NCBI GenBank assembly: GCA_963555815.3
Contig: CAUVWX020000001.1
Location: forward strand, 576,001-640,000
DNA length: 64,000 nucleotides
Reading direction: 5' to 3'
From: a bacterium
Lineage (GTDB): Bacteria; UBA8248; JACPRG01; G963555815
Every line of letters starts with the position of its first letter. The first letter of the stretch is position 1. Below are positions 1-64,000 of the stretch, one piece after another. The notes beneath the pieces are model-generated. The model was given only the letters and a program-made list of their open reading frames with translations. It was not told the DNA's origin and searched no databases. The position numbers and the translations under genes were made by a program.

Positions 1-10
1 AACCCGTAGG

Positions 11-982
11 TTAAGGGGCCCTCTCCCACACCTCCTGAAAGTGCTCGATGGGATACCACTCATAGCGGACGGTCAGCTCCTTGAGGTCCTCCGGGGCGTC
101 CCAGTCGATCTGAAAGACGTACGGCAACTCCTCCTCTTCCCCGGCGTCCAAAGTCGTCTGGATGAAGCAAAAACACTGGATGGTGTTCACGTACTGTCGG
201 GCAGACTCGGGCTCGATGATGTGCCTGGCCTTGGCTGTGATGTTCCCATTGGAGCGGTTCTTCACCTTATAAAGGACTTGAAGGGTCTCCCCGGGTTGCG
301 CCCGAACGGTTGTCTGAAGAGGGAAGAAATCCCAGGGGAGGTCCATCTTCACCTCCCCCCCGAACCGGACGAGAACGGCCTCTTCCCAGCCGGCGGAGAT
401 CTTCCAGCCCGATCCCTCCTTGACCAGCTGGAACTCCCCCTCCGCCTCCCGCGTCGGGAATTCCCCCGTCTCTCTGAGGACCTCGATTCGATCGAGGCGG
501 GCCTTGGTCTCGGCGGCGACGTTCTTCACCTCGCGCTCCTCGTCCATCAGGTCTAGTAGGGCGGGGTCCAGGGTGTTGGGGATCCTGCCCTTCAACGTGA
601 CTGTCCGAGAAGACTTTTGTCCCTCTGTCTCAGCCTGATCAAATTCTATGTACTGAGAGAGCTTTTTGGCCACCGCCTGGGCTGGACCTATGAAGGGAAG
701 ATTTTCCTGAAGGTATTCTTCTTGCGATTTCAGGGCCCGGTCGCGCTCTGAAATGAAGCGATAGGCATCGGCGAAGTCCCGGGCGAAGAGGGCCCGGGCG
801 TAAGCCCTGGCCACCTCCTCTGGCGACAGGTCCTTACCTGAAGACAGAGAAGGGACGAGTACCATCCAGAGGGCAAGCAAGAAACCGATGGCCTTCGCAC
901 CCTTGCGGGATGGAGTCGAGTGATTGTCTCTCATCTCAGAATATCCCGACGCCGAGGGGTCTAGCAGGCTCCTTTTTCCCAT
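11..982 (-). CDS. Exported protein with C-terminal CtaG/Cox11 copper-chaperone domain
   Basis: Hydrophobic N-terminal segment; C-terminal V(R)AQPGET...YKVKNRS...IQCFCF...LPYVFQID matches the Cox11 CFCF motif; start uncertain. Confidence 0.75.
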   Translation of the reverse strand: MGKRSLLDPSASGYSEMRDNHSTPSRKGAKAIGFLLALWMVLVPSLSSGKDLSPEEVARAYARALFARDFADAYRFISERDRALKSQEEYLQENLPFIGPAQAVAKKLSQYIEFDQAETEGQKSSRTVTLKGRIPNTLDPALLDLMDEEREVKNVAAETKARLDRIEVLRETGEFPTREAEGEFQLVKEGSGWKISAGWEEAVLVRFGGEVKMDLPWDFFPLQTTVRAQPGETLQVLYKVKNRSNGNITAKARHIIEPESARQYVNTIQCFCFIQTTLDAGEEEELPYVFQIDWDAPEDLKELTVRYEWYPIEHFQEVWERAP

Positions 983-1256
983 CAGGAGCCCTCCTGCGAA
1001 TTAGAACTCTAATGGAAGGCCCCAAATTCCTTCGGCAGATCCCCTCTAGTTTACCCCCATCGGCAGCCTGGGGCAACGGGAGCCGAAACGGGGGAGACGC
1101 CCCCGCAGGTCGGTTCTTCCTCGAAAGGCCCGCCCAAATCCACTAGACTTTATAATCGTCGGCTAGAAACGATTTGAGCATGAGTTGTCCCGCGGGGGTG
1201 GAGGGCGTCCTCACAAACGGTCCCCCCACCCCGAAGGAGACCGAATCGGAGGGCTT

Positions 1257-2157
1257 ATGGAGCTTGGACTGAAAGATCGGGTGGCCATGATCACCGGGGC
1301 CAGCCGGGGTCTTGGCCGGGCGTCGGCCTTGGCCCTCGCGGGGGAGGGCTGTCACATTTCCACCATCGCCCGGGGGGCTGAAGACCTGAGTCGTGCCAAG
1401 GCGGAATTTGAGACCCGGGGGGTGAAGGCTTTCATCCTCCAGGGAGATGTGAGCCAGCCGAAGGAGGCCGACCGCTTCGCCGAGGAGACTCTCAAGGAGT
1501 TTGGTCGGGTCGATATCCTCATCAACAATATTGGTGGGTCCAAACCCGGGGGAAACCTGGAAGCCGAGGACGACGTCTGGCACCTCGCCTTTGAGATCAA
1601 CTTCTTCACAGCGGTGCGCCTCACGCGGCGGGTTCTCCCCGAGATGCAAAACAGAGGGTTTGGCCGGATCATCAACATCGCCTCCATCTTCGGCCGGGAG
1701 TGGGGGGGCAACGCCACCTATATCTCCACCAAGGCGGCCATCATCGCCTTCACCAAACACACGGCCCGAGCCCTCAAGGATGACCGCGTCACGGTGAACA
1801 GCATTGCCCCGGGGTCCATCCTCTTCGAAGGCGGAAGCTGGTGGCGGAAGCAGAAGGCCGACCCCGAGGGGATCGCTGATTTCGTCCGAAGGGAGATGCC
1901 TTTCGGGAGATTCGGGCGTCAGGAGGAGATCGGGGCCGTGGTCGCTTTCGTGGCTTCCGAGCGGGCGAGCCTCATCAACGGGGCCTGCATCAACGTGGAC
2001 GGAGGGCAGTCCCGCGCGAAGGGAGATGCCTTTCGGGAGATTCGGGCGTCAGGAGGAGATCGGGGCCGTGGTCGCTTTCGTGGCTTCCGAGCGGGCGAGC
2101 CTCATCAACGGGGCCTGCATCAACGTGGACGGAGGGCAGTCCCGCGCCCTCTTCTAA
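1257..2157 (+). CDS. SDR family oxidoreductase (FabG-like); 3' end disrupted by a 130-bp tandem duplication
   Basis: [18 protein letters not shown] (YxxxK), INVDGG. The natural end SRALF* (TAA 2155-2157) lies in the second repeat copy, out of frame with the start. Confidence 0.85.
1887..2147 (+). repeat. Perfect 130-bp tandem duplication of the SDR 3' end
   Basis: cgaagggagatgcc...gcagtcccgcg occurs at 1887-2016 and again from 2017. Confidence 0.95.
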
Positions 2158-2234
2158 GGCGACGGCCTCTCTATGACTCTCTTCTATGATGAGCACCCGT
2201 ATCACGAAGATAGGCCAAAGGCCGGGAGGCGCTC

Positions 2235-3128
2235 ATGAAGGGGACGGTGGGATTCATCGGCCTTGGGATCATGGGGAAACCCATGGCCCTGAACCTCCTT
2301 CGAAAGGGGTTCTCCCTTTACGTCTACAACCGGACGCGGGAGAAGGCGAAGGAGGTCGTGGCGGCGGGTGCGAAGGAGTCGGCCTCCCCCGAGGAGGTGG
2401 GGGCCCATGCGGAGACCGTCATCACCATGCTCACCGACGCCCCGGATGTGGAGGAGGTTCTCCTCGGGCCGAAGGGCGTCATCCGCTCCGCGAAGCCTGG
2501 CCAGGTCATCATCGACATGAGCACCATCCCCCCAGAGGCGGTCCGCGCCCTCTCGAAGACATTTGCCGAGCGAGGGGTCGAGGTGATGGACGCGCCCGTG
2601 AGCGGGGGCCAGTCAGGAGCTGTCCAAGGGACTCTCACCATCATGGTCGGTGGAAAGAAAGAGACCTTCGAGCGATGTCTTCCTATCTTGCAGGCCATGG
2701 GGAGCCGCATCACGCACACCGGCGCCCCTGGCTGCGGCCAGGTCCTCAAGGCCTGCAACCAGATCCTCTGCGCGGTTAACCAGATCGCCATGGCTGAGGC
2801 CCTATCCCTCTGCCACCGCACGGGGATAGACCTCGACACCATGCATCATGCGCTGACAGGCGGGGCAGGAAACTCCTGGGCCTTTGAACACTTAGGAAAG
2901 AAGGTTATCGAAGGGGATCGGAAACCCTCCTTCAAGATCCATCTGATGCAAAAAGATCTCGAAATCGTCCTCTCAGCGGCAAAGCGCCTGAACCTGCCCC
3001 TTCCCGGCACAGCCCTGGCGCAAGCGCTCTTCCGGGCAGTCCAGGCTGAGGAAGGGGGAGGGGAGCTGGGTATCGAGGCGATGATCAGGGCCTACGAACG
3101 AATGGGGAATTTCACTTTAAGGGACTGA
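2235..3128 (+). CDS. 3-hydroxyisobutyrate dehydrogenase / tartronate semialdehyde reductase family NAD(P)-dependent oxidoreductase
   Basis: GFIGLGIMGKPMA, DAPVSGG, KACNQ, KDL motifs. Confidence 0.9.
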   Translation: MKGTVGFIGLGIMGKPMALNLLRKGFSLYVYNRTREKAKEVVAAGAKESASPEEVGAHAETVITMLTDAPDVEEVLLGPKGVIRSAKPGQVIIDMSTIPPEAVRALSKTFAERGVEVMDAPVSGGQSGAVQGTLTIMVGGKKETFERCLPILQAMGSRITHTGAPGCGQVLKACNQILCAVNQIAMAEALSLCHRTGIDLDTMHHALTGGAGNSWAFEHLGKKVIEGDRKPSFKIHLMQKDLEIVLSAAKRLNLPLPGTALAQALFRAVQAEEGGGELGIEAMIRAYERMGNFTLRD

Positions 3129-3391
3129 TGGAGAGGATCGCGTTTTCGTCCGACGCAGAAAAGGACCCCCTTTCTCAGAAGGGCCCCATGGACCGTGGGG
3201 ATCACCCGGTGCCCTCCACCCTTCAGGACCTTCTGGCCTCTGTGAAGGAAGAGGAGCTTCGGCGTTGGGTCAAAGACCTCTCGGGTCCCCGTCACGGACA
3301 GAGCAACCCCGAAAAGCTTGAAGAAAAGGGAAGTCTCTTCTTCCTCGCCCTGGTCACCCGGGCGCTGATCGTTTCCGCCGCCGCGTTCTAG
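3128..3391 (+). pseudogene. Possible N-terminal remnant of an M28-type peptidase
   Basis: Coupled to the upstream stop; LLASVKEEELRRWVKDLSGPRH resembles M28 N-termini, then ends without metal-binding motifs. Confidence 0.35.
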
Positions 3392-3469
3392 TTTTCGGGA
3401 AATTTTCTTTACCGATACCGAGCCTGGTTCGGTTGTCCCAAAACCTGAAGGGCCGTCACCCACACGCCA

Positions 3470-3946
3470 CTAGCCGTAAGGGAACATGAAGGGATACTCG
3501 GGGATGATGAGGTCTCGGCTCTTGGCCGCCTCCTCGGGGGGTGGTGCCGTCAGGATGACCCGGCAGGGGGCACTCTCGATGACGGCCCGGGCGGTCCCCC
3601 CGAGCCTCGTGTCCAGAATACCCCGCTTGCTGTGTGCCCCCATAATGATAAGGTCCGCTCCAACCTCCCGTGCCACCTGCAGGACGACCTTCCTGGGAGA
3701 CCCGTCCCGAAGGAGAGCCTCTGCCTCTATCCCTTTTTCCAGAATGGGGGCCATGAACCGCTTGAGCTTAGCCTCGGTCGATTCCCCCTCGGGCATGAGG
3801 GCGAGGTGAAACTCGCAGGTGAGAATAAATAGCTTGGCCTTGTGAAGAGAGGCCAGGTCTATGGCCACGTCCCGGGCCACGAGGGCGTGTGGGGTGATGT
3901 CGAGATAGCGCTGGAGGGCGACGGAGACGAGAATATTCTGGACCAT
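3470..3946 (-). CDS. Universal stress protein (UspA family)
   Basis: NILVSV, GSPRKVVL, ADLIIMGAH, LGGTARAVIESAPCRVI. Confidence 0.9.
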   Translation of the reverse strand: MVQNILVSVALQRYLDITPHALVARDVAIDLASLHKAKLFILTCEFHLALMPEGESTEAKLKRFMAPILEKGIEAEALLRDGSPRKVVLQVAREVGADLIIMGAHSKRGILDTRLGGTARAVIESAPCRVILTAPPPEEAAKSRDLIIPEYPFMFPYG

Positions 3947-4142
3947 TGAAAAAGGTCTCCAAAGAGGGAATCTTTAATCTTTACCGCATTATAACCCCTC
4001 TTCGGCCTTTTGTGAGAGGAAATTGGGGCGGCCCTGCTGGGGGACCGGGGTCTGGGAGGGCCTCCAACCGGCCTCTCTCAGGCCCTTTGAAATTCTTTCC
4101 TCGACTCTGTGGGGATTTGACCGGGGCGGTTGCGCGTGCTCT

Positions 4143-4457
4143 CTAAATGTCGGGGATAATCTGTGGTCTCGCCGCCATTGGCTGGATTTGAGGAGTGGAG
4201 CGTTCTCCTCGCTGGTCGACGGGTGCATCCCTTTCCTTCTGGAGCACCTTCAGGCCGAGGAAAAAGGCCCCGAAAAAATAGAGGCCTGATGCGAGGAGGA
4301 CAAACCCTATATGGTCCCGCAGGAGGATGCCAAGGAAGGTGGTCCCTCCAAGGACGGCGGCCAAGATGGGGAGATGGCAGGGGCAGGCGAGAAAGCCTGT
4401 CAGCAGGAGAAAATACCCGCCGGCCCTTCTGCGGCCTATCTTCGCTCTAGCTGTCAT
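4143..4457 (-). CDS. merE: MerE-family mercury transport membrane protein
   Basis: GYFLLLTGFLACPCHLPILAAVLGGT closely matches the MerE signature CPCHLPILAAVLAGT; two TM helices. Confidence 0.75.
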   Translation of the reverse strand: MTARAKIGRRRAGGYFLLLTGFLACPCHLPILAAVLGGTTFLGILLRDHIGFVLLASGLYFFGAFFLGLKVLQKERDAPVDQRGERSTPQIQPMAARPQIIPDI

Positions 4458-4500
4458 TGCCTAGAACCCTGTTCGAACGCTCTGGCAAGTCGCTCTAAGC

Positions 4501-5133
4501 TCATCCTTCATTCAGCACTTCCTCGCCTTCACCCAGCAACTCCTCGATGAACTCCTTTGCCTCCTCTCCAAACCATTCTCTTGCCCCGTGGGCCGCGCCG
4601 ATCACCCGGCCCTCTCGATCAATGAAGACGGAGTAGGGAAGCCCTCGGACTCCATACAGCTGGGACACCTGAAGCCCCTCGTCCACGGCCGCCGGATAGG
4701 TGAGACCCATTTCCCTGATGAACTCCCGGGGCGCCTCGGGCCCGGTCAGGTCCTGGGAGACGGCGAAGATCTCTAGGCCCCTTTCCCGGTATGCCTGGTA
4801 GAGTTTCTCCATCGCGGGCATCTCAAACTTGCAGGGAGGGCACCAAGTGGCCCAGAAGTTGAGGAAGATCACCTTGCCGCGAAAGTCCCTTATCGAGACA
4901 GGCTTTCCACTTGTGAGCTCCACCAGGCTGAAGTCGTGGGCCTTGGGTTTATTCTTGGCTGCAAAGACCCCGACCTTCGAGAAGCTGTCAGAGCGCGAAT
5001 CCGCCTCGGGGGAGGGAGCCCTGTGGAGCGTTCGGTTGGGAAGGAAGACAACGGCCAGGACTACAACAAGTGAAATCCCCAGGCCAATCCCCACAAAAAG
5101 ACGCCAATCACCTCTACTTTTGGAGTCTCTCAT
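4501..5133 (-). CDS. TlpA/ResA-family membrane-anchored thiol:disulfide oxidoreductase
   Basis: N-terminal TM; LNFWATWCPPCKFEMP; cis-Pro GLPY. Confidence 0.92.
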   Translation of the reverse strand: MRDSKSRGDWRLFVGIGLGISLVVVLAVVFLPNRTLHRAPSPEADSRSDSFSKVGVFAAKNKPKAHDFSLVELTSGKPVSIRDFRGKVIFLNFWATWCPPCKFEMPAMEKLYQAYRERGLEIFAVSQDLTGPEAPREFIREMGLTYPAAVDEGLQVSQLYGVRGLPYSVFIDREGRVIGAAHGAREWFGEEAKEFIEELLGEGEEVLNEG

Positions 5134-5292
5134 CTTTTCTCTACAATCGGCCTGAGTTCCCTCACGCCTTCAAGGTCTTTGACCGCCACGCCACCCCCTG
5201 ATCCAGAAAAGGCCTGTGAAGCGAAACGGCTGTGTGGCGCGCTTTGTCGAATAGATCCCTTCGGCCAGAAGTTCCTCAGAGGGGGAGGCTGA

Positions 5293-5880
5293 TCAGCCCT
5301 CCGAAAGCAACTCCTCAACCAGGGCCTGGCCATCTTGGCTGAACCAGCTCCGAGGTCCCGACGCAGATCCAATCACCTTGCCCTGGACGTCGATCAGATA
5401 GCTCAGTGGGGGGCCGCGAAAGCCGTAGCGGCGCGCAACTCGAGCGCCTCGGTCATGAGCCGTCGGGAAGGTGAGGTTCATCGTCTTCATGAAGGGCGGG
5501 ATAACCTCAGGGGTGTCGTCAATAGAAACGGCCAGTATGGCAAAGCCCTTGTCCTTGAACGCCTGGTAGAGCTGCTCCATCTCGGGCATCTCCGCCCGGC
5601 AGGGGGGACACCAGGTGGCCCAGAAATTTAGAAGGAGCACCTTTCCCTTGAAGTCGGAAAGCTCCACCTTGTCACCGTCGGGGTTGCGGAGGGAGAAGGA
5701 AGGCGCCTCCGGGCGATCATCAAATTTGTGAATGGCCAGGGCCCTGTAAAAATCCTTGGACTGGGCCTCTGAAGTCGCGATCACCTTCCATCCGCTCAAG
5801 GCCAGGCCCGGCAAAGCCAAGACCAGGAACAAAATGAGAAGGCCCCTTTTCCGATGAGGGGCATTTTTAAATCGAACCAT
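5293..5880 (-). CDS. TlpA/ResA-family thiol:disulfide oxidoreductase
   Basis: N-terminal anchor; LNFWATWCPPCRAEMP. Confidence 0.92.
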   Translation of the reverse strand: MVRFKNAPHRKRGLLILFLVLALPGLALSGWKVIATSEAQSKDFYRALAIHKFDDRPEAPSFSLRNPDGDKVELSDFKGKVLLLNFWATWCPPCRAEMPEMEQLYQAFKDKGFAILAVSIDDTPEVIPPFMKTMNLTFPTAHDRGARVARRYGFRGPPLSYLIDVQGKVIGSASGPRSWFSQDGQALVEELLSEG

Positions 5881-6070
5881 AAGAAACCTCCTTTAGTTAT
5901 CCAGCTACCTCACCATTGTATTTTAGCAGATATTCCCTGGCAAGACCTAGCTCCCCCACCGGCCCGGATTGCCCGGAGAGCCCCTTTCTACTTGCTTTAA
6001 CCTTTACGGCCCCCAATCCATTCCCAGCCTTGAAGGCCCCAGTCCGTTTGAGACACCCCGAACAAGAAGC

Positions 6071-6355
6071 CTAGATTGGCTCCAGGGCGTAGGAGCCGTA
6101 CTCGAAGCTCACCTCCTGCCTCCGGCCGCAGTGCTCAATGACATCCCCGGGCTGGACATCATCGGCAAGGACAATCTCCTCTTCGCAGAGGGCGCAGCTC
6201 GCTTTTTTGAGGATACTTGCCGCCCAGATCCCCTCTTTTTCGCGCAGCCCGATGGAAACGCCCGCGCAGAAGGGACAAGGGATGACGTCCCCGGCCTTTG
6301 AGTCAGGGGGAACCGCCAGGGGGCGACGGCACTCTGGACAGGTCACTTCCGCCAC
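6071..6355 (-). CDS. Small double zinc-ribbon protein (LysW-like fold)
   Basis: CPEC...GDVIPCPFC and CALC...GDVIEHCG internal repeat; GGGAG RBS before GTG. Confidence 0.65.
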   Translation of the reverse strand: MAEVTCPECRRPLAVPPDSKAGDVIPCPFCAGVSIGLREKEGIWAASILKKASCALCEEEIVLADDVQPGDVIEHCGRRQEVSFEYGSYALEPI

Positions 6356-6373
6356 AGGCGTTCTCCCACGGTC

Positions 6374-6613
6374 CTAAAGCCCTAGAAGTCTCTTCATCTT
6401 CCCTCGGTCAAAGCCGACGACGACCTCTCCATCGATCAGGATGACAGGCGTCCCACGCTGGCCCGAGAGTTTTACCATCTCTTCCCGGGCCGCCTCGTCC
6501 GCGAGAATGTCCTTCCCGATGAATTGAACACCCTTTGCCGAAAGGAACTTTTCGGCTGCCATGCAGCCGCTTCAGTCAGGGACATGAAATAGGGTCACTT
6601 GACGCTCTGACAT
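6374..6613 (-). CDS. Glutaredoxin-like selenoprotein (UxxC), 79 aa
   Basis: MSERQVTLFHVPD-TGA-SGCMAAEKFL...SGQRGTPVILIDGEVVVGFD; in-frame TGA at 6574-6572 at the first CxxC position; purine-rich RBS upstream. Confidence 0.88.
6537..6556 (-). promoter_or_regulatory. Candidate SECIS hairpin of the glutaredoxin
   Basis: GCCGAAA-AGUUCC-UUUCGGC, 7-bp stem starting 15 nt after UGA. Confidence 0.6.
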
Positions 6614-6872
6614 GGGGTCCTTCTCCCTCTTATTAAAGAATCAAAAAAGTGACTTTTAGACGTCCATCTCCCCCTCCCCCCCAGGGGGATATAGCCCTCT
6701 ACTTTAGCCCTCCTGCCCTGTGGGTCAACCCTTTTTTCCGCGAGAGGTGCCCCAGAACGTGGGGGCTCAGGTGGCGTCTCGAAGTCGAGAGAGGTTGGGC
6801 CGAGCGGCCTCACTACTTCCTGCCACAGCTAGGGATACATTCGAATAAAAAACCGTCTCACAGCGTCCCCCG

Positions 6873-8222
6873 TTATTCCTGCGGCCTCCTCCCCGCCCGC
6901 AATCGAGACAGCTGCTCCTTCAGCCAGCGCGAGCCCGGTTCCAGCTCCAGCGCCCTTTCATAGGCCGCGATTGCCTCCTCACTTCTCCCGACAGCCTCGT
7001 AGGCCTGACATAACTGGCGGTGGAGAACCGAGACGGCGGGATTGAGATCGATGGCGGCCTTGAGCCGATCGATCCCCTCCACGTGCTCCTGGCGTCCGAG
7101 ATAGATCCGCGCCAGGCGAAGGTGGAATTCCCAACTCTCCGGATTGTGCTGAAGGGCCTGTTGATAAGCCTGAATGGCCTGGTCCTCTTCACCTCCCTGG
7201 ACATAGATCTGCCCCAGGTCTGCGTAGGCTTCGGCCAAATCAAGTTTCAAAGACAGGGCCCTCTCGTAGGAGCTGATGGCCGCTTCACGATCTCCCTGGC
7301 GGAAGTACACCTTGCCCAAGTTGAGGTAGACCTCAAAGTTGGTGGGCTCCACCTGGGCGGCCTCGAGGAGACGGGACTGGGCGGTCAGGTCGTCGCCCTG
7401 AGCGAAGGCGATCCTGCCCAAGAGAACACGGGCCCCCGCGTAATACGGGGATCCACGGCCGATGGCTTCCGAAAGGTCTTGAGCGCGGGCATACTCCCGC
7501 TGCCTAAAGGAGAACTGAGCCGCTCTCATCTGGAAGGTATCTTTGTCGGGGTCCAGCTCCAGGGCCTTTTGAAACTCGATCTCCGCCTCTTCCTTTCCCT
7601 GACGATCCAAAAACTGGCCAAACTGAAAATGGGCCTCGGCAATGTCAGGAACAGTTTGACGGAGGTCTTCGTACTGTTGAGTCTCCTCCCAATAGAGCTC
7701 CAGGGTCCCTGGGAGCAACTCCGGCATGAATTCATGGGCCTGAAGGAAAGCGGCCTTCGCTTGAGTTTCATCCCCCGCCCGGCGATGGAAAAGGCCCACC
7801 GAGTGGAAGAGGAAAGGGTTACGGGGGTCCAGATCAAGAGCGATTCGGATTGCCTCAGCAGCCGCCTCGGGCCGGCCCAAACTGCCCTCGATCCACCCCA
7901 GATGAAAAAAGTACCGGCCCTGGGTGGGGGCCCTCCCGACAACCTCTTGAAGCTCGGCGTGGGCCTTATTTAGCCACACGCGCCGTTCAAAGATCGAGGC
8001 TCCGGCCTCAAGCGCCCTGCGCTCAAAATAGACGGCTCGCTCATAGCGATACCGGGGATTCGCAGGCGAGAGTCCGATGGCCGTATTCAACCGGGGCAGC
8101 CGACTGCCCTGCCAGCGCTGAAACGACCACTCGGCCCCGTAGATACGCACCACCGAAAAAATCATTCCCAGGGCCCCAAGAACCACCAGTGTGGAGAGAA
8201 CCCACCTGCTCGTTTTCCCCAA
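6873..8222 (-). CDS. Membrane-anchored tetratricopeptide repeat protein
   Basis: N-terminal TM; many TPR motifs (AYADLGQIY...AIQAYQQALQHNP). Confidence 0.9.
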   Translation of the reverse strand: MGKTSRWVLSTLVVLGALGMIFSVVRIYGAEWSFQRWQGSRLPRLNTAIGLSPANPRYRYERAVYFERRALEAGASIFERRVWLNKAHAELQEVVGRAPTQGRYFFHLGWIEGSLGRPEAAAEAIRIALDLDPRNPFLFHSVGLFHRRAGDETQAKAAFLQAHEFMPELLPGTLELYWEETQQYEDLRQTVPDIAEAHFQFGQFLDRQGKEEAEIEFQKALELDPDKDTFQMRAAQFSFRQREYARAQDLSEAIGRGSPYYAGARVLLGRIAFAQGDDLTAQSRLLEAAQVEPTNFEVYLNLGKVYFRQGDREAAISSYERALSLKLDLAEAYADLGQIYVQGGEEDQAIQAYQQALQHNPESWEFHLRLARIYLGRQEHVEGIDRLKAAIDLNPAVSVLHRQLCQAYEAVGRSEEAIAAYERALELEPGSRWLKEQLSRLRAGRRPQE

Positions 8223-8240
8223 GCGGTAGCCCCGCTCCCT

Positions 8241-9641
8241 TCACATCCGGTCCCGTCGGTTTTTCCTGGGGGCTATAGAGGAAGTGGCGTGAATCAGACC
8301 CACGATGATGGTCAGAAGGAGGGCATTGGCGGGGATCTGCATATTGAAGTCAAACAGGCTGAACACCAAGATCCCGATGCAGGCTGCACTGCCACCGGCA
8401 ATCATGCCGCGCCGCCATCCCCCCGGAAGGTATCTCAAACTTCTCATGGACGATCCAAGGAAGATGATCCAAAAAGCTGCGACGAGGAGGAAACCGATCG
8501 CTCCCCCCTCCGCCAGGAGTTCAAGGTAATCGTTGTGGGCGTGCTCAAAGGTTAGGCCGATGTTGGAGGTCCGGTATGCCGGAAAGACCTCGTTAAAACT
8601 CCCAAGCCCAGTGCCCCACGTAGGGAACTGGCCAATCATGGTGTGGGTTGCTTGCCAGACCCGACCCCGGAACTCCTCCCCGCCAAAGGGGAAAGAAGCG
8701 GGAAAAACCGTGCCCCATAAAAAGGGAGCCGCCAAGGCCAGAATAATCCCCAGGGTCAACCACCGTTTCAACGACCAGCCCCTCTGTAGGCACAGGCCGA
8801 AGCCCAGGAGGGCGGCGGCGAGGCTCAAGACTCCGCCAAAAGAGCCGGACATCACCAAGGCGGCCCCCATGAGCAGAACAAGGCAGGTGAGCCAGAAGGG
8901 TGACTTTCTCCAGGGCATGCCTCGACCCCGTTCGGCCACCAGGGCCCCGAGCGTCAGGGCAATCGCCATGACGAGGTATCCCGAATAATGGTTCTGATTC
9001 ACGTAAGGGCCGAAAGGAACGGCACCGAGGGGGACTTCCCTCACCCAATAGATCTTTTCATTCCATGTGAAGGCCTGCAGAAGGCCAAAGCTGGCCAGGG
9101 CCCCCCCACCAGCCACAACGGCGAAAACAAGCCGCTTCACCTGACGACTGTCTCTCACCCACTGCGTCACAACGATGAAGATCAGCAAGTAGGCGCGGAT
9201 TCGGTAGAGGGCCAAACGGGTGCTGGGCGCAGAGAGGGTGAGGGGCCTCAATTGCGGCGACAGCGATGAACCGCTCCTCTCGACTGGAACCAGAGTGGGC
9301 GGAGGGGACCCCCCATAGGTCGCAGCGACCACGCTGGGCTGGGAATACAATTCATGGGTCATGGGTGACAGGGTGCGGAGAAGGCTGTTCGGCATGGGAA
9401 AACTCTGAAAAAGAATCAAAAGGAGGAAAAGGAAGAGCGGGAGATGAAGTGGGCTTCGGAAATACCGAAACTTGCTCCTGCGAAGGTTCTTGAGGAGCCA
9501 CACCCCCGCTGCCACCAGTGCTGTGACCTCGAGGGCTGATTGAGCCCAGAGGGGAACGGCGCCAAACAGAAAGGGGGGGACAATGATCAAGCCCAGGAGG
9601 CAGGTTTCGACCACCCGGTCCAGGCGGTCAAAGGGTCTCAT
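8241..9641 (-). CDS. O-antigen ligase / Wzy-like membrane protein
   Basis: Multi-TM; GPYVNQNH, GTGLGSF, HAHNDYLELLAEGG, DFNMQIPAN. Confidence 0.88.
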   Translation of the reverse strand: MRPFDRLDRVVETCLLGLIIVPPFLFGAVPLWAQSALEVTALVAAGVWLLKNLRRSKFRYFRSPLHLPLFLFLLLILFQSFPMPNSLLRTLSPMTHELYSQPSVVAATYGGSPPPTLVPVERSGSSLSPQLRPLTLSAPSTRLALYRIRAYLLIFIVVTQWVRDSRQVKRLVFAVVAGGGALASFGLLQAFTWNEKIYWVREVPLGAVPFGPYVNQNHYSGYLVMAIALTLGALVAERGRGMPWRKSPFWLTCLVLLMGAALVMSGSFGGVLSLAAALLGFGLCLQRGWSLKRWLTLGIILALAAPFLWGTVFPASFPFGGEEFRGRVWQATHTMIGQFPTWGTGLGSFNEVFPAYRTSNIGLTFEHAHNDYLELLAEGGAIGFLLVAAFWIIFLGSSMRSLRYLPGGWRRGMIAGGSAACIGILVFSLFDFNMQIPANALLLTIIVGLIHATSSIAPRKNRRDRM

Positions 9642-9722
9642 TCCCGCCTCGCTGCGCGTTATCTCCGCCCCTGGGGACAGAGAATGTCACGGGGAAAAAG
9701 TGGCGTTTCTCGCCCTTGATTC

Positions 9723-10751
9723 CTAACCCGTCATCTTTTTGAAGAACCGTTTCAATCTCATCCGGGATCGAGGCAGATAGGGCATGGTCGACACCACCAA
9801 AGAGTCTTCCTCCCTTTCCAGCTGGAAGGTCGATCCCGTCAGCTTCCCAACGATCTGCTGCATACAGGCGGTGGCTTTGCCCTCTGGACTCCTGAGGATG
9901 AAGGGCTCCATCTGATTCACGGAATTTCGGACATCGTCGCTTTCTACCAGATGGCCAAGGTAATCGAGCTCCACGCTCAGGTTTTTCCGCACGAGATCCT
10001 GCAGGTTCTCCACCACCTCAATTTCCCTCTCTTCTCGGACCATGTTCAGGATCAGCCTCGGCCGAAAACGAGTGAGCACGTCGTCCAACTCACCGGCTCC
10101 GTTCATGCCTCCCAGCCGCTGCCGGAGATCGTCCACGGTGACGATCCCTAGCGCATTCTTCGGGTCCGCGATGGCTTCGACCAAGTCGCGGACCTCGTCC
10201 TCTTTGCCCCTGATCGCCTTCTTCATCAGCCGGAACAGGGAACCCTTGAGATAGGAAAAGGTCTTGATGACAGAGGAAACCTCTGGAGTAGTGACCACGA
10301 TCCCGCTTTCCGCCATGGAGAAGAAGTCAAGGGTGTTGAAGTTGGTCCCCGGCCCCAGATCGACCACAACATATTCGGCCTGCAACTTTTTGATCTCGCG
10401 CAGGACCCTCAACTTCCGTCCGGGGGCAAGGTTTGCCATTCCCGGAACATCCCCGGCCCCGCTGATCAATTTCAGGTTTCCAATGTGGGTATCGACCTGG
10501 ATCTGGGCGAGGGTATCCGTGCGGTTATGGATGAAGTCGTGGATGGTGTGAGCGGGCCGGACCCCAAAAAGGGCATGTTGATTCGCCCCTCCTAGGTCCC
10601 CATCCACTATCACGACCTTTTTGCCCACGAGCGCCAGACCCACGCCGATATTCGCCGCCAGGACGCTCTTGCCCACTCCTCCCTTCCCGCCACCTACGGG
10701 GAGGAGAATCCTCTCAGGCTGGCTAGTTATCTTTCGAGCTTCATCCACCAT
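9723..10751 (-). CDS. MinD/FlhG-family P-loop ATPase
   Basis: GGGKGGVGKS deviant Walker A, DGDLGGAN, DLGPGT, VTTPE. Confidence 0.9.
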   Translation of the reverse strand: MVDEARKITSQPERILLPVGGGKGGVGKSVLAANIGVGLALVGKKVVIVDGDLGGANQHALFGVRPAHTIHDFIHNRTDTLAQIQVDTHIGNLKLISGAGDVPGMANLAPGRKLRVLREIKKLQAEYVVVDLGPGTNFNTLDFFSMAESGIVVTTPEVSSVIKTFSYLKGSLFRLMKKAIRGKEDEVRDLVEAIADPKNALGIVTVDDLRQRLGGMNGAGELDDVLTRFRPRLILNMVREEREIEVVENLQDLVRKNLSVELDYLGHLVESDDVRNSVNQMEPFILRSPEGKATACMQQIVGKLTGSTFQLEREEDSLVVSTMPYLPRSRMRLKRFFKKMTG

Positions 10752-10788
10752 ATGACGTCCCTATGCCTCCCCTGACAGATGAGCTAGG

Positions 10789-12195
10789 TTACTTCTTCTC
10801 GCCCTCTTCGTCGTCACGGTCTAGGAGTAGGAGTTTCTCCCACTCCTTAACACTTGCCTTCTGATCAGGTTTCCGGGCCTTTGGGCGCTGTACGCGGGAT
10901 GGGTCGGTCCAGGACTCCTTGGCCTCATGGAGGGGTGTCCGGGAAGTCGCACGGGGGGTCAAAACCCAGTCCTCGAGCTCCTCCCTCTCCTCCGGGGCAA
11001 CAGGCCTTCTCTCCGAGGTTTCCCAGACGGGCAAGGTGGTCTCCCCGCCAGCCTGGTCCTGGATGGGAAACTCCTGCCGAGAGCTGAAGACCCACGTATC
11101 CAGGTCCCCTGCACCCTTGCCAACCGGCTCGCCAACCTGTTCCTTAACAGGAGCCTCCTCCGGCTGAGAGCTGAGAACCCACGTGTCCAGGTCCTTCGGG
11201 GGTTCGCTCTCGGACAGGACTCTCTCCTCCTGCGGCATCGGCGGGACCTCTCTCATCTCCTCCGTCTCCAGAGGAGGCGGCTCCAGAGGAGCCGGGGCTG
11301 GCAGGGCCTTCACCAGGGCAGGTTCTTTCCCCTTCTCCGTCGGTTGACCGTAACGATACCGGTAGTCGTAATAGTACCCCTGGTAGTAATAGGGCCTCCG
11401 CTTAAAGGTCACCTGGTTGATGATGACGCCCAGGATCCGAGGCCCACCAGACCCGATCGTCTCCCCGGGGGAGGAAACCTCCTGGAAAGCGGCCTCCGGA
11501 TTGAGCGCCCTCAGACGCTCCACCACACCTTGAAGAACGTAAGAGGAGGTCCAACCGCTCTTGGCGACCAACATGATGCCGTCCACCATCCCCGCCAAGA
11601 CCAGCGGGTCGGTGACCGCCATCACAGGAGACATGTCGAAGAGGACCCGGTCAAACCACTTCCTGAGCTCCGCGATGAACTGGCTCATGGCGGCAGAACC
11701 CAAAAGCTCAGACGGGTTCTGGGCAATAGGCCCTGACGTGAGAATAGTGAGATTGGGATGACCCCCACTCTGAGTAGCATTCCCCAACGTCATGCGCCCC
11801 TCCAAGATGTCCCTCAGCCCCGCTTTATTCTTTATGCGAAAGACCCGATGAAGACGGGGCTTGCGCATGTCGGCATCCACCAGAAGGACCCGCCGGCCGG
11901 CCTGAGCCATGGAGATGGCCAGGTTGGCCGCCATGAGCGTCTTCCCCTCCTCTGGGTTCGGGCTGGTGATGGCCAGCACCTGGGCGCTCCTTCCACCCGG
12001 GGAATACAGAATATTCGTCCGAATGGTCTTGAGGGCCTCGGAGTGGGCGGACTTTGGATCCGTCAGCGCAATGAGGTCGTTGCCCCGGCGCTTGTCCAAA
12101 CGGCCCAGGTAGCCCAGGAAGGGCACATCCAGGTAACGCTCGACATCGCCTGGCAGCCTGATGTTGGTGTCCAGCTGTTCCCGAAGCAGGGTCAC
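10789..12195 (-). pseudogene. 5'-truncated Wzc/CapB polysaccharide tyrosine kinase with long acidic C-terminal extension
   Basis: Begins at the post-TM2 segment LLREQLDTNI; TSPNPEEGKT, DADMRKP, Tyr cluster YYYQGYYYDYRYRY; in-frame TGA just upstream, periplasmic domain absent. Confidence 0.75.
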
Positions 12196-12370
12196 CCGAA
12201 ACCCTCACCCCCCCGAACTGGGCGACACTTATGCCGGAAATCTTCACTACTCCCATGCCTTCACTCGTGAAGAGATCTTCGCGGAAGCCAAGGCCGCCCA
12301 ATTCGGAGTGGTCCACTATTCGGAAAGCTTTGGTGGTGATATCGCCGTGCTAAAACCAAGCCTGACTTGA
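12196..12370 (+). pseudogene. 3' fragment of a gene, possibly a methyltransferase C-terminus
   Basis: ELGDTYAGNLHYSHAFTREEIFAEAKAAQFGVVHY...* reads as a protein C-terminus with no credible start. Confidence 0.4.
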
Positions 12371-12476
12371 TGGCCGTTGCTTTCCGCCACAGAGAGCCCG
12401 GCGGCGGGGCTTCCCTGGATGGGTCAGGGCCTCGGTTGTCCCAAGAACCGCTCGGAAAGGTTTCGCATACAAATCA

Positions 12477-13232
12477 ATGCCTCACAGGCTAAAACATTGG
12501 AATGCTTATTGGGAAGCATATCGTGTAAGCATGGCCAGGACGGCTAGAGAGCTAGCCACCTGTGCAGCGGTGGTCTCGTTGTTGAGACGTCATTATGGGG
12601 AGCGATTTCCGAACGAACTCCGGATTCTCGACTTGGGCTCCGGAGATGCCAGCCTGATCTGCCGCCTGACAGCAGCTTTAAAATCCTCCGGAACAAGCGT
12701 GAAAGCGATCGGTTGCGAATTGTCGAGCAGCGCTCTCGCCAAAACAAGATTGGAGCCCCATCCCAATGTCGGAGGTTTCGTCCAGGCAGATTCTGCCCAG
12801 CTCCCATTCTGCGGGCAGGTCTTTGATGGTGTGACAAGTTTTGGGTATGGGAGCATTGCCAGTTACGACAATCCGCAGATCCATCAGGAGGTGTTTCGGG
12901 CACTCAAACCCGGCGGGTGGTTGATTGTCGATTATCGCAACCACCTCTCGCTTTGGTTCATCGTATTAAAACCATGGCTGATAGCAAAATGGCTTATGCG
13001 TTTTTGAGGATTTCAAAAACCGCAATACCATTTCGCGACATTCGGCATTCGAAGGTATTATACCCGGTGTGGTTTCGAGCCACGGTTCGTGCGCTTCTTA
13101 CTATGTTTCCCCCCCGTGTCATTTTCAGAGCGATATTTGCTAGCCATTGAACGGGTTTGTCGCCTTTTGCGTGTTGGAAGGCTCTTCGGTCGAATTTTCT
13201 TGGTGCTCTTCCACCGAAAAAACAATACGTGA
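12477..13232 (+). pseudogene. Class I SAM-dependent methyltransferase with internal nonsense codon
   Basis: ILDLGSGDA, LKPGGWL; TGA at 13005-13007, after which the same frame continues GFQKPQYHF...IFLVLFHRKNNT to TGA 13230-13232; more AT-rich than flanks. Confidence 0.75.
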
Positions 13233-13543
13233 ACCCCCAGGGCATATGAATTGAGTCACCTGGTGTTCTTTCCCCCCCTTGCCTCTTTCCCCTTTGGCCA
13301 CCGCGTTGAACTTCCAAAGGATAGGCCCCCCGGACTTCCAGGAGCCAATGATCCCCACCAATGAGGGCAGGTCTACCCTTCTTCCCTTCCGGGACAAGGG
13401 GTCCAGTAGAAAACCATCAGCAGGAAAATCTCTTGACCTGGGCCATGTGATTGGGTATTAAATGGACGATTTTGTGGGGTCCAGGTCATGATGTTTCCGG
13501 GAAGCGGCCCCGAGAAGAGGCCAGCAAAAGGGGGGAAAAGCGC

Positions 13544-13741
13544 ATGGATAAGCTCGTCAAGATCGGGGTTCTGATCGGGATCGTCAGTATCATTCTCGCG
13601 GTTATCGCCAAGTTGTTCACCGACGGGACGCTCTGGACCATCACTTCGGCGGCCTACATCGACTTTGCGGGGGTATCCTTCCTCGGGGCCATCGCCGTCG
13701 CCTCCCATTGTCTCATCTGTCAATCCAAGGGAAGCTCATAA
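13544..13741 (+). CDS. Small two-TM hypothetical membrane protein
   Basis: MDKLVKIGVLIGIVSIILAVIAKLF...; purine-rich RBS; GC-rich third positions. Confidence 0.65.
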   Translation: MDKLVKIGVLIGIVSIILAVIAKLFTDGTLWTITSAAYIDFAGVSFLGAIAVASHCLICQSKGSS

Positions 13742-14039
13742 TCCCGAAGCTGACGGCTGCAGATAAGTTCTGACCCCAGAAGGGGAGCCAGCGGGTCCTA
13801 CGACTGGAGGTGAGCAAAGGCGTCCTCCTCCTGTCCTCACCCTTTTTAATCACTGAGTTTCATTCGCTTTCATCAAGGGGCGGCCTCCGCCTGGTACACG
13901 GCCTGAGGTCGTTTCTTGTGATCTAAAGCCTTTCACAGAGGCTGGGGAAGAAAGAGAACCCAGAGCCCCTTTTGGGGCTCGCATCGCCTGAAGGACCTCC
14001 GCTATCGCTAGCCTGCGGAACCAGATCGATCTTGGCGCA

Positions 14040-15290
14040 GTGAGCGAAACCCTCCGGCGTCTTTTTCTGCCTAGAACTCTTCCCGTTCTATCAAGCTTTT
14101 TTGTCTGCCTTCTTCTCATCGCAGGAACGACCTTTTCCCCAGCCGGGGCCCAAGAGATAAAGCCAATACAAAGGGACTTCTCCTTAGGTCCGGTGAAGAT
14201 CGAACCCGGCTTCAAACTCGAGCAACAATACGATGACAATCTCTTCACCGCACGCAGTTCCTCAGCCAAGAGGGATGACTTCGTCACCATTTACACCCCC
14301 TCCCTGATACCGAAACTTCGCCTTGGCAACCACATGTTCGAAGCCGGCTACAAGGTGGACATTAAACGTTACGTGGATTTCACCTCTGAAAACACGGAAA
14401 ACCAGACGATCACGGGGATGATGGACCTCGGTTTCCCCAGGGGGACGGAGGTTGATCTGAGGGTGGAATACCTCGATACCGACGACCCCTCCAGCACCGA
14501 ACAAGAAACGCTCACGGGACCCAGGACCGCCCGGTCCCAGTTCGACGTGGACCTCATGGCCCGCTATCCAACCGGGCCGCGGACGAAACTGGAGATCCGC
14601 GCCGCCACGACCCGCTTTCGGTTCGATGAGGCGACAAGAGCCAACCTGGAGCGAGACACCATCGGAACAGGGGCATCCTGGGCTTTCGAGCTCTATACCA
14701 AGACCTCAGCCCTCGTCGAGTATGATTTTGAAACCGTAGACTTTCTCGTCGACGCGGCCCCGGGGGGCAATGAGGACACAACCTCTCATGAGGTGAAGGC
14801 GGGTCTGCGTTTCGACCCCGAGCGAAAACTGGTGAGAAAAATTACGGGGGGCTACCAGGTGGTCCCCTTTGAAACACTGGAGAGCCGTACTGGCCCCCTC
14901 GCCGAAGTGGAATTGATCTGGCGCCCATAGGAGAGGACAGAGGTTGATTTGAAGTTTGAGACCCGCCTCAATGCAGCCTTCACCGCGGGAACGGACCGGA
15001 TTAGGACGACCAAGGCCGAACTTAAGCTTGAGCAGGGGCTCCTCCGGAGATTCTTCCTCGAACTTGAGGGCGCCTGGACCCAAGACGACTTCAGCTTCAA
15101 CTCCGTCGCCGGAGGAGGGGGCCGGAAGGACACAGCATGGACGCTGAAGGGGAAACTTGGATACCTCATTGGAGATTTCCTCCTCATCGGAGGGGGCTAT
15201 GACTATACCTACAGGGCGTCGGAAGTCGGCGCCAACGAGTACGTCCGAAACCTCGCCTTCCTGGACTTCTCCCTGAACCTTAGGCCTTAG
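14040..15290 (+). pseudogene. Outer-membrane beta-barrel protein (EPS-associated BBP2-like) with internal TAG
   Basis: Signal peptide, YDDNLF, amphipathic strands; TAG at 14928-14930, with ORF 14949-15290 continuing in the same frame. Confidence 0.75.
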
Positions 15291-15325
15291 CGTTCTCACC
15301 CCTGAAAACTGATAAGGCAAGACGA

Positions 15326-16117
15326 GTGGATAAGGGAACACTCCTCCAGTACTATCGTTCTCAGAGCGAAGACTATGAACGGATGTACCGCGCCCGTGGG
15401 CGCCGATTCCGCCACCGCTGCCGCCTGGAGATCCTCCGGGAGCAGGTTCAGGCGACTCTGGCGCCCGAGGACTCGATCTGCGATGTGGGGTGCGGCGATG
15501 GATATGCAAGTTCCTGGATCCTGGGAGGCCTAAGCTATCGCCGATATGTGGGTGTTGACCTCTCGGAGACGAAGCTTCAACTGGCCCGCGCTCGGATCGA
15601 CAGATCCCGCTGTGTCATCGCGGATGGCGAGTCCTGCCCCCTCGGGGACGGGACATTCCAGGTCGCCCTCTGTCTCGAGACTCTTGAACATCTCCCAGAA
15701 CCGGCCAAGCTCCTCGGTGAAATCCACCGCCTTCTGGCCGAGGGTGGCCACCTCTTCCTGTCCCTCCCCTTTGACTCATGGTTGCAAGAGCCCCTGGTGA
15801 AACTCTGGCACTCCCTCCGACCCCGGAGAGAACAGAAATTTCACGAACACCTGGGATTCCTTACCCCCAGGGACATGTCTCGTTGGGTCAAGGCGCTGGA
15901 ATGGAAGCTCATCAGGTGGGAGAGATGTGCCTTTCAGTTTCCATTTTCAACTTTGATGTCGGAAAAGCTTCCGTACGAAACAATGAAGCGGGTTGATCAG
16001 GGGCTCGCGAAAATTTCAGTCTATTCGTTGAGCATCAACTCTTCTTTGCCCCTGGCTTTGGGCAGCGAGTTCGCGGTCTGTGTCCTTCAAAAAAGCCCTT
16101 CCCAAACGCACAACTAA
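15326..16117 (+). CDS. Class I SAM-dependent methyltransferase
   Basis: CDVGCGDG, GVDLS, ETLEHLPEP, LAEGGHL. Confidence 0.88.
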   Translation: MDKGTLLQYYRSQSEDYERMYRARGRRFRHRCRLEILREQVQATLAPEDSICDVGCGDGYASSWILGGLSYRRYVGVDLSETKLQLARARIDRSRCVIADGESCPLGDGTFQVALCLETLEHLPEPAKLLGEIHRLLAEGGHLFLSLPFDSWLQEPLVKLWHSLRPRREQKFHEHLGFLTPRDMSRWVKALEWKLIRWERCAFQFPFSTLMSEKLPYETMKRVDQGLAKISVYSLSINSSLPLALGSEFAVCVLQKSPSQTHN

Positions 16118-16157
16118 AAAAGCGTCCTGCACCATGGGCAGAGCCTGACGATTTTAT

Positions 16158-16234
16158 TGGTCGGGGCGACGAGATTTGAACTCGTGACTTCCTGCTCCCA
16201 AAGCAGGCGCGCTGCCAAGCTGCGCTACGCCCCG
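16158..16234 (-). tRNA. tRNA-Pro(TGG)
   Basis: CGGGGCGTAGCGCAGCTTGGCAGCGCG-CCTGC-TTTGGGA-GCAGG...GTTCAAATC...CCCCGACCA. Confidence 0.97.
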
Positions 16235-16304
16235 ACATGTTCAATCTAGCACCTGGCCACGGCCATTGACAACGCCCCCCGGGGGGGCGGGAGAGTGCGC
16301 GAGA

Positions 16305-16922
16305 CTAGGGTTCCAAAAGTGCTGGCTCATCCCTGACCCATCCCTCAATCTCTCGCATCGCTTGTTGAAGGGCCAGTGCCCGGTGGCTCTTCCGGTTTTT
16401 TTCTGCGGGCGACCACTCGGCCATGGTCCCATCCTCACCCTCGGGGATGAAGATAGGGTCATAGCCGAAGCCGCTGCTGCCCCGTGGGGCATCAGTAATT
16501 CTCCCTGGGAGAACGGCCTCGAACAGCCACGTCCTCCCGCTGGGGTGCGCGATGGCCACGGCGCAACGAAATCTCGCCCGGCGTCTCTCCGGTGGGAACC
16601 CGCTAAGAAGCCTGAGGATCTCCCTGTTTCTGTCTTCCTGAGAACCTTCGAGCCAGCGGACCGAGTGAAGGCCGGGCCTCCCACTGAGGGCCTCCACCTC
16701 CAGGCCGGAGTCGTCGGAAATTGCCGTCATGCCGGACGCCTTGGCGGCCGCCAGGGCCTTTTGCTCCGCGTTCGCTCGGTAAGTACTGCCCGACTCCTCC
16801 ACAGGGGCGGCGTCTTCGTCGGCCCCAAGGGTGCAAAGGAAGATCCCTAAGGGTTTTAGGATCTCGGCCATCTCGGCCGCCTTACCGGGATTTCGGGTCG
16901 CGATGAGAAGAGAGATTCCCAT
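16305..16922 (-). CDS. rdgB: dITP/XTP pyrophosphatase
   Basis: ATRNPGK, SDDSGL, GFGYDPIF, KSHR; follows rph. Confidence 0.95.
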   Translation of the reverse strand: MGISLLIATRNPGKAAEMAEILKPLGIFLCTLGADEDAAPVEESGSTYRANAEQKALAAAKASGMTAISDDSGLEVEALSGRPGLHSVRWLEGSQEDRNREILRLLSGFPPERRRARFRCAVAIAHPSGRTWLFEAVLPGRITDAPRGSSGFGYDPIFIPEGEDGTMAEWSPAEKNRKSHRALALQQAMREIEGWVRDEPALLEP

Positions 16923-16981
16923 TTGAGGAGGACCGATTTCTCTCACCTGGCACTCGACTGAGGCTCGATATGGGGGGCCTC

Positions 16982-17731
16982 TCAGGGCTTTGCGATGGAC
17001 TTCTTTAGGAGGCCCTTTTGGAGTCGGACGAGGTCTTGGATGCCCCGTTTGGCCAGGCGAATCAGGGCTTCCATCTCTGAGTCATCGAAGGGGGTCTGTT
17101 CGGCAGTCCCCTGGATCTCCACGAAGCGGCCATCGCCCGTCATGACAACGTTCATGTCCACCTCTGCCCCAGAATCCTCTTCATAGTCCAGATCGAGGCA
17201 GGCCCTGCCCTGGACGATCCCCACACTCGTGGCCGCCACAAAGTCCCGAAGGGCCCCTGTCTGGATCTCTCCCTTGGCCTCCAGATGTCGAATGGCCAGG
17301 GCCAGGGCCAGAAAGCCCCCCGTGATGGACGCTGTTCGGGTTCCCCCGTCGGCTTGGAGGACGTCGCAGTCAAGGGTGACAGTCCGCTCCCCCAGCTTCT
17401 CCAGATCCACCACCGCCCGCATGGACCGTCCAACCAAGCGCTGGATCTCATGGGTCCGGCCCGAGGGGCGCCCTCGGATGGACTCCCGCGGGATCCGCTG
17501 GGGCGATGATCTGGGGATCATCCCATATTCAGCCGTCACCCAGCCCTGCCCCTTGTCCCTGAGAAAAGGGGGAACCCGGTCCTCGACCGTGGCGGTGCAG
17601 ATGATCCGAGTATTCCCAACAGAGATGAGGACGGAGCCCTCGGCGTGGGGAAGGTAATTCATCACCACCGAGAGGGGACGCATCTCACTGGGGCGTCTTC
17701 CGTCGTGCCTTTGCTTCCTAAGATCCGCCAT
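16982..17731 (-). CDS. rph: Ribonuclease PH
   Basis: [35 protein letters not shown]. Confidence 0.97.
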
Positions 17732-17751
17732 CCAGTCGGGTCCCGATCTAC

Positions 17752-18354
17752 CTAAGAGGAGGTGGCCTTGAGCCCCATCTCGGTGGCAGCCCGGGTGAGG
17801 GGTCTTCGGATGTCTACGTGTCCCGCCAGGGTCTCGGCAGGCCTGCCTTCGATAAGGATCTGAACACCGCGGACGAGCTCGAAATTGGACGTTAGGGACT
17901 GCACCAGAGAGGACACCGTGAGAATCTCCGTCCAGACCCCCCCTGGATGGTCTTCCGAGATGGCCTTGTTGAAGTTGAGAAAGACGATCCCCTGGTCATC
18001 TAGAAAAAGGTCAAGAAGTTGGGTCCCCCTCGGCAGAGTCCCGAGGAGGGCCTGACGAGGCCCGTTAATGAGTTCCTGGACCGTTTGCCTGAGAGTCTCT
18101 CGGACCGTGGAGGCCTGGAGGAGGCCGCGGTCTTCAGATTGAAGCCCGGACCCGTCCTGCGCAACAAAGAAGAGGAGAATAGAATCTCGTCCGGAGGATC
18201 CACCCTCCTCCCCCGCCGGGCGAAGGCCGGAGCGCGGGCCCCTTCCCACCAAGACAGAGAGCACTCCCACAACAATGGCCAGAATGAGGACCGTCAGAAA
18301 CGCCCCGAAGAGCCCTCGGGACCCCCTCTCTCTCTTCCTCTCACTCGGCGACAT
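17752..18354 (-). CDS. GerMN domain protein
   Basis: TM anchor; ELINGP, SLVQSLT, VQILIEG...TLAGH; amidase-GerMN-rph synteny. Confidence 0.85.
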
Positions 18355-19156
18355 CGCGCCCCTCTGCAAAGTTCAAGATGGCCTCATAGAGGTTCTCCGC
18401 CACCTTCTGGAGGAAGGCCTCATCCTGCAACAAGAGCTCTTCCCTGGCATTGGTGAGATGGGCTGGGCTCACAACGACTGCGGGCATCCGCGCCCCGCTC
18501 AAGATGAAGAGGGGGGCCTTTGCGATCCCCGCCCGCCTGAGCCCCACCCCCCGCTGGAGGCTATCGGCCATGAGCTCAGCCAAGCGGGCGCTCTCATTGG
18601 AGAAGCCCGTCTGGGCGAGGTCCCAGAGGATAGCGTCTAAACCATTCGTGCCTTCTGAGCCGACCCCTCCAACGGCAGCCTCCCCCGAAGGGGCCGAGCG
18701 GGAAGTGTAGAGGCGAAAACCCTCCGTATCCCTGAGAGAGGACCCTTCGAGATGGATGCTGATGAAGAGTTGTGCCTTGGCATTGTTCGCCAGGGAAGTC
18801 CTTTCAGAGACCGGCAAAGAGACATCCTCGGTCCGGGTCTGAATAACCCGGGCCCCAAGGCGGGCCCGCAGGAGGGTGCTCAAATGCTGGGCGAGCCTTA
18901 GGGTCACGTCCTTCTCAAGAAGGCCCGATGGGCCCCTAACGCCTTTGTCCAAGCCTCCGTGGCCGGCGTCAAGAACAATGGTGTCCAGCGGGACCACAGG
19001 CTGGGTCGGCCTGGACCGCGCGTCGGGGAGGTCCTCAATGCGCAATTCCCCCGGCCCCTCGGGCGCCTGAGCCCAGACCCCAGTGGAGAAGAAAAAGAGA
19101 CCGAGAGCGACGAGGATGGCACTAAAAAGCCTCGCCCTTGAGAGAGCCAAGCGCAT
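18341..19156 (-). CDS. N-acetylmuramoyl-L-alanine amidase (Amidase_3) family, catalytic Glu apparently absent
   Basis: LDAGHGG, EKDVTL, ERTSLAN, FISIH; MPAVVVSPAHLTN in place of MPAVLVExGFxSN; start uncertain. Confidence 0.85.
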   Translation of the reverse strand: MRLALSRARLFSAILVALGLFFFSTGVWAQAPEGPGELRIEDLPDARSRPTQPVVPLDTIVLDAGHGGLDKGVRGPSGLLEKDVTLRLAQHLSTLLRARLGARVIQTRTEDVSLPVSERTSLANNAKAQLFISIHLEGSSLRDTEGFRLYTSRSAPSGEAAVGGVGSEGTNGLDAILWDLAQTGFSNESARLAELMADSLQRGVGLRRAGIAKAPLFILSGARMPAVVVSPAHLTNAREELLLQDEAFLQKVAENLYEAILNFAEGRDVAE

Positions 19157-19390
19157 ATGCGATCGGGCCCGGGGGGAGTGAAGGCCCGCCCCCTGAGACA
19201 CATTTGAGAAATCCATTGCGGCCCCTCGGCCTTTCGTGATATGAAAAAAAAGGGTGTGAAGGGCCCTCTGCCATGTCACCAGGATTTATCCTGGGCGAGA
19301 AGGTCCACCCCCTTGAATCTATCACAGGTGGTGGGGCACCTTCACACCCTTTTTCCTGAAACGCCCAACAGCATAAGGCAGATAGCGAGG

Positions 19391-19864
19391 ATGCGGAGAA
19401 AGCTATGGTTCCTTTCAGCGGGGGTGGGCTTTCTCATCTTGAACGGGTGTGCACCAGCCTTCCCCCCGGAGTCGGCCGAGCCGCCACCCCCTGTATACCG
19501 GTTCTCGGACGTCCCCATCCCTCCTGACTTCGTGCGGGACAGCGCGGCGTCCTTTATCTTTGAAACCCCCACCCTGAAGGCCGGCATCGTCGTCTATCGG
19601 GGCGGGGCGGATGTGGACTCGGTGGTGGAGTTCTTCAAGGCCGAGATGCCGCTGCACGGCTGGAGCCTGATCAATAGCTTCGAGCACCAAGAGGTCCGTC
19701 TGAACTTCGAGAAGCCCGGGTGGAGTTGCACCGTTCGGGTGAACCGGGGAAATCTCAGGACCATGGCCGAGATCGTGATCGGGCCAAAAGCGGAGGTGGG
19801 TCCCGAGCTCGGACTCCTCCCCGAAGAGCAGCAGCCCGAGCTTGGTGGCCCCGAGGATCTATGA
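19391..19864 (+). CDS. Putative lipoprotein
   Basis: MRRKLWF...LILNGC lipobox; FSDVPIP motif. Confidence 0.75.
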   Translation: MRRKLWFLSAGVGFLILNGCAPAFPPESAEPPPPVYRFSDVPIPPDFVRDSAASFIFETPTLKAGIVVYRGGADVDSVVEFFKAEMPLHGWSLINSFEHQEVRLNFEKPGWSCTVRVNRGNLRTMAEIVIGPKAEVGPELGLLPEEQQPELGGPEDL

Positions 19865-20109
19865 AGGGAAAGCCATCAGCCCCTGAGGAGCTCGTCCTGA
19901 TCCGGGTAACCCAAGGGCAGATGGAGGCACAGATCATCAAGGGCCGGCTTGAGAGCGAGGGGATCCCGGTCGTACTCGATTATGAGGCGGTCGGCGCCAT
20001 CTTCGGGCTCACCATAAACGGCCTGGGGGAAGTGAGAGTGCTGGTCCCGGCCCAAGTGGCCGAGGCGGCCCGCTCCGCCCTCACGGAGGTTCAGGACGAG
20101 GAGACCTGA
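19861..20109 (+). CDS. DUF2007 family (PII-like fold) protein
   Basis: EAQIIKGRLESEGIP...GEVRVLVP; ATGA overlap with the upstream gene. Confidence 0.8.
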   Translation: MKGKPSAPEELVLIRVTQGQMEAQIIKGRLESEGIPVVLDYEAVGAIFGLTINGLGEVRVLVPAQVAEAARSALTEVQDEET

Positions 20110-20110
20110 G

Positions 20111-20260
20111 ATGGCGAAGGTCATCTACCTCAAAGAGGTCCACCGACGAAGCGGGGGGTGGCTCGGGGGGTTCCGGACCCGCGTCGCCGTTTTCCTCACG
20201 GTGGGGCTCCTTCTCCTCGCTTTTCTCTTCGCCGGCTTTCGATTTCCTCCCTACCTTTAG
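20111..20260 (+). CDS. 49-aa single-TM small protein (absent from ORF track)
   Basis: MAKVIYLKEVHRRSGGWLGGFRTRVAVFLTVGLLLLAFLFAGFRFPPYL*; fills the gap between DUF2007 and pyrE. Confidence 0.6.
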   Translation: MAKVIYLKEVHRRSGGWLGGFRTRVAVFLTVGLLLLAFLFAGFRFPPYL

Positions 20261-20281
20261 GTTCCCTGAGGTCCCCCTAGG

Positions 20282-20839
20282 ATGGCGGACGAGGTGAACG
20301 CGAGAGAGGCCCTCCGCCAGATCATCCTTGAAAAGTCCTACGAGAAACGTCCGGTAGTCCTCACCTCGGGGGCGAAGAGCGACTGGTATATCGACGGAAA
20401 ACAGACGACTCTGAACCCCAAGGGGCTGGCCCTCGTCGGCGAAATATTCTTTGAGCGCCTTCAGGGAAGCGGCATTGAAGCCGTCGGAGGAGCCACCATG
20501 GGGGCAGACCCCATCGTGGCGGCCGTTGCCCTCTTGAGCCAGCTTCGGGGAGAACCGCTGCCCGCCTTCGTCGTCCGAAAGGAACCAAAATCCCACGGGA
20601 CAAGCGCCTGGATCGAGGGAATGGCGAATCTGCGCCGGGGGATGCGAGTCGCCATCGTAGAAGACGTGGTGACGACGGGGGGATCGGTCCTCCACGCCAT
20701 CCAGCAGGCCCAGGCCGAGGGGCTTGAGGTGGCCCGTGTCCTCGTCCTCGTGGACCGTCAGGAAGGGGGGCGAGAGAATCTTAATAAAGCGGGCTTTGAG
20801 CTCGAGGCCATCTTCACGCGAGAGGAACTGCTGGCTTAA
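20282..20839 (+). CDS. pyrE: Orotate phosphoribosyltransferase
   Basis: LTSGAKSDWYID, VRKEPKSHGT, VEDVVTTGGS. Confidence 0.96.
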   Translation: MADEVNAREALRQIILEKSYEKRPVVLTSGAKSDWYIDGKQTTLNPKGLALVGEIFFERLQGSGIEAVGGATMGADPIVAAVALLSQLRGEPLPAFVVRKEPKSHGTSAWIEGMANLRRGMRVAIVEDVVTTGGSVLHAIQQAQAEGLEVARVLVLVDRQEGGRENLNKAGFELEAIFTREELLA

Positions 20840-20917
20840 ACTCCGTCAAACCCTCCATTTTTCTCTTTTCACACATTTCCCAATGTAACGCCGCTTTTAA
20901 GAGATATTATATTATCG

Positions 20918-21403
20918 ATGATAATGAATTATGACAGGCCTTATATTAGAGGAGTAGCTGAGATAGTGATCAACGTCCGTGACATTGCTTGCATGCAGAA
21001 GTTCTACGAAGAAGTTCTGAGATTCGCCTATCACAGCCGGTATCCTGACAAAGATTCCACCATTGTTTTTCTAACCATTGCTGATTTGGATTCGCCTCTG
21101 GGTCGCGGAGGACATCCTCAACTTTTCGCCTTGATTGATTCGGAGAGGCACATTTACACCAAAGATACTTATATTGGGATCGACAATCAGAGATCCTCGC
21201 TGAGTCACTTCGCCTTCGAGATCGATGAGGCAAACTTCGAGTCAGAGCAGCAGCGCCTGAAAGATCTCGGGCTGGAAACCCACACCGAGTCGTTTCCTGA
21301 TGTGCAGGCCAAGGCGATCTTTTTCGACGACCTTGAGGGTAACCATCTCGAGTTGATTTGCCATCACAGCGGGGACTCCGCTAAAAATTACTCAAAAATT
21401 TAA
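20918..21403 (+). CDS. VOC/glyoxalase family protein
   Basis: FYEEVL, HFAFEI, FFDDLEGNHLEL; AT-richer than flanks. Confidence 0.85.
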   Translation: MIMNYDRPYIRGVAEIVINVRDIACMQKFYEEVLRFAYHSRYPDKDSTIVFLTIADLDSPLGRGGHPQLFALIDSERHIYTKDTYIGIDNQRSSLSHFAFEIDEANFESEQQRLKDLGLETHTESFPDVQAKAIFFDDLEGNHLELICHHSGDSAKNYSKI

Positions 21404-21582
21404 TCTCCGTTCAGGTTTTCCATCCGGCAGACCCTTCCCTCGGAGTCAAAGCAGGCTTATCTCCGCTTTCATGGTCGAAACGCCGAGAAGTGGTGGGACA
21501 GGGACGCGGGCGAGCAGCGGTATAATTACCTCCACTTCCAGGAAGAGCTTTTTCCCTACGCTGACTTCTTGTTGGGGGGGAA

Positions 21583-22557
21583 TTAATCCGCTAAGACGGG
21601 GCTGGGTCTCTTTTTTCTTTGGACCACGGTTTCGACGGCACGGACGACGTGGGAGGCCGTGAGGCCGTATTTCTCCATAAGCTGCTCAGGCGTGCCGGAC
21701 TCCGCATAGGTGTCCCTGATCCCCACACATTCGATGGGGACGGGATGGGTGCGGGCCGCCGCCTGGACCACTTGATTGGCGAGCCCTCCTGTCAAGAGAT
21801 GCTCCTCGGCCGTGACGAGGGCCCCGGAGACCCGGGCCGCCTCGGCGACGGCATCCTCATCGACGGGCTTGACCGTGTGCATGTCAATGACGCCGACGTC
21901 CAGCCCTTTCTGCCGAAGGAGGTTTTCGGCCTTGAAAGCCTCTGCCAGCAGAAGACCGTTGGCGATGATGGTCGCATCTTTCCCTAGGCGGTGAACAAAG
22001 GCCTTTCCCAGCTCAAACGGGCCTCCATCCGGGTAGATGATGGGGACCTTTGGCCGCCCGACCCGGATATAGACGGGCCCCACGTGCTCGGCGGCCTTTC
22101 TGACGAGAGCGGACGTGGCCGCCTGGTCCGCTGGGACAACGGCCCACATCCCAGGGAGGGCACAGGCCAGCGCAATATCCTCTACGCTCTGCTGGGAGGG
22201 CCCGTCCTCCCCAATCGAGATCCCCCCGTGGGAGGCCACGATCTTGACATTGCTCTCTGGAAAGGCAACCCCGATCCGGAGCTGGTCATAGCCCTTACAA
22301 AGGAGAAAACAGGCAAAGCTGCTGATGAAGGGGATCTTGCCAGCGCGGGCGAGGCCCACCGCTACCGAGACCATGTTGGCTTCCGCAATCCCCACATTGA
22401 AGAAGCGCTCGGGGAATGTGTTCCCGAACTTTTTTGTCCGGGTGGACTCGCTGAGGTCGGCGTCGAGGACGACGATGTCGGGGTTCTCCTTCCCCAGCTC
22501 CAGGAGGGTCTCCCCATAAGCATCCCGCGTCGCCGGGCCCAGCTTAAATTCCTGCAT
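21583..22557 (-). CDS. Transketolase, C-terminal subunit
   Basis: TRDAYG, GIAEANM, GEDGPSQQ, TAEEH. Confidence 0.93.
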   Translation of the reverse strand: MQEFKLGPATRDAYGETLLELGKENPDIVVLDADLSESTRTKKFGNTFPERFFNVGIAEANMVSVAVGLARAGKIPFISSFACFLLCKGYDQLRIGVAFPESNVKIVASHGGISIGEDGPSQQSVEDIALACALPGMWAVVPADQAATSALVRKAAEHVGPVYIRVGRPKVPIIYPDGGPFELGKAFVHRLGKDATIIANGLLLAEAFKAENLLRQKGLDVGVIDMHTVKPVDEDAVAEAARVSGALVTAEEHLLTGGLANQVVQAAARTHPVPIECVGIRDTYAESGTPEQLMEKYGLTASHVVRAVETVVQRKKRPSPVLAD

Positions 22558-22621
22558 CCAAAAACCCCTTCAATCTACAGCGCCGACCCGAATCCATGCC
22601 CCAGCAGTTTCCGCCCACGCA

Positions 22622-23482
22622 TCAGGAGAGTTCTTGAAGGGCCTTCTCCGTCTGCTCTTTGGTGGGGGCCTTCCCGTGGAAGGCCGGATTATTCTCCATG
22701 AAGGAGACACCCTTCCCCTTTACGGTCCTGGCGAGGATGACGCTCGGGCGGCCCCGCGTGGAGGCGGCTTTTTTGAAGGCCGCGAAGATCTGACTGAAGT
22801 CGTGCCCGTCAATCTCCTGGACGTGCCAACCAAAGGCTTTCCACTTGGGGACAATGGGCTCCATGTCCAGGATGTCTCTTGTGAAACCGTCCAGCTGAAT
22901 GCCGTTGCAGTCCACGATGGCCGTCAGGTTGTCCACCTTTTGGTGGGCCGCAAACATGGCCGCTTCCCACACCTGTCCCTCCTCGGACTCCCCGTCGCCG
23001 ATGATGACGTAGGTGCGGCAGGAACGCTTATCCAGCCGGGCCCCAAGGGCCAATCCCACGGCGATGGAGAGGCCCTGGCCCAGAGAGCCGGTCGAAGCCT
23101 CCAAGATGGGAAGAAGACGCCGGTCAGGATGACCTTGCAACGGGCTTCCGAGCTTGCGAAAGGTCATCAACTCCTCGACCGGGAGGTACCCCGTCTCGGC
23201 CAGGACGCTGTAGAGGGCAGGGCAACCGTGGCCCTTGCTGAGGAGAAAGCGGTCGCGGTCGGGCCAGTCGGGCTCCCCAGGGCGGTGGCGAAGGGTGTGA
23301 AAGAACAGGGCCACCAGGATCTCCACCATCGAGAGAGAGCCCCCCGGGTGACCTGAACCTGCCTCGCTGATCATCCGAATGATATGGCGGCGGACGACCT
23401 TCGCCTTGTCGGCCAACTCCTCAAGATTGTGAGACTTTTTGTCAGCCGCTCTCGCACGAAGACCTGAAGCCTGGGGACTCAT
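22622..23482 (-). CDS. Transketolase, N-terminal subunit
   Basis: SGHPGGSLS, RDRFLLSKGH, LQGHP, GDGESEEG TPP motif. Confidence 0.95.
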   Translation of the reverse strand: MSPQASGLRARAADKKSHNLEELADKAKVVRRHIIRMISEAGSGHPGGSLSMVEILVALFFHTLRHRPGEPDWPDRDRFLLSKGHGCPALYSVLAETGYLPVEELMTFRKLGSPLQGHPDRRLLPILEASTGSLGQGLSIAVGLALGARLDKRSCRTYVIIGDGESEEGQVWEAAMFAAHQKVDNLTAIVDCNGIQLDGFTRDILDMEPIVPKWKAFGWHVQEIDGHDFSQIFAAFKKAASTRGRPSVILARTVKGKGVSFMENNPAFHGKAPTKEQTEKALQELS

Positions 23483-23715
23483 CCCTTAACTCCGCCAACA
23501 GGGAATTCTACTTTTAGGTGTGAACGGTCATAAGGCGCAGGGCAGGGGGACAACGGAACTGTATCAGATCGCCCACTCCGGTTCAAGCCAGCTTTTTCCT
23601 CTCTTTTCCTCATCTCTGTCTCACCGATGGGACAACCTCAGGGCCTCTTTCTAGAGGAAAAGAAAACGGAATTCAAGTGGGCGAAGGGATAAAGAACGGG
23701 GCGCAATATCGCTAT

Positions 23716-23781
23716 CAATAATGACTATTGACAATTTTTGCCCCTCGGCCTAAATTATTTATCGTCGGAAATGGTTCTCAG
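23716..23781 (+). promoter_or_regulatory. Sigma70 promoter overlapped by Fur/PerR-like operators
   Basis: TTGACA 23728-23733, 17 nt, TAAATT 23751-23756; palindrome CAATA-ATGAC-TATTG 23716-23730; GGAAATGGTTCTCA downstream. Confidence 0.6.
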
Positions 23782-23960
23782 CGTTTCCAAGGAATCCTTG
23801 AGGGGTACCCTATCAGAGGGGTTTGTGCCCCCTCCGAGGACTTGACATGGCACCAGGGCCACCCCGCAACCAGTCCCAACGTCAGGCAGGAAACCCGATG
23901 GTCACAAAAGGGCCTAGAAAGACAAGGATGGAAGGGCGGTATCGGAAAAGGGATCAGCCC

Positions 23961-24416
23961 ATGGAAAAACCCCTCACTGAGAGCGAATTGAGGAACAAGC
24001 TGAGATCGCAAGGGGGTCGTTTCACCCCACAACGGGCGGCTGTTTACCAGATCCTCCGAAAGGGGTCTCACCCAATGGCCGAGGAGATCTATTCCTTGGT
24101 CAAGAAGGAGGTTCCCCGGATCAGCCTGGCCACGGTCTATAAGGCCCTGGAGGCCCTGGTGGCGTCCGGGCTTGCGGCAAAGCTGGAGTGTGGGAGCGCC
24201 CCTGCGCGATACGACTGGGATCTCCAGGAGCACTATCACACCCGATGTCTTCGCTGCCGCGAGATCCGAGACCTCCCGCCCGGGCTCAAGCCCGGCCTCC
24301 CAAAAGGCCCTTCGGATGTGGACGGGTTCAGGGTGCTGGGCCACCGTCTCGAGGTGCTGGGCTATTGCGCCCGGTGTAGGGCAAAGGCTCCTCCAGACGG
24401 AAGGGGCCTTTCTTGA
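23961..24416 (+). CDS. Fur/PerR family transcriptional regulator
   Basis: TPQRAAV, HPMAEEIY, ISLATVYKAL, HYHTRCLRC, GYCARC. Confidence 0.92.
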   Translation: MEKPLTESELRNKLRSQGGRFTPQRAAVYQILRKGSHPMAEEIYSLVKKEVPRISLATVYKALEALVASGLAAKLECGSAPARYDWDLQEHYHTRCLRCREIRDLPPGLKPGLPKGPSDVDGFRVLGHRLEVLGYCARCRAKAPPDGRGLS

Positions 24417-24428
24417 AGGGGTAGTTGC

Positions 24429-26387
24429 GTGGAGAAGAAGGAGAAAACCTTCCCAGAGACCAAGAGGAGCGGGATTCGTATACTCCTCCACGGGTCTTTA
24501 GGCCGGATGACTTACCTGACGGCCCTTTGTGGAACGCTGGGGCTAAGCGGGGCGGTCCTCTCTTGGTTCTCTCTGACAGCCCCTTGGGTCCCAATTCTCC
24601 TCTACGCCCTTGCCTATATCGCGGGTGGGTTCTACGCCACCCGAAGCGCCCTCTCCGCCCTCTGGTCCCTCACGGTGGACGTGAACCTCCTCATGGTGGT
24701 GGCGGCCCTGGGGGCGGCCTCCATTGGCCATTGGGGAGAGGGGACAGTCCTCATGTTCCTCTTCTCCCTCAGCAACACCTTGGAGGCCATGGCCATAGGT
24801 TCCACGCGCCGGGCCATCCGCTCTTTGGTAAATCTCAGACCGGCCGAGGCCCTTGTCCTTCGGGACGGACGTGAGGTCCGGGTGGCGGCCAAGACGCTCT
24901 CGGCGGGCGACCATATCATGGTCCGGCCCGGAGAGATGATCCCGGCCGACGGGCTCATCGTCTCCGGCGACTCCTCCGTAGACCAGTCCTCCATCACAGG
25001 GGAGTCCCTGCCGGTGGAAAAGGGCCCTGGCGCTTCCGTCTTCGCCGGAACCCTGAACCAGCAGGGTGCCCTGGAGGTCCGCGTCACCCGGTGCGCTGAG
25101 AACACGACCCTTGCCCGGATCATCCGGCTGGTGGAGAAGGCCCAGGCCCAGAAGGCCAAGGCCCAGCGTCTCACGGAGTGGTTCGGCCGATACTATAGCG
25201 TGGGCGTCATCGGAGGGGCGGCAGCCCTTGCTCTCATTCCGCCACTCTTCTTTGAGGTCTCATTCTCCCAGATGTTCTATCGAGCCATGATACTCCTGGT
25301 CGTGTCCTCCCCCTGCGCCGCAGTCATCTCCATCCCCGCCTCCATTCTCTCGGCCATCGCCCGGGCTGCGAACGACGGGATCCTCTTCAAGGGGGGGACC
25401 TATCTGGAGGATCTCGCCGGGGTTCACGTCATGACCTTCGACAAGACAGGGACGCTGACGACGGGCCGACCCCGGGTGACGGACATCCTGCCCACGGATG
25501 GAACTCCCTCGGAAGAGCTCCTTCGGATTGCCGCCTCAGCAGAGCGCTTCTCAGAGCACCCCCTGGCGGAGGCCGTCATGGAGGCGGCCTCTTCCAAGGG
25601 GCTCACCCTGATCCCCACTTCCTCCCTGCAGTCCATCGGCGGAAGAGGGGTCCGGGCCGAGGTGGGGGGAAAGATGGTCCTCGTCGGAAATGAGCGCCTC
25701 TATGATGAGGAGGGAATCTCACTCTCCCCGCGCGTTCGCCAGATTGTCGCCACCCTGGAAGAAGAGGGCAAGACGACGATGATCGTGAGGGAAGGAGACT
25801 CCTCAGACTCCGATGGGGCCCTGGGCGTCATCGGCCTGGCCGACACCCTTCGGCCGGGGGTTCACCGGGCCCTGGAGGGGCTCAAGCGAAACGGCATCCA
25901 TCGGATCGTCATGCTGACGGGGGACAACGAGCGCGCGGCCCAGTCTGTGGCGGCGGCCTTGGGGATCGAAGAGGTCCGGGCCGATCTCCTCCCGGAGGAA
26001 AAGGTGGAGGCGGTGCAAGACCTCATCCGGACCCACGGAAAGGTAGCCATGGTGGGAGACGGGGTCAACGACGCCCCCGCCCTGGCGGTCTCCACGGTGG
26101 GAATGGCCATGGGGGCTGCAGGGAGCGATGTGGCACTGGAGACGGCGGATGTCGTCCTCATGGGTGATGACCTGCGAAAAATCCCCCACGCCCTTTCCCT
26201 CAGCCGGCACTCCCTTCGGATCCTCAAGCAGAACCTCCTTTTCTCCTTCCTCGTGATGGCCGCTCTCGTGGTCTTGACCCTGACAGGAGAACTCTCGCTC
26301 CCCTTCGGAGTCGTGGGCCATGAGGGGAGCACCCTCCTGGTTGTGGCGAACGGCCTCAGGCTGCTTCGAAAGAAGAAAAGAATCTAG
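24429..26387 (+). CDS. Heavy-metal P1B-4-type ATPase (Co/Zn/Fe efflux)
   Basis: TGES, SPC in TM, DKTGT, HP, GDGVND, HEGST; no N-terminal metal-binding domain. Confidence 0.93.
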
Positions 26388-26480
26388 GCTGCTGCTATGG
26401 CGGGAGACTTTCGTCCCTTAGGGGAGGGGTACGGGGCCCACCCTGCGAGGCTTAATCGAAGCCCAGAGGAGGTTTTTATC

Positions 26481-27299
26481 CTAAGGGCTTCGCGGTCGCC
26501 AACCTTCCCGCCGGATGAGGCGAAGGAGAATTCCGTGGGTCTGGTTTCGCCACCCGGTGATCATGCTTCGCAAGTTGGGCCAGCCGTGGAGGAAGACCAT
26601 GAAGATGTGGATCAAGAAGAAAAGGAGAAAGGCAGGGACCAGGAGAAAATGCCAGAGACGGACCATCTGGTATCCGCCCAGCCCTTGGGTGAGCCAGCTG
26701 AGCTGGGTCGGCTTATAGATGGCGAGACCACTCACGACGGAGAAGATCCCAAGGAGATTGATCCCCAAATAGGCTATCTTCTGAAGAGGGTTATAGATGC
26801 CCACCCGTGGAGGTTCATGCCGCCGAAACCCCACGTACCAGCGAAACTGCGCCCAAATGTTCTTAACATCCTGAACCGTGGGGAAGATGTGGCGATAGCG
26901 TCCCCCAAAACTGAGGCTGCCAAAATAGACGAGGGCGGCGGCGATGTAGAACCACATAAAGGTGAGGTGCCAATTGAGCCCTCCGGCCAGCCACCCCCCG
27001 AGGCTCCAGTCCCTATAAAACTGCTGTGAGAACCGCCAGAACACGGGTTGCTCCCACCCGATCCGCAATCCCCCCATCGCGAAATCAGGATAGGCCCAAT
27101 AGATCCGAAGACCGCTCAGGGCCATAAGGGTCAAGAAAAGGAAGTTCAGCCAGTGGGTGCTCCGGACGATCCAGGAGTGAGTATAGGTCCAGCCGGATTT
27201 TGGAGGGGTTTCAAGGCTCTCTGTTCCTGCCGAAGGGTCTTCCTTAAACTCCGCCGGCTCTCCCTCGCGTCCTTCTTGGTCCATCGTGGTCTCCTTCAA
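26481..27299 (-). CDS. Cytochrome b/b6 domain membrane protein (Ni/Fe-hydrogenase b-type/YdhU-like)
   Basis: RSTHWLN, WHLTFMW, YNPLQK, RLWHF...IHIFM, SMITG. Confidence 0.88.
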   Translation of the reverse strand: MKETTMDQEGREGEPAEFKEDPSAGTESLETPPKSGWTYTHSWIVRSTHWLNFLFLTLMALSGLRIYWAYPDFAMGGLRIGWEQPVFWRFSQQFYRDWSLGGWLAGGLNWHLTFMWFYIAAALVYFGSLSFGGRYRHIFPTVQDVKNIWAQFRWYVGFRRHEPPRVGIYNPLQKIAYLGINLLGIFSVVSGLAIYKPTQLSWLTQGLGGYQMVRLWHFLLVPAFLLFFLIHIFMVFLHGWPNLRSMITGWRNQTHGILLRLIRREGWRPRSP

Positions 27300-29353
27300 G
27301 CCCCTGGCGAGGGGGCAGGTTCCAGCGCCACATCGTAGCGGGAGAACTGCATCGAGTATGTGGCTCGGCCCTGGGTGGCCGAGCGAAGGTCGGTGCTGTA
27401 GCCGAAGAGGCGGGAAAGGGGCGCGCTGGCTTTGACGAGCTTCACTTTGCCCCTGTCCACAATGGCCTCCACCTTTCCTCTCCTTGCATTCAGGTCATTG
27501 ATGACAGCCCCGAGGAAGTCCTCGGGCACGACAATCTCGACCCTCATGAGGGGCTCAAGGAGGACTGGCCTTGCGCGCCCCAAGGCGGCTTGAAACGCCT
27601 TCGCGGCCGCCACCTCATAGGCCAGCTCTGTTGACTTCGACTCATTATAACTCCCACCCACCACCTGAGCCAAGAGGTCAACCACCTGGTACCCTCGAAG
27701 GGGCCCGCTCTGGGCCTGGAGGGTCATACTCTGCTCGAGGGCGGGCCAGAACTCGGCGGGGATCTCGGCCTCACTCAGGCGGACCCCTGACTTCAGTCCA
27801 GCACCCCTCGGAAGAGGTTCCACACGGACAACCGCCTGAGCGAACTGGATCTTTCCAGAAACCTCATGTTCAAAGACGCCTTCGGCCTCGGCCGCCTGGG
27901 CGATGGTCTCCCGATAGACGACCTGAGGCTTGCCCACCTTGACCTTCAGGCCGAATTCCTCAATCAGCCTCCGGACGAGAACATCCAGGTGGAGCTCCCC
28001 CATTCCCGAAAGAAGGGTTTGGCCGGTCTCCTCATCAACCCGGACCCGAAAGGTGGGGTCCTCGGCCATGAGCTTCTCCAGGGATTCGTTGAGCTTTTTC
28101 TCTTCAGCCGAGGACTGGGCCTCCAGGGCGATATCCATCACGGGGGTTGGGACCTGGAGACTCTCAAACTGGATGGGAGAGTCGCGGGGGCAGAGGGTAT
28201 CTCCGGTATAGGTCGCCTTGAGACCCGTCGCGGCGATAATGCTTCCTGGCCCGGCCACCTCCAGGCGCTCCCGCTTGTTGGAGAACATCCGAAAGATCCG
28301 GGCCGCCCGCTCCTCCACCGCTTGGTTGGCGTTGAAGACACTCGTCCCCGGCTTGATCTGACCCGAGTAGATCCGAAGATAGGTGAGCCGCCTTCCCTCG
28401 TCCGTGATGATCTTAAAGGCGAGGGCCGAGAGGGGGGCCTTGGGGTCGTGGGGCCGTTCGGCAGGATCCCCGGTCCTGGGATCGATCCCCTGGGTCGGCG
28501 GGAGATCCAGGGGGGAGGGCAAAAGATCCACCACAGCGTCCAGAAGCGGCTGGACCCCTTGGTTTCGAAGGCCGGAGCCCATGAGGACGGGGACGCCCCG
28601 ATTGGCCAGCGTGATCCTTCGAAGGGCCGCTCGGATGGCATCGGGGCTCGACCCCTCGCCACCCAGGTAGGCCGCGAGAAACGTCTCGTCCAGCTCGGCA
28701 ATGGACTCCAGGAGTCGCTCTCGCGCCTCCTGCGAGGTTTTTTCCAACTCCCCGGGGATATCAGTGATGAGGACGGCCTTCCCCTGGTCCTCGGAAGACC
28801 AGGTGAGGGCCCGTTCCTCGATCAGGTCCACCACTCCCCGAAAGCCCTGTTCGGCACCAATGGGGAGCTGAAGACAGAGGGGTTCGGCCCCCAACTTCTC
28901 TCGTATCTCCTGGAGGACGTGGGTGAACTCGGCCCCGATCCGGTCCAGCTTGTTGATGAAGGCGATGCGGGGGATCCGGTATCGGTCGGCCTGGTGCCAG
29001 ACCGTCTCGGATTGCGGTTCCACGCCCTCGACGGCGCTGAAGATGGCAATGGCCCCGTCCAGGATGCGAAGGCTGCGCTCCACCTCAATGGTGAAATCCA
29101 CGTGGCCCGGAGTGTCCAGGATGGTGACAAGGTAATCTTTCCACAAGATCGTGACGGCAGCCGCCGTGATGCTGATCCCGCGCCCGCGCTCCTGGGGCAT
29201 CCAATCCGTGGTGGCCAGGCCCTCATGGACCTCCCCCAGGCGGTGGATGCCGCCCGTGTAGAAAAGGATCCGCTCGGTGACGGTCGTCTTCCCGGCGTCA
29301 ATGTGGGAGATGATCCCGATGTTTCGGGTCTTTCGAAGATCGCGTTGAGGCAT
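27296..29353 (-). CDS. fusA: Elongation factor G paralogue (outside the str operon)
   Basis: HIDAGKTT, DTPGHVDF, NKLD, GMGELHL, LLEP, LRSATQGRA. Confidence 0.92.
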   Translation of the reverse strand: MPQRDLRKTRNIGIISHIDAGKTTVTERILFYTGGIHRLGEVHEGLATTDWMPQERGRGISITAAAVTILWKDYLVTILDTPGHVDFTIEVERSLRILDGAIAIFSAVEGVEPQSETVWHQADRYRIPRIAFINKLDRIGAEFTHVLQEIREKLGAEPLCLQLPIGAEQGFRGVVDLIEERALTWSSEDQGKAVLITDIPGELEKTSQEARERLLESIAELDETFLAAYLGGEGSSPDAIRAALRRITLANRGVPVLMGSGLRNQGVQPLLDAVVDLLPSPLDLPPTQGIDPRTGDPAERPHDPKAPLSALAFKIITDEGRRLTYLRIYSGQIKPGTSVFNANQAVEERAARIFRMFSNKRERLEVAGPGSIIAATGLKATYTGDTLCPRDSPIQFESLQVPTPVMDIALEAQSSAEEKKLNESLEKLMAEDPTFRVRVDEETGQTLLSGMGELHLDVLVRRLIEEFGLKVKVGKPQVVYRETIAQAAEAEGVFEHEVSGKIQFAQAVVRVEPLPRGAGLKSGVRLSEAEIPAEFWPALEQSMTLQAQSGPLRGYQVVDLLAQVVGGSYNESKSTELAYEVAAAKAFQAALGRARPVLLEPLMRVEIVVPEDFLGAVINDLNARRGKVEAIVDRGKVKLVKASAPLSRLFGYSTDLRSATQGRATYSMQFSRYDVALEPAPSPGA

Positions 29354-29384
29354 TAGGATACCCTGAGGGTTAATCCGGCTTAAA

Positions 29385-30419
29385 TTATTCCTCACGCCTG
29401 AGGTGGTCATGGCCGCTGATGTTGATGGGCTCCTCGGACCCGTCCCGTCGAAGGAGCCGCCCTGAGCCGGGGGAGGTCAGCTGTCCGATGCGCGTGAGGC
29501 GTGTCCCCGTCTCCTGGTGGACCCGGGCTGAGAGATCATCTACCGCCTCCGGCCTCACAGCGACCAGGAGCTCATAATCCTCCCCTCCCATGAGGGCCTG
29601 CTGGACCGGGTCAAGACCGAGATCAGGGGCGGCCGCCCGCAGGGCGTCCGAGAGCGGGAGGGCTTCGGCCTCGATGGAGGCGTCCAAATGGCTCTCATCC
29701 AGGAGCCGGAAAAGATCCCCTGCCAGGCCATCGCTGACGTCGATCATGGCGGTTGCAGCGCCCGAGAGGGCAATACATCTTCCTTCCTGAACCCGGGGGG
29801 TCGGGGTGATAAAGATCTCAACCAGGGAAAGAGACGCTGCCCCTTCAAGAGTTCGCCCCCGGCGCAACACCTCAAGGCCCGCCGCGGCATCCCCAAGCGC
29901 CCCTGTCACCATGAGGGCATCACCCACCCTCCCGCCGGAGCGGCGAAGGACCCGTTCAGGCTCTACTTCTCCCAGGAGGGTGACGTCGACGAGGAGTCCC
30001 CCGCTCGACCGCGCCGTGTTTCCCCCCACGATGACTGTCCCAAAACGTCCTGCCTCCGCCTTAAGACCCTCGTAGAGGGCGTCCACAAAGGCAGTGGGCG
30101 TTTCCTCGGAGAGACCGAGGGAGACCAGGGCATATCTTGGGACTCCCCCCATCGCGGCCATGTCGCTCAGGTTGATGGCCATGGCCTTTCGGCCGAGCTG
30201 CTCCGGGGTGAACTGGCCTGGGACGAAATGTTCGCCCTCCAAGAGGAGGTCGCAAGAGGCGAGGACGATCCTCCCAGGGGTGAAGGTGACCCCCGCGCTG
30301 TCATCCCCCAAGGGGACAACGACACCCTCATCGGCCTTGCCCAGGCGTTCTCGGATCCGATCGATGAGGCCGAACTCACCGACCTCTTTGACTCGCATCT
30401 CTGCTCTCCGGGCCTTCAC
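29385..30419 (-). CDS. thiL: Thiamine-monophosphate kinase
   Basis: GEFGLI, GDDSA, NLSDMAAMGG, DVSDGL, GGEDYEL. Confidence 0.95.
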   Translation of the reverse strand: MKARRAEMRVKEVGEFGLIDRIRERLGKADEGVVVPLGDDSAGVTFTPGRIVLASCDLLLEGEHFVPGQFTPEQLGRKAMAINLSDMAAMGGVPRYALVSLGLSEETPTAFVDALYEGLKAEAGRFGTVIVGGNTARSSGGLLVDVTLLGEVEPERVLRRSGGRVGDALMVTGALGDAAAGLEVLRRGRTLEGAASLSLVEIFITPTPRVQEGRCIALSGAATAMIDVSDGLAGDLFRLLDESHLDASIEAEALPLSDALRAAAPDLGLDPVQQALMGGEDYELLVAVRPEAVDDLSARVHQETGTRLTRIGQLTSPGSGRLLRRDGSEEPINISGHDHLRREE

Positions 30420-31066
30420 AGGGCCGCCTCCATGGCCTTGCGAACAGATCTGGCCGTCCCTTCGGGATCCTTGGAGGCCATCACGGCGGAGATGAGGGCC
30501 GCCCCGGCCGCCCCTGTCTTTATCACCTGTTCCACCTCGTTGGGTCCGATGCCCCCGATCCCCACCACAGGGATACGGACGGCGGAAACAATGGCCGAAA
30601 ACCCCTCAGGACCGATGACGGGATTTTGCGTCTCCTTGGTCAGGGTGGCGAAGACAGGTCCGGCCCCCAGGTAGTCGGCCCCCTCGGCCTGGGCCTTTCT
30701 CGCTTCCTCGGGGGTATCGACTGAGCCCCCGATAATGAATTTAGACCCCGCCACCTTCCGGGCAGCGCGGACAGGCAGATCGTCGGTGCCCAGGTGGACC
30801 CCATCCGCCTCAACCGTTATCGCTACATCCAGGCGGTCGTTGACGATGAGGAGCGCCCCCGCCTCACTGGTGAGGCCTCGAAGCTTTTTGCCGAGGGCCA
30901 CCAATTCTCTCGCCGTCTTCCCCTTAGCGCGAAGCTGGATGGCCGTCGCACCCCCCTGAAGGGCCCCGTGAACCGCCTCCTCGAGGCTCCCCACCCCGGC
31001 GGACAGCACAAGGGCTTCATCGGTGATGACATAAAAGAGAAGACGCCCTCGGTCCAGCATAGGCAT
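30416..31066 (-). CDS. thiE: Thiamine-phosphate synthase
   Basis: QLRAK, VNDRLD, GVHLG, GPVFATLTK, IGGI. Confidence 0.95.
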   Translation of the reverse strand: MPMLDRGRLLFYVITDEALVLSAGVGSLEEAVHGALQGGATAIQLRAKGKTARELVALGKKLRGLTSEAGALLIVNDRLDVAITVEADGVHLGTDDLPVRAARKVAGSKFIIGGSVDTPEEARKAQAEGADYLGAGPVFATLTKETQNPVIGPEGFSAIVSAVRIPVVGIGGIGPNEVEQVIKTGAAGAALISAVMASKDPEGTARSVRKAMEAAL

Positions 31067-31251
31067 TTAAAGATCCACAAGGAGCACCGTGTCCCCAGTC
31101 GAATCTATAAAGAGTGCCCCTCTCCCTGTCAAGGTAAGCTGGGCATAACTCTTTGAAACGTCCCCCGACCCAAGTTCTTTACATCCCCGCTCTCGGCGGA
31201 TACGATTGACCGACGCTCTAATAAAAACCCCATCCCAGGAGAGATCTAGAA

Positions 31252-31638
31252 ATGCTCGATCGGAATATGACCTTTAGCAAACTTTTCTTTTCTACCAAAG
31301 GCAGGATTCGCCGGCCCACCTATTGGATCGGTACGCTAGCTGTCACCGTTTTCGTTTATGTAGGAACGATCCTCGATCTCGTAATAGGAGCGCCAGGGAT
31401 TTTCACTGCTATTTTTTCGCTCCTCACCATTTGGCCTGGTATAGCGGTTGGAGTGAAACGGTGCCATGACCGAAATCGTTCAGGCTGGTTCCTATTAATC
31501 GTTCTTATCCCGATCGTCGGGTCAATTTGGCTTGTCATTGATCTTGGGTTGCTGATGGGAACTTCCGGCGGAAACCGCTTTGGCCGTGAACCCTCGACTG
31601 CCAAAGGAACCTCCGGCACAGAGGCGACGCCGCGTTAA
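31252..31638 (+). CDS. DUF805 membrane protein
   Basis: GRIRRPTYW, VKRCHDRNRSGW, GNRFG. Confidence 0.9.
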   Translation: MLDRNMTFSKLFFSTKGRIRRPTYWIGTLAVTVFVYVGTILDLVIGAPGIFTAIFSLLTIWPGIAVGVKRCHDRNRSGWFLLIVLIPIVGSIWLVIDLGLLMGTSGGNRFGREPSTAKGTSGTEATPR

Positions 31639-31744
31639 GACAACCAAAGCGTAATTGTTCATCGCTTCTCATGGCCTTGTGGTAATCTTCTCTTTCGAGG
31701 TGGCAAAGTGCCTTCAAGGGTTTCCCCCCGACCATTCTAGGGAT

Positions 31745-32644
31745 GTGGGAAAAAACGCTCGCCTTCTAATCCTGCTTGCCTTAAGCGGCTTCCTTTTCCC
31801 GCCTTTCGGGCTAACCGAAGGGCAAAGACCCTTTTTTGACGCCGAGAGGGCCTTCGGCCTCCTCAAAAAGCAGGTCTCCTTTGGCAGCCGAACTCCGGGT
31901 CGCCCGGGCCATGAGCGGGCCCTCACCTTTCTCCGGGATGAACTGAAGGCTCACTCCGACCGCTTTTCCGTCCAAGAGCTCCAGCACAAAAATCTTAACC
32001 TGACCAACCTCATCGGCTGGATCAAAGGGACGGGCGAGCTAAAAGAGACCGTCCTCTTGGGTGCCCACTGGGATACCCACCCCTTCGCCTCCCGCGAAGA
32101 GGATAGCGCCCTTGCACGCCGCCCGGTCCCTGGGGCCAACGACGGTGCCTCCGGGGTGGCCCTCCTCCTTGAGCTCGCCCGCGGCCTCTCACGCCATCGC
32201 CCGCCCAGGGATATCCTGATCGTCCTCTTTGACGGCGAGGACTACGGGATCGGAGGAAACTGGATCCTCGGCTCGACCCACTTCGCCAAAAACTGGGAGG
32301 GCCCCAGAGCGGATTTCGGCATTGTGGTGGACATGGTGGGGGACAAAGACCTCGAGATCTACGTGGAAGGATTCTCGTCGGAGCTGGCCCCCCGGGTAGT
32401 CCGACGGGTCTGGGACGCCGCGGAACGAGTCGGCGCCCCCTCTTTTCACCGGGAGGTCAGGCACTACCTCATAGACGACCATGCCCCCTTCAATGACGCG
32501 GGGGTACCGACGGCCCTCCTCATCGACTTCGACTATCCCTCCTGGCACACCAGCAGAGACACCGTGGACCAGGTGAGCCCAAAGAGCCTGGCCGAGGTGG
32601 CGGGGGTGCTCATCGAGGTTCTCTTCGAAAGAGAGGCGCGGTGA
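31745..32644 (+). CDS. M28 peptidase / glutaminyl cyclase-like protein
   Basis: GAHWDT, GANDGASG, FDGEDYG, DMVGD, DDH, WHT; start uncertain. Confidence 0.88.
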   Translation: MGKNARLLILLALSGFLFPPFGLTEGQRPFFDAERAFGLLKKQVSFGSRTPGRPGHERALTFLRDELKAHSDRFSVQELQHKNLNLTNLIGWIKGTGELKETVLLGAHWDTHPFASREEDSALARRPVPGANDGASGVALLLELARGLSRHRPPRDILIVLFDGEDYGIGGNWILGSTHFAKNWEGPRADFGIVVDMVGDKDLEIYVEGFSSELAPRVVRRVWDAAERVGAPSFHREVRHYLIDDHAPFNDAGVPTALLIDFDYPSWHTSRDTVDQVSPKSLAEVAGVLIEVLFEREAR

Positions 32645-33684
32645 AGGCGTTCATCCTGGCGGCGGGCCGTGGAGAGCGCCTTCACCCCCTCAGTCTCTTT
32701 CGCCCAAAACCCCTTTTCCCCGTGGCCAATCGCCCCGTCATCCACTACACCATCGAGTTCCTCAAAGGGCACGGCATCGGGGAGTTCATCGTCAACCTTC
32801 ACCATCTGCCCGATCAGGTCCGTCAGGGCTTGGAAGACGGGCGGGAGCTGGGGGTAGTCATTCGCTACTCCCCTGAATTTCCCGATATCTTGGGGACGGC
32901 GGGCGGGATCAAGCAGGCCGAGGCCCTCCTTGGGCAGGAAACCTTCGTTGTGATGAACGGGGACCTCCTCGTGAATTTCGACCTTTCCCAGGCCCTCTCC
33001 TATCACCGGGATCGGCGGGCCCTGGCCACCCTCGTCCTTCGAGAAGATCTCACGGCACCGGAGGGGAAAGACATCGCCCTGGACGACGAGGGCCGGCTCG
33101 TGCGATTTCTCAAGCATGGGGAAACGCGAACCCCTCCATCCAGAGAAGCGATGTTCACAGGGGTGACAATCATGGAACCGGCCTTTTTGTCCGAGATCCC
33201 CCCCGGCCGCCCCTGTGGCATCTCGGAGGAGATCTATCCCCGTCTCCTTCAGTCAGGGCGGGATCTCTTCGGCTGGATGATGAAGGGTCCCTGGCGGGAT
33301 ATTGGGACACCCGCCCACTACCTGTCTGCGAACCGGGACGCCCTCGAAGGGCGCTTTGGCCCCATAGCGACAGGAGGGGATTTTCGTGGGGCGGCTGAGG
33401 TCATCCCGCCCGTCCAAATCGGCGAAGGGGTCCAGCTGGAGGAGGGCGCACGGGTGGGTCCTCACGCCACTCTCGGGCGGGGATGTCACATCGGTCAGGG
33501 AGCCCGGGTGGCCGAGAGCGTCCTCTGGGAGGGGGTCCACTTGGGGGCCGGCGCGCAAGCGCGGCATGCTATCATTGCGTCGGGGGTCCGCACAAAGGCC
33601 GAGAGCTCCTTCATCGAAAAGGTGGTGATCCCAAATGGCGAGGGGCTGGAGGCGATCCCTTTGAGGAGCGCGCGCGCCTCATGA
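32641..33684 (+). CDS. Sugar-1-phosphate nucleotidyltransferase with hexapeptide tail (MurU-like by context)
   Basis: ILAAGRGERL, PKPL, GTAGG, NGD, WRDIGTP. Confidence 0.85.
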   Translation: MKAFILAAGRGERLHPLSLFRPKPLFPVANRPVIHYTIEFLKGHGIGEFIVNLHHLPDQVRQGLEDGRELGVVIRYSPEFPDILGTAGGIKQAEALLGQETFVVMNGDLLVNFDLSQALSYHRDRRALATLVLREDLTAPEGKDIALDDEGRLVRFLKHGETRTPPSREAMFTGVTIMEPAFLSEIPPGRPCGISEEIYPRLLQSGRDLFGWMMKGPWRDIGTPAHYLSANRDALEGRFGPIATGGDFRGAAEVIPPVQIGEGVQLEEGARVGPHATLGRGCHIGQGARVAESVLWEGVHLGAGAQARHAIIASGVRTKAESSFIEKVVIPNGEGLEAIPLRSARAS

Positions 33685-34778
33685 CAGCGAAGCCAAAAAC
33701 GCCTGCGAAAGAGACGCGGCCTTCTCTGAGTGACCAGCCCGAGGAGCTCCTGGAATTCCTCCGCGACAGCCTCAGCCCTCGAATCTCGGACGTTCGGCTA
33801 GAGCCCCTGGAGGGGGACGCCTCGACTAGAAAGTACTACCGCATTTATCTGTTCGGCGGGCCTCTGTCGAGCGTCATCGCCCAGGAGCTCTCTGGCCCAG
33901 GCCCCGAGAATCCTCTGGACCTCCCCTTCCTGAACATCCGAGCCCACCTGGCGGGCCTGGGGCTTGACGTCCCAGAGTACTACGCCTATTTCCCAGAGAA
34001 GGGATGGGTGGTCTTAGAAGACCTCGGAGACGAGACTCTGGAGGCCGCGATAGAGAACCTCCGGCCCGGCGAGAGAGAGGAGAAATACCGGGCGGCCATA
34101 GACATGTTGGCCACGATGCACTACAGCCGGGGCAACTGCTTCGCCTTCACCTACGCCTTTGACGAGAGAAAATTCACGGAGGAGCTGAAATTCTTTTTGA
34201 AGCACGCCGTGGAAGGACTTTGGGGAAGGAGGATGCCCTCCCGCGACCGGTCCCTCCTCATCGAGGAATTCGGCAACCTGGCGAAAGAACTGGCCTCTCA
34301 ACCCCAGGTCTTCACCCATCGGGATTACCACAGTCGAAACCTCATGGTGCGCCCGGGTCGAAAGGACCTGGGTCTACTGGATTTCCAGGACGCCCGTCTG
34401 GGCCCGCCTCATTACGACCTTGCGTCTCTCCTCTATGACTCCTACGTCGATCTCCCGGACGGGCTGAGGCGAAGCCTCCTCCTCTACTACCTGGATAGAG
34501 CGGACTGTATGGGTCACCCGTACGACCCAAATGGTTTTATCCAGGTGCTCCGTCTGACCGCTGTGCAAAGAAACCTGAAGGCCATCGGGACCTTCGCCTA
34601 CCAGGCCTCTGTTCTTGGGCGCCCGCGCTACGTGCAGGCCATCGAGCCCACCCTGAGGTATGTCGCCAACCACTGTCACCGGGTCCCTGAACTCTCCCCC
34701 CTTTGGGGGACCTTGAAACGTCACGTCCCCGATTCGTTTCGGGGGCCGGAGGCCTCCTCGGTGAGGGGCAACGGGTGA
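33681..34778 (+). CDS. AmgK-like anomeric amino-sugar kinase (APH family)
   Basis: GDASTRKYYR, LEDLGD, HRDYHSRNLM, LDFQDA, YDLASLL. Confidence 0.88.
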   Translation: MTAKPKTPAKETRPSLSDQPEELLEFLRDSLSPRISDVRLEPLEGDASTRKYYRIYLFGGPLSSVIAQELSGPGPENPLDLPFLNIRAHLAGLGLDVPEYYAYFPEKGWVVLEDLGDETLEAAIENLRPGEREEKYRAAIDMLATMHYSRGNCFAFTYAFDERKFTEELKFFLKHAVEGLWGRRMPSRDRSLLIEEFGNLAKELASQPQVFTHRDYHSRNLMVRPGRKDLGLLDFQDARLGPPHYDLASLLYDSYVDLPDGLRRSLLLYYLDRADCMGHPYDPNGFIQVLRLTAVQRNLKAIGTFAYQASVLGRPRYVQAIEPTLRYVANHCHRVPELSPLWGTLKRHVPDSFRGPEASSVRGNG

Positions 34779-35338
34779 TCTATTTCCACCGGCTCTGTCT
34801 CTACGCTTTCCCTCTTCAGAAGGCCCCAAGCGTGCTGCCGCCTCGGCTCAAGGTGGAATTTATTCCCGTCCAGAAGGGTGACCGGACGACAGAAGAGGTG
34901 GCCAAGACACAGGACCAGGCGCTCGCCGAGGAGCGCTTTGACCGAGGGGAGATCTGTTTTGTGGCCCTCCACCAGGGGGAGGTCGTTTCTTACTGTTGGC
35001 TATCGCAAGGAGAGGTGGGGATTGAGGAGATGGATCTTGCTGTCCAACCCCAGCCCGATGAGGTCTATCTCTATAACGCCATGACACTAAAGCCCTGGCG
35101 CGGTCAGGGGCTCTACACGGCCCTCCTCGGGGAGATCGTATCCTATGCCCGAGGTCAGGGCCTTTCGCGGGCCCTCATCTTCGCCTCCTCGACCAATCGA
35201 GCCTCGCAGCGGGGCGTGATAAAGGCGGGCTTCATTGAATTCCAGGTGGTCACCTATCTGAGCGTCCTCGGCCTGCCCTTTTACTGGCAGAGTGAGCCCC
35301 ACGATGACCAGCGGGCGGTTGTGCTCATCCGTCTCTGA
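34775..35338 (+). CDS. GNAT family N-acetyltransferase
   Basis: WRGQGLY motif A, NRASQRGVIKAGF; GTGA overlap. Confidence 0.85.
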   Translation: MIYFHRLCLYAFPLQKAPSVLPPRLKVEFIPVQKGDRTTEEVAKTQDQALAEERFDRGEICFVALHQGEVVSYCWLSQGEVGIEEMDLAVQPQPDEVYLYNAMTLKPWRGQGLYTALLGEIVSYARGQGLSRALIFASSTNRASQRGVIKAGFIEFQVVTYLSVLGLPFYWQSEPHDDQRAVVLIRL

Positions 35339-35515
35339 GATCAGATCTCTGCTCTGGATCCCCGATTGGATCTTGACACCCTGGCGCCCCCCTTCTATCG
35401 TGGGCGCCGGTCTTAGGCCGAGCTCCAGGAGACCCGAAGGCTCCGCCGGCTAGAACGAACTCGGGAGAAGGGAGGTGAATCTGTCCCCTCTCCCGCTTGC
35501 ATCTGAGGGAAGGCC

Positions 35516-36886
35516 ATGCGTTTCATCGGTTTCATTGCCCTGGTGGCGGTGACGGTCCTGGGCACCTTCCTTCTCGGTTGGACGCCGAAGCAGATTCTGG
35601 CGACGAGCATTTTCGGGTCCTTTATCTTCGGGACCCTGTTGTACTGGCGTTTTCGCTTGGCCTTTGCCCTGATAGGGACCCTGGCCCTTCTCTCGACGGG
35701 CGTCATCGACCTGCCTCATCTGATCGAGTTTGCCAGCCTCGACGTCATCCTCTTCCTCATCGGCATGATGATCATCATTGGCTTCCTGGAGGAGCGGAAG
35801 TTCTTCGAGGCCATTGTGGAGCCTCTCCTGGGCCGATTTTCGAACCGAACGACCCTTCTCGTGGGAGGGTTAATGGCGGTTTCGGCCCTCACCGCGGCCC
35901 TAGTCGATGAAGTGACCTCAATCCTTTTCATGTCCGCCATTACGCTTCAGATAGCCCGTCGGTACCACGTGAATCCGGTGCCCTTCATCATCATGATCGT
36001 CTTCGCCACCAATATCGGAAGCAGCGCCACGGTGGTCGGAAATCCCATCGGCGTCCTCATCGCGTTTCGGGCGGGGCTGACCTTTGTCGACTTTCTGAGG
36101 TGGGCTACCCCCATTGCCGTCATCTCTCTCGGGCTCTGCATTCCACTGGCGATGTGGTATTTCCGCTCCGAGATCGGCCAGCTTCGAGAGGTCATAAAGG
36201 CCACACCCCCTAGCCCGCACGCTGAAATGGCTCGCCTCTCTCGGTCAGACGCCTACATCTGCACCGCCCTCTTCCTCGGGACCATCGTGGGGCTCATCTT
36301 TCACCACAACCTGGAAGTCCTCCTGGGTCTCGAGAAGAATAGCTTGCTCGTCGGGATCGCCCTCGGGGGGGCAGGAACAGCCCTCCTCATCGAGCAGCAA
36401 GGGGCAAGAGAACTGGTGTCGAAGCGGGTGGACTGGTGGACCCTCACCTTCTTCATGCTGCTCTTCGCCTCGGTCGGGACACTCCGCTTCGTCGGGGTGA
36501 CAGGGCAGATCGCCAACGCCTTTATACAAATTTCAGGGCGGGAGGTCTTGCTCCTTGGAGTGGTGATGTGGGGGAGCGGGATCCTCAGCGCCTTCATGGA
36601 CAATGTCCTGGCCGTCGCCACGATCATCCCGGTCCTTTCAGACCTTCAGGCCCTCGATGTCCCGACCGAGCCCCTCTGGTGGGGTCTTCTCTTCGGCGGG
36701 ACCTTTCTTGGAAATGCGACCCTGGTGGGAAGCACGGCCAATATTGTGGCCCTGGGGATCTTGGAACGAGACGAGAAACGTCATGTGACGTTCATGGAGT
36801 GGCTGAAACCCGGAATCCTGGTGGGCGTTCCCACCCTTCTTTTGGCGCAAATCCTCCTTTCCATCCAGTTCTTCCTTCTGCGATAA
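35516..36886 (+). CDS. ArsB/NhaD/SLC13 family ion transporter
   Basis: Multi-TM; ALVDEVT, ATNIGSSATVVGNP, DNV, GNATLVGSTAN. Confidence 0.9.
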   Translation: MRFIGFIALVAVTVLGTFLLGWTPKQILATSIFGSFIFGTLLYWRFRLAFALIGTLALLSTGVIDLPHLIEFASLDVILFLIGMMIIIGFLEERKFFEAIVEPLLGRFSNRTTLLVGGLMAVSALTAALVDEVTSILFMSAITLQIARRYHVNPVPFIIMIVFATNIGSSATVVGNPIGVLIAFRAGLTFVDFLRWATPIAVISLGLCIPLAMWYFRSEIGQLREVIKATPPSPHAEMARLSRSDAYICTALFLGTIVGLIFHHNLEVLLGLEKNSLLVGIALGGAGTALLIEQQGARELVSKRVDWWTLTFFMLLFASVGTLRFVGVTGQIANAFIQISGREVLLLGVVMWGSGILSAFMDNVLAVATIIPVLSDLQALDVPTEPLWWGLLFGGTFLGNATLVGSTANIVALGILERDEKRHVTFMEWLKPGILVGVPTLLLAQILLSIQFFLLR

Positions 36887-36924
36887 GCCGGGCGGCCCCG
36901 AAGAAAGCACGCCCCCTTCACCTT

Positions 36925-36954
36925 TTGACAGTGCGCTCATCCCTCGCCTATAAT
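36925..36954 (+). promoter_or_regulatory. Consensus sigma70 promoter
   Basis: TTGACA 36925-36930, 18 nt, TATAAT 36949-36954. Confidence 0.8.
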
Positions 36955-36957
36955 TAA

Positions 36958-37118
36958 GGCACCGTGAAATGGTAGATTTCCTCTGATGAGGAGCGCACCA
37001 TCGGTCTGAAACCCGCCATATGACGGGCTGAGGGAAAACCGAGCAGGCGCTCTGTGTGCCCCTCAGGTCTCCCCCCTTCATCGGCCCGGGTTTTTGCCCG
37101 GATTGCCGAAGAAAGGAG
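36958..37118 (+). ncRNA. Structured 5' leader (unassigned riboswitch- or ribozyme-like element)
   Basis: Nested helices GGCAC/GTGCC, GAGCGC/GCGCTC, TCGGT/ACCGA, CCCG/CGGG plus a hairpin next to the RBS. Confidence 0.5.
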
Positions 37119-37127
37119 TTGAACCGA

Positions 37128-37667
37128 ATGTCTCGAATTCCACCTCTGGCACCAGATCAGGCCACGGGAAAGACCAAGGAACTCTATGACGGTCTTCAGA
37201 AGAAATTAGGGAAGGTGTTCAACATCTTTCAGGTCATGGGAAACTCGCCAGCCACCCTGCAGGGGTACCTGCAATTTAGTGGCGCCCTGGGGGGCGGCAG
37301 CCTGGACCCAAAGCTCCGGGAGTCTATCGCCGTCCTGACCGGCGAGATTAACGGCTGCCATTACTGACTCGCGGCCCACACAGCGGCCGGGAAGTCGCTG
37401 GGAATGACAGATGAGCAGGTTTTAGACGCCCGCCGGGCCAAGTCATCCGACGCAAAGACGGACGCGGCGCTGAAATTCGTCGAGAAGATCATCAAGCAAA
37501 AGGCCAAGATCTCAGACGGCGACGTGAAGGCCCTCAGCTCCGCCGGCCACTCTAACGGTGACATTTCAGAGATTGTGGCCAACATCGCCCTCCACATGTT
37601 CACCAATTATTTCAACATCTCCATGGACACGGCTGTGGACTTTCCAGAGGCACCCCCGCTGAAGTGA
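37128..37667 (+). CDS. AhpD/carboxymuconolactone decarboxylase-family selenoprotein (CxxU), 179 aa
   Basis: RESIAVLTGEINGCHY-TGA-LAAH; TGA 37365-37367 at the second Cys of NxCxYCxxAH; both ORF halves in frame; AGGAG RBS. Confidence 0.9.
37381..37400 (+). promoter_or_regulatory. Candidate SECIS hairpin of the AhpD gene
   Basis: CAGCGGC-CGGGAA-GUCGCUG, 13 nt after UGA. Confidence 0.65.
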
Positions 37668-37683
37668 TCAGCGAGAGTGGGTC

Positions 37684-37722
37684 GGGCGTCTTGCCCAAGA
37701 TGATGTCTTGGGCAAGACGCCC
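37684..37722. repeat. Perfect 17-bp inverted repeat after ahpD (terminator, 3' stabiliser or REP-like)
   Basis: GGGCGTCTTGCCCAAGA-TGATG-TCTTGGGCAAGACGCCC; no clear U-tract. Confidence 0.8.
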
Positions 37723-37860
37723 ACCCTTCCAAAAGATCCCCTGAATGCAGGGGTGGCCGTGAAGAAAAAAGGGCATATTTTTAGCTAGAAAGTGTTTTTT
37801 AATTAGAAAGGGTTTTGGGGGCACCGTGCGGACACTCTTCGGCCGGAAGAGAGCCAGGTC

Positions 37861-39129
37861 ATGAAAAGAATGCAACGCATCCTTCACGTCGCAGCTCTCA
37901 TCTTCCTCCCCATCTTCGTCACCTTCTGCGCCTCTACAAGCCTTCCGCCTCTCAGCCTCAATCCCGCGACCCCGCTGGAGTCGGACGAAAAGCAGATCTG
38001 GGAAAGCAGCCTGGAGGAACAGGGAAAACTAGATAAGAGCGAGAAGGTCATCCAGGACCCCTTGATGGAGGAATACCTGGGGGAGATCGGGCTTCGTCTC
38101 CTTCCGGCTCCGCTCCAGGATTCCGACCTCCTTAGCTTTCGCTTCAAGGTCATCAACGACAGCGCCCTCAACGCCTTCGCCTATCCCAACGGGGCCCTCT
38201 ATGTCCACTCAGGTCTGATTGCCCGGGTGGAGAACGAGGCCCAGCTGGCGACCATCATCGCCCACGAGATGTCCCATTCCATCCACCGGCACGCGGTCCG
38301 ATCTATCCGGAACCAGAAGAACAAGCAGTTACTCTATATCGGCGGCATCATCGGCCTGAGCTTCCTATTTGCCATCCTCACGGGACAACAGCTGGAAGAG
38401 GGTAATCAAGTCGGGGCCCAGGTCCTCAATAACACAGCGAGGATTCTGATCGGACTCGGCCTTCCCCTGGCGATCCTGGCCTCGATCAACGGATACAGCC
38501 GGGAGATGGAACGGGAGGCCGACGAGGTGGGGATGGGTCTCCTGGCGAGGGCGAATTATGACCTCAACGAGGCCCCGAAGATCTTCGAGCTTTTCCAGGA
38601 GACTTACGGGGACAGTGTCGCCGCGGAGAACTTCTTCTTCGGGAGCCACCCCCGAAACAGCGAGCGGATCGGGAACTACCAAGAGCTCCTGGCAGGTCCC
38701 TATGTGGAGGCCGCAAAGGAAGAGGGCCGCATCAAAAATACAGCCGCCTTCTTCCGGCGAACCCGGGTCATCGTGAGGGAGAACGCCCTCCTCGACATCC
38801 AGGGAGGTCGGTTCAACCTGGCCCAAAGGGCCCTGGACCGGATCCTCGGCCTCACCCCGAGGGACCCCATCGCCCACTTCTACTACGGGGAGTTCCACCG
38901 CCTGTCGGAGAAGACAGCGGAGGGAGAGGAGAGGGCCATTTCCCGCTACCAGATGGCCATGCAATATAACCCTCAGTACCCTGAGCCTTTCCACGCGATA
39001 GGTCTCATTTACTACGGGCAAAATAAGCAGGAGGAGGCCCGGGAGGCCCTTGAGAAATATCTGTCCCTTGAGCCCAAGGCCAAGGACCGAGAGCAGATCC
39101 GCGAATACCTTCTGGAACTGAACAGCTAG
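37861..39129 (+). CDS. M48 metalloprotease with TPR domain (BepA-like)
   Basis: NAFAYP, AHEMSH, YSREMEREAD, SHP; C-terminal TPRs. Confidence 0.9.
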   Translation: MKRMQRILHVAALIFLPIFVTFCASTSLPPLSLNPATPLESDEKQIWESSLEEQGKLDKSEKVIQDPLMEEYLGEIGLRLLPAPLQDSDLLSFRFKVINDSALNAFAYPNGALYVHSGLIARVENEAQLATIIAHEMSHSIHRHAVRSIRNQKNKQLLYIGGIIGLSFLFAILTGQQLEEGNQVGAQVLNNTARILIGLGLPLAILASINGYSREMEREADEVGMGLLARANYDLNEAPKIFELFQETYGDSVAAENFFFGSHPRNSERIGNYQELLAGPYVEAAKEEGRIKNTAAFFRRTRVIVRENALLDIQGGRFNLAQRALDRILGLTPRDPIAHFYYGEFHRLSEKTAEGEERAISRYQMAMQYNPQYPEPFHAIGLIYYGQNKQEEAREALEKYLSLEPKAKDREQIREYLLELNS

Positions 39130-39355
39130 CCTTCCTGATTCACGGGCACCCCCCCCGAGATCTGAAACCCTTTAGTCGATTGCCTTGTCCTAACAGAAGG
39201 CGCCTGAAGGTCCGCTGGGGCAGGCCGGCCCGGGTCTTTCTCCTTGACGTTTTTCGCGCTTTCAAGCATGCTTAGAAGGAAATCATGAAGCTTTGATGAT
39301 TTGCCCCTCCTTGGAAGGCGCAGTTTTTTCTGACCTTCGAATCGGAGGTCCTTTA

Positions 39356-40618
39356 ATGCCCATGACGCTTGCAGAAAAGATCCTGTCTCAGAAGGTGGGG
39401 CGGGAGGTGAAGCCAGGGGAGATTGTCATCTCGCCGGTGGACTGGACTGTGGTCCAGGACGGGACGGGCCCCCTCACCTTTGACATGATCCGCGCCCTCA
39501 AGGGAAAGGACTTCGCCCATAACCCCTCTCACGCCATCCTCACCATTGACCACACAGGGCCAAGCCCGCGTGCCGACTTGAGCAATTTCCAGGTCGCCCT
39601 TCGGAAATTCTCTGAGACGACGGGGGCTATTGTGGAGGACGTGGGCCAGGGGATCAGCCACCTGCTGCTGGCCGAGCGCTATGTCGGCCCCGGGGACGTG
39701 GTGGTGGGCGCCGACTCCCACACCAGCACGGCGGGAGGAATAGCAGCCTTCGCCACCGGCATGGGCTCGACGGACGCGGCCATCGCCATGAGCCTTGGCA
39801 AGATGTGGTTTCGGGTGCCGGAAACGATTCGATTCGAGCTCAAGGGAAAATTGCCTGACGGGGTCTATTCCAAAGACCTCGTCCTCCACATCCTCGACAC
39901 CATCGGGGAAGAAGGGGGCCTCTACCGGTCCATGGAGTATGGCGGGGAGGCCTTGGCCGATCTCTCCATGGACGCCCGGTTCACGATGACCAGCATGGCC
40001 CAGGAGGCAGGGGCCAAGTTGGGCCTCATGCCCTCCGACGAGGCCACGAAACAACATCTCGAACACCACGGGCGTGGGGATCGATGGATCGCCCTGGACG
40101 CTGACCCGGGGGCTTCCTATGAGAAGACGATAGAGATCCAGCTGGACAAACTGGAGCCCCTCATGGCGGTCCCTCACCAGCCCGGAAACGTGAAAACGGC
40201 CCGGGAGGTGGAAAAGGAGGGGGTCGCTGTGCATCAGGTCTTCATCGGCACTTGCACGAACGGCCGCTTGGATGATCTCAGGGCGACCGCCCGTGTTCTC
40301 AAGGGCCGCCAAGTACACAAAAAAACGCGGTGTCTCATCATCCCGGGTTCACAACATGTCTACCGTGAGGCCCTTCGAGAGGGGCTCATCGAGATTTTTG
40401 TCGATGCGGGGGCTGTTGTCGGATCCCCTGGTTGCGGGCCCTGCCCTGGCATCCACATGGGGGTCCTGGGGGACGGGGAGGTGTGCGTCGCGGCACAGAA
40501 CCGGAATTTCAAAGGGCGCCTCGGAAACCCCAAGGCCTTCGTCTATCTCGCGTCCCCTATCACGGCGGCAGCGACGGCTGTGGAGGGGAAGATCGCAGAC
40601 CCGCGGCGTTTTCTCTAG
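39356..40618 (+). CDS. leuC: 3-isopropylmalate dehydratase/homoaconitase-family large subunit (short type)
   Basis: DH, GADSHT, GTCTNGR, GCGPC, NRNFKGR; substrate uncertain. Confidence 0.85.
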   Translation: MPMTLAEKILSQKVGREVKPGEIVISPVDWTVVQDGTGPLTFDMIRALKGKDFAHNPSHAILTIDHTGPSPRADLSNFQVALRKFSETTGAIVEDVGQGISHLLLAERYVGPGDVVVGADSHTSTAGGIAAFATGMGSTDAAIAMSLGKMWFRVPETIRFELKGKLPDGVYSKDLVLHILDTIGEEGGLYRSMEYGGEALADLSMDARFTMTSMAQEAGAKLGLMPSDEATKQHLEHHGRGDRWIALDADPGASYEKTIEIQLDKLEPLMAVPHQPGNVKTAREVEKEGVAVHQVFIGTCTNGRLDDLRATARVLKGRQVHKKTRCLIIPGSQHVYREALREGLIEIFVDAGAVVGSPGCGPCPGIHMGVLGDGEVCVAAQNRNFKGRLGNPKAFVYLASPITAAATAVEGKIADPRRFL

Positions 40619-40630
40619 GGAGGAGCATCC

Positions 40631-41152
40631 ATGCGGGGAACCGCCTGGAAATTTGGGGACAACATCTCGACCGACCTCATCGCCCCCGGTCGCTACTACC
40701 ACCTGCGCTCGAACATGCCGGAATTTGTAAAACATGTCCTGGAGGACGCAGACGAGAAGTTCGCCCCCGCCGCCCTCGCCGGGGACAAAACGTATATTGT
40801 CGTGGGGAGCAGGAATTTCGGCCAGGGCTCAAGCCGGGAGGTTGCCGCCCGGCTCATCAAGGCAGTCAACGTGCCCGTCGTCCTGGCCAAATCCTTCGCC
40901 CGAATCTTCTACCGCAACTGTTTTAACATCGGGCTTCCGGCCCTCATCCTGGACACAGAGCCGATCCAGCATGGCGACGAGCTGGGGATTGACATGGAGA
41001 AGGGCGAAATCAGAAATTTAACCCGGAAAGAAACTTATCAGAGCGGCGCTATCCCCCCTGTCATGCAGACCATCCTGAAGGAGGGGGGGATCGTCGAATA
41101 TGTGAAAAAGCACGGGGATCTGGTGTTCGACAATAAAATTAGTAGGGCATAA
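40631..41152 (+). CDS. leuD: 3-isopropylmalate dehydratase-family small subunit
   Basis: GDNISTD, NFGQGSSRE, SFARIFYRN. Confidence 0.85.
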   Translation: MRGTAWKFGDNISTDLIAPGRYYHLRSNMPEFVKHVLEDADEKFAPAALAGDKTYIVVGSRNFGQGSSREVAARLIKAVNVPVVLAKSFARIFYRNCFNIGLPALILDTEPIQHGDELGIDMEKGEIRNLTRKETYQSGAIPPVMQTILKEGGIVEYVKKHGDLVFDNKISRA

Positions 41153-41232
41153 ACCCTAACGTTTCCCCCCTAAAAAATCTTCCCGCACATCCTGCAAGAA
41201 CACACCATCACTCTGGCTGAGACGCATTCCGT

Positions 41233-42015
41233 CTAGGCCGTGCTTCGGCGGGCGGTCCAGGTGGCGACGAGGAACGTCGCGCCACAGAACAAAACCGTGA
41301 CCCCGAGCGAGAGGGCCATCTGAGGGACATCTCCCGCAGCCTCGGGGTTGCCAAGGTACATGCTACGGCGAAGCGCCGCCATGCCGTAGGTCAAGGGGTT
41401 CACCCGCATCGCCCACGCGAGCCATTGGGGAGCGCCAGAGATCGGAAAAAAAGCCCCGGAAAGCAGCCAGGCCGGAAAGAGAATGAGATTCATGATGGCG
41501 TGGAATCCTTGGGTGGAATCCAACCCCCAGGCGATGATCAGCCCAAGGTTCGTCATCCCAAAAGACATGAGGAACATCACCGCCACCAACAAGAGGACCG
41601 ATGGGACGGTCAAGGGGATCCCGGCGACAGGGGCGAGAAAGAGAAACAGAACACCCTCCAGAAGGGCCAGCGTGGTCCCGCCAAGGGCCTGGCCCAGGAC
41701 AATGCTCGACCGGCCGACAGGGGCCACCAGCACACCCTGCATAAATCCCTTCTGGCGGTCCTCAACGGTAGAAATGGTGGCAAAGATGGCGGTAAATAAA
41801 AGGGCCAGGGCAATAATGCCAGGATAGAAATATTCAACATAACTCGTCCCAATAGGGGTTCCAGGGGGTTGAAAGGAGGCCCCCAATCCGGCGCCCAGGA
41901 GGAGCCAAAAGACCAGCGGTTGCGCGAAGGCGCCAATGAGGCGGCTTCGCTGCCGAACGAACCGCTGGATCTCCCGCCACCAGAGCGTGACCACCGGAAG
42001 TAAAAAACCCTTCAT
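41233..42015 (-). CDS. ABC-2 type permease
   Basis: PGIIAL, EDRQKG, LLSGAFFP, NPLTY. Confidence 0.9.
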   Translation of the reverse strand: MKGFLLPVVTLWWREIQRFVRQRSRLIGAFAQPLVFWLLLGAGLGASFQPPGTPIGTSYVEYFYPGIIALALLFTAIFATISTVEDRQKGFMQGVLVAPVGRSSIVLGQALGGTTLALLEGVLFLFLAPVAGIPLTVPSVLLLVAVMFLMSFGMTNLGLIIAWGLDSTQGFHAIMNLILFPAWLLSGAFFPISGAPQWLAWAMRVNPLTYGMAALRRSMYLGNPEAAGDVPQMALSLGVTVLFCGATFLVATWTARRSTA

Positions 42016-42986
42016 GGCGCGTCTCCCGAAATTTCCTGCCCACCCCAGAGGCGATGTCCCGTCTGGTGGACAAAAACGTCTTCCAGGGTCGGCTTTCCAA
42101 AGGTGACCGATTTGACCTCGCCGGGAAAGGCCTCGACGACCTCCCGGACGAACTCGTGTCCGCGGGGGCGCTCCACCCGCAGGGTCCCGTCTATGCACAC
42201 AGGCTCACATCCGAATCGCTCCCGAATTTTTCGCCGCAGCCCTTCAGGGTCCTGAGGGAGGATGACCACGACGTCCCCTCCGATCTCTTTTTTCAGTCCG
42301 TCTGGAACTCCGAGGGCCACCAGCTTCCCCTGGTGGATGATCCCCACCCGATTGCACCGCTCGGCCTCCTCCGTGAAGTGCGTCGTCAGCAGGACGGTGA
42401 CGCCCTCTTCCCGGCGCAAGCGGTCCAGATGGTTGGTGAAGTCTCGGCGTGCGCCGGGATCAAGGCCCGTGCTCGGCTCGTCCAAGAGCAGGAGGGGTGG
42501 GCTATGAAGCAACGCCTTGGCGAGCTCTGCCCTTCTCTGAAGCCCTCCGGAGAGTTTGGCCACAAGGTCCCGGCGGCGGTCGCTCAAACCCAGCCGATTC
42601 AAGACCACCGTCGCCCGACTCTTTAGCAACTTCCCTCGTAAGCCGTAGAGATGTCCGTGGTGCTCCAGGTTTTCCATCACCGTGAGCTTTGGATCGAGGC
42701 TGGGGTGCTGAAAGACGACCCCCAAGCCCCTGCGGACGGCATGAGGCTCAGCAGCAACGTCGCGGCCAAAGATGCGGGCCCGCCCGCCCGTCGCCGGCAT
42801 GGAGGTGGAGAGGATATTGAAGAGGGTGGTCTTGCCCCCCCCGTTCGGCCCGAGGAGGCCGAAGATCTCTCCCCGGGATACGGAAAAGGTGACGCCCGCC
42901 AGTGCCTCCCGGGTCCCGTAGCTGTGACGGAGCCCCTCAACCGCGACAGCAGGAGTGTCCATCCCAGGGTTAGTTCCGCTCACCAT
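42012..42986 (-). CDS. ABC transporter ATP-binding protein (DrrA-like)
   Basis: GPNGGGKTT, LSGG, LLDEP, TTH, PTLEDVF. Confidence 0.93.
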   Translation of the reverse strand: MVSGTNPGMDTPAVAVEGLRHSYGTREALAGVTFSVSRGEIFGLLGPNGGGKTTLFNILSTSMPATGGRARIFGRDVAAEPHAVRRGLGVVFQHPSLDPKLTVMENLEHHGHLYGLRGKLLKSRATVVLNRLGLSDRRRDLVAKLSGGLQRRAELAKALLHSPPLLLLDEPSTGLDPGARRDFTNHLDRLRREEGVTVLLTTHFTEEAERCNRVGIIHQGKLVALGVPDGLKKEIGGDVVVILPQDPEGLRRKIRERFGCEPVCIDGTLRVERPRGHEFVREVVEAFPGEVKSVTFGKPTLEDVFVHQTGHRLWGGQEISGDAP

Positions 42987-43022
42987 GGATGCCTCTGCGA
43001 AAACGAGAAAGCGCTCGCCCTC

Positions 43023-43553
43023 CTAGAGGGGCGGGAAAAGCTGATGCAACATCAAATAGACGATCACCCCAGTCACCGAGACATACAACCAAATGGGGAG
43101 CGTCCAGCGGGCAATTTTCCTGTGTTTATCGAACTGTTCGCTCCACGCCCGATAGATCGTGGTCAGCACGAATGGAAGGATAACGGCGGCCAGCGTGATG
43201 TGGGAGATCAGCAGGGGAAAGTAGACCGCGCGAACCCAACCCTGCCCCCCGAAAGGAGTCGGGCCAACCTGGGAGTGGTACACCAGATAAGAGATGAGAA
43301 AGAGGCTGGAGACCCCAAAGGCTGACAACATACAGGCCCGATGGGTCGCCACCTTTTTCTGACGGATGAAGACATACCCGACGGCGAGCAGCACGGCGCT
43401 CGTCCCGTTAAGGAAGGCGTTGAGGGCGGGCAAGGCCGAGAGAGGATAATCTGGTTGGACCTGGGCCTGCCGCCCCGTCAGAAAAAATCCCAAGACCAAG
43501 AGCAGAGCGAGAGATAAAAGGCCTATTCCTGAGAGCGCCAACCGATCTCTCAT
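43023..43553 (-). CDS. DUF420 (CtaM/YozB-like) oxidase-associated membrane protein
   Basis: LPALNA, HRACM, FLISYLVYH, HRKIARW, WLYVSVTG. Confidence 0.9.
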   Translation of the reverse strand: MRDRLALSGIGLLSLALLLVLGFFLTGRQAQVQPDYPLSALPALNAFLNGTSAVLLAVGYVFIRQKKVATHRACMLSAFGVSSLFLISYLVYHSQVGPTPFGGQGWVRAVYFPLLISHITLAAVILPFVLTTIYRAWSEQFDKHRKIARWTLPIWLYVSVTGVIVYLMLHQLFPPL

Positions 43554-43632
43554 CTTCTCATCGCCATAGAAAAATTGTCGCCCTGAATTCATCACGGTCC
43601 TTCTGGTTTCCAGTCTGAAACTGCCAAAGAGG

Positions 43633-43956
43633 TCAACGGACGATAACCGATTTGTGAGGCGTTGGCGCGATTTTGTGACGGACCGCCACGTGGTCGGGAA
43701 GAAGCGCGAGAACCAGAATAACGCAGAGCAACAGTGGAATCAGGGCAATCACGCTGAGGGTCACGGGTTCGAACCTCAGGTGCATAAAATACATGGCGAC
43801 CAGCGTCACCTTGGACAATGCGAAACCCACCAACAGGATATTGATCACAACCTTGGCCAAAGGGAGGTATATGACGCCCACCTCAACGATCGTCAGGCCG
43901 ACAAGCCACCAGAACACCGCGAGGTAATTCGGCTCTTTTCTATGAGACGACACCAT
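43633..43956 (-). CDS. Cytochrome c oxidase subunit IV family
   Basis: LTIVEV, KVTLVAMYFMHLRFE. Confidence 0.88.
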   Translation of the reverse strand: MVSSHRKEPNYLAVFWWLVGLTIVEVGVIYLPLAKVVINILLVGFALSKVTLVAMYFMHLRFEPVTLSVIALIPLLLCVILVLALLPDHVAVRHKIAPTPHKSVIVR

Positions 43957-43968
43957 GGTTCCCACCGA

Positions 43969-44568
43969 CTACACCAGATAGACGAAAGTGAAGAGCAGAA
44001 TCCAAACGAGATCCACGAAGTGCCAGTAAAGCCCGGCGATTTCAACCTGGTTATGGTTCTCCCCTGAAAAACGGCCGCGAACCCCCAGGATCACGATACA
44101 GGAAAGGTAGATGGCGCCCCCGGTGACGTGGGCGCCGTGAAAACCCGTCAGGACGAAAAAGGTGGTCCCGAAGAGGGTGGACCCGAAAGGATTTCCGGTC
44201 AGCGTGAGGCCGCGATGGATGAGTTCGGTCCATTCCAAGGCCTGCAACCCCAGAAACAGCAGGCCTCCCAGGACGGTCAACAGGAGGAAGTTTCGCATCC
44301 GCCGGTGGTTTCCCCTGCGAATCGCTGCCAGGCCCTTCACCATGGTGACGCTGCTGCAGATCAGGATGAAGGTCATGACCGCCGTCAGGGGTATCCCGAG
44401 AACCTCCGACGGGACCGGCCAGTCGGCGCTTCCATAGCGCAGGGCGCCATACCCGGCGAGCAACCCCCCGAAGGTCATCGCGTCCCCCACCAGGAATATC
44501 CACATCCCCAGCTTGCCCGAGCTCTCGGGAATGAGGGGGGATTCTGTGGGTTCGACCGCTGCCTTCAT
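43969..44568 (-). CDS. Cytochrome c oxidase subunit III family
   Basis: KLGMWIFL, TGFHGAHV, GLYWHFVDLVW. Confidence 0.92.
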   Translation of the reverse strand: MKAAVEPTESPLIPESSGKLGMWIFLVGDAMTFGGLLAGYGALRYGSADWPVPSEVLGIPLTAVMTFILICSSVTMVKGLAAIRRGNHRRMRNFLLLTVLGGLLFLGLQALEWTELIHRGLTLTGNPFGSTLFGTTFFVLTGFHGAHVTGGAIYLSCIVILGVRGRFSGENHNQVEIAGLYWHFVDLVWILLFTFVYLV

Positions 44569-44890
44569 CGAAGCAACTTCCATCCATCTCCACGCTTCGG
44601 GTGGGGCCACCTTGGGCCGAAATCTCTCTTCGGTGGCGTACAGAAGCACGCCGGTGTGCCCATAAGAGCCACCCCGCGATGGACCCAACGACGGCGAAGG
44701 GCGCCACCATCAGGAAGAGGAGGGTCCCCTGGAACCCTTTGGCAAAGGGGGCGTCCTGGATCCAACAGAAGGCGCATGCCTCCGCCGAAACCGGAATGAG
44801 CAAGGGCGCCACCCACAAACCAGCCAGGAGATATCTCTTCGTCCTGAACGACACGCCTGAACACTTCTTGGAGATTATCCCGTTTCCCAT
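44565..44890 (-). CDS. Small exported CxxC membrane protein, 3' end unclear (possible frameshift)
   Basis: AEACAFC after a signal-like segment, then one TM; frame runs on without a stop into subunit III. Confidence 0.5.
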
Positions 44891-44916
44891 TTTTCCCTGT
44901 CAACCAATGGGACACC

Positions 44917-45612
44917 TCAGCTCAGATAGACGAGGGCAAAAAGAACGGGCCAAAGTCCGACCACGAAAAACCAATACATCCCACAGAGCTGAACGGCAAC
45001 GTGCCCTTCCGCGGAAAAGCGGTTTCCCGTTGCCCTGATGAGGACGACCAGGAGCCAGATGACCGCGGCGATCACATGAATCCCATGGCATCCGACCAGT
45101 GTGTAAAAGGTCGCCCCGTAAACCCCGCCCGACAACGTGAGGCCAAAGTGAAGGAGGCGGGCCCACTCGTACCCCTGGATCCCCAGAAAGATCGTCCCGA
45201 GAAGGGCCGTCGTTAAAAGTCCGCTCACGAGGCCTTGCCGGTTCCCCTCCCGGGCGGCGCGCAAAGCTCGAAACATCGAATAGGCACTGAAGAGCAAGAT
45301 GGCGGTGTTGACCCCGGTCACCCCGATGGGCAAGCGCGGCTGGTCGACGGGGGGCCAGATTGGGCTCCCGAGGCGAAAGGTGATGAAGGCGCCGATGAGC
45401 CCCACAAAAAACATCATCTCTGCCCCGAGAAAGACCACCATGCCCAGGCGGGCGTTGCTGATGGGCGGATCTAGGGGAGGGAGAGGGAATGGGGAGCCAT
45501 CGTTAAATGGAGGTTGAGGGGGCGGCGGAGGAGGGCCTTCTCCCCAGCGTCCCACCCCAGGGACATCCTTTACGAGATCGACTCCAGAACCTGTGGCTAC
45601 CCCTTGTGCCAT
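44917..45612 (-). CDS. Cytochrome c oxidase subunit III family (second copy)
   Basis: LGMVVFLGAEMMFF, NTAILL, GCHGIHV, MYWFFV. Confidence 0.9.
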   Translation of the reverse strand: MAQGVATGSGVDLVKDVPGVGRWGEGPPPPPPQPPFNDGSPFPLPPLDPPISNARLGMVVFLGAEMMFFVGLIGAFITFRLGSPIWPPVDQPRLPIGVTGVNTAILLFSAYSMFRALRAAREGNRQGLVSGLLTTALLGTIFLGIQGYEWARLLHFGLTLSGGVYGATFYTLVGCHGIHVIAAVIWLLVVLIRATGNRFSAEGHVAVQLCGMYWFFVVGLWPVLFALVYLS

Positions 45613-45657
45613 ATTACCCACCCATTGAGTCCATTCAGACCACGCACGTCCCCTCGT

Positions 45658-46563
45658 TTAGGTCGGAACCTTGTCGAGGGCCATGAACACGAGCAAAACC
45701 GGCAGATAGATCAGCGAGGCGAAGAGCAGGCGGCGTGCAGCCGCAGCCGATCTGGAGACTGCGAGGCTGATCCCACAGCCAAGGAACGCCACCCCGAGTA
45801 CAAGAGCCGCCATCAGATAGATAGACCCTGAAAGCCCGATGAGCGCCGGCAGGATGCCCACGGCGATGAGCGCCAAGCAGTTGCTCACGACCTGGCGCCC
45901 GGTGCTCCTGCCGTCTTGCTCCACGACCGGAAGGAGGCGGATACCCGCCCGGGCGTAGTCGTCTCGATAGATCCATGCGATGGACAGCGAATGGGGGAAT
46001 TGCCAGAGAAACAAGATGGCAAAGAGCACCCCAGCCTCCAGGCCCAGCTCGCCCCTGGCCGCCACCCAGCCGGTCACCGGCGGGAGGGCCCCTGGAATCG
46101 CCCCCGCGACACTGCACAGGGAGGTCTTCTGCTTTAGGGGCGTATAGACGAAGATGTACCCCACCACAGTGGCCGCGGTGACGAGGGCGCTCAGGCCGTT
46201 GACCATGAGAGCGAGGTAAAGTAACCCACTCACCGTGATGGTCACCCCGAAGTTCAGCGCCTCGGCGGGCTTCATCCGCCCGGCGGGCAGTGGCCGGAGC
46301 CTCGTCCGCTTCATCCGCCCGTCCACTTCACGTTCAAGGTATTGGTTCACCGCCACGGTGCCGCCGGCCGCCAGGGCCGCGCCGACGAGCGTCCGGACCA
46401 GCAGGAACCCATCCATCCCCCCCTGGGAACCCAGATAGAAACCCGCGAGCACCGTGGTCAGGACGAGCAGGACGACCCGGGGCTTCGTCAACTGAAGGAA
46501 GTCCCTCGCCCGTCCCTGGGCCTGGGCCCACTGCATGTGCAAGATGTGCGCACCAAGGGTCAT
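45658..46563 (-). CDS. ctaB: Heme O synthase (protoheme IX farnesyltransferase)
   Basis: LTKPRV, DGRMKRTRLRPL, YTPLK, WQFPH, YRDDY. Confidence 0.95.
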   Translation of the reverse strand: MTLGAHILHMQWAQAQGRARDFLQLTKPRVVLLVLTTVLAGFYLGSQGGMDGFLLVRTLVGAALAAGGTVAVNQYLEREVDGRMKRTRLRPLPAGRMKPAEALNFGVTITVSGLLYLALMVNGLSALVTAATVVGYIFVYTPLKQKTSLCSVAGAIPGALPPVTGWVAARGELGLEAGVLFAILFLWQFPHSLSIAWIYRDDYARAGIRLLPVVEQDGRSTGRQVVSNCLALIAVGILPALIGLSGSIYLMAALVLGVAFLGCGISLAVSRSAAAARRLLFASLIYLPVLLVFMALDKVPT

Positions 46564-47498
46564 GCGGGCACCTGCTCCGCGACAAGCCCCAGACCAACCC
46601 TGCGCTTCGGTAACGCCAGGAGCCGGTAGGAGCGAAGTGTCAGGACAAAACTGGTGGCCAAAATCGCCCCCCCGATGGCCACATGCCCCGTTGTGGGGAG
46701 GACGGCCTTCTGGGTCCAGATGGTGAAGGCGCCCAGCGTGAGCTCAAGAAACAGGAGGGCGGTCATCCCCAGCGCCGGACGGAACAGCCTTCCCTCCGCT
46801 CGATGCCCCCGGACCACCCGTGCCAGTGTCCAGATGATAAACGCGGCGACCGCCACGGCCCCCACGCGGTGCAGAAAATGGACAATGACTGTGGGATCAT
46901 TCATCGGCGGCAGGAGCCCCCCAAAGGCCAACGGGAAGTCAGGGATCGCCAGGCCGGCGCCCGTGTGCCGCACGAGTGCCCCCAGGACAAGTTGACCATA
47001 GATCACGATGGCCGTCGTGGCGCAAAGGCGCGGCAGAGAGGATCGGGCCTCCCCGACAGCCTGGTTGGCAAGGGTCTTAAATCTCGGACCGGTGAGCACG
47101 GCCAGCGCCACCGTCAGGCAAAAGAAGGTGTGGGCGAGCAAGGCGTGAGCCACCGAGACTGGGGTGGGCAAAAGAAATAGAACGGTAATCCCGCCGAGGA
47201 CCCCTTGGAAAACAACGGCCAACAGGGCGCCCACTGCCAGAGCCTTCACCCATTTTCTCGTCTCCCGAAGGCAGATCCAAACGGTCAGGACCAGCGTCAA
47301 GGCGCCCACAAAGGCGGCCGCCATCCGGTGCCCGTGCTCGTATAGCACGCCCCCCACCATAGGGGGAAAGAACTGCCCGAAGGAAAGGGGCCAGTCGGGC
47401 ACGGCGAGGCCGGAGCCGGTGCTGGTCACCAACCCGCCGACAAAGATCAGAAAGAAGGTTGCCCACGCCGTTAAGAGGGCGAATCCATGGAGTCCCAT
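46560..47498 (-). CDS. ctaA: Heme A synthase (CtaA/COX15)
   Basis: GLAVPDWP, EHGHR, QGVLGG, HFLHR; start uncertain. Confidence 0.9.
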   Translation of the reverse strand: MGLHGFALLTAWATFFLIFVGGLVTSTGSGLAVPDWPLSFGQFFPPMVGGVLYEHGHRMAAAFVGALTLVLTVWICLRETRKWVKALAVGALLAVVFQGVLGGITVLFLLPTPVSVAHALLAHTFFCLTVALAVLTGPRFKTLANQAVGEARSSLPRLCATTAIVIYGQLVLGALVRHTGAGLAIPDFPLAFGGLLPPMNDPTVIVHFLHRVGAVAVAAFIIWTLARVVRGHRAEGRLFRPALGMTALLFLELTLGAFTIWTQKAVLPTTGHVAIGGAILATSFVLTLRSYRLLALPKRRVGLGLVAEQVPA

Positions 47499-47554
47499 GT
47501 TGTTGGCCCTCGGGCGGTTCCTTAAAGGGAACACCAGTCCAGCCTCCCCGGTCC

Positions 47555-49318
47555 CTAATACGTTGCCGCCGGTTTTGGGACCAGGGGTCGATCCTGCGGA
47601 AGCCAATCCTCCGAAACCTCGGGCGAGCTGTACTCATAGGCGCTTCGATAAACGATTGGAAGGGCCTCGCCCCAGTTGCCGTGGGGGGGCGGTGAGGGAG
47701 CACTCCACTCCAGGGTGTTCGCCTGCCATGAGTTCGCCTCCGCCCGCTTCCCAGCAAAGAGACTCCAGAAGAAATTGATCACCAGCACGATCTGCGCCGC
47801 GCCGAGTGCAAAAGCACTGATGGTGATGAAGACATTGATGGGCTGCAGCGTCTGCAGAAAGTCATACTGCAGAGGGTTATAAATCCTGCGCATCATCCCC
47901 CCGACGCCAAGGATGTGCATCGGGAAGAAGACGCCGTTGAACGCAATGAACGTCGACCAGAAGTGAATCTTTCCGAGGGTCTCGTTCATCATCCGGCCAA
48001 ACATCTTCGGGAACCAATAGTGAATCGCCCCGAAAAGGCCGAAGAGGCTGCCGCCAAAAAGCACATAGTGGATGTGGGCGACGATGAAATAGGTGTCGTG
48101 GATGTAGATGTCTACCGGGGCTGACGCCATAAAGATGCCGCTCAAGCCCCCGATCACAAACATGGAAACGAAGGCCAGCCCGTGCAGCATCGGTGTGGTG
48201 AAGCGGATCGAACCGCCCCAGAGGGTGCCGAGCCAATTGAAGGTCTTGATGGCCGACGGCACGGCGATCACCATCGTCGAAAGCATGAAGCTCGTGCCCA
48301 GCACCGGGTTCATCCCGCTCTGGAACATATGATGACCCCAGACGATGAACCCCAGGAAGGCGATGGCCATCATGGCGTACACCATGGCCCGATAGCCAAA
48401 GATGGGCTTTCGAGAAAAGACCGAGAGGATCTCCGATCCGATCCCCATGGCCGGGAGAATCAGGACGTAGACCTCCGGATGGCCGAAGAACCAGAAGAGG
48501 TGCTGCCACAGGAGCGGCTCTCCCCCGCCCGAGGGAAGGAAGAAACTCGTCCCCAGGGCCCGATCGAGGAAGAGCATCGCCAGGGCTGCGGTCAGGACGG
48601 GCAGCGCCAGCAAGAGGAGGATCGCCACAATGAAGAGGGACCAGATCACCAACGGCAGGCGAAAGAATGTCATCCCCGGGGCCCGCATGTTGATAATCGT
48701 GGTGATGTAGTTGATGGACCCCATGAGGGACGAGAAGCTGAGGATAATGAGGCTAATGATCCAGAGGTTCTGGCCCCAGTCCACTCCGGTATAGGTCACA
48801 TTCGCCGTCAGGGGAGCGTAGGCGGTCCAGCCGCCAGCCGCATGCCCCCCTGGGACGGCGAACCCGGCCAGCATCACAAGGCCTGCCAGCGCACCGGCCC
48901 AGAAGGAGAGCATATTGAGGACAGGAAAGGCCATGTCCCGGGCCCCGATCATGAGAGGGATCAAGAAGTTCCCAAAACAGCCGACCAGGATGGGCATGAG
49001 CACAAAGAAGATCATGAGCGTGGCGTGCATCGTGAAGAGCATGTTGTAGAAGTCGGGCGGGATGATTCCGCCGTACATGTAGGGCTCAGGAACCCACCCG
49101 AAGCCTGGCACCGGCGTCTCCGGCCACGCCAGTTGCCAGCGCATCAGGAGCGCCATCAGCCCTCCCAGGACCATCATGAAAAGGCCCATGAAGAGAAACT
49201 GCTTGGCGATCATCTTGTGGTCTGTCGAGAAGACGTACGTGCGCCAAAAGCCCAGATGTCCGTGGTGGACACGGGCTTCCTGCATAGCCCCCGCCGACTC
49301 GCTCACCGCCTCACCCAA
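47555..49318 (-). CDS. ctaD: Cytochrome c oxidase subunit I, A1 type
   Basis: TDHK, TMHA, WFFGHPEVY, VWGHHM, HDTYFIVAHIHY. Confidence 0.97.
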   Translation of the reverse strand: MGEAVSESAGAMQEARVHHGHLGFWRTYVFSTDHKMIAKQFLFMGLFMMVLGGLMALLMRWQLAWPETPVPGFGWVPEPYMYGGIIPPDFYNMLFTMHATLMIFFVLMPILVGCFGNFLIPLMIGARDMAFPVLNMLSFWAGALAGLVMLAGFAVPGGHAAGGWTAYAPLTANVTYTGVDWGQNLWIISLIILSFSSLMGSINYITTIINMRAPGMTFFRLPLVIWSLFIVAILLLLALPVLTAALAMLFLDRALGTSFFLPSGGGEPLLWQHLFWFFGHPEVYVLILPAMGIGSEILSVFSRKPIFGYRAMVYAMMAIAFLGFIVWGHHMFQSGMNPVLGTSFMLSTMVIAVPSAIKTFNWLGTLWGGSIRFTTPMLHGLAFVSMFVIGGLSGIFMASAPVDIYIHDTYFIVAHIHYVLFGGSLFGLFGAIHYWFPKMFGRMMNETLGKIHFWSTFIAFNGVFFPMHILGVGGMMRRIYNPLQYDFLQTLQPINVFITISAFALGAAQIVLVINFFWSLFAGKRAEANSWQANTLEWSAPSPPPHGNWGEALPIVYRSAYEYSSPEVSEDWLPQDRPLVPKPAATY

Positions 49319-49355
49319 TCTTCCCTGGGGGCTGGTTGACCAGCTGGCCTACGCC

Positions 49356-50030
49356 TCACGAATCTTCCTCCTGGGAGGACGGCCAGTTTCTCTCGACCCA
49401 TCTTTGGTAATCCTCTGCAGAGTGGACAGTGAGATATCCCTTCATCCCGGAGTGTCCGAATCCACAGAGCTCAGCACAGGGCATCTCGTACTTACCCGGT
49501 CGGGTCGCCTCGAACCAGGAATCGATATCTCGCCCCGGCACGGCGTCCTGCTTGAAACGCAGGTTCGGGATAAAAAGGCTGTGGATGACATCGTCCGACT
49601 TCAGGATGACCCGCACCACCTGGTTGACAGGGACGTTCATATTATTGTCCGCCCGGAGGTCATCCTCAGTCCCGAACTCTCCGTCAGGCCCCGGATAGAC
49701 GATCTCCCAGCTGAACTGTTTTGCCGTAACGCGGACCTGGATCTCACTGGCTGGGAGGGATTCTTTAATTCTCCCCCACAGCGGCCTGCTCATGATCGTC
49801 AGCATGATCATGATGCCGGCGGTGACGACGGTCCAAAGGATTTCCAGATAGGTATTCCCGTGTAGATAGGTCGCCCGCCGGCCTTCACGGCGGCGGAACA
49901 AAATGAGGAAGGCCACCATGACGGTCATCACCAGAATGAAGGTCACGCCCGTGATGTTGTAGATGAGAGAAAAGAGGGAGTCGATATCCTTTCCGTAGGT
50001 TGATGCATTCTCGGGAAGCCACCTGAGCAT
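49356..50030 (-). CDS. ctaC: Cytochrome c oxidase subunit II
   Basis: DVIHS, CAELCGFGHSGM CuA motif; two TMs; no fused cytochrome c. Confidence 0.95.
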   Translation of the reverse strand: MLRWLPENASTYGKDIDSLFSLIYNITGVTFILVMTVMVAFLILFRRREGRRATYLHGNTYLEILWTVVTAGIMIMLTIMSRPLWGRIKESLPASEIQVRVTAKQFSWEIVYPGPDGEFGTEDDLRADNNMNVPVNQVVRVILKSDDVIHSLFIPNLRFKQDAVPGRDIDSWFEATRPGKYEMPCAELCGFGHSGMKGYLTVHSAEDYQRWVERNWPSSQEEDS

Positions 50031-50169
50031 CAGGATCTCCCAGCGCTTTTCACGGTCTCGCTTTGGCCAAGAGGGTGATTAGGACTCGTAAGGGTGGCAA
50101 ATATTCATCAAGACGCACGACACAAACCCGGCGACATCACCCGCATGGACTGGGGATAGGTGCCCTCGA

Positions 50170-50922
50170 TTACTTCCCCTCGAGGGCCACCGTCAGGGTG
50201 GTCGTTTCGTTGGGCTTTACAGTGACCTGCTGAGAAGCCTTGCCGAGTGACTCCTGCCAGACTTCCAGCGTATAGGTGCCGGGGGGCACGTTGGCCAGGG
50301 TGAATTGGCCACCTTTGTCGGTCACCGCAAAGTAGGGGTGGGCGGCGGCTACGATATACGCATTCATCCAGGGGTGTACGTCGCACCTGACATTGATCGT
50401 CTCTGGCGTCCGGAAGGACTTTCCCTTCAACACGAGCTTCCTCGGGGGCTTCAGGAACCTTGGGTGGGCCTTGTTCAAAGGCGCGTTCTTTTCAGGAAAG
50501 GTGTGAATATTGTGCAGGACCCCATCATTATTGAGGGCGTTGACGTTCTCCCCCGCGCGGACCAGCAAGACGTGGGGACGGTAGGTGCACCCATTTTGGT
50601 CCAGCACGGCCTCCGGCAGGTCCCACTTTTTCCCCGACTGCACGTCGGTCAAGGAGACAACAGCCCATCGAACACTGCCGTCCTCGCCGACGACCAGGCT
50701 TTCATCCATAATGGGCTCTTTCCCGCAGGCTTCCAGGTCCTTGGTGACCTCGAGCAGGCTGGGCGGGGGGGGGGTTCCCATAAATTTTATGGCGCCGGCG
50801 ATGGTGCCACCATCCGTCACATCACCCTCCTCGTATGCCGCTTCGCCCCCTTTGAAGGCCCACACCACGGGCACTAAGACCAGAGCGAGTACGACAAACC
50901 CGACCCATTTCATTCGCATCAT
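50170..50922 (-). CDS. Exported cupredoxin-like / carboxypeptidase-regulatory-domain protein
   Basis: Signal peptide; LDQNGC, LHNIH, CDVHPWM, VPPGTYTLEVW. Confidence 0.8.
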   Translation of the reverse strand: MMRMKWVGFVVLALVLVPVVWAFKGGEAAYEEGDVTDGGTIAGAIKFMGTPPPPSLLEVTKDLEACGKEPIMDESLVVGEDGSVRWAVVSLTDVQSGKKWDLPEAVLDQNGCTYRPHVLLVRAGENVNALNNDGVLHNIHTFPEKNAPLNKAHPRFLKPPRKLVLKGKSFRTPETINVRCDVHPWMNAYIVAAAHPYFAVTDKGGQFTLANVPPGTYTLEVWQESLGKASQQVTVKPNETTTLTVALEGK

Positions 50923-50963
50923 TCCCTCTCCTTCCTAAATGGGGTTGCCGATCTAGAGTGGGT

Positions 50964-51707
50964 TTAGAGCCACCTCAAGATCCATTCCGGGGTGAAGGAT
51001 TGGGCATAGCTGTTGAGGCGGGTGAACTGGCCCGTCAACAATAGAACCCCCATCAGGATCAGAACCACGCCGCCCGCCCGTTGAAAGATCGGCATCCACC
51101 CTCGAAACCCCTTCGAGAATTTGAAAAAGGTGTTCAAAGCCACGGAGCTCAGGAGGAAGGGAATGGCCAAGCCCGCCGAGTATATGACCAGAAGGCCCGT
51201 CCCCTGGCCTATCCCTCCTTGACTGCTCGCCAGGGTGAGAATGGCCCCCAGCGCCGGCCCCACACAGGGAGTCCAGGCTATCCCGAAGGAGATCCCCACG
51301 AGGAGCGCCCCTGCGTAGCCGATAGGCTTTTTATTTCCCATCAGCCGGTATTCCCGATAGAGAAAACTCGGCTTGAACACCCCGGCGACATAGAGTCCAA
51401 AGAGGATGATCACCCCGGCGCCCACATACGTGAGTACGCCGCGAAACCGGAAAAGGGCCTGGCCGAGAAGGCTGAAGGAGGCCCCCAGGGCGATAAAGAC
51501 GGCTGAAAAACCTAACACGAACAGAAGGGAGCTTACGAAGACTTTCCTGCGGATGGAGGAGCCCCCCTGCTCCTGCATCTCCTCCAGGGAAACCCCTGAT
51601 ACAACAGAGAGATAAGAGGGGATTAGGGGAAGCACACATGGAGAGAGAAATGAGATGAGGCCTGCCGCAAAAGCGACGAATGCAGATACACCAAACCCTA
51701 GATCCAT
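50964..51707 (-). CDS. ccdA: CcdA thiol-disulfide transporter
   Basis: SFLSPCVLPL and WTPCVGP; six TMs. Confidence 0.93.
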   Translation of the reverse strand: MDLGFGVSAFVAFAAGLISFLSPCVLPLIPSYLSVVSGVSLEEMQEQGGSSIRRKVFVSSLLFVLGFSAVFIALGASFSLLGQALFRFRGVLTYVGAGVIILFGLYVAGVFKPSFLYREYRLMGNKKPIGYAGALLVGISFGIAWTPCVGPALGAILTLASSQGGIGQGTGLLVIYSAGLAIPFLLSSVALNTFFKFSKGFRGWMPIFQRAGGVVLILMGVLLLTGQFTRLNSYAQSFTPEWILRWL

Positions 51708-51830
51708 ATCTATCTGTCTCCACTTTTAGCCCACCGTATCACCACAAAGACCAACCTGTCAAGGCCTGAAAGCGGTTTACCGTCAGCGAAGGCAGGGCTT
51801 TCAAACGCCAAGCCCCTCACCCTTTCTTCC

Positions 51831-52382
51831 TCACGAACCGCCTTCAAGGAGGGCCTCGATGAGCTGGTGGGCCTCCGGCGCGCCCCAATCCCTGTAGCCC
51901 GCCCCGCCGCCGACAAGACGCCCTTCTCGGTCCAGAAGAAAGGTCGTCGGGGTCGCTGGAACCATGAAGACCCTCGAGACCTCATTGGCCTGGTCGATGA
52001 GATGGGGGAAGGTCAGGTGGTTCTCCTCGACATAAGGCTTCACAACCTTCTCACCCGAAGAGTCAATAGAGATGGCCAAAATGATGAACCCCTGGTCCTT
52101 ATATTTTTGATAAAGGGCTTCGAGAGCCGGCCGCTCTCGTAGACAGTAGGGTCACCAGGTGGCCCAAAAATTCATGAGGATCACCATGCCCTCGAAATCC
52201 CGAAAGTTGACGCGCTTTCCCGAAACGTCCTTCAGCGAAAAGTTCGGGACATCAACGGGGGTCTTGAACCGGACCAGCTGAAGATTCGCGTAGAAAGATT
52301 CATCTACCGCCAGCACCGGACCGCCCCAGAGGACAAGCCCCAAAAGGGGGACAAGTAAGATTCCCCGAATCCAAGATGTCAT
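51831..52382 (-). CDS. TlpA-family selenoprotein (UxxC), 183 aa
   Basis: NFWATW-TGA-PYCLRERP...VPATPTT; TGA 52154-52152; ORFs 52152-52400 and 51831-52079 in the same frame; AAGGAG upstream. Confidence 0.92.
52121..52139 (-). promoter_or_regulatory. Candidate SECIS hairpin of the TlpA gene
   Basis: CGAGAGC-GGCCG-GCUCUCG, 12 nt after UGA, loop starting with G. Confidence 0.7.
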
Positions 52383-52488
52383 CCCTATTTTCTCCTTCAA
52401 CCCTATTTCCTCTACCTATTCTCTTAAGAACAACCTTCATTGCCCTTTTGATCCAACGAATTTCTCCAAACAAAATTCCCCACAACCC

Positions 52489-53463
52489 CTAAGGTGTGAA
52501 GACCTCATTGACCCCACTGTAGGAACCGCCCGGCCTATGGCCCCCTGAGAGAACGAAGATCCGGTCCCCGATGACTGCGGCCCCAAGTCCGTGACGGGCC
52601 GTCGTCATCGGCGCTCTTTGGGTCCAGCGATCCGTGGCGGGGTCATACTCCTCATTTTCTGAAAAGGTCTTGCTCGCGGACTCCCCTCCGAAGATAAAGA
52701 TCCGACCGGCAAAGACAGCGGCCGCAATCCCGCTCCTTGGGGTCGGAAGAGGGGCGCGCTCCTCCCAGGCGTCCTCCTTGGGGTCGTAGACTTCATGTGT
52801 GCCAAGATTTCTCACAAAATTCCCAACTCTCCCCCCGATGACATGAAGGCGATCTCTCACGACGGCTGAGGCGATATGGTTGCGGGCCGTCGGCGTGGGG
52901 GTCCTTTGCTCCCAGCGGTCAGTCTCCGGGTCGTAAACTTCATTGGCCGTGACGTCTGATCCAAAAGCTCGTCCGCCCACGGCATAGATTTTCCCCTCAA
53001 TGACGCCTGCGGCGAGGGCCCCCCGGGCTGTGGGCATCGGCGCCCGCTCCCGCCAATGATCCTCCCTGGGGTCATACTCGTAGAGGTTCTCTAACGCCTG
53101 CCAGGTGAAGTCTCCCCCGAAGCCGCCTATGACATAGAGTTTTTCACCGACGACGGCGACGGCCGTATGGTGAAGGACCTCTGGCAAAGGAGCCGCTTGC
53201 CGCCAGATCTGGGTCTCCGGGTCATAGACCTCAACCAGACGGGTCATCCCACCCCCCATGAACCCGCCGACAACGTAGATCTTTCCTCCAAGGACGCCAA
53301 CCCCCACCTCACTCCGGTCCGTGGGTGCCGAAGGCTCAATGGCCCAACTCCCCTGGGCGGCCGAAAACCCTCTCCCCAGGAGAAAAACGCAGGTTAAGAG
53401 GAGAAGAGTTCTGAGAGTGGATTTGAGCCCCCAGCCTGGTCGAGGCCGCTTTGCCCCTCTCAT
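52489..53463 (-). CDS. Exported Kelch-repeat beta-propeller protein
   Basis: Six GG...EVYDP..W Kelch repeats after a signal-like segment. Confidence 0.92.
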   Translation of the reverse strand: MRGAKRPRPGWGLKSTLRTLLLLTCVFLLGRGFSAAQGSWAIEPSAPTDRSEVGVGVLGGKIYVVGGFMGGGMTRLVEVYDPETQIWRQAAPLPEVLHHTAVAVVGEKLYVIGGFGGDFTWQALENLYEYDPREDHWRERAPMPTARGALAAGVIEGKIYAVGGRAFGSDVTANEVYDPETDRWEQRTPTPTARNHIASAVVRDRLHVIGGRVGNFVRNLGTHEVYDPKEDAWEERAPLPTPRSGIAAAVFAGRIFIFGGESASKTFSENEEYDPATDRWTQRAPMTTARHGLGAAVIGDRIFVLSGGHRPGGSYSGVNEVFTP

Positions 53464-53799
53464 TGGCCGTCTCTCACCCCGTGTTTCAGCCAGCGGCTGA
53501 AGAAAAAGGACCATCCTAACGGTTATTGGGGAACGCCGAAGGTCATCCCACCCCTTCGGCAACCTCGAATTATATCCACAATCTTCCCAGATTTACAGAG
53601 ATTGCGCACCAATGGGGGACAAGAAGTTGCCTCAGCATCCCGAATACTATCGTGTCCAAGAGGTTGACGCAGGGGAAAAACGATCCCATCTTATTCTTTC
53701 AGAAGAAGGAGATTCTCTGCCCGATCCCCGGAGATCGGGCGTATATATGAAATAAACAGCACATGATTGGACCTGGGGCCTTCCGGCTGGGGCTGAAAA

Positions 53800-54573
53800 A
53801 TGCGAAAGGTTCGATGGCCCTACCAGGTGAGAGGGTTCCTTGCGGGAGCTCTCAACCTTTTCCTGCCATCCTCCTGTGCCGCCTGCGGGGTGAGTCTGAC
53901 ACCCGGGGTGGCGAGAGGGGAGATTCCCCGCCTTTGCGCCTCCTGCTGGGCGGAAATCTCCATCCTCCACCCTCCCTTCTGCCCAAAGTGCGGCCGGCCC
54001 TTTGGTTCAGAAGCAGCGCTGAGCGACTCCCCGGAGCACCGCTGCGGGGACTGCCGTCTGAGAGAGCCGCATTTCGACGCCGCCCGCGCGGTAGGGGCCT
54101 ATAAGGGGGCCCTGCGGGAGACCATCCACACCTACAAATACGGAAATGTCAGCGCCCTCGGCGCCTCCCTGGGCGGGCTCCTGGCGGATCGCTTTGGGGA
54201 ACACTTTGGGAAGGACGCCATCGATTTGGTGACCCACGTGCCCCTGAGCCCTCAAAGGTGGAGAGAGCGCGGCTTTGACCAGGCCTGGCTCCTGGCCCGA
54301 GGCCTTGCAAGGCGTTCGGGTCTCAGGGCAAGGGCATACGTCCTGGACCGGATCCGGTGGGGCGGCCCTCAGACGGAGTTGAAGGAGGAGGCCCGATGGA
54401 GAAATGTCCGGGGCGCCTTTGTCCTGAAGGCCCCTTCCCTGGTTCAGTCCAAGCGGATCCTCGTGGTGGACGATGTCCTAACAACGGGGGCCACGGCGAG
54501 TGAGTACGCCAAGGTTCTCAAGGGCGGAGGGGCTGAGGCCGTCTACGTCTATGCCCTCGCCCGGACCACCTAG
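53800..54573 (+). CDS. ComF family protein (double zinc ribbon + PRTase domain)
   Basis: CAAC, CASC, CPKC, CGDC; RGFDQA; VDDVLTTGAT. Confidence 0.92.
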   Translation: MRKVRWPYQVRGFLAGALNLFLPSSCAACGVSLTPGVARGEIPRLCASCWAEISILHPPFCPKCGRPFGSEAALSDSPEHRCGDCRLREPHFDAARAVGAYKGALRETIHTYKYGNVSALGASLGGLLADRFGEHFGKDAIDLVTHVPLSPQRWRERGFDQAWLLARGLARRSGLRARAYVLDRIRWGGPQTELKEEARWRNVRGAFVLKAPSLVQSKRILVVDDVLTTGATASEYAKVLKGGGAEAVYVYALARTT

Positions 54574-54640
54574 GCCCTTTGTCCCCGAAGAAACTTTTGA
54601 CCTGAGCGAGCGGGGATTATATTCTGTAAACTATCTGTGA

Positions 54641-55773
<1,133 letters not shown>

Positions 55774-55774
<1 letters not shown>

Positions 55775-56976
55775 TGGATTTTTTGACGCTAGCGGACGTT
55801 GAGGTGGAGGGAAAAGGGGTGTTCGTCCGATGCGACTTCAATGTCCCCCTCAGTGAGGACGGCCAGGTCGCCGACGAGACCCGGATCCGAGCCACTCTTC
55901 CAACGCTGAAGCGGCTTCAAGAGGGAGGGGTGCGGGCACTTCTGGCCTCTCATCTTGGGAGGCCCAAGGGGAAGCCTAACCCGTCTCTAAGCCTTCGTCC
56001 CGTGGCGAAGCGTCTGGGGGAGATTCTGGGAAAAGAGGTCCCTTTTGTTGCGGACTGTGTGGGTCCCGAGGTGAAATCGGCAGCGGCGGCGCTTCAGGAG
56101 GGCGGATTCCTTCTCCTCGAGAACCTCCGCTTCCATCCGGGCGAGGAGAAAAATGACCGCGAGTTTGCCCGGGCCCTGGCCGGGCCCTGCGAATTGTATG
56201 TCAATGACGCATTCGCAAGCTCACACCGGGCTCACGCCTCTGTGGCCGCCATCGCCGAGTTTCTGCAGCCCGCTGTCGCCGGACTTCTCCTGGAGAAAGA
56301 GATCCAAACTCTCTCTCAGGTCATGGACTCGCCTGGCCGGCCTATGGTGGCCATCTGTGGGGGAGCGAAGGTCTCGGACAAGCTCAATCTCATCAAGAAG
56401 TTGCTGGACCAGGTGGACAAGGTCATCGTGGGGGGGGCCATGGCCTTCACCTTCCTTCGGGCCCAGGGTCTTGAAGTGGAGGCCTCGCGGGTGGAGGAGG
56501 AGTTGACGGAGGAGGCCTCCCAGATCCTGGAGAAGGCGAAAGAGGCGGGGGTTGCCTTCCTGCTGCCCGTTGACTTGGTGGTGGCAGACCAGTGCTCGCC
56601 CGAGGCCCAGACCCGCATCGTCTCGGCCGAGGAGATCCCGCCTGGCTGGATGGGGCTTGATATCGGACCGAGGACGCGCTCGCTTTTCGGCAAGGCCCTT
56701 AAAGGCGCACAAACCATTGTCTGGAACGGGCCTATGGGTGTCTTTGAGATGAAGCCTTTTTCTCGTGGGACCTTTGAGATTCTGGAGCAAGTGACCGCCT
56801 CGGGGGCCCGGACAGTTGTCGGGGGAGGGGATACCGATGTGGCTGTCCATCAGGCGGGGGCGGCCCAAAAAATCTCCTTCATCTCCACAGGGGGTGGGGC
56901 GTTTCTGGAATTTCTGGAAGGAAGAGAGCTCCCTGGGGTGACGGCTTTGACGAGGAGACCTTCAGTCCATGGCTGA
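55774..56976 (+). CDS. pgk: Phosphoglycerate kinase
   Basis: DFNVP, SHLGRP, LENLRF, GGAKVSDK, STGGGA. Confidence 0.97.
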
Positions 56977-57754
56977 GGGGGAAGCCCGCTCGGGCCGACG
57001 GCCCTTCATCGCCGGCAATTGGAAGATGAACACAACGGCCCGGGAGGCAGAGGCCCTGGCGGAGGACATCGCCAGAAACCTTCGAGAGCGTCCGGCGCCC
57101 GATGTGGAGGTGATGGTGGCTCCCCCGTTTCCCTACCTGGGCCTGGTGGCCCGCCGGCTGGAGGGAACAGGAGTGGCCCTTGGGGGTCAGGACGGCGGAT
57201 GGGCCGAGTCCGGCGCCTTTACAGGCGCGGTGTCCCCGTCTATGCTCAAGGATGTGGGGTGTACTTTCGTCATTTTGGGTCACTCAGAACGCCGCACGCA
57301 CCTCTCCGAGACCGACGAGATAGTGAGTCGGAAGGTGAAGGCGGCTCTCTCGGTCGGGCTGACCCCCATCCTTTGCGTGGGAGAGTCAGCCACCGCCCGA
57401 AAGCAGAGCCAGGCGGTCGAGGTCGTCACCCGTCAACTGGCGGGGAGCTTAAAGGGTGTCGAGGCCCCAGCTTTGGCCCGCCTGGTGGTGGCCTACGAGC
57501 CCGTCTGGGCCATCGGGACCGGGGATACGGCCACCCCAGAGCAGGCCCAGGAGATGCACGCCCTTATCCGGGAACGGCTCGCGGAGACAGGAAGCCCGGC
57601 CGCCGCCAAGGAGGTCCGGATACAGTACGGTGGAAGCGTGACCCCGGAGAGCATTGGGGGCGTCATGGCCCAGCCCGACGTGGACGGGGCCTTGGTGGGC
57701 GGGGCATCCCTGTCGGCCAAGAGTTTCCTCTCCATCATCTACGGAGGAAGGTGA
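56969..57754 (+). CDS. tpiA: Triosephosphate isomerase
   Basis: AGNWKM, GHSERR, AYEPVWAIGTG, YGGS. Confidence 0.97.
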   Translation: MAEGEARSGRRPFIAGNWKMNTTAREAEALAEDIARNLRERPAPDVEVMVAPPFPYLGLVARRLEGTGVALGGQDGGWAESGAFTGAVSPSMLKDVGCTFVILGHSERRTHLSETDEIVSRKVKAALSVGLTPILCVGESATARKQSQAVEVVTRQLAGSLKGVEAPALARLVVAYEPVWAIGTGDTATPEQAQEMHALIRERLAETGSPAAAKEVRIQYGGSVTPESIGGVMAQPDVDGALVGGASLSAKSFLSIIYGGR

Positions 57755-57758
57755 AGCG

Positions 57759-58148
57759 GTGCAGATTCCCCTCATATTACTCCATATCTTGGTAAGCCTT
57801 GTCCTCATCCTGATCGTCCTTCTCCAGACAGGAAAGGGGGCCTCCCTGGGGGCCGCCTTTGGCGGGGCGAGTCAGACCATCTTTGGCAGTCGCGGACCCG
57901 GGAGCTTTCTCGGCAAGCTGACGACCGCCGCCGCCATCATCTTCATGCTGACCTCTTTGATCCTGGCCTTCATCTCGCGACAACCCAGGACGCTGGTCTT
58001 CCCCGAACCCCCCTCCGCCTTTGAGGAAGGCGCCCCTCTCTCTCCATTCGAGGGAGGCTCTCCCTTTGAGGAAGGCTCTCCCTTTGAGGAAGGCTCTCCC
58101 TTCGGAGAAAGCACGCCCTTTGAGGGGAGCACCCCCGAGGACAGATAG
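57759..58148 (+). CDS. secG: Preprotein translocase subunit SecG with repeat tail
   Basis: LIVLLQTGKGASLGAAFGG...FLGKLT; follows tpiA. Confidence 0.93.
   Translation: MQIPLILLHILVSLVLILIVLLQTGKGASLGAAFGGASQTIFGSRGPGSFLGKLTTAAAIIFMLTSLILAFISRQPRTLVFPEPPSAFEEGAPLSPFEGGSPFEEGSPFEEGSPFGESTPFEGSTPEDR
58017..58137 (+). repeat. 18-bp tandem repeats encoding PFEEGS
   Basis: cctttgaggaaggctctc twice exactly, plus about four degenerate copies. Confidence 0.85.
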
Positions 58149-58166
58149 TGCCGGAGCCCTCTATCG

Positions 58167-60290
58167 ATGGCCATTAAGCGCGTCCTTTTCCTACTGCCCG
58201 TGGCCGTCGCCCTCCTCTTCGTGGCGGCCTTTCTCGGGGCACTTCCGAATTTTGACAAAAAGGTCAACCAGCTTGTCTTAAGCTCCATCGGCGACGCCGA
58301 GAAGCTAAACCCCATCCTTTCCGTGGATTCAGCCTCAAGCGACATCAATGGCTTCATCTTCAACGGCCTGGTCAAGTTCAATGAAAACCTGGAGATGGTC
58401 GCAGACCTGGCCGAGCGGTGGACAGTACGGCAGGTCTCGCGGATCTATCTTCGGCCGCAGGCCGCCCTGTCGGCGCAAGAGACGGCCCGCCGTCTGAATG
58501 CCGCCCTGGAACCCAAGACCCGAGAGGATCTTCAGATCACGGAGATCCGTCCCGTCAGTGAGAGAGAGGTGGAAGTCCTCCTCGACACGGCGGGAACAGC
58601 GGTGGAGGAATTTCTGGTCGCCGCCCTCCCAAAAGAGGTTTTTGTCCCCCTGACGCGGGCTGATCTGGACCTCTCCTCTGAGCAGAAGGTTTTCAAAGGA
58701 CCTAAAGAGCTTTCAGAGAAGGTCCGGCAAGAACTCTCCAAGGCGGGTCTTTCGGTGGTCGAGACTAAGGTCAAACCCTGGGGGACCGTCTCCCTTCGGA
58801 CAGTTGGAGAGGAGGAAACGGTCCGCCTGGCCCTTCGCCCCATCCTGGAAGCAGGGGAGGGGGAGGGGGAAGAGAAGACTCCCGCGGTTCACCTGAGTTC
58901 CATAGAATCCTTCCCCATCGAGCATCGGCCGGTCATCACCTTCTCTCTCCGCCCCAATGTCCGCTGGCATGACGGGGAGCCCTTCACCTCGAAGGATGTG
59001 GAGTTCACCTTTCTCAAGGTCATGGACCCCGGAACGAACACGGTCCGCCGACCCATGTTCGAGCTCGTGGACCGGCTGGAGACTCCAGACCCACACACCG
59101 TTCGGGTGACCTACTGGAAGCCTTTTGCCCCAAGCCTGGAGAGCTGGGCCATCGGCGTCATTCCCGAGCACCTCTTCCGGGACCAGGACATCAACACGTC
59201 CTCCCTCAACCGGAATCCCGTGGGAACAGGGCCCTTTAAGTTTAAGGTGTGGGAAGCCGATGAGGTGATCACCCTTGTCGCTAACCCCGACTACTTCGAG
59301 GGTGCTCCCAACCTGCGCCAGCTCTCCTACCGCATCATCCCCGAGCCTCCGCTGAAGGAGCTGGAGTTCTTCATTGAGGGGGTGGACCTCGATACGCCCC
59401 AGCCTCACCAGTACCACCGCTACATCACCGACGAGCGGTTCAAGGTCTATGAACGTCTCGGAAACGGCTATACGTATATCGGATACAACCTGAGGCTTCC
59501 CCTCTTTCAAGATGTGCGGGTGCGCCAGGCCTTGACCCACGCCATCGACCGGGAGGCCATCGTGAAGTTTCTCCTCTTTGACCTCGGTGTCCCTTCGACA
59601 GGTCCCTTTCCCCCTCAGTTCTGGTACTCGCCGCCCGACGTGAAGCCGCTCCCTTACGACCCCGAGAAGGCCGGGCGTCTTCTCGACGAGGCCGGCTGGA
59701 GAGACACGGACGGGGATGGCCTCTTGGACAAGGACGGGGAGCCTTTTCGCTTCACCCTCATGACGAATAACGGAAACAACCTCCGGATCAACACCGCCGT
59801 CCTGGTCCAGCGCCAGCTCGAGGAGATTGGGATCGACGTCAAGATCGAGCTCTTCGAGTGGTCCGTTTTCATCCGGGACAAGGTCAATCCGAGGAATTTT
59901 GAGGCGGTGGTCCTCGGGTGGGGGCTCGGCCTGGACCCCGACGTCTATGAGATCTGGCATTCAAGCCAGACAGAGAAGGGTTTTAACTTTGTCGGCTATC
60001 GCAACCCCGAGGTGGACCGCCTCATCGAAGCCGGAAGGACCACCTTCGACCGGGAAGAGCGAACGCCCATCTACTGGAAGATCCATGAGCTCATCCACGA
60101 GGACCAGCCCTACACCTTCCTATACGTGGGCAAGGGGACACCTGCCCTTCACGAGGGGAAGTTTAGGTTAAAGCGGAGCACCGATCGCCAGGAGGTCGTC
60201 GAGGATATCACCATGACCGAGAACGGCCTCCTCTACTTCTTCAAGGACTGGTTTCGGGTGAGAGGCCGCGCCGTCTTCACGTCCTCCTAG
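58167..60290 (+). CDS. Peptide ABC transporter substrate-binding protein (family 5) with large insertion
   Basis: LNPI, DLAERW, WHDGEPFT, PVGTGPF, VRVRQAL. Confidence 0.92.
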   Translation: MAIKRVLFLLPVAVALLFVAAFLGALPNFDKKVNQLVLSSIGDAEKLNPILSVDSASSDINGFIFNGLVKFNENLEMVADLAERWTVRQVSRIYLRPQAALSAQETARRLNAALEPKTREDLQITEIRPVSEREVEVLLDTAGTAVEEFLVAALPKEVFVPLTRADLDLSSEQKVFKGPKELSEKVRQELSKAGLSVVETKVKPWGTVSLRTVGEEETVRLALRPILEAGEGEGEEKTPAVHLSSIESFPIEHRPVITFSLRPNVRWHDGEPFTSKDVEFTFLKVMDPGTNTVRRPMFELVDRLETPDPHTVRVTYWKPFAPSLESWAIGVIPEHLFRDQDINTSSLNRNPVGTGPFKFKVWEADEVITLVANPDYFEGAPNLRQLSYRIIPEPPLKELEFFIEGVDLDTPQPHQYHRYITDERFKVYERLGNGYTYIGYNLRLPLFQDVRVRQALTHAIDREAIVKFLLFDLGVPSTGPFPPQFWYSPPDVKPLPYDPEKAGRLLDEAGWRDTDGDGLLDKDGEPFRFTLMTNNGNNLRINTAVLVQRQLEEIGIDVKIELFEWSVFIRDKVNPRNFEAVVLGWGLGLDPDVYEIWHSSQTEKGFNFVGYRNPEVDRLIEAGRTTFDREERTPIYWKIHELIHEDQPYTFLYVGKGTPALHEGKFRLKRSTDRQEVVEDITMTENGLLYFFKDWFRVRGRAVFTSS

Positions 60291-60297
60291 GGGTAAA

Positions 60298-61257
60298 ATG
60301 TTCCAATTCATCCTTCGCAGGCTCATCCAGTCCATCCCGGTCCTCTTCGGGATCAGCGTCCTCTCCTTCGCCATGATCCACCTCGCCCCCGGCTCCCCCC
60401 TGGGGGTTCTCATGGACCCCAAGGTGCCCCCCAAGGTAGTGGAGCAGTGGGAGAGGAATTTCAATCTGGACAAATCTCTCCCCGCGCAGTACGGCCTTTG
60501 GCTGAAGAACCTGGCGACGGGCGACCTCAGATCCTTTAAGGACGGGCGTCCCGTTATCGATAAGATCATGGAGCGGCTCCCGGCCACCCTCATCCTCAAC
60601 CTCGTGGCCACCATCATCATTTTCTCCATCGCGATCCCCTTAGGGGTCTATTCGGCCACGCACCGGTATTCCCTGGCTGATCACACGACCACCCTCTTCG
60701 CCTTTGTGGGGATCAGTATGCCCAGCTTCTGGCTGGCCTATATGCTGATCCTCCTCATCGTCCAGGGCCTGGGTCTCCCCATCCTGGGGTCAAGGACCTT
60801 TGGTCTGACGGAAGTGGGGGCTGTGGCGGGCCTCGCGGACCGCCTGTGGCACCTCTTTCTCCCCTCCGTCATCCTCTCCGTCGCCGGCATCGCCTCTCTC
60901 TCCCGCTACATGCGAGGGAGCATGCTGGAGGTGACCCGGCAGGACTACATCACTACGGCCCTCGCCAAGGGGCTCCCCGACGACGAGGTCCGCTACCGAC
61001 ACGGCCTTCGAAACGCTCTTATGCCCATCATCACCATCTTCGGCTTCCTCATCCCGACCCTCATCGGGGGCTCGGTCATCATCGAGTCCATCTTCGCCTG
61101 GCCGGGGATCGGCCGGCTGGCCTACCAGTCGGTCCTCTCTCGGGATTACCCCACCATCATGACCATCAACATGATCACGGCCATCCTCGTCATCCTGGGG
61201 AACTTGATGGCCGACGTCCTCTACGGCGTTGTGGACCCCCGGGTCAAGGTGAAATAA
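60298..61257 (+). CDS. Peptide ABC permease (OppB/DppB)
   Basis: QDYITTALAKG, HGLRNA, FAWPGIG, DPRV. Confidence 0.93.
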   Translation: MFQFILRRLIQSIPVLFGISVLSFAMIHLAPGSPLGVLMDPKVPPKVVEQWERNFNLDKSLPAQYGLWLKNLATGDLRSFKDGRPVIDKIMERLPATLILNLVATIIIFSIAIPLGVYSATHRYSLADHTTTLFAFVGISMPSFWLAYMLILLIVQGLGLPILGSRTFGLTEVGAVAGLADRLWHLFLPSVILSVAGIASLSRYMRGSMLEVTRQDYITTALAKGLPDDEVRYRHGLRNALMPIITIFGFLIPTLIGGSVIIESIFAWPGIGRLAYQSVLSRDYPTIMTINMITAILVILGNLMADVLYGVVDPRVKVK

Positions 61258-61261
61258 CCCC

Positions 61262-62167
61262 ATGATCGCTGAAGCCCCGGCCATCGCCGCCGCCCCGCCC
61301 CGTGAGGCCTACCGGCCCTTTGCCGCCTTTGTCTACCGCTTCAAGCAAAACCGGCTTGCCGTCGGCGGCACGCTCGTCATCGGATTCTTCTTCCTTCTCT
61401 CCTTCGTCTTTTGGCTCTTCTCGGTGCAAGGTTTTCAATGGCCTTACGACCCCGCGGCCACTGAGGTCTCGGCCCAGCTTCTGCCGCCGTCAATAGAGCA
61501 CTGGCTGGGGACGGATCAGCTCGGGCGGGACGTTTTCAGTCGGATGATGCACGGGGCCCGAGTCTCACTGATGGTGGGCTTTGTGGCGGTGGGGATCTCT
61601 CTCACCATCGGTATCCTGGTGGGGGCCGTCGCGGGCTTCTTTGGAGGCTGGGTGGACAACCTTCTGATGCGCTTTGTGGACGTGGTCATCTCCTTCCCGA
61701 GCTTCTTCCTCATCCTGACCGTCGTGGCGCTTCTCAGCCCGAGCTTCTGGAACGTCATGGTCGTCATCGGCTTGACGGGGTGGACCGGGACGGCCCGGTT
61801 CGTGCGGGCGGAGTTTTTGTCCATCAAGGAACGGGACTATGTCCAGTCCGCCCGGGCCCTGGGGGCCGGCCACCGGCGCATCATCTTCCGCCACATGCTC
61901 CCCAACTCCCTCGCCCCGGTTTTGGTCTCGGCGACGCTGGGGGTGGCGGGGGCCATCCTGACGGAGGCGGGTCTTTCGTTCCTCGGCTTTGGCGTCCAGC
62001 CTCCTACGGCCACCTGGGGGAACATCCTGACAGAGGGGCGCCTCTATATCTTTGACGCTTGGTGGCTCACGGTCTTTCCGGGACTCGCCATTCTCACCAC
62101 CGTCCTTGCCTTCAACCTCTTCGGCGAGGGTCTGAGGGACGCCCTGGACCCGAGGCTGAAAGGATAA
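61262..62167 (+). CDS. Peptide ABC permease (OppC/DppC)
   Basis: HWLGTDQLGRD, HMLPN, LSFLG, LRDALDPR. Confidence 0.93.
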   Translation: MIAEAPAIAAAPPREAYRPFAAFVYRFKQNRLAVGGTLVIGFFFLLSFVFWLFSVQGFQWPYDPAATEVSAQLLPPSIEHWLGTDQLGRDVFSRMMHGARVSLMVGFVAVGISLTIGILVGAVAGFFGGWVDNLLMRFVDVVISFPSFFLILTVVALLSPSFWNVMVVIGLTGWTGTARFVRAEFLSIKERDYVQSARALGAGHRRIIFRHMLPNSLAPVLVSATLGVAGAILTEAGLSFLGFGVQPPTATWGNILTEGRLYIFDAWWLTVFPGLAILTTVLAFNLFGEGLRDALDPRLKG

Positions 62168-62300
62168 GAATCGCATAATCGATTGATTTAAAGTGTGTTA
62201 TTTATCCGCTGGTGGGCTCAAAACCTTCGGGTCTTTGCGTTGACAGGCGGGGGGGCTGGGGGATAAATTCTACTTGCGGTTTAAAATTTAAAAGATAGGT

Positions 62301-62387
62301 GCCGAAGTGGTGGAATTGGTAGACACGCCATCTTGAGGGGGTGGTGGGGGAAACCCCGTAGGAGTTCGAGTCTCCTCTTCGGCACCA
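62301..62387 (+). tRNA. tRNA-Leu(GAG)
   Basis: GCCGAAGTGGTGGAATTGGTAGACACG-CCATC-TTGAGGG-GGTGG, long variable arm, GTTCGAG, CCA end; TTGACA at 62240-62245 upstream. Confidence 0.97.
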
Positions 62388-62415
62388 GCTTCAATCGTCA
62401 TCCTGCCCTAAAGCC

Positions 62416-62739
62416 TCAAGGCGCCACTTCCCATTCGGCGTTGCTGGTGTTGTAGGCCGTGGTGTGGACCCTGCCGTCCCGCTTAAAATAAATCTTCAGT
62501 TCTTTGTGTCGCTCCGTCTCAAAAATGACCTTCTCGATGTAACGGTAGGTCCAAGTCACATAGCCGCCCTCCAGCCCTCTCTCATGCGGGCTTCCAAGCA
62601 ATTCCTGAATGTCGCTCTGGGTCGTCTCGTTGGCTTGAATCTGAAGAGTGGCCTGCTGATTGAAGTCGCGCCCGACGGTCACGCAACCCCCCACGAAGAG
62701 AATTCCTAAGACAAAGAGCCATTTGCCGAACCTGTTCAT
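62416..62739 (-). CDS. SmpA/BamE-like lipoprotein
   Basis: Lipobox-like VGGC; TTQSDIQELLGSP, WTYRY. Confidence 0.8.
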   Translation of the reverse strand: MNRFGKWLFVLGILFVGGCVTVGRDFNQQATLQIQANETTQSDIQELLGSPHERGLEGGYVTWTYRYIEKVIFETERHKELKIYFKRDGRVHTTAYNTSNAEWEVAP

Positions 62740-62756
62740 TGAGTCCTCCTTTTCAT

Positions 62757-63527
62757 TCAGCCTTTCCCAACGATGATGTTGGGGATGAGGTTGGCGAACC
62801 AGACGAAGTGAAGGCCGAGGGGGTCCTTCCCCCCATCTTTCAGGGTGGCCCTGACGGAAGAAGAGTGCACGCCCACCAGGTAGACCCGCCGGCGCGACAG
62901 GGGGTCATCGCCCCGCTTGCGCGCGGGGAGCGACGAGGGTTTCAGAATGACGGGGGAGCCGCTGGTCCCCGGGTGAAGGCTCGCATCGATCAAGACAAGG
63001 GGCCTTCCCTGAAAGGGTACGGGGTAGGGGGAGGCCAGCGTCGCATAGCGAATGATGGGGAGGTTGTGGAACTCATCGTGGTAGCCCCTCGGGTAGCCGA
63101 TGACCAGAAGTTCCTGGCCCAGCTCAAAGCCCAGGGCGCCCGGCAAGAAGTCGGCCTCGGAGAGAGCTGAGATGAAGAGGGTTTTTTCGGCGGCGCGCTT
63201 TCGGATCTCATCGACTTCGATGCAGAGGATGTCGGAGTCGCCGGACGGGTCCTCGAGCCAGCGGGGGGAGCCGTCTTCCCGATAGATGGGGAGGGTGACC
63301 CACGTGTTCTTCCGCAGGTCGCGGGCGTCCTCGTGGAGATGGAGGCGGAAGTGGGTGGGACGGAAGTCGCGCTTCTCACTGAGGGCCACGTGGCGGTTCG
63401 TGACGAGGAAGAGCCGCTTCTCCCTGGTGAAGAAGAAGCCGGTGGCCGTCCCGATCTCCTTGTCCTCCTGAAGGGGCTTTATCAGGACGACGCTCAAAAG
63501 GACCGGATTAAGCTTTGGCTTGGCCAT
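62757..63527 (-). CDS. Trypsin-like serine protease
   Basis: ATGF, VTNRHV, DSD, IGYP, PGTSGSP; real start probably ATG 63527. Confidence 0.88.
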   Translation of the reverse strand: MAKPKLNPVLLSVVLIKPLQEDKEIGTATGFFFTREKRLFLVTNRHVALSEKRDFRPTHFRLHLHEDARDLRKNTWVTLPIYREDGSPRWLEDPSGDSDILCIEVDEIRKRAAEKTLFISALSEADFLPGALGFELGQELLVIGYPRGYHDEFHNLPIIRYATLASPYPVPFQGRPLVLIDASLHPGTSGSPVILKPSSLPARKRGDDPLSRRRVYLVGVHSSSVRATLKDGGKDPLGLHFVWFANLIPNIIVGKG

Positions 63528-63612
63528 AGGGATACCGTATGGCAAATAAAACCCCCGGCCCAAGAGGACCAGGGGTCGATCTTTCTTCGGGCTGGACGGT
63601 TCAGGCCCAAGC

Positions 63613-63936
<324 letters not shown>

Positions 63937-64000
63937 TCAGAAAACGGGCCGCCATACACTCTTCAGGGCCCTGTCGAGGGCCCGATGAACAACGGCCACT
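63937..64000 (-). CDS. 3' end of a gene running off the window
   Basis: ...VAVVHRALDRALKSVWRPVF* ends just before the ferredoxin RBS. Confidence 0.4.
   Translation of the reverse strand, partial: VAVVHRALDRALKSVWRPVF

What the first reader, a model, noticed from the sequence alone, without database searches (positions are those of the whole stretch)
36925..37127. Unassigned switch-like RNA with a hammerhead-like core leading the AhpD selenoprotein
Seen: a perfect promoter followed by a leader of about 165 nt. Fold A has nested helices 36958-62/37056-60, 36991-96/37047-52, 37001-05/37038-42 and 37012-15/37024-27. A competing pairing is CTGAGGG 37028-34 with CCCTCAG 37060-66. A hairpin at 37081-37109 can extend via CTCC to cover the GGAG RBS. 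Fold B places CUGAUGA (36983-89) and GAAA in a three-way junction closed by UUUCCU/AGGGAA, as in hammerheads, but with CUG instead of UH at the cleavage site. Inference: a possibly new translational riboswitch or repurposed ribozyme controlling a Sec peroxidase.
Basis: partly seen in the sequence, partly recalled or inferred. Interest (0 to 1): 0.7.

Follow-up and report, generated by a model that had tools for sequence, protein, structure and literature searches.

The report
Hammerhead-shaped leader of selenoprotein gene
A strongly folded, uncatalogued RNA leader sits in front of a selenium-containing peroxidase-like gene in one bacterial genus; part of it likely folds like a self-cutting hammerhead RNA that can no longer cut, but a working on/off switch was not shown.

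Summary
There is a 12/12 sigma-70 promoter, a ~167-nt leader, and an AhpD/CMD gene with CxxU and a covarying SECIS, in a genome with selB and tRNA-Sec. Rfam gives no match. The leader folds better than all but 3 of 170 other upstream regions, but its conservation is only median (rank 38 of 81). It was found only in this genome and one congener (G001).

Fold A is unsupported: it is 12 kcal/mol above the best fold, starts upstream of the likely transcription start, and loses a pair in G001. Fold B, the hammerhead-shaped junction, has modest support. The geometry is rare by chance, no pair breaks in G001, and one firm plus one alignment-dependent compensatory change appear (P about 0.02 and 0.0015 for the fixed fold; 0.26 for any fold). 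It is not a hammerhead by consensus: U16/H17 fail here and G12 is A in G001. Switching at the ribosome site is predicted only weakly in G001 (~2.3 kcal/mol) and not in the window.

Best reading (0.38): a non-cleaving hammerhead-shaped fold kept as a cis-acting damper. Close rival (0.33): an ordinary structured leader with a chance resemblance.

The parts
36925..36954 (+). sigma-70-type promoter, -35 TTGACA, 18-bp spacer, -10 TATAAT (TATAAC in G001); start predicted at 36961
   Evidence: G001; the start position is inference
36961..36973 (+). 5' hairpin with a UGAAA loop; its 3' strand (36969-73) can instead pair with the loop of stem II (36997-37001), a hammerhead-type pseudoknot
   Evidence: (p 0.5 in the window); identical in G001
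36977..37036 (+). hammerhead-shaped three-way junction: stem I 36977-83/37030-36, CUGAUGA 36983-89, stem II 36990-95/37002-07, GAAA 37008-11, stem III 37012-15/37024-27, CUG 37028-30 instead of UH
36978..36993 (+). competing local hairpin that hides CUGAUGA; predicted ground state (p 0.62 in both genomes)
37043..37060 (+). middle hairpin; 8 bp in G001 (p 0.93), 5 bp in the window, which lacks 5 nt present in G001 and in a variant from run X20
37060..37066 (+). strand complementary to the 3' strand of stem I (7 bp in both genomes despite indels)
37067..37113 (+). pyrimidine tract (anti-SD CUCC 37069-72) and a stable hairpin 37077-37113 abutting the SD (core p 0.98)
37113..37118 (+). Shine-Dalgarno AAGGAG
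   Evidence: matching 16S 3' end found in the genome
37128..37667 (+). AhpD/CMD-family selenoprotein, 179 aa, CHYU with UGA at 37365-67
   Evidence: selB and tRNA-Sec in the genome
37381..37400 (+). bacterial SECIS hairpin, 7-bp stem, G-containing loop starting 20 nt after UGA; one compensatory and one consistent change in G001

Best explanation
The leader is a strongly folded 5' untranslated region, found only in this genus, whose first half likely forms a hammerhead-shaped three-way junction that would not cut itself and likely acts in cis as a damper on the AhpD selenoprotein gene. Shown: promoter consensus, gene, SECIS, unusual folding energy, hammerhead geometry, broken catalytic core, survival of all junction pairs in G001. 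Inferred: that the junction forms in cells, helped by a loop II/5'-strand pseudoknot. Also inferred: that by holding strand 37028-36 it leaves the pyrimidine tract free to extend the hairpin over the Shine-Dalgarno sequence, so junction formation means lower translation. No specific ligand is proposed.
For: Folding z -3.6, rank 4 of 171 upstream regions; the genome's Rfam-confirmed Moco riboswitch leader ranks 7th. A descriptor set to the observed stems (I>=6, II>=3, III>=4, any 2-3 nt junction) hits only this site in the genome and 2 times in 94 Mb of simulated sequence. Relaxed, it hits 81 times in 116 Mb, 8 of them with >=13 pairs. In G001, 21 of 21 pairs hold and 2 change on both sides. 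Random placement of the same changes gives P 0.015-0.019 for >=1 compensatory pair with none broken (7 changes) and P 0.0013-0.0016 for >=2 (8 changes). Loop II can pair with 36969-73 (5 bp; 4 bp in G001); about 40% of hammerheads use such a pseudoknot (PMC3088659, passages). The core is broken: C at 16.1 or G at 17 in the window, G12>A in G001. One contig from RNA run X12 spans 36972-37128 in one piece across the would-be cut (DNA carry-over not excluded). In G001 SD opening costs 7.2 kcal/mol with the junction and 4.9 without.
Against: Only two full sequences exist. One of the two compensatory pairs depends on where a G insertion is aligned. If any structure may be chosen, >=2 compatible compensatory pairs arise in 26% of simulations. 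RNAalifold picks a different fold with no two-sided change. The junction is 5-7 kcal/mol above the best local fold and 9-11 above the full-leader ensemble. Descriptor thresholds were set after seeing the site, and a scan of many windows will pick up such near-misses. SD opening does not change between states in the window (5.3-5.6), and the whole footprint is easier to open than the median gene's (8.7 vs 10.8; n=150). Conservation is only median (91.7%, rank 38 of 81). No homologue was found outside the genus.
Confidence: 0.38

Rival explanations
1. An ordinary structured leader: a row of local hairpins (36978-93, 37012-27, 37043-60, 37077-113) that sets a constant level of stability and translation; the hammerhead look is a chance near-miss.
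For: These hairpins are the predicted ground state in both genomes and all survive the G001 changes. Conservation is median. There is no SD switch in the window. CUGANGA...GAAA...UH without stems occurs 426 times in this genome. The relaxed descriptor expects about 0.4 hits in the genome's intergenic DNA. The any-fold compensation null is 0.26.
Against: It does not explain why the fold drawn from the window alone keeps all pairs and shows two-sided change in G001 (P about 0.02), nor the top-3% folding score.
Confidence: 0.33
2. A ligand-sensing riboswitch of a new class. The junction is the aptamer; binding of a metabolite or metal ion would stabilise it, free the anti-SD tract and turn translation of the Sec peroxidase off.
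For: Architecture: promoter, structured domain, mutually exclusive strands (three SD-like and three anti-SD-like runs), SD hairpin. The junction is metastable, as aptamers often are (established knowledge). A 2.3 kcal/mol shift in the expected direction is predicted in G001.
Against: No shift in the window. No spread across taxa or genes: 2 of 51 class genomes; 0 of 150, 0 of 150 (overlapping sets) and 1 false hit in 150 elsewhere; 0 of 160 AhpD homologue loci. A junction purine changes in G001.
Confidence: 0.12
3. A slow, still active self-cleaving variant. Either type I cutting near 37030 (window lineage only), or a GCS permutation that uses GAAA 36966-69, CUGAUGA 36983-89 and the triplet AUC 37000-02 and cuts after 37002.
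For: G17 hammerheads with tertiary contacts still cleave 8- to 100-fold slower (PMC3884650, passages). In the GCS reading all 13 core nucleotides are present in both genomes, with stem III of 5 bp (4 in G001); permuted hammerheads exist (PMC10085705, passages).
Against: Type I needs a bulge or an A.C mismatch at 15.1-16.1 as well as G17, and G001 lacks G12, the general base (PMC11300833, first part read). GCS has only 2 bp of stem I and 1 bp of stem II. No hammerhead model matched. An RNA-library contig spans both sites.
Confidence: 0.08
4. A selenium-sensing leader peptide. The uORF from AUG 36969 (five codons, then UGA UGA; a third UGA at 37029-31) would be read through when Sec-tRNA is plentiful; in the window it is in frame with AhpD.
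For: The frame has only UGA stops and is in frame with AUG 37128 in the window; the first seven codons are kept in G001.
Against: There is no SD before either uORF, and the frame to AhpD is lost in G001. Hairpins after these UGAs lack a G at the start of the loop, unlike the gene's own SECIS and other Sec sites in the genome (loop-G criterion in PMC1088965, passages).
Confidence: 0.04
5. Control is by a protein at the DNA level: the imperfect inverted repeat at 36961-73 overlaps the start site like an operator, and the RNA fold is secondary.
For: The segment is identical in G001. Many homologous AhpD genes lie behind what look like divergent LysR/TetR or sigma-54 promoters (read by eye in the shown part).
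Against: No regulator gene is adjacent. A strain variant changes 36962. It does not account for the other 150 nt.
Confidence: 0.05

Closest known systems
Type I hammerhead ribozyme (Rfam RF00163; Perreault et al. 2011, PMC3088659)
   Same: Order stem I - CUGAUGA - stem II - GAAA - stem III - stem I; short stem II; possible loop II pseudoknot; position just upstream of a gene.
   Different: CUG instead of UH at the cleavage site, no adjacent A15.1-U16.1 pair, G12>A in the congener, no covariance-model score; a single copy before a chromosomal redox gene, not clustered in a phage.
Permuted hammerheads SGC/CSG/GCS (Eckert et al. 2023, PMC10085705)
   Same: A GCS arrangement can be drawn with all core nucleotides in both genomes.
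   Different: Stems I and II would be only 2 and 1 bp, with no covariation.
Translational OFF riboswitches such as Moco (RF01055, present in this genome)
   Same: Promoter, structured domain, then a hairpin at the SD; similar folding z-score.
   Different: No family match, no wide conservation, no predicted SD switch in the window, no ligand clue.
AhpD-like/CMD CxxU selenoproteins (Zhang et al. 2005, PMC1088965)
   Same: CxxU motif, in-frame UGA, downstream SECIS with a loop G. The gene is an ordinary member.
   Different: No structured regulatory leader for the family was found in the searches made.
E. coli selAB leader SECIS-like element (recalled, no call)
   Same: A 5' leader structure in front of a selenium-related gene.
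   Different: No SECIS-like loop in this leader; the gene is a Sec user, not Sec machinery.

Membership tests
Hammerhead ribozyme (type I) | C3 U4 G5 A6 N7 G8 A9 | tested here: met
   36983-89 in both genomes
Hammerhead ribozyme (type I) | G12 A13 A14 A15.1 | tested here: not met
   present in the window (37008-11), G12>A in G001; consensus from PMC3088659 methods passage
Hammerhead ribozyme (type I) | U16.1 paired with A15.1, then H17 (not G) | tested here: not met
   junction reads CUG in both genomes; no type I UH register found
Hammerhead ribozyme (type I) | Three stems closing the core | tested here: met
   6, 3 and 4 contiguous pairs in both genomes; 10.1-11.1 is G.U
Hammerhead ribozyme (type I) | Stem I/stem II tertiary contact | tested here: inconclusive
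   5-bp (G001 4-bp) loop II/5'-strand pairing possible, no covariation
Hammerhead ribozyme (any type) | Rfam covariance-model match | tested here: not met
Hammerhead ribozyme (any type) | Site-specific self-cleavage | not testable with these tools
   one RNA-library contig spans the site uncut, weak
Permuted hammerhead (GCS) | Full core plus three stable stems | tested here: not met
   core present; stem I 2 bp, stem II 1 bp
Translational riboswitch | Aptamer conserved across taxa with covariation | tested here: inconclusive
   two sequences only; 1-2 compensatory pairs; not found elsewhere
Translational riboswitch | Alternative folds that open and close the SD | tested here: inconclusive
   no difference in the window, 2.3 kcal/mol in G001
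Translational riboswitch | Specific ligand binding and regulation | not testable with these tools
   needs probing and reporters
AhpD-like selenoprotein | CMD/AhpD domain with CxxU, SECIS, Sec machinery | tested here: met
Sec-sensing leader peptide | Translatable uORF with UGA followed by a SECIS-like loop, frame conserved | tested here: not met

The most novel reading that the evidence does not exclude
A natural, catalytically dead hammerhead ribozyme repurposed as the sensor of a translational switch (metal, redox or selenium metabolite) that controls a selenocysteine peroxidase.
Probability: 0.13. Interest if true: 0.85.

Novelty: new variant of a known kind. Interest (0 to 1): 0.4.

Why it matters
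If the junction is real and regulatory, it would be a natural case of a ribozyme fold kept after loss of catalysis. It would also be an RNA leader on a bacterial selenoprotein gene, for which the literature searches made here gave no precedent. Both natural alleles are short and can be tested directly. If the junction is not real, this is an ordinary leader of one genus and of little interest.

Tried and rejected
Fold A: -54.7 vs -67.1 kcal/mol; helices A2 and A3 below p 0.08; one A3 pair broken in G001.

L135 (Chloroflexota) looked like a distant homologue but is the 3' end of an M-box riboswitch. L402 (17.8 bits) lies antisense in a dnaN-gyrB gap with a poor stem II. L446 and L440 are inside coding sequence.

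Pattern scans: 72 genome loci, 70 in stop-free frames of >=191 codons, the other two being G001 and L135. 83 genome loci, only G001 passing the descriptor. Plasmid and phage blastn gave only E 0.5 hits. No second copy in the own genome.

No intrinsic terminator in the leader. No thermometer-like SD melting. Resemblances to SAH, NiCo, glycine, TPP and guanidine-III riboswitches were recalled from memory and none scored in Rfam. RNA runs give no cover upstream of 36972 (X12) or 37105 (X15), but lack of contig cover proves nothing about the start.

The 160 AhpD homologues were retrieved partly with Cys-containing patterns, so '0 of 160 with Sec' is biased. Look-ups of earlier findings by sequence and place were empty. 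PMC10418091 (passages) and PMC5737381 (two passages) did not bear on it. The organism was not identified.

Full report
Observation. The sequence carries a 12/12 sigma-70 promoter at 36925-54 and an ORF-free leader up to AUG 37128. The gene encodes a 179-aa CMD/AhpD protein with CHYU. Its SECIS hairpin (37381-400) shows one two-sided and one consistent change in the congener G001/L009. The genome has selB and tRNA-Sec. AhpD-like CxxU selenoproteins are known (PMC1088965, passages). The start site is inferred at 36961, so the outer fold-A helix would be largely untranscribed. One contig of RNA run X12 covers 36972-37128; it shows presence only.

More than chance? The 167-nt leader has z -3.6. 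Of 170 other upstream regions sampled from 568, 3 fold better, and the Rfam-confirmed Moco leader ranks 7th. Sequence conservation is ordinary: 91.7% to G001, rank 38 of 81 orthologous intergenic regions from a 400-kb stretch. Rfam gives nothing at gathering score, and at E<=10 only five irrelevant miRNA/snoRNA hits.

Distribution. The leader was found in G000 and G001 only. Blastn of 61 genomes and a covariance model of fold B over 51 class genomes (2 of 51) found no other copy. The model found 0 of 150, 0 of 150 (overlapping sets) and 1 of 150 genomes in other phyla, the one hit being coding. Pattern scans of the genome and viral collections gave no homologue. None of 160 AhpD homologue loci (about 41-55% identity) has a similar leader (best nhmmer E 3.4). 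In 5 of 5 family relatives the downstream M48 gene follows a cupin-like gene instead, so the leader-gene unit is particular to this genus at this place. A third, partial variant in run X20 keeps 5 nt that the window lacks.

Which fold? The predicted ground state is a row of local hairpins plus the 37028-34/37060-66 pairing. Fold A lies 12 kcal/mol higher and loses a pair in G001. Fold B lies 5-7 kcal/mol higher locally and 9-11 in the full leader, but is the fold the substitutions fit best. All 21 pairs hold, 36992/37005 changes AU>GC, and 36978/37035 changes UA>CG if the G insertion is placed in register. With the fold fixed, chance is 0.015-0.019 without the second pair and about 0.0015 with it. 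With a free choice of structure it is 0.26, and RNAalifold prefers another fold. The hammerhead geometry itself is rare: 2 hits in 94 Mb with thresholds tuned to the site, and 0.70 per Mb relaxed, against 5 relaxed hits in the real genome. A scan of many windows will still collect such near-misses, so I put the chance that the junction is a real, selected fold at about one half.

Is it a hammerhead? By the consensus used in PMC3088659 (methods passage and section 8) it is not: U16.1/H17 fail in both genomes and G12 is A in G001. G17 alone would not exclude slow cleavage (PMC3884650, passages), but G12 is the general base (PMC11300833, first part). An exhaustive test of block permutations found only a GCS reading, with a full core but 2-bp and 1-bp stems (permutations in PMC10085705, passages).

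Mechanism. The leader has three SD-like purine runs and three complementary pyrimidine runs. If the junction holds strand 37028-36, the tract 37067-78 can extend the stable hairpin 37077-113 over the SD. If that strand pairs with the tract instead, the SD is freer. The model predicts this difference in G001 (7.2 vs 4.9 kcal/mol) but not in the window (5.5 vs 5.3), and the ribosome footprint as a whole is not unusually closed (8.7 vs median 10.8, n=150). So damping is plausible and switching is unproven. A UGA uORF sensor was tested and fails on SD, frame and SECIS shape.

Novelty. Searches for riboswitch + CMD, selenoprotein + riboswitch + AhpD, and AhpD + structured RNA returned no paper. Listings for selenium leaders and non-cleaving hammerhead-like RNAs showed no match by title or abstract start. 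A 2026 preprint reports divergent hammerhead candidates below Rfam thresholds (passages; no mention of AhpD; supplements not seen). Two unchecked notes of this scan describe hammerhead-shaped leaders with changed cores in phages; I did not test any relation.

Verdict: a real structured leader of a known selenoprotein, with a modestly supported non-cleaving hammerhead-shaped domain, confined to two genomes. Interest 0.4.

Noticed in passing
window 37679-37726: Long near-perfect hairpin (about 22 bp, -43 kcal/mol) just after the AhpD stop, with two compensatory changes in G001, no U tract, single copy in the genome; likely a 3' stabiliser or terminator-like element.
   Followed up: partly
window 36969-36989: uORF of five codons ending in tandem UGA UGA, in frame with AhpD in the window only.
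   Followed up: yes
window 36956, 36962, 37127: Strain variants in runs X7/X16 (36956, 36962) and X6/X7/X20 (37127); none falls in the junction.
   Followed up: partly
window 35516-36886: Upstream ArsB/NhaD-like (CitMHS) transporter, not found with this query in 5 of 5 family relatives.
   Followed up: partly
L435:255-373 (G000 C1 near 1019500): Moco riboswitch before a moaA-like gene, followed by a very long hairpin.
   Followed up: partly
L436 (G000 C1 near 405100-405290): Structured leader with a terminator before a DAHP-synthase-like gene; looks like an attenuator, no Rfam hit.
   Followed up: no
L433 (G000 C1 near 223850-224020, minus strand): Strongly folded leader with a terminator-like hairpin before a cold-shock protein gene; no Rfam hit.
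   Followed up: no
L432 (G000 C1 near 235820-235990, minus strand): Row of strong hairpins (z -4.4) before a DegP-like protease gene; no Rfam hit.
   Followed up: no
G000 C1 994249, 992190, 628154, 582574, 1028120; C2 498129: Further candidate Sec codons with SECIS-like hairpins (AhpD-like, thioredoxin-fold, peroxiredoxin-like, HMA-like), seen.
   Followed up: no
L160 and L161, 220 nt upstream of the AhpD homologue: Unrelated structured-looking leaders without an Rfam match.
   Followed up: partly
L135:86-265: M-box riboswitch in a Chloroflexota MAG before a small ORF and an MgtC-like gene.
   Followed up: yes
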